Shown here: positions 1-64,000 of the stretch, one piece after another
How the letters are laid out: each line of letters begins with the position of its first letter
Numbering within the stretch: position 1 is the stretch's first letter
DNA from: Eledone cirrhosa
Taxonomy: Eukaryota
Assembly (NCBI GenBank): GCA_964016885.1
Contig: OZ024741.1
Location: forward strand, 152,582,001 to 152,646,000
Direction of reading: 5' to 3'
Length of the DNA stretch: 64,000 bases
Notes under the pieces: model-generated
The model's input: only the letters and a program-made list of their open reading frames with translations
What the model was told of the DNA's origin: nothing
The model's database searches: none
Translations under genes and position numbers: made by a program

Positions 1-34
1 CATGCGTATTCATACAGAGGTTGTTTATTTTTGT

Positions 35-374
<340 letters not shown>

Positions 375-658
375 GCGTATTCATAAAGAGGCTGCTGTTC
401 GGCTGTGAGCCGTATAAACAAAAATATAAACATCAAGAATATAATTACAATATACCTGAGTTGTTACCACTAAGCTTCGCCTGTTGTCGTTGCTACGTTG
501 CATTGTTGACTATAACAGTATGTGGTCTGTTGGTCACTGGTTCAATTTCTAGTATCTGCACTATTGACTGTGGGGTGATAGACGGATTTACACAGCGAAA
601 CTGACAAAATTCACTGTATATATTTGTACATATATATTTGTGTGTATATATATATACA

Positions 659-693
<35 letters not shown>

Positions 694-903
694 GTGTGTG
701 TGAGTGTGTGTGTATGTGTAGTAATTGAGTGACGAGAGAGAGAGGAAGAGATAGAGAGAGAGAGAGAGAAAGAGAGTATGAGGGAGAGAGAGTGATGTGG
801 GTAAATATGGAGGTTGTGTAAGTGTGTGCGCTGGATAGTTTGTTATGTGTGTGTGTGTGTGTGTGTGTATGTGTGTATATACACCCACCTATCTCTATCT
901 CTA

Positions 904-937
<34 letters not shown>

Positions 938-1409
938 CCTCACTTTCTCTTTCTTTCACCTCAATAGGGCGAAGGTCTACCTTTTATCAGTGTGTATCCG
1001 CTTATGTAAGTATACATACATACGTATATGCATACATACACATGCATACATATGCATACATACACATACCGCCCCATATATATATATATATATATATATA
1101 TAGCTAGCTACCTAAATATATATATATAGCTAGCTAGCTAGCTATATATATATACATATATATATAGATAGATAGATAGATATGTGTGTATAGGTGTGTG
1201 GTTTAGCGACCAATCAGATTAATGTTGGCGGTACGACCAAATTACGAAGAGCTTTAGAAAACCACATTAGCCCCACCCTAACCTTTACTTCTATCATTTT
1301 TATTGCTTTTCTTTCTGATTTTATTACTTTCTTTTATTCCTTCCTTTCTTTCCTTCTCACTTTTTTATTTATTTATTTATTTTCTGTTTACTTTTTCTAC
1401 TTTCTTTCT

Positions 1410-1821
1410 TTCACCCCCCCCCCCACACACACATACACACACACACACTCACAAACGAAAACACACAAACATACACACACGCACAAACACACACACACAA
1501 ACGCACTCAAACACAAACACATACACACACACACACATACACATACACAAACACATATACATACACACAAACAAACCCACACACACACACAAATACACAC
1601 AAACACACATACATACACACACAAACACACACACATAAACACTAACACAAACACCCATACTCACACAAACACAGATAAACACACATAAACACAAATACAC
1701 AAACACACATACACACATACACACACAAACACACACACAACCACATACACATGCACACACACATACACTTTCATACACACAAACACATACACACAAACAC
1801 ACACAAACACACACACACACA
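1410..1821. repeat. Degenerate (CA)n microsatellite
   Basis: Long ACAC/ACAT tract. Other (CA)/(TG) tracts at 661-870, 24325-24463, 27543-27606, 30797-30897, 42289-42562, 48540-48630, 49898-49957 and 51402-51505. Confidence 0.95.
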
Positions 1822-1909
1822 TATTTATATTTATATTGTATTTATTAATAGCTTACAGTACTTCACATCCTTTGATTCTAAGTTTCATGTCCGGTGTCAA
1901 TTCTCAAAC

Positions 1910-2527
1910 CGGTGGATTGGTAATATCGGTAGAGGGTCAGACGCCATGCTTTGCAACATAGAGTTACGGCCCTTTATGATATGTGTTCAAATCCCGCCGA
2001 GGTTAACTTTGCCTTTCATCCTTACGAGGTCGATAAAATAAAGCACCAGTAACGTACTGGGGTCGATTTAATCGACTTTCCCCTCCTCCCAAATTACTGG
2101 CCTTGTGCCTATACTAGAAATCATTATATGTTCTGGTGAGGGCGGTGGCTTGGCAGTATCGGTAGAGGGTCGGACGCCATGCTTTGCAGCATAGTTACGT
2201 CCCTTTACGATCTGAGTTCAAATCCCGCCGAGGTTGACTTTGCCTTTCATCCTTACGGGGTCGATAAAATAAAGTACCAGTAATGCACTGGGTAATTGCT
2301 GGCCTTGTGCCTAAAAGTAGAAACAATTATATGTTCTGGTGAATTGGCAGTATCGGTAGAGGGTCGGATGCTATGCTTTGAAGCATAGAGTTACGGCCCT
2401 TGCCATTCTGAGTTCAAATCCCGCCGAGGTCAACTTTGCCTTTCATCTTTACGGGGTCGATAAAATAAAGTACCAGTAATGCACTGAGTAATTGCTGGCC
2501 TTGTGCCAAAATTAGAAACAATTATAT
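1910..2527 (+). mobile_element. Three head-to-tail copies of tRNA-derived SINE family A (about 1910-2127, 2141-2330, 2337-2527)
   Basis: Each copy has an A-box-like TGGCAGTATCGG, a B box GAGTTCAAATCC, a central GCCTTTCATCCTTACGGGGTCGATAAAATAAAGTACCAG block and a GGCCTTGTGCC..TAGAAACAATTAT tail. Confidence 0.9.
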
Positions 2528-2538
2528 GTTTTATACAG

Positions 2539-2742
2539 CAGCCAGGTCAAACATGCGGCACGCGGGCCGTGTGCAGCCCTTTACAAGCACACCTGCGGCC
2601 CGCACAAAGGTTTTTACAGCGCAAACATGTTTTATTTTTGTAAAATTAGTTGTAATTGTCGCAGTTAGTTGTCGTGTGTGGCCCTCAGACAACACATATG
2701 TCACCCATGTGGTCCACGGGGCCCCTCAGTTTGACATGTCTG
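2539..2742. mobile_element. hAT-type (Charlie/MER-like) MITE
   Basis: TIRs CAGCCAGGTCAAAC / GTTTGACATGTCTG, internal GCGGCCCGC and GTGGCCC motifs, and an imperfect 8-bp TSD TTATACAG (2531-2538) / CTGTACAG (2743-2750). Confidence 0.7.
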
Positions 2743-2819
2743 CTGTACAGCTCTAATACGTTCGAACGGTAAGGCAATTCATATGCTCTATGTTACATAA
2801 GGTACCGTATTTCGCGGTT

Positions 2820-2978
2820 AATAATTGTTTCTACTTTTGGCACAAGGCCAGCAATTATCTTAGGATATTATTGATGCCTTATTTTATCGACTCCGTCGGG
2901 ATGAAAGGTAAAGTTAGCTTCGGCGGGATTTGAATTCAGACCGTAAAGAGGCGTAACTCTATGTTGCAAAGCATGATG
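2820..2978 (-). mobile_element. SINE family A, 5'-truncated
   Basis: Reverse complement of the tail (ATAATTGTTTCTACTTTTGGCACAAGGCCAGC), the central block and the B box. Confidence 0.85.
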
Positions 2979-3635
2979 TTAATAGTCACCTTCTACTGTT
3001 CAGACAGTCTCCAATTCAGAATGTAATAATTAGAAGAAAAAAATTATGACCCCCTAATACCAGTCGTATTTATTCCATTGACACATAACCTTATTTCAGT
3101 TTGAAATCCTCCCAAACGTGACGATTTCATAACGAACCAGGGTGGAAAACTATATTTAAATCAAATATACATACTATTAGATACAGAAATACGGCGCAGT
3201 TTGATACATAAGTACATTTGATAGGACTTGCTGTCACCTCCTGAACGCCTTGTTTTAGCTTCCCCCTCTACATTCTTCTGTGACACTAGTGTCCTTGTCA
3301 TTCCTTCTTCCTTTTCCGTTTTTTTTCTTTTTCTTCATATTTCCCTATTTGACAATTTCATTCTTTCTTCTCAATCTAAATTTTCTTTTTTTCATTTTCT
3401 ACTAAACTGTATTTACCGACTGAAACTTTTAAAGAAACAGTCTCAAATATATATTATCTTGTGGGATATCATATTATCTTGTGGGATATCATATTATCTT
3501 GTGGGATATCACCCAGTTTCCCTAGTCTCGCGGCGCCTTTAAAAATGTTGATATATATCTTCAGGCCAGATCTAACAGGCTTAGGATCATACACGTTCCA
3601 ACCAGCATCATCCACTTCCATTTCTTTTTTTCTCA

Positions 3636-3925
3636 AAAATGATGATAAAGATGATGGGAATGATAATGATGATGATGATAATGATGATGATGACGATGAT
3701 GATGATGATAATGAAGAAGAAGAGAAGGACGAAGAAGAAAGATGAGGGTGATGAGGAGGACGGTGCGGCTGATGGTGATGATCATGTTGACGGTGATGGT
3801 AATGGTAGCTGTGGTGGTGGCGGCAGTGATAATGATGTCACTGGAGTGGGGTCGGGAATGATGATGATGTCGGTGATAGTGGTGGTGGTGGGGATGATAA
3901 TGATGATATGGTGGTGATGAAGATA
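3636..3925. repeat. (GAT)n/(GGT)n trinucleotide low-complexity tract
   Basis: Visible degenerate triplet repeats. Similar tracts at 23060-23240, 23633-23770 and 57500-57885. Confidence 0.85.
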
Positions 3926-3989
3926 ACACCCAATAAAGAGTGATTATAATTGTAAAAGAAGCGTGTAAAATAATTTAAATTGAAAACAT

Positions 3990-4256
3990 AATGGGAAACT
4001 CTAAAAAAACCCGGCGACTTCGGAAGCATCCGATGATGTTGACCAGTTCTCCTTTTCGGGTAGCGTTTCGATGCTCAGAGAATGGGATTGGTCGAGTGCA
4101 AGGCCTTCTCCCACTTCAAAAAATCTTCAAAGCACAGACATTGCTTGTTCAGGATATGTTACAGGTTCGTGTGGTTGACCATAGCCTAAAAGTGCACCAA
4201 ACTCTATAATCTGACAAGCGATTGCAGTACTCTTAACAGAGTTTGCAGCCATTATG
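3990..4256 (+). mobile_element. Possible RTE-clade LINE 3' end
   Basis: Ends in GCAGCCATTATGTATG, matching the GGCAGCCATCATGTATG tail of the RTE-linked repeat at 50628. Coding similarity is weak. Confidence 0.35.
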
Positions 4257-4338
4257 TATGTAAGCATGCATGCATGCATGTTTTATGTATGTATGTTTGT
4301 ATGTATGTATGTGCGCATATATGTATGTGTATGTATGT

Positions 4339-4541
<203 letters not shown>

Positions 4542-4752
4542 TAAACGGAATAGAAAATGCTGACAAATTGTTCACAGTTGAAAAATGGTTTAATTAGGAA
4601 TAAAAGAGTATTAGTGATTGTATGGGTTAGTATTCAGTTGTGGTTTTAAGTTTTTAAGTTTTTACCGGTTGCGCATTTCTAAATGCTTTTCAAAAATAAT
4701 TAAGAGAGTATTGAAGTTTGCTTGAAGCATTGTGGAACAATAAGTAAATATC

Positions 4753-5165
4753 TATAAGTCGTTTGGAAGCCTCGACAATGTAAATGGGTAACTCTCCGGG
4801 TAACAAGGTCCGGTGGTGGAGAGAGAGATGTAAGTGGGTGTACGTTGAGATGCGTGGTGTTTATAAGATGTGTGAGATGTGTAGAATGAAGGGGAGACAG
4901 ACAACCTTTTCCCCACCCCGGAAAAAACCCCAGTTGATGGATGTAAATCCGAAATATATAGGGACTTTTAAATCTCTCCCAAGGTAACTCTCTCTTGTGT
5001 TGTTATTATTATTTTTATCCTTTTACTCTCCCCTTCATTCTACACATCTCACACATCTTATAAACACCACGCATCTCAACGTACACCCACTTACATCTCT
5101 CTCTCCACCACCGGACCTTGTTACCCGGAGAGTTACCCATTTGCATTGTCGAGGCTTCCAAACGA

Positions 5166-5171
<6 letters not shown>
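4753..5171. repeat. Inverted repeat with 145-bp arms (4753-4897 / 5027-5171), probable PLE fold-back end
   Basis: Arms are reverse complements with one mismatch seen. The right arm abuts (TA)n and the spacer holds a decayed hammerhead motif at 4928-4963. Confidence 0.9.
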
Positions 5172-5219
<48 letters not shown>

Positions 5220-5225
<6 letters not shown>

Positions 5226-5591
5226 TAAAAGGAATTCCAACTTTGTCTGATTTACTCGTTTTATTTACAATCCTTTAAAATTTCTAATGGTATTATAATG
5301 AAATAGTATGGTAGAATATTAAATTCTAAGTGTTAATTGAACAAGTACTTTCATGCTTTCGCAATCTTCAGGTTCATAATATGTGGTGACAGTCAAGTTT
5401 GCAATTTTCGAAAATTGCAAACTTGACTGTCACCACACATTGAACCTGAAGATTGCGAAAGCATGAAAGTACTTGTTCAATTAACACTTAGAATTTAATA
5501 TTCTACCATACTATTTCATTATAATACCATTATAAATTTTAAAGGATTGTAAATAAAACGAGTAAATCAGACAAAGTTGGAATTCCTTTTA

Positions 5592-5595
<4 letters not shown>
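5220..5595. repeat. Near-perfect 375-bp palindrome between two (TA)n tracts
   Basis: Centre GCAATTTTCGAAAATTGC (5401-5418). The arms match out to ATTAATAAAAGGAATTCC / GGAATTCCTTTTATTAAT with about two substitutions and one 2-nt indel. Confidence 0.95.
5440..5480 (+). ncRNA. Minimal type I hammerhead ribozyme motif (mirror copy on the minus strand at 5337-5377)
   Basis: TTGAAC-CTGAAGA-T-TGC-GAAA-GCA-T-GAAA-GTAC-TT-GTTCAA: 6-bp stem I, CUGANGA core, GAAA-capped stem II, GAAA, palindromic stem III. The cleavage triplet CUU is suboptimal. Confidence 0.75.
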
Positions 5596-5642
<47 letters not shown>

Positions 5643-6130
5643 AAGTTTGTCCTTCATCAGTGGCCTTCCAACCGTCACAGGCATTTCATCGCTTTAAAGG
5701 CCATATACTTCAGGTTGGTGCGAGCAACGGCTAAAAAAAGTCGTTGAGACACGTAAATAAAGGGGACGCTAGGGTAAACAAACAAAATGGTTTAAGCAAC
5801 AGAAAGTGATGAAGAAAGAGACAAGTTCCAGATTTCTATGAATATAAATTCGGTGAAATCGTGAACGAGAGAATAAAGACCATCAAACCTGGTTGAAATG
5901 TGAGCAAGGAAGGAATTTCGCACAGGTCTAACGGGAGGAAGAAGGGGTCTGGTCTGCGAATTCGGTAAACATAAGTTCTGTGAAGTCGCAGACGAGAGAG
6001 AGAGAGAGAAAAAAAATTCATACTGGCTTGGCCAAGAACGCGCGAGAAAAGAATACTGAATCACGCACACACACACACGTACACACATATACACACATAC
6101 GTACACACACACACTTATATATCATTGAGA

Positions 6131-6292
6131 GGTGACGGCGAATTGACATAGTCGTTAGAACGTCAGATAGAATGCTTTATGGTATTCGTTCAGGCTCTCT
6201 GCTCTCCGAGTTCAAATCCCGCGAAGGTCAAATTTCCCTTTCACCCTTTCGAGGTCGATAAAAAAAATACCAGTCTAGTACTGGGGTCGATT
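6131..6292 (+). mobile_element. SINE family A, older diverged copy
   Basis: GAGTTCAAATCCC B box and CCTTTCACCCTTTCGAGGTCGATAAAA..TACCAG block. Confidence 0.75.
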
Positions 6293-6544
6293 TTTCCTCT
6301 ATAACTCTTTCTCCTTTCCTCACTCCCATTTTCTATCTTTCTCTGGAAGAAATCTGTTGTACTCAGGCCTGGAGAGGGATGGGCTCCACCAGCCTCAAAA
6401 TGCCCAAGGAACGCCGTATGTCAATAGGACGCCCCTACGACTCTATCAGGAGTTACGGGTAACTTTTAAGGGACTAGTTATATTCAGTGATGAATTGGTT
6501 CCTGGGGGTGGGCGATAATTGTCAGTTTTTGAAACACTGTTTCC

Positions 6545-9500
6545 GCACCATCTACTGACCTCTACATTCCACCCCTTCCAAACCATCTACTGACCACTAC
6601 ATTACACCCCTTCCACACCATCTACTGACCACTACATTACACCCCTTCCTCACCCTCTACTGACCCCTACATTCCACCCCTTCCACACCATCTACTGACC
6701 ACTACATTCCACCCCTTCCACACCATCTACTGACCACTACATTACACCTCTTCCACACCATCTACTGACCACTACATTACACCCCTTCCAAACCATCTAC
6801 TGACCACTAGAATACACCCCTTCCACACCATCTACTGACCACTACATTACACCCCTTCCTCACCATCTACTGACCTCTACATTCCACCCCTTCCACACCA
6901 TCTACTGACCCCTACATTACACCCCTTCCACACCATCTACTGACCACTACATTACACCCCTTCCACACCATCTACTGACCACTACATTCAACCCCTTCCA
7001 GACCATCTACTGACCACTACATTACACCCCTTCCACACCATCTACTGACCATACATTCCACCTCTTCCTCACGATCTACTGACCACTATATTACACCCCT
7101 TCCACGCCATCTACTGACCCCTACATAACACCTCTTCCACACCATCTACTGACCACTACATTCCACCCCTTCCTCACCATCTACTGACCCCTAAATTCAA
7201 CCCCTGCCACACCATCTACTGACCACTACATTACACCCCTTCCACACCATCTACTGACCATACATTCCACCTCTTCCTCACGATCTACTGACCACTATAT
7301 TACACCCCTTCCACGCCATCTACTGACCCCTACATAACACCTCTTCCACACCATCTACTGACCACTACATTCCACCCCTGCCACACCATCTACTGACCAC
7401 TACATTACATCCCTTCCGCACCTTCTACTGACCCCTACATTACACCCCTTCCACACCATCTACTGACCACTACATTCCACCTCTTCCTCACCATCTACTG
7501 ACCACTACATTCCACTCCTTCCATACCAACTACTGACCCCTACATTACACCCCTTCCACACCATCTACTGAGCCCTACATTACACCCCTTCCACACCATT
7601 TACTGACCCCTACATTACACCTCTTCCACACCATCTACTGACCACTACTTTCCACTCCTTTCACACCATCTACTGACCCCTACATTACACCCCTTCCACA
7701 CCATCTACTGAGCCCTACATTACACCCCTTCCACACCATCTACTAACCACTACATTACAGCCCTTCCACACCATCTACTGACTCCTACATTCCACCCCTT
7801 CCACACCATTTACTGACCCCTACATTATACCCCTTCCACACCATCTACTGACCCCTACATTACACCCCTTCCACAACATCTACTGGCCACTACATTCCAC
7901 CCCTTCCACCATCTACTGACCCCTACATTCCACCCCTTCCACACCATCTACTGACCACTACATTACACACCTTCCACCATCTACTGACCCCTACATTCCA
8001 CCCCTTCCACCATCTACTGACCACTACATTCCACCCCTTCCACCATCTACTGACCCCTACATTCCACCCCTTCCACACCATCTATTGACCCCTACATTTC
8101 ACCCCTTCCACACCATCTACTGACCACTACATTCCACGCCTTCCACACCATCTACTGACCACTACATAGCACCCCTTCCACACCATCTACTGACCACTAC
8201 ATTACAGCCCTTCCACACCATCTACTGACCACTACATTACACCCCTTCCATACCAACTACTGACCCCTACATTACACCCCTTCCTCACCATCTACTGACC
8301 CCTACATTCCACCCCTTCCACACCATCTACTGACCACTACATTCCTCCCCTTCCACACCATCTACTGACCACTACATTCCTCCCCTTCCACACCATCTAC
8401 TGACCACTACATTACACCCCTTCCACACCATCTACTGACCACTACATTGCACCCCTTCCATACCAACTACTGACCCCTACATTACACCCCTTCCTCACCA
8501 TCTACTGACCCCTACATTACACCCCTTCCACACCATCTACTGACCCCTACATTACACCCATTCCACACCAACTACTGACCACTACATTACACCCCTTCCA
8601 CACCATGTACTGACCCTACATTCCACCTCTTCCTCACCATCTACTGACCAGTATATTACACCCCTTCCACACTATCTACTGACCCCTACATAACACCTGT
8701 TCCACACCATCAACTGACCACTACATTCCACCCCTTCCTCACCATCTACTGACCCTACATTCAACCCCTTCCACACCATCTACTGACCACTACATTACAT
8801 CCCTTCCCCACCATCTACTGACCCCTACATTACACCCCTTCCACACCATCTACTGACCACTATATTACACCCCTTCCTCACCATCTACTGACCTCTACAT
8901 TACACCCCTTCCACACCATCTACTGACCCCTACATTACACCCCTTCCACACCATCTACTGACCACTACATTCCACCTCTTCCTCACCATCTACTGACCAC
9001 TACATTACACCCCTTCCTCACCATCTACTGACCACTACATTACACCCCTCCCACACCATCTACTGACCACTACATTCCATCCCTTTCACACCATCTACTG
9101 ACCCCTACATTACACCCCTTCCACACCATCTACTGACCCCTACATTACACCCCTTCCACACCATCTACTGACCCCTACATTACACCCCTTCCACACCATC
9201 TACTGACCCCTACATTCCACCCCTTCCACACCATCTACTGACCACTACATTACAGCCCTTCCACACCATCTACTGACCACTACATTACACCCCTTCCATA
9301 CCAACTACTGACCCCTACATTACACCCCTTCCTCACCATCTACTGACCCCTACATTCCACCCCTTCCACGCCATCTACTGACCACTACCTTCCTCCCCTT
9401 CCACACCATCTACTTACCACTACATTACACCCCTTCCACACCATCTACTGACCACTACATTGCACCCCTTCCATACCAACTACTGACCCCTACATTACAC

Positions 9501-12500
9501 CCCTTCCTCACCATCTACTGACCCCTACATTACACCCCTTCCACACCATCTACTGACCACTACATTACACCCCTTCCACACCATTTACTGACCACTACAT
9601 TACAGCCCTTCCACACCAACTACTGACCACTACATTACACCCCTTCCACACCATCTACTGACCACTACATTACACCCCTTCCACACCATTTACTGACCAC
9701 TACATTACAGCCCTTCCACACCATCTACTGACCACTACATTCCACCCCTTCCACACCAACTACTGACCACTACATTACACCCCTTCCACACCATCTACTG
9801 ACCCTATCATTCCACCTCTTCCTCACCATCTACTGACCACTATATTACACCCCTTCCACACTATCTACTGACCCCTACATAACACCTCTTCCACACCATC
9901 TACTGACCACTACATTCCACCCCTTCCTCACCATCTACTGACCCCTACATTCAACCCCTTCCACACCATCTACTGACCCCTAAATTCAACCCCTGCCACA
10001 CCATCTACTGACCACTACATTACACCCCTTCCACACCATCTACTGACCATACATTCCACCTCTTCCTCACGATCTACTGACCACTATATTACACCCCTTC
10101 CACGCCATCTACTGACCCCTACATAACACCTCTTCCACACCATCTACTGACCACTACATTCCACCCCTTCCTCACCATCTACTGACCCCTAAATTCAACC
10201 CCTGCCACACCATCTACTGACCACTACATTACACCCCTTCCACACCATCTACTGACCATACATTCCACCTCTTCCTCACGATCTACTGACCACTATATTA
10301 CACCCCTTCCACGCCATCTACTGACCCCTACATAACACCTCTTCCACACCATCTACTGACCACTACATTCCACCCCTGCCACACCATCTACTGACCACTA
10401 CATTACATCCCTTCCGCACCTTCTACTGACCCCTACATTACACCCCTTCCACACCATCTACTGACCACTACATTCCACCTCTTCCTCACCATCTACTGAC
10501 CACTACATTCCACTCCTTCCATACCAACTACTGACCCCTACATTACACCCCTTCCACACCATCTACTGAGCCCTACATTACACCCCTTCCACACCATTTA
10601 CTGACCCCTACATTACACCTCTTCCACACCATCTACTGACCACTACTTTCCACTCCTTTCACACCATCTACTGACCCCTACATTACACCCCTTCCACACC
10701 ATCTACTGAGCCCTACATTACACCCCTTCCACACCATCTACTAACCACTACATTACAGCCCTTCCACACCATCTACTGACTCCTACATTCCACCCCTTCC
10801 ACACCATTTACTGACCCCTACATTATACCCCTTCCACACCATCTACTGACCCCTACATTACACCCCTTCCACAACATCTACTGGCCACTACATTCCACCC
10901 CTTCCACCATCTACTGACCCCTACATTCCACCCCTTCCACACCATCTACTGACCACTACATTACACACCTTCCACCATCTACTGACCCCTACATTCCACC
11001 CCTTCCACCATCTACTGACCACTACATTCCACCCCTTCCACCATCTACTGACCCCTACATTCCACCCCTTCCACACCATCTATTGACCCCTACATTTCAC
11101 CCCTTCCACACCATCTACTGACCACTACATTCCACGCCTTCCACACCATCTACTGACCACTACATAGCACCCCTTCCACACCATCTACTGACCACTACAT
11201 TACAGCCCTTCCACACCATCTACTGACCACTACATTACACCCCTTCCATACCAACTACTGACCCCTACATTACACCCCTTCCTCACCATCTACTGACCCC
11301 TACATTCCACCCCTTCCACACCATCTACTGACCACTACATTCCTCCCCTTCCACACCATCTACTGACCACTACATTCCTCCCCTTCCACACCATCTACTG
11401 ACCACTACATTACACCCCTTCCACACCATCTACTGACCACTACATTGCACCCCTTCCATACCAACTACTGACCCCTACATTACACCCCTTCCTCACCATC
11501 TACTGACCCCTACATTACACCCCTTCCACACCATCTACTGACCCCTACATTACACCCATTCCACACCAACTACTGACCACTACATTACACCCCTTCCACA
11601 CCATGTACTGACCCTACATTCCACCTCTTCCTCACCATCTACTGACCAGTATATTACACCCCTTCCACACTATCTACTGACCCCTACATAACACCTGTTC
11701 CACACCATCAACTGACCACTACATTCCACCCCTTCCTCACCATCTACTGACCCTACATTCAACCCCTTCCACACCATCTACTGACCACTACATTACATCC
11801 CTTCCCCACCATCTACTGACCCCTACATTACACCCCTTCCACACCATCTACTGACCACTATATTACACCCCTTCCTCACCATCTACTGACCTCTACATTA
11901 CACCCCTTCCACACCATCTACTGACCCCTACATTACACCCCTTCCACACCATCTACTGACCACTACATTCCACCTCTTCCTCACCATCTACTGACCACTA
12001 CATTACACCCCTTCCTCACCATCTACTGACCACTACATTACACCCCTCCCACACCATCTACTGACCACTACATTCCATCCCTTTCACACCATCTACTGAC
12101 CCCTACATTACACCCCTTCCACACCATCTACTGACCCCTACATTACACCCCTTCCACACCATCTACTGACCCCTACATTACACCCCTTCCACACCATCTA
12201 CTGACCCCTACATTCCACCCCTTCCACACCATCTACTGACCACTACATTACAGCCCTTCCACACCATCTACTGACCACTACATTACACCCCTTCCATACC
12301 AACTACTGACCCCTACATTACACCCCTTCCTCACCATCTACTGACCCCTACATTCCACCCCTTCCACGCCATCTACTGACCACTACCTTCCTCCCCTTCC
12401 ACACCATCTACTTACCACTACATTACACCCCTTCCACACCATCTACTGACCACTACATTGCACCCCTTCCATACCAACTACTGACCCCTACATTACACCC

Positions 12501-15500
12501 CTTCCTCACCATCTACTGACCCCTACATTACACCCCTTCCACACCATCTACTGACCACTACATTACACCCCTTCCACACCATTTACTGACCACTACATTA
12601 CAGCCCTTCCACACCAACTACTGACCACTACATTACACCCCTTCCACACCATCTACTGACCACTACATTACACCCCTTCCACACCATTTACTGACCACTA
12701 CATTACAGCCCTTCCACACCATCTACTGACCACTACATTCCACCCCTTCCACACCAACTACTGACCACTACATTACACCCCTTCCACACCATCTACTGAC
12801 CCTATCATTCCACCTCTTCCTCACCATCTACTGACCACTATATTACACCCCTTCCACACTATCTACTGACCCCTACATAACACCTCTTCCACACCATCTA
12901 CTGACCACTACATTCCACCCCTTCCTCACCATCTACTGACCCCTACATTCAACCCCTTCCACACCATCTACTGACCACTACATTACATCCCTTCCCCACC
13001 TTCTACTGACCCCTACATTACACCCCTTCCACACCATCTACTGACCCCTACATTACACCCCTTCCTCACCATCTACTGACCACTACATTACACCCCTTCC
13101 TCACCATCTACTGACCACTACATTACACCCCTTCCACACCATCTACTGACCACTACATTCCACCTCTTCCACACCATCTACTGACCCCTACATTACAGCC
13201 CTTCCACACCATCTACTGACCCCTACATTACAGACCTTCCACACCATCTACTGACCACTACATTCCATCCCTTCCACACCATCTACTGACCCCTACATTC
13301 TACTCCTTCCATACCAACAACTGACCCCTACATTACACCCCTTCCACACCATCTACTGACCTCTACATTACACCCCTTCCACACCATCTACTGACCCCTA
13401 CATTACACCCCTTCCACACCATCTACTGACCCCTACATTCTACTCCTTCCATACCAACAACTGACCCCTACATTACACCCCTTCCACACCATCTACTGAC
13501 CACTACATTCCACCCCTTCCACACCATCTACTGACCACTACATTCCTCCCCTTCCACACCATCTACTGACCACTACATTACACCCCTTCCACACCATCTA
13601 CTGACCCTATCATTCCACCTCTCCCTCACCATCTACTGACCACTATATTACACCCCTTCCACTCTATCTACTGACCCCTACATAACACCTCTTCCACACC
13701 ATCTACTGACCACTACATTCCACCCCTTCCTCACCATCTACTGACCACTACATTACACCCCTTCCACACCATCTACTGACCCTATCATTCCACCTCTCCC
13801 TCACCATCTACTGACCACTATATTACACCCCTTCCACTCTATCTACTGACCCCTACATAACACCTCTTCCACACCATCTACTGACCCCTACATTACACCC
13901 CTTCCACACCATCTACTGACCACTACATTACACCCCTTCCACACCATCTACTGACCACTACATTACATCCCTTCCCCACCTTCTACTGACCCCTACATTA
14001 CACCCCTTCCACACCATCTACTGACCACTACATTACACCCCTTCCTCACCATCTACTGACCTCTACATTACACCCCTTCCACACCGTCTACTGACCCCTA
14101 CATTACACCCCTTCCACACCATCTACTGACCACTACGTTCCACCTCTTCCTCACCATCTACTGACCACTACATTCCATCCCGTCCACACCATCTACTGAC
14201 CCCTACATTCTACTCCTTCCATACCAACTACTGACCCCTACATTACACCCCTTCCACACCATCTACTGACCCCTACATTACACCCCTTCCACACCATCTA
14301 CTGACCCCTACATTACACCCATTCCACACCATCTACTGACCCCTACATAACAACCCTTCCACACCATCTACTGACCACTACATTCCACCCCTTCCACACC
14401 ATCTACTGACCACTACATTGCACCCCTTCCATACCAACTACTGTCCCCTACATTACACCCATTCCTCACCATCTACTGACCCCTACATTACACCCCTTCC
14501 ACACCATCTACTGACCACTACATTCCACCCCTTCCACACCATCTACTGACCACTACATTACACCCCTTCCACACCATCTACTGACCACTACATTCCACCC
14601 ATTCCTCACCATCTACTGACCCCTACATTACACCCCTTCCACACCATCTACTGACCACTACATTACACCCCTTCCACACCATCTACTGACCTCTACATTA
14701 CAGCCCTTCCACACCATCTACTGACCACTACATTCCACCCCTTCCACACAATCTACTGACCACTATATTACACCCCTTCCACACCATCTACTGACCACTA
14801 CATTCCACCCCTTCCTCACCATCTACTGACCCCTACATTCAACCCCTTCCACACTATCTACTGACGACGACATTCCACCCCTTCCACACCATCTACTGAC
14901 CACTACATTACAGCCCTTCCACACCATCTACTAACCACTACATTACATCCCTTCCTCACCATCTACTGACCCCTACATTCCACCCCTTCCACACCATCTA
15001 CTGACCACTACATTCCTCCCCTTCCACACCATCTACTGACCACTACATTACACCCCTTCCACACCATCTACTGACCACTACATTGCACCCCTTCCATACC
15101 AACTACTGACCCCTACATTGCACCCCTTCCATACCATCTACTGACCCCTACATTACACCCCGTCCACACCATCTACTGACCACTACATTACACCACTTCC
15201 ACACCATCTACTGACCACTACATTACAGCCCTTCCACACCATCTACTGACCACTACATTCCACCCCTTCCACACTATCTACTGACCACTACATTACAGCC
15301 CTTCCACACCATCTACTGACCCTTCATTCCACCTCTTCCTCACCATCTACTGACCACTATATTACACCCCTTCCACACCATCTACTGACCCCTACATAAC
15401 ACCTCTTCCACACCATCTACTGACCACTACATTCCACCCCTTCCTCACCATCTACTGACCCCTACATTCAACCCCTTCCACACCATCTACTGACCGCTAC

Positions 15501-17765
15501 ATTACATCCCTTCCCCACCTTCTACTGACCCCTATATTACACCCCTTCCACACCATCTACTGACCACTATATTACACCCCTTCCTCACCATCTACTGACC
15601 TCTACATTACACCCCTTCCACACCATCTAATGACCCCTACATTACACCCCTTCCACACCATCTACTGACCACTACATTCCACCTCTTCCTCACCATCTAC
15701 TGACCACTACATTACACCCCTACCTCACCATCTACTGACCACTACATTACACCCCTTCCACACCATCTACTGACCATTACATTCCACCTCTTCCACACCA
15801 TCTACTGACCCCTACATTCCACCTCTTCCTCAGCATCTACTGACCACTATATTACACCCCTTCCACACCATCTACTGACCCCTACATAACACCTCTTCCA
15901 CACCATCTACTGACCACTACATTCCACCCCTTCCTCACCATCTACTGACCCCTACATTCAACCCCTTCCACACCATCTACTGACCGCTACATTACATCCC
16001 TTCCCCACCTTCTACTGACCCCTATATTACACCCCTTCCACACCATCTACTGACCTCTACATTACACCCCTTCCACACCATCTAATGACCCCTACATTAC
16101 ACCCCTTCCACACCATCTACTGACCACTACATTCCACCTCTTCCTCACCATCTACTGACCACTACATTACACCCCTACCTCACCATCTACTGACCACTAC
16201 ATTACACCCCTTCCACACCATCTACTGACCATTACATTCCACCTCTTCCACACCATCTACTGACCCCTACATTCCATCCCTTCCACACCATCTACTGACC
16301 ACTACATTACAGCCCTTCCACACCATCTACTGACCACTACATTATACCCCTTCCACACCATCTACTGACCACTACATTCCACCCCTTCCACCATCTACTG
16401 ACCCCTACATTCCACCCCTTCCACACCATTTACTGACCACTACATTACCCCCCTTCCACAACATCTACTGACCACTACATTCCACCCCTTCCACCATCTA
16501 CTGACCCCTACATTCCACCCCTTCCACACCATCTACTGACCACTACATTCCACCCCTTCCACCATCTACTGAGCCCTACATTCCACCCCTTCCACACCAT
16601 CTACTGACCACTACATTCCACCCCTTCCACCATCTACTGACCCATACATTCCACCCCTTCCACACCATCTATTGACCCATACATTCCACCCCTTCCACAC
16701 CATCTACTGACCCCTACATTCCACCCCTTCCACACCATCTACTGACCACTACATTACAGCCCTTCCACACCATCTACTGACTACTACATTACACCCCTTC
16801 CATACCAACTACTGACCCCTACATTACACCCCTTCCTCACCATCTACTGACCCCTACATTCCACCCCTTCCACACCATCTACTGATCCCTACATTCCACG
16901 CCTTCCACACCATCTACTGACCACTACATTCCACCCCTTCCACACCATCTACTGACCACAACATTACACCCCTTCCACACCATCTACTGACCACTACATT
17001 GCACCCCTTCCATACCAACTACTGACCCCTACATTACACCCCTTCCTCACCATCTACTGACCCCTACATTACACCCCTTCCACACCATCTACTGACCACT
17101 ATATTGCACGCCTTCCATACCAACTACTGACCACTACATTCCACCCCTTCCACACCATCTACTGACCACTACATTACACCCCTTCCACACCATCTACTGA
17201 CCCCTACATTCCACCCCTTCCACACCATCTACTAACCACTACATTCCACCCCTTCCACACCATCTACTGACCCCTACATTCCACCCCTTCCATACCAACT
17301 ACTGACCCCTACATTCCACCCCTACATTCCACCCCTTCCACACCATCTACTAACCATTACATTCCACCCCTTCCACACCATCTACTGACCACTACATTGC
17401 ACCCCTTCCATACCAACTACTGACCCCTACATTACACCCCTTCCTCACCATCTACTGACCCCTACATTACACCCCTTCCACACCATCTACTGACCACTAT
17501 ATTACACCTGTTCCTCACCATCTACTGACCACTATATTACACCCCTTCCACACCATCTACTGACCACTACATTATACCCCTTCCACACCATCTACTGACC
17601 CCTACATTCCACCCCTTCCATACCAACTACTGACCCCTACATTCCACCCCTTCCACACCATCTACTAACCACTACATTCCACCCCTTCCACACCATCTAC
17701 TGACCCCTACATTCCACCCCTTCCACACCATCTACTGACCAGTACATTACACCCCTTCCACACCA
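6545..17765. repeat. 35-bp satellite array, about 320 units, consensus CCATCTACTGACCACTACATTACACCCCTTCCACA
   Basis: Continuous tandem repetition over about 11.2 kb with C-rich/G-rich strand asymmetry. Confidence 0.98.
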
Positions 17766-18024
17766 AACTACATTTGGAGAAAATTAGTGACGGGAATATA
17801 TGAATGTTTATTTAAGCGATCGCTAACCGGAAGTGTTGACATTTGAAAATTTTAACGAAGTGAATCTTTAACTAAGCAATAAAATATATTTAAGCGAAAG
17901 CTAGGAAATTTAGCAGATAAATTATGTAATATTCATTCAAAGTAATCTAACTTATTTTACAAACGGGATAAAAAATTATATTCTGGATGCAGTCCCGCAC
18001 TCCTTACTTTATTATAGTTAAGAT
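17765..18024 (-). mobile_element. Helitron-like non-autonomous element, 5' segment
   Basis: Homologous to 44177-44658. The minus strand starts A|TCTTAACTATAATAAAGTAAG, resembling Helitron 5'-TC termini. Confidence 0.5.
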
Positions 18025-18479
18025 ATGCATATCTGTAACACTTAAAACCTTATACACACTTACACAATGCGTTTCCTATCCCAATCGTGTTGCTACAATA
18101 AGAAATTCATTTTATAATCACAAGGTTTTGGCATCTAACCCTACATTTGTCCCTGTAAATTGTTAATTCTCCAAAATTATTCACACATTTTATCATGTAT
18201 GCTATTTATACATCTATGTAATTATTAAAACATCATTCTTATACTTAATCACTTCCGTGTGTTAGTAATCAACATCAATTGTAGGGCTTCTTTTATGCAA
18301 ACCATTGATTTACCATAATGCAAATTTCACAGTTCATATGATTGTTCATATATCCGGTAATCTTGTTATATATAGCATATCAATATTGGTCTCTCCCAAA
18401 AAATAGAAATGTTCAACGCTATTGCTGTAATTTTTTACGGCACGGGTCCACTTGAGCATTTCTAAAACATCAGATGAAA

Positions 18480-19085
18480 GGTTTTCTGCTTATCAGTTGA
18501 AGGTCATGCATGGTTGTGTTGTTAGACAACTTCTGGGTGACATTGACATTGATAACGAAAGTAGTCTATGTGGGAACAACAACTGGTATATTAGCTCACG
18601 CTTTGAAGGGTAGGATTTTGTAATCCAGGTATAGGAAACAATACTGGAATATTTAATACAAACAAAAGTATGCAAGCAGGTAAAACACGTAAATGCCTTG
18701 TGGTAAGGGTGTTGGACTTATGATCATAATGTTGTGGGTTCAATTCCTGGACTGGGTTGTGTATTGTGTTCTTGAGCAAAGCACTTCATTTCTCGTTGTA
18801 CCAATATACTCAGATAGAAATGAGTACCAGCAACAGCTGGTAGTTTAACCTGCGATGGACTGGAGTCCTGTCTGGGGAAGAGGGAGACATGTACTCTCGG
18901 TCACTTCACACCACAGAAACCGGGATAAACACCGGCTTGATGCACCTCTAGGCACGAGACAGACCTTAGACTTTAAAACACGTAAATGTGACAATGTATG
19001 CAGTCTATGTGGAATTAACACCGAAGATGTGACACGCATCAGAAGCAGCTATCAGTGGCCAAAAATGTTATTTATGGCAAGGAAT
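18480..19085 (+). mobile_element. Decayed R4/Dong-like non-LTR fragment (C-terminal zinc-finger region) split by a SINE
   Basis: Translation ISSRFEG*DFVIQV*ETILEYLIQ.. continues after the SINE as RKCDNVCSLCGINTEDVTRIRSS (decayed CxxC..H..C motif). Confidence 0.5.
18696..18973 (+). mobile_element. tRNA-derived SINE family B (CORE-like) with 15-bp TSD
   Basis: GGGTTCAATTCC B box, CTTGAGCAAAGCACTT core-like block, and TSD TAAAACACGTAAATG at 18681-18695 and 18974-18988. Confidence 0.8.
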
Positions 19086-19131
19086 TAGAAACTGATCTCT
19101 GATGAGAGTTTAATAAAACTAACCAGAACTC

Positions 19132-19180
<49 letters not shown>

Positions 19181-19796
19181 CCCATCACTCTCTTTGGCTA
19201 CAGAGAAAGGACCCGAGTTTAAACCTCAGTCTAACTTTTCACAACTAGGCTAAATGTGTGTTTACTAAAACCATAAGTTAGTTAGTTATTCTAAGATTTC
19301 TGCATATACCAATCGTGCGTAGCGCTTCTGTTCCTAATAAATAGGACTGTTTTTCTTTCCGTAGTTGTTTCTCATTGCCTTTGACCAATGCGCTCCCTAT
19401 ATTGAATTTACAATCTAAAGACATAGCCATGCGGGCTTATTTTGAAGATATCTGTAATAGACATCACACCGCCCGGCCTGTTTTCCCCTATTCGCCTTTT
19501 CTAGGCCTCAGTGTCCTTCTTTGTCTGCACGTTCGACAACATTCCTTATTCTCTCCTGTTTTACTATTTCTCCCCTTTCTATATTTTTCTCTTTTGGCTA
19601 GGCCCTCAGCGTCCTCAGTTTGCCCAGGGTGTTCTCTGAATGTGTATGCAATAGTATCTGAATACCTGGTCTTGACTTCCTTATCCACCAATGGTTCCTT
19701 ATCCTGCAGGTCGCCCTGGACTTGCCAATTTTGTGGGCATCCTTGGCTTTTGTTAGTTTCAGGTTGACAGCTCAGCTCCTCTCTTAACACGAACAT

Positions 19797-19919
<123 letters not shown>

Positions 19920-19987
19920 CACACATATATATATATATACATATATATATACATATATATATACATATATATATATATATACATATA

Positions 19988-20081
19988 TACTAGGGAAATT
20001 CAAATCACAACATCAGTAATAAAGAAAGAAAAAGAAAAAAAGAAAAAGATAGAGAGAAAAAGAAAGAAGAAAAAAGAAAAA

Positions 20082-20129
<48 letters not shown>

Positions 20130-20211
20130 TCTTTCTTTGTCTCTCTATCTTTTTCTTTTTTTCTTTTTCTTTCTTTATTACTGATGTTGTGATTTGAATT
20201 TCCCTAGTATA
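19988..20211. repeat. Inverted repeat (about 95-bp arms) centred on a (TA)n tract
   Basis: TACTAGGGAAATTCAAATCACAACATCAGTAATAAAGAAAG... is mirrored by ...CTTTCTTTATTACTGATGTTGTGATTTGAATTTCCCTAGTA. Confidence 0.9.
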
Positions 20212-20224
20212 TTACAAACGCCGT

Positions 20225-20429
20225 GTATAATTTTAATCAGTTTTTCTGATGATTTGGTTAAGCATTCATTGTATTTAAAATTGAGTGACACAACTTCAAG
20301 TGATTAGTCACAAACTCGCTACCTCAGGAAACCTCCTGTCGAGTCAAACAACGCCGTACGCTAAAACTATCCACAATACGGAGTATTCACAACCTCTAAC
20401 TGGATTACCTATAACGATAATTTGCTATC

Positions 20430-20431
<2 letters not shown>
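20225..20431 (+). mobile_element. PLE 3'-terminal fragment related to the end of the element at 36176-38480
   Basis: GAGTCAAAC..ACTATCCAC..CTAACTGGATTACCTATAACGATAATTTGCTATCCC matches the reverse complement of 36176-36275 and ends at (TA)n. Confidence 0.7.
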
Positions 20432-20466
<35 letters not shown>

Positions 20467-20527
20467 CACATACATATATATATATATACACATACACATA
20501 CATATATATACATACATATATATACAT

Positions 20528-20576
<49 letters not shown>

Positions 20577-20580
<4 letters not shown>

Positions 20581-20683
20581 GTATAATAAACAATACAATA
20601 TAATTACCTCATTACCAGAGGTTTCCTTATTCGGGAAACCTCTGGTAATGAGGTAATTATATTGTATTGTTTATTATACATTA
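20577..20683. repeat. Perfect hairpin, about 50-bp arms with 7-nt loop
   Basis: TAATGTATAATAAACAATACAATATAATTACCTCATTACCAGAGGTTTCC-TTATTCG-GGAAACCTCTGG...ATACATTA. Confidence 0.92.
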
Positions 20684-20757
20684 AATTTAGCTCTGGTACT
20701 TACATAGAGCACTCTTCACTCCTATGACTTTTTCAATTTTCAACGGAAACTTCAATA

Positions 20758-20793
<36 letters not shown>

Positions 20794-20931
20794 TATATAT
20801 AGTAATAATAATAAATTTGAAGAATAAAATCCAAAGAGGGCTCGATAAGGATAAATATATATCAGATATATAAGATCCCGTTAAGGGTGAAAGCAGCGAT
20901 TCTTTGCTTAAACTTTAATCTGTTATTTTAA

Positions 20932-21014
<83 letters not shown>

Positions 21015-21512
21015 ATAGACGTGCATAAGTACAAACACGTGCATACACATATAAAAACAACATATATACTCATGAACACATACACACACACATGCACAGG
21101 GATGCGCGCGCGCACACACACATACATATAAATTGGCCACAATACTTAGGAAAACGCCCATACACACACACATGGACCGTAGGAGATATCCGCTTGCTCA
21201 AATTAAGTACCACACGCTTATGTTAAGTGTTACAACTAAAGTTGTAAAGATTGTATTATGGTTATTAATTTACCAAGTGATTCAAGTTGTGGCAGTTGCC
21301 ACTAATAACAGTGGCCATTGACTTTTAAAACGGAGTCATTCACTAACTTGTTTACTCTTCTGGACCTCTCTTCTCCCCCCCCCCCTCTCTCTCTCTCTCC
21401 CCTTCTCTCTCTCTCTCTCTCTCTCTCCCCTTCTCTCTCTCTCTCTCCCTTCTCTCTCTCTCTCTCTATATATATATACTACACGTTCACTCACATATAC
21501 ATATACACCCCC

Positions 21513-21584
<72 letters not shown>

Positions 21585-21859
21585 TTACATGAACATCCAC
21601 TTAACTTAAGAAACATTGTGAAAACTGGAAATTTGAAACGTAGTCGTCCCAGTGTAAATATTGGGTATTTTTCATTACTAATATAAGTGGTATATTGTGC
21701 ATTTCAGGTATTTCTTTCAACACAAAATCTAACACCTTTAAAAAATGTTTATATAAAACTCATATTTTTCCCAAATTGTTAATATCCTTATTCTACTTGA
21801 ATGGAACCCAATCGATTTCAACGATGTGCATACCGTTTGTTCGATCAACGGAATAGCTT

Positions 21860-22400
21860 GCTCTTGAAGTAAACATGAAAGTAGCTTAGCTTTGAATTAT
21901 GGGTACAACTTATTTCTGCCAGTTGAATGGACTGGAGTGACATGAAATAAAGTGTTTTGCTCATGGACACAACGCATCGACAGGAATTGAACTCACGACC
22001 ATAAGTGACAGAGTATTCCTCAGGCACGTATACCCTTAACGTAGTTCTCTGTAAGATTTAGTGTAACATAATGTGTTATAAATTGTGTCCTTTGTATTAC
22101 AGGTACAACTTGTTTTTGTCAGTTGAATGAATTGGAACAACGTAAAATAATTGTTTCTACTTTAGGCACAAGGCCAGCAATTACCCAGTGCATTACTGGT
22201 ACTTTATTTTATCGACCCCGTAAGGATGAAAGGCAAAGTCAACCTCGGCGGGATTTGAACTCAGATCGTAAAGGGACATAACTATGCTGAAAGCATGGCG
22301 TCCGACCCTCTACCGATACTGCCAATCCACCGCCCTTACGTAAAATAATGCGCCTTGCTCAAATACACAACGCACCGTCCGGAATCATTCTCACGACCTT
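21860..22400 (-). mobile_element. Two SINE B remnants, the second interrupted by a SINE A (22148-22336)
   Basis: Minus-strand B boxes (GGAATTGAACTC). The SINE A is flanked by TSD ACGTAAAATAAT (22140-22151, 22338-22349). Confidence 0.75.
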
Positions 22401-23293
22401 TAGCATTTAAATTGCTCTATACACACTATTGTATTTTTGTGGTAAAGTCCTTACCTCACATAATTATCTCACATAATATTGAATCTACGAGATTTTGATG
22501 TTATTTATTTTGAGAACAATAACTTAACAGCAGTATGAGCAGCCAGTTCAAGCTGGTTTGAACAAAAAGAGGAGAGAGAATTCTGACTGTATACGGCCGG
22601 GTTAAATGCTAAAGGGTTAAGCCACGTGCATTCCATCATCTCGTATTCCACTATTATGTTAATGAATGCTAAACTCTTTTTGTATAGGGACCTTTAAATA
22701 TCAAACTGTTGTAATAGAATAGGGTCGTTTAAAGTCCTTAAAACTCCCAACTTTTGTTACGGGTAGGACATTGTGTCACAGACTAGTGTTTCATTGTCTA
22801 GCCATGCAGGGTTCAAATCCCTTCACAGAAAACTAAAAAAACAAAATAAATATATGGGGGTGAGGAGATATGTGGATTAAAAAAAAAAATAAAGAAACAG
22901 CAATATAATTCCCAGTGCTTGAGAGCAAGGACCTGAAGTTGTTGGTCTTTGCCCCAAAGTGGTGGGTGGGGTAAGAGGAGGTAGGATTTTCGCCGTCTCT
23001 ATCAATATGGGTCATTTGAAATTTCCCGAAATATATTGGCAAGATGCTAAATATAGTTGAATCACCCCCATCTCTACTTCTACTACAACCCTCATCACCA
23101 CCAACGCCGCTATTACTAGCACCATCATTTCTGCCATTATCACAACAATCACCACAACTGCCGTCGCCGATAACCCCACCTCATCGACATAACCACATTT
23201 TAACCACCAGTACAAGCACCTCCACAACTACCGCCGCCCTTAACGCAAACACATGACTTCCCACAAACACAAACATACACATATATGTACAAT

Positions 23294-23392
<99 letters not shown>

Positions 23393-23632
23393 CCACACAC
23401 ACACACAGGCATACATACACACACGCACGTGACTACACAGGCATACATACACACAGGTTTGCAGTGCCATCTCTTAGTAAATACCACGTTATCAAGCAAG
23501 CAGAACCAACTGTTTCCACTCTCTTGACATCTCATCTGTGGTAGCCTGATCTACAGCTGGTATGACTCTAGAATTGAACCTGTAACAATATTGCTTTCCT
23601 GGGACATTGCTTACCCTCACTTCTTACTATTG

Positions 23633-23695
<63 letters not shown>

Positions 23696-23919
23696 CACTA
23701 CCACCGCCGCCGCAAAACCACAACCACAATCACCACCACCTCCTCCACTACTAGTAGTAGTTGTTGTTGTTACTGTTATCTCTGAGATTGAAGCTGTTGA
23801 TTCCAGCCGTGACCGCTCGATCCGTTATGCAAACATAAATGCATCTAAAACGACATCATTGAGATAATAATGGTTCAGAGCCTGTTCTTGAAATTAGAGT
23901 GAAAATGGCTGGGCATTCT

Positions 23920-24118
23920 ACTGAGACGTGTACTCTCAACATCGTTATCAGGGAGATTCTGTATGACAATGTTGTCTTTTTGAATTACAGTTAAAACTCA
24001 TTTTTTGCCAGGACAGCGTAAAATAAAGCGTCAAGGACTCAACACACTGACGGATATCGAACTGGTGACCTCACGATCGCGAACCAAATATCCTAACTAC
24101 TAAAACACGCGTCTTCAT
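23920..24118 (-). mobile_element. Diverged SINE B remnant
   Basis: GGATATCGAACTGGTGACCTCACGATCGCGAACC..CCTAACTACTA is a reverse tRNA-like head; similar to 22020-22390 and 43480-43585. Confidence 0.6.
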
Positions 24119-24310
24119 GACTAATGTATGAGGTGGATATAAATTTTTTAAAGAAGCATCCCAACATTCTGTTATCTAAGATCCCAGATGAGGCCACACG
24201 ACGCCACGACGCACAAATATGGGCGGCAATGTCAAACTTTCTCATGTATCAATGGCTAACCAAGGAAAACATGGCCTAATCCGAAGACTGGGATAGATAA
24301 AAAAAAAAAG

Positions 24311-24344
<34 letters not shown>

Positions 24345-24414
24345 CATTGTGTGTTTGTGTGTGTATTGTGTGTGTATTGTGTGTGAGTGTGTGTGTGTAT
24401 ATATATGTGTGTGT

Positions 24415-24467
<53 letters not shown>

Positions 24468-24541
24468 AAATATCAGTAACTGTGAAAAAGGAAAACAGTG
24501 CTCAATCAAGGAAGAGAGGTGATATATTATTTATGTTCAAA

Positions 24542-24632
24542 AAGCGCTACCTAAGGTTTCAAGGCCCAATATGAGCCTAATATCTCCAGATTGTAAGAGG
24601 GATCAAAATTGTGACCTAATCTTCAGGCGCTT
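24542..24632 (-). ncRNA. Type I hammerhead ribozyme with extended stem II
   Basis: Minus strand: AAGCGC-CTGAAGA-[59 nt, ends pairing AGGTCACAAT/ATTGGGCCT]-GAAA-CCTTAGG-TA-GCGCTT. Perfect 6-bp stem I and GUA cleavage triplet. Confidence 0.8.
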
Positions 24633-24706
24633 AGACGTAGAGACACTGGTTGTGAATATCAATAATATAAGCGAGAGAAAATACATGACGGTTGTGCTTT
24701 GTATAG

Positions 24707-24761
<55 letters not shown>

Positions 24762-25236
24762 TAGAGTGACACAACGTAATATAGCGAGTTGGAAACTGAC
24801 ATGAATATACGCAATCAATTAGCAGATAAATCTAAAAGATAATACGTACGGGAGATAACTCAAGTTACATCACTTGTTCGTAATTATTTGAAGGGAATCA
24901 TATTGATGTGTGTCTCGTTTTTTAAGCCAGCTGGTGGGTGATAGGGTGAAAATGTAGTAATTAATTCAAGATCTAGTTTCTTTTTATCTTATCTCTGTTA
25001 ATATATCGTTATATGTTTCTGCGTGTTAAAACGGGCGTAACCGCAGTTAAAAAAGTACACAATACATGAGTAGAGTGTAAACATGATACTTAATGTAGAA
25101 ATGGGTTCTATAGGACTAGAACTGTTTCATTCGAGTGAAATCATTAGGAATGCCGGGTGACACAGTTAATCGTTGATATTTATAGGTTTCCTATTGGTTG
25201 GGGATGGTAGTAGTGGTGGGGCGGAGGCCTTATCAA

Positions 25237-25302
<66 letters not shown>

Positions 25303-25453
25303 GCAAATAAAAACTGTTTGAGTATGTAAGCGTTCTTTGGTTTCTTTTACATATAACGGCTCTGTTCTCGTACATTCAGCTAATGCATTACCGTCAAAAT
25401 ATAACACGGTGCGTGTGTGTTTATGCACATGCACTCCGTGCTATACGTACGTA

Positions 25454-25531
<78 letters not shown>

Positions 25532-25689
25532 ACATACATATATAAAAAAGAAGTTACTTAAATAATCATAAAATGTTCATAAATATAGCAAAACCAATTA
25601 GTAACAGTGTCACTAACACTATCAGTACATTATCAATATTAGACAAACATAGATATCAACAACATAAAATTTACCCGATAAAAATGGAT

Positions 25690-26090
25690 CTTTGTCTCTG
25701 CTGGACTTCCTTCTTAGAATAACTGAAGAATGTGCTATATACACCAACGTCTATAGAAAAGCTGCCAGCAGAGACCTGTTTGATGATAAAACCGGATACA
25801 TAAGAAATGAACTTACGCGTATCCGGAATAAATGCAGCCAAACAGAGGACCAGATTGCTCACACTGCCCACTTCATGGATGTACTGAAGACGAACGGATA
25901 CCCAACATCCACATTGAATCGTCTCAGGAATCAAAGGCGCCGCAGGCATACAACCTCCTCTAACACCTGCTTCATAAAAGTGCCACATTTCAGTGAAAAT
26001 ATAACCACAGCTATCCGTACAGCCGTCTGCAAAGAGGGCCTAGACATACAATTAGCTCACTCCGGTCCTTCACTGCGTGGATACCTATCT
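25690..26090 (+). mobile_element. PLE reverse transcriptase C-terminal (thumb) fragment
   Basis: LDFLL..TNVYRK..GYIRNELTRIRNKCS..LKTNGYP..FIKVPHFSE matches the PLE pattern FLD..YRK..CS..NGYP..PY. Confidence 0.75.

Positions 26091-64000: not shown

What the first reader, a model, noticed from the sequence alone, without database searches (positions are those of the whole stretch)
5220..5595. Ribozyme-armed 375-bp palindrome inserted in (TA)n
Seen: a loop-less, near-perfect palindrome between two (TA)n tracts, with a minimal hammerhead motif on each arm (5440-5480 plus, 5337-5377 minus) and no coding sequence. Established: PLEs carry minimal type I hammerheads in their terminal repeats, often insert with inverted 5' segments and favour microsatellites. 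Inference: this is either an extreme fold-back PLE insertion or a non-autonomous, retrozyme-like unit that reads the same from both strands. A transcript would form an about 185-bp dsRNA that sequesters the ribozyme and would be a strong ADAR or small-RNA substrate.
Basis: partly seen in the sequence, partly recalled or inferred. Interest (0 to 1): 0.75.

Follow-up and report, generated by a model that had tools for sequence, protein, structure and literature searches.

The report
Head-to-head Penelope retrotransposon run-off stub
This 375-base mirror-image DNA is two copies of the end of a common ribozyme-carrying jumping gene joined head to head, a layout already known for such elements; about a thousand sister copies share the same joint, which likely records two DNA copies made from one RNA and stuck together at their tips.

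Summary
The palindrome (centre 5409/5410, two substitutions and one 2-nt gap) and both minimal hammerhead motifs are real. Each arm is the last ~190 nt of the terminal repeat (pLTR) of a 4.2-kb Penelope-like element with RT and GIY-YIG domains, found in the same genome. The hammerhead motif occurs 5,459 times. Inverted pairs vary in spacing, but 961 joints sit at one spot, 31 nt behind a TATA box (predicted transcription start). Sister copies are not symmetric: 99 of 107 two-armed copies have a tail on one side only, the known Penelope layout. The window copy is a rare variant without tail or centre loop (4 of 961 are loop-less). Arms come from one source (72 discordant sites against 432 expected), and the centre base points either way relative to the tail (43:40), against a self-propagating unit and against simple fold-back. 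Best reading: two reverse transcriptases likely copy one RNA to its 5' end, and the cDNA tips anneal. Transcription, cleavage and editing are untested. This scan has reported the same kind of insert, and this model, on other DNA. Known architecture; modest mechanistic value.

The parts
5168..5222 (.). (TA)n target tract, left; shared with the neighbouring inverted insert
5219..5409 (-). Left arm: last ~190 nt of the pLTR of the parent Penelope-like element, 3' end pointing outward, no tail
   Evidence: 94.4% identity over 195 columns to the end of the L061 unit
5337..5377 (-). Minimal type I hammerhead motif of the left arm (5-bp helix I)
5404..5415 (.). Loop-less head-to-head joint (centre 5409/5410); lacks the 7-nt centre of most sisters; likely joined through a self-complementary TCGA
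   Evidence: 4 of 961 joints are loop-less; mechanism inferred
5410..5598 (+). Right arm: last ~190 nt of the same pLTR, 3' end pointing outward, no tail
   Evidence: 93.8% identity over 195 columns
5440..5480 (+). Minimal type I hammerhead motif of the right arm; predicted cut after 5474
5595..5638 (.). (TA)n target tract, right

Best explanation
The palindrome is two copies of the last ~190 nt of a Penelope-like element's terminal repeat joined head to head in a TA microsatellite, and it was likely made in one insertion event when both cut target ends primed reverse transcription on the same element RNA and both cDNAs ran off its 5' end and annealed. Shown: arm identity to the parent pLTR, the parent's RT and GIY-YIG domains, the family-wide one-sided tail, the shared joint position, the common source of the two arms, and the unbiased centre polarity. 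From published work on another Penelope element (PMC11167929): both strands are cut and extended, and RT starts at two adjacent internal RNA sites whose interval is the tail. Inferred: the RNA starts at the A of ACAGT, 31 nt behind TATAAAAG, so a pLTR-initiated transcript gives ~200-nt and ~250-nt cDNAs; their 3' ends (ACTGT) pair as 4 bp around a T.T mismatch that is repaired either way. The window copy likely had both primings at the tail-less site (or lost the tail by deletion between TA runs) and joined through TCGA, which removed the loop. The hammerheads are likely passengers: any read-through RNA is predicted to be one long hairpin that blocks them.
For: Parent: 4.2-kb unit between direct pLTRs in L061 and L062, RVT_1 E 6.5e-7 and GIY-YIG E 2.4e-6. 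Family size: 5,459 exact hammerhead matches; 961 joints at this position, 503 with the exact 7-nt centre, 1,373 arms with native upstream sequence, 1,082 further matches with C or G directly before ACAGTT. 5' ends: 19 of the first 30 hammerhead-bearing arms stop at -202..-189, 9 run further upstream, 2 are shorter. TATAAAAG at -231, A of ACAGT at -200, CCAAT boxes at -369, -330, -293. Tail: 99 of 107 two-armed copies one tail, 7 none, 1 both. One source: 72 discordant of 1,063 comparisons at 12 diagnostic columns against 432 expected (89 of 107 copies aligned), 28 private changes present in both arms. Polarity 43:40, p 0.83 against 1:1; 12:10 in copies with 0-1 arm differences; both polarities in all four main sub-types. 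Joints carry varied microhomologies and short templated inserts. Hammerhead core no better conserved than the rest: 6/672 against 86/10,115 (31 of 33 copies). Helix I and II pair probability 0.54-0.63 in one arm, 0.0 in the whole palindrome.
Against: The transcription start is predicted from motifs and insertion ends only; no raw RNA reads were offered. The window copy itself has neither the tail nor the 7-nt centre on which the model rests, so its history is extrapolated from sisters; only about 3 of 107 two-armed copies are cleanly tail-less. Arms disagree often at arm positions 29 and 33 (16 of 88, 16 of 86), which one template does not explain; the window copy differs there too. Shared private changes could also come from arm-to-arm gene conversion, and 1:1 polarity from later recombination between arms. 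Position-ordered samples come from contigs 1 and 2 only and need exact-match patterns; the top-scoring set is biased toward good palindromes.
Confidence: 0.72

Rival explanations
1. Fold-back or self-priming: one cDNA (or an antisense RNA, as proposed in PMC3846280) folds at its end and copies itself, giving the second arm; later recombination between the arms flips the centre.
For: Explains arms from one source. A hairpin is predicted at the RNA 5' end, and some joints contain sequence that matches the inner side of that hairpin (L029). PMC3846280 (passages) reads junction palindromes as self-priming.
Against: A self-copied cDNA fixes the centre base relative to the tail; 43:40 was seen, and 12:10 in the least diverged copies. 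Blunt joints with both arms ending at -200/-199 and short inserts between them need two ends. One-arm private changes (98) outnumber shared ones (28), so arms are not being homogenised fast.
Confidence: 0.17
2. A self-propagating non-autonomous unit (retrozyme-like or MITE-like) that is copied as a whole palindrome.
For: About a thousand copies share size and centre; animal retrozymes are reported to derive from pLTRs (10.64898/2026.07.22.740005, passages).
Against: One-sided tail in 99 of 107; both polarities in every main sub-type; heterogeneous joints; a continuum with solo arms and inverted inserts up to kilobases; the three two-armed loop-less copies belong to different sub-types; the unit lacks the TATA box; no selection on the hammerhead core; no head-to-tail array of the unit among the loci read.
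Confidence: 0.06
3. Assembly or library chimera (fold-back read) at this locus.
For: This copy is unusually symmetric (no loop, no tail); no read spanning this joint was seen.
Against: The arms differ at three places; the flanks are different sequences; the centre coincides with a family-wide hotspot and three other loci have the same loop-less joint; sisters carry a one-sided tail that a chimera would not produce.
Confidence: 0.03
4. A domesticated hairpin kept by the host as a dsRNA, small-RNA or ADAR substrate.
For: Predicted -281 kcal/mol hairpin. A>G is somewhat commoner among both-arm changes (7 of 28) than one-arm changes (10 of 98), p 0.059.
Against: One of about a thousand similar inserts in a repeat-dense region; no host exon or transcript shown; the A>G trend is not significant and would concern the parent RNA, not this copy.
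Confidence: 0.02

Closest known systems
Insertion unit of endonuclease-positive Penelope-like elements: pLTR, adjacent inverted 5'-truncated copy, one-sided 30-40-bp tail (PMC8557442 passages; PMC3846280 passages)
   Same: Head-to-head arms with 3' ends outward, one-sided tail in sisters, (TA)n target, TATA plus initiator in the pLTR, hammerhead in the pLTR, palindrome at the joint.
   Different: Here the commonest joint sits at one position in ~961 copies; the window copy lacks tail and loop; the tail is about 45-60 nt.
PAc (Poseidon of Anolis carolinensis) in vitro mechanism (PMC11167929, parts 1-2 of 4 read)
   Same: AT-rich target, both strands extended, two adjacent internal RT start sites bounding an AC-rich tail, hammerhead not needed for insertion.
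   Different: The parent here has the CX4CX2C linker of Neptune/Nematis type; the parts read do not address how the inverted copy is joined.
Minimal hammerheads of metazoan PLEs (PMC4209133, parts 1-2 of 4 read)
   Same: Type I core, short helix I, palindromic helix III; that paper already notes dual motifs 100-700 bp apart on opposite strands; single motifs were inactive in vitro.
   Different: Helix II is only 3 bp and lacks the G10.1-C11.1 pair reported as highly conserved.
Non-LTR retrozymes (PMC7229834 passages; 10.64898/2026.07.22.740005 passages)
   Same: Small, non-coding, type I hammerhead, pLTR-related.
   Different: Retrozymes are head-to-tail tandem repeats giving circular RNA; this is head-to-head with one motif per strand.
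Twin priming of L1 elements (recalled, no call)
   Same: Both target ends prime cDNA on one RNA and give an inversion.
   Different: In L1 the two parts do not overlap; here both arms copy the same 200 nt.

Membership tests
EN+ Penelope-like element (Neptune/Nematis type) | RT followed by C-terminal GIY-YIG endonuclease in the parent | tested here: met
   L061: RVT_1 and GIY-YIG above Pfam cut-offs
EN+ Penelope-like element (Neptune/Nematis type) | Direct pLTRs around the ORF, arm identical to pLTR | tested here: met
   arms 94% identical to the pLTR end
EN+ Penelope-like element (Neptune/Nematis type) | Adjacent inverted 5'-truncated copy | tested here: met
   L061-L063, L065-L068 and many short copies
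EN+ Penelope-like element (Neptune/Nematis type) | Optional one-sided tail | tested here: met
   99 of 107 two-armed sisters; absent in the window copy, the papers call it optional
EN+ Penelope-like element (Neptune/Nematis type) | CX2-5CxxC linker upstream of GIY-YIG | tested here: met
   CX4CX2C in the translations of L061-L063; feature from PMC8557442
EN+ Penelope-like element (Neptune/Nematis type) | Single uninterrupted ORF | tested here: inconclusive
   L061 and L062 are in pieces and share a frame change after the first 476-codon stretch
Neptune versus Nematis clade | RT phylogeny | not tested
   no named reference sequences were fetched; no solved-structure match
Minimal type I hammerhead | CUGANGA, GAAA, UH, helices I and II, palindromic helix III | tested here: met
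Minimal type I hammerhead | G10.1-C11.1 pair closing helix II | tested here: not met
   U5453 and U5464 flank a 3-bp stem
Minimal type I hammerhead | Self-cleavage | not testable with these tools
   needs an in vitro assay
Non-LTR retrozyme | Head-to-tail tandem units, each with a hammerhead | tested here: not met
   head-to-head
Non-LTR retrozyme | Circular RNA | not testable with these tools
   no raw RNA runs offered
MITE / fold-back DNA transposon | Symmetric terminal inverted repeats derived from a DNA transposon, moved as a unit | tested here: not met
   ends are asymmetric in 99 of 107 and arms derive from a retroelement

The most novel reading that the evidence does not exclude
The thousand fixed-centre palindromes are a frozen record of the Penelope insertion intermediate: two reverse transcriptases copy one RNA from two start sites to its 5' end, and the two cDNA tips pair through ACTGT/ACTGT around a T.T mismatch that is repaired at random. 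This would replace self-priming on an antisense template as the origin of Penelope's head-to-head repeats and would map the promoter to the base from DNA alone.
Probability: 0.55. Interest if true: 0.5.

Novelty: new member of a known kind. Interest (0 to 1): 0.3.

Why it matters
As a sequence it is an ordinary retroelement stub. Its value lies in the family: how Penelope-like elements make inverted repeats is described as unresolved (PMC8557442 passages; PMC3846280 proposes self-priming). The 43:40 centre polarity and the pile-up of ends 31 nt behind a TATA box give a sharp prediction for the existing in vitro system (PMC11167929). The family also scatters about a thousand potential 190-bp hairpins through the genome, which would be dsRNA substrates if transcribed; that is untested.

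Tried and rejected
Rfam scans: no hammerhead family hit; miRNA hits are below threshold and reflect simple repeats or hairpins. Folding z-scores: no support for the motif on energy. PDB search with the RT-EN fragment: 0 hits. Cap-templated G at the 5' end: among the 30 loci read, G before ACAGTT mostly comes from the opposite arm, so the test was uninformative. First tail classification was wrong because the aligner ran into (TA)n; replaced. First helix I probabilities were mis-indexed; replaced. A genome-wide count of tail-less copies could not be made; samples stand in. Literature searches: hammerhead ribozyme, Penelope, palindrom, octopus; the last term was a guess from memory, no call names the organism; Penelope, twin priming, inverted, pLTR: no PLE paper listed uses 'twin priming'; Penelope-like, head-to-head, reverse transcription, palindrom: one plant review, listing only. 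Subscription papers, Repbase/Dfam entries and all supplements were not seen and may already describe this family or model.

Full report
Observation. The sequence between two perfect (TA)n tracts (5168-5222, 5595-5638) is a loop-less palindrome centred on 5409/5410. The arms differ by two substitutions and one 2-nt gap. Each arm holds a minimal type I hammerhead motif. Rfam does not detect it, it folds no better than shuffles, and it lacks the G10.1-C11.1 pair. No ATG ORF of 50 aa overlaps it.

Family and parent. The window lies in a 3.0-Gb assembly. All 40 scored candidates of 300 were full palindromes, a set biased by the query. An unbiased pattern for the hammerhead gave 5,459 exact matches; among the first 100, opposite-strand pairs are spaced from 94 to about 4,000 bases, most often 115. 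[quoted passage not shown] The window arms match the last 195 columns of this unit at 94%. The palindrome is therefore two pLTR ends, 3' ends outward.

The fixed centre. 961 sites have a head-to-head joint at this position with 0-12 letters between the arms; 503 have the exact centre AACAGTT; only 4, the window among them, have none. 1,373 arms keep the native upstream sequence. Of the first 30 hammerhead-bearing arms, 19 stop at -202..-189 relative to the pLTR end, solo or inverted, 9 extend further and 2 are shorter. In the parent, TATAAAAG starts at -231 and the A of ACAGT is at -200, with CCAAT boxes further up. A 31-nt TATA-to-start distance is typical of polymerase II promoters (own knowledge), and PMC3846280 (passages) notes TATA and initiator motifs in pLTRs. 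I infer that -200 is the RNA 5' end; this is not measured.

The tail. In three samples (50 position-ordered sites; 60 further sites; 36 of the other 39 top hits, of which 6 had no matching centre and were left out; one locus shared), 107 copies have two full arms: 99 have a tail on one arm, 7 on neither, 1 on both. Of the 7, two keep part of the tail and two are broken at the arm end, so about 3 resemble the window copy. PMC8557442 (passages) describes the inverted truncated copy and the one-sided tail as typical; PMC4209133 (parts 1-2 of 4) already reports dual minimal hammerheads on opposite strands. PMC11167929 (parts 1-2 of 4) shows in vitro that a Penelope protein cuts and extends both strands of AT-rich DNA, starts RT at two adjacent internal sites that bound the tail, and does not need the hammerhead.

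How the arms arise. At 12 diagnostic columns the two arms of a copy disagree 72 times in 1,063 comparisons, against 432 for random pairing (89 of 107 copies; 18 dropped for arm length), and 28 private changes occur in both arms against 98 in one: one source for both arms, or conversion. If one cDNA folded back, the centre would have a fixed direction relative to the tail. It does not: 43 against 40, 12 against 10 in the least diverged copies, both forms in each main sub-type. Two cDNA ends reading ACTGT can pair antiparallel with four base pairs around a T.T mismatch, whose repair gives either form (inference). Other joints are blunt, with both arms ending at -200/-199, or carry short templated inserts. 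A sequence variant with GTCGA occurs at this spot; its self-complementary TCGA would give the window's loop-less joint (inference). Against this reading: arms disagree often at positions 29 and 33, unexplained; recombination between arms could also randomise the centre; the window copy lacks both diagnostic features.

Function. The hammerhead core is no better conserved than the rest of the arm (6/672 against 86/10,115; 31 of 33 copies, 2 dropped as misaligned). A read-through RNA is predicted to form a -281 kcal/mol hairpin in which the ribozyme helices have probability 0.0, against 0.54-0.63 in one arm. The unit lacks the TATA box. No RNA evidence could be laid; DNA reads show the family but not the joint. 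A>G is slightly enriched among both-arm changes (7 of 28 against 10 of 98, p 0.059).

Comparison and verdict. It is an insertion stub of an EN+ Penelope-like element. It is not a retrozyme (no head-to-tail array; PMC7229834 and 10.64898/2026.07.22.740005, passages) and not a MITE. Earlier notes of this scan describe the same layout in this and other genomes and the two-RT run-off model; they are leads, not support, and they gave me two of the papers and the term run-off. Searches did not list a paper that states this joining model for Penelope elements; supplements and subscription papers were not seen. Novelty: new member of a known kind. Interest 0.3.

Noticed in passing
window 4701-5168: A second, unrelated repeat family with the same layout (inverted arms 4740-4897 and 5027-5184, 3' ends outward, ~40-nt extension on one side, TA targets; 2,657 candidates). 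Likely another Penelope-like stub; parent not sought.
   Followed up: partly
window 5639-5730 (-): Repeat end abutting the right TA tract with a hammerhead-like but non-canonical core at 5713; a similar sequence flanks L016.
   Followed up: no
window 41520-41565 (+): Third minimal hammerhead motif with palindromic helix III, of another family.
   Followed up: no
window 48041-48304 (-): Remnant of a Penelope-like RT, 33% identical to the parent over 96 aa.
   Followed up: no
L061:3628-3718 and L062:3638-3728: Both near-full copies change frame at the same place between a 476-codon N-terminal stretch and the RT part: a shared lesion or a two-ORF layout.
   Followed up: no
arm positions 29-33 (window 5438-5442 and 5377-5381): A short stretch just 5' of hammerhead helix I is the most variable in the family and often differs between the two arms of one copy, while flanking markers agree. 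Unexplained.
   Followed up: partly
window 6541-17765: 11-kb satellite of a 35-nt unit, 321 copies, with strong strand skew.
   Followed up: no
L172: Only copy with tail sequence on both arms; the tail is repeated in tandem there, as if RT restarted several times.
   Followed up: no
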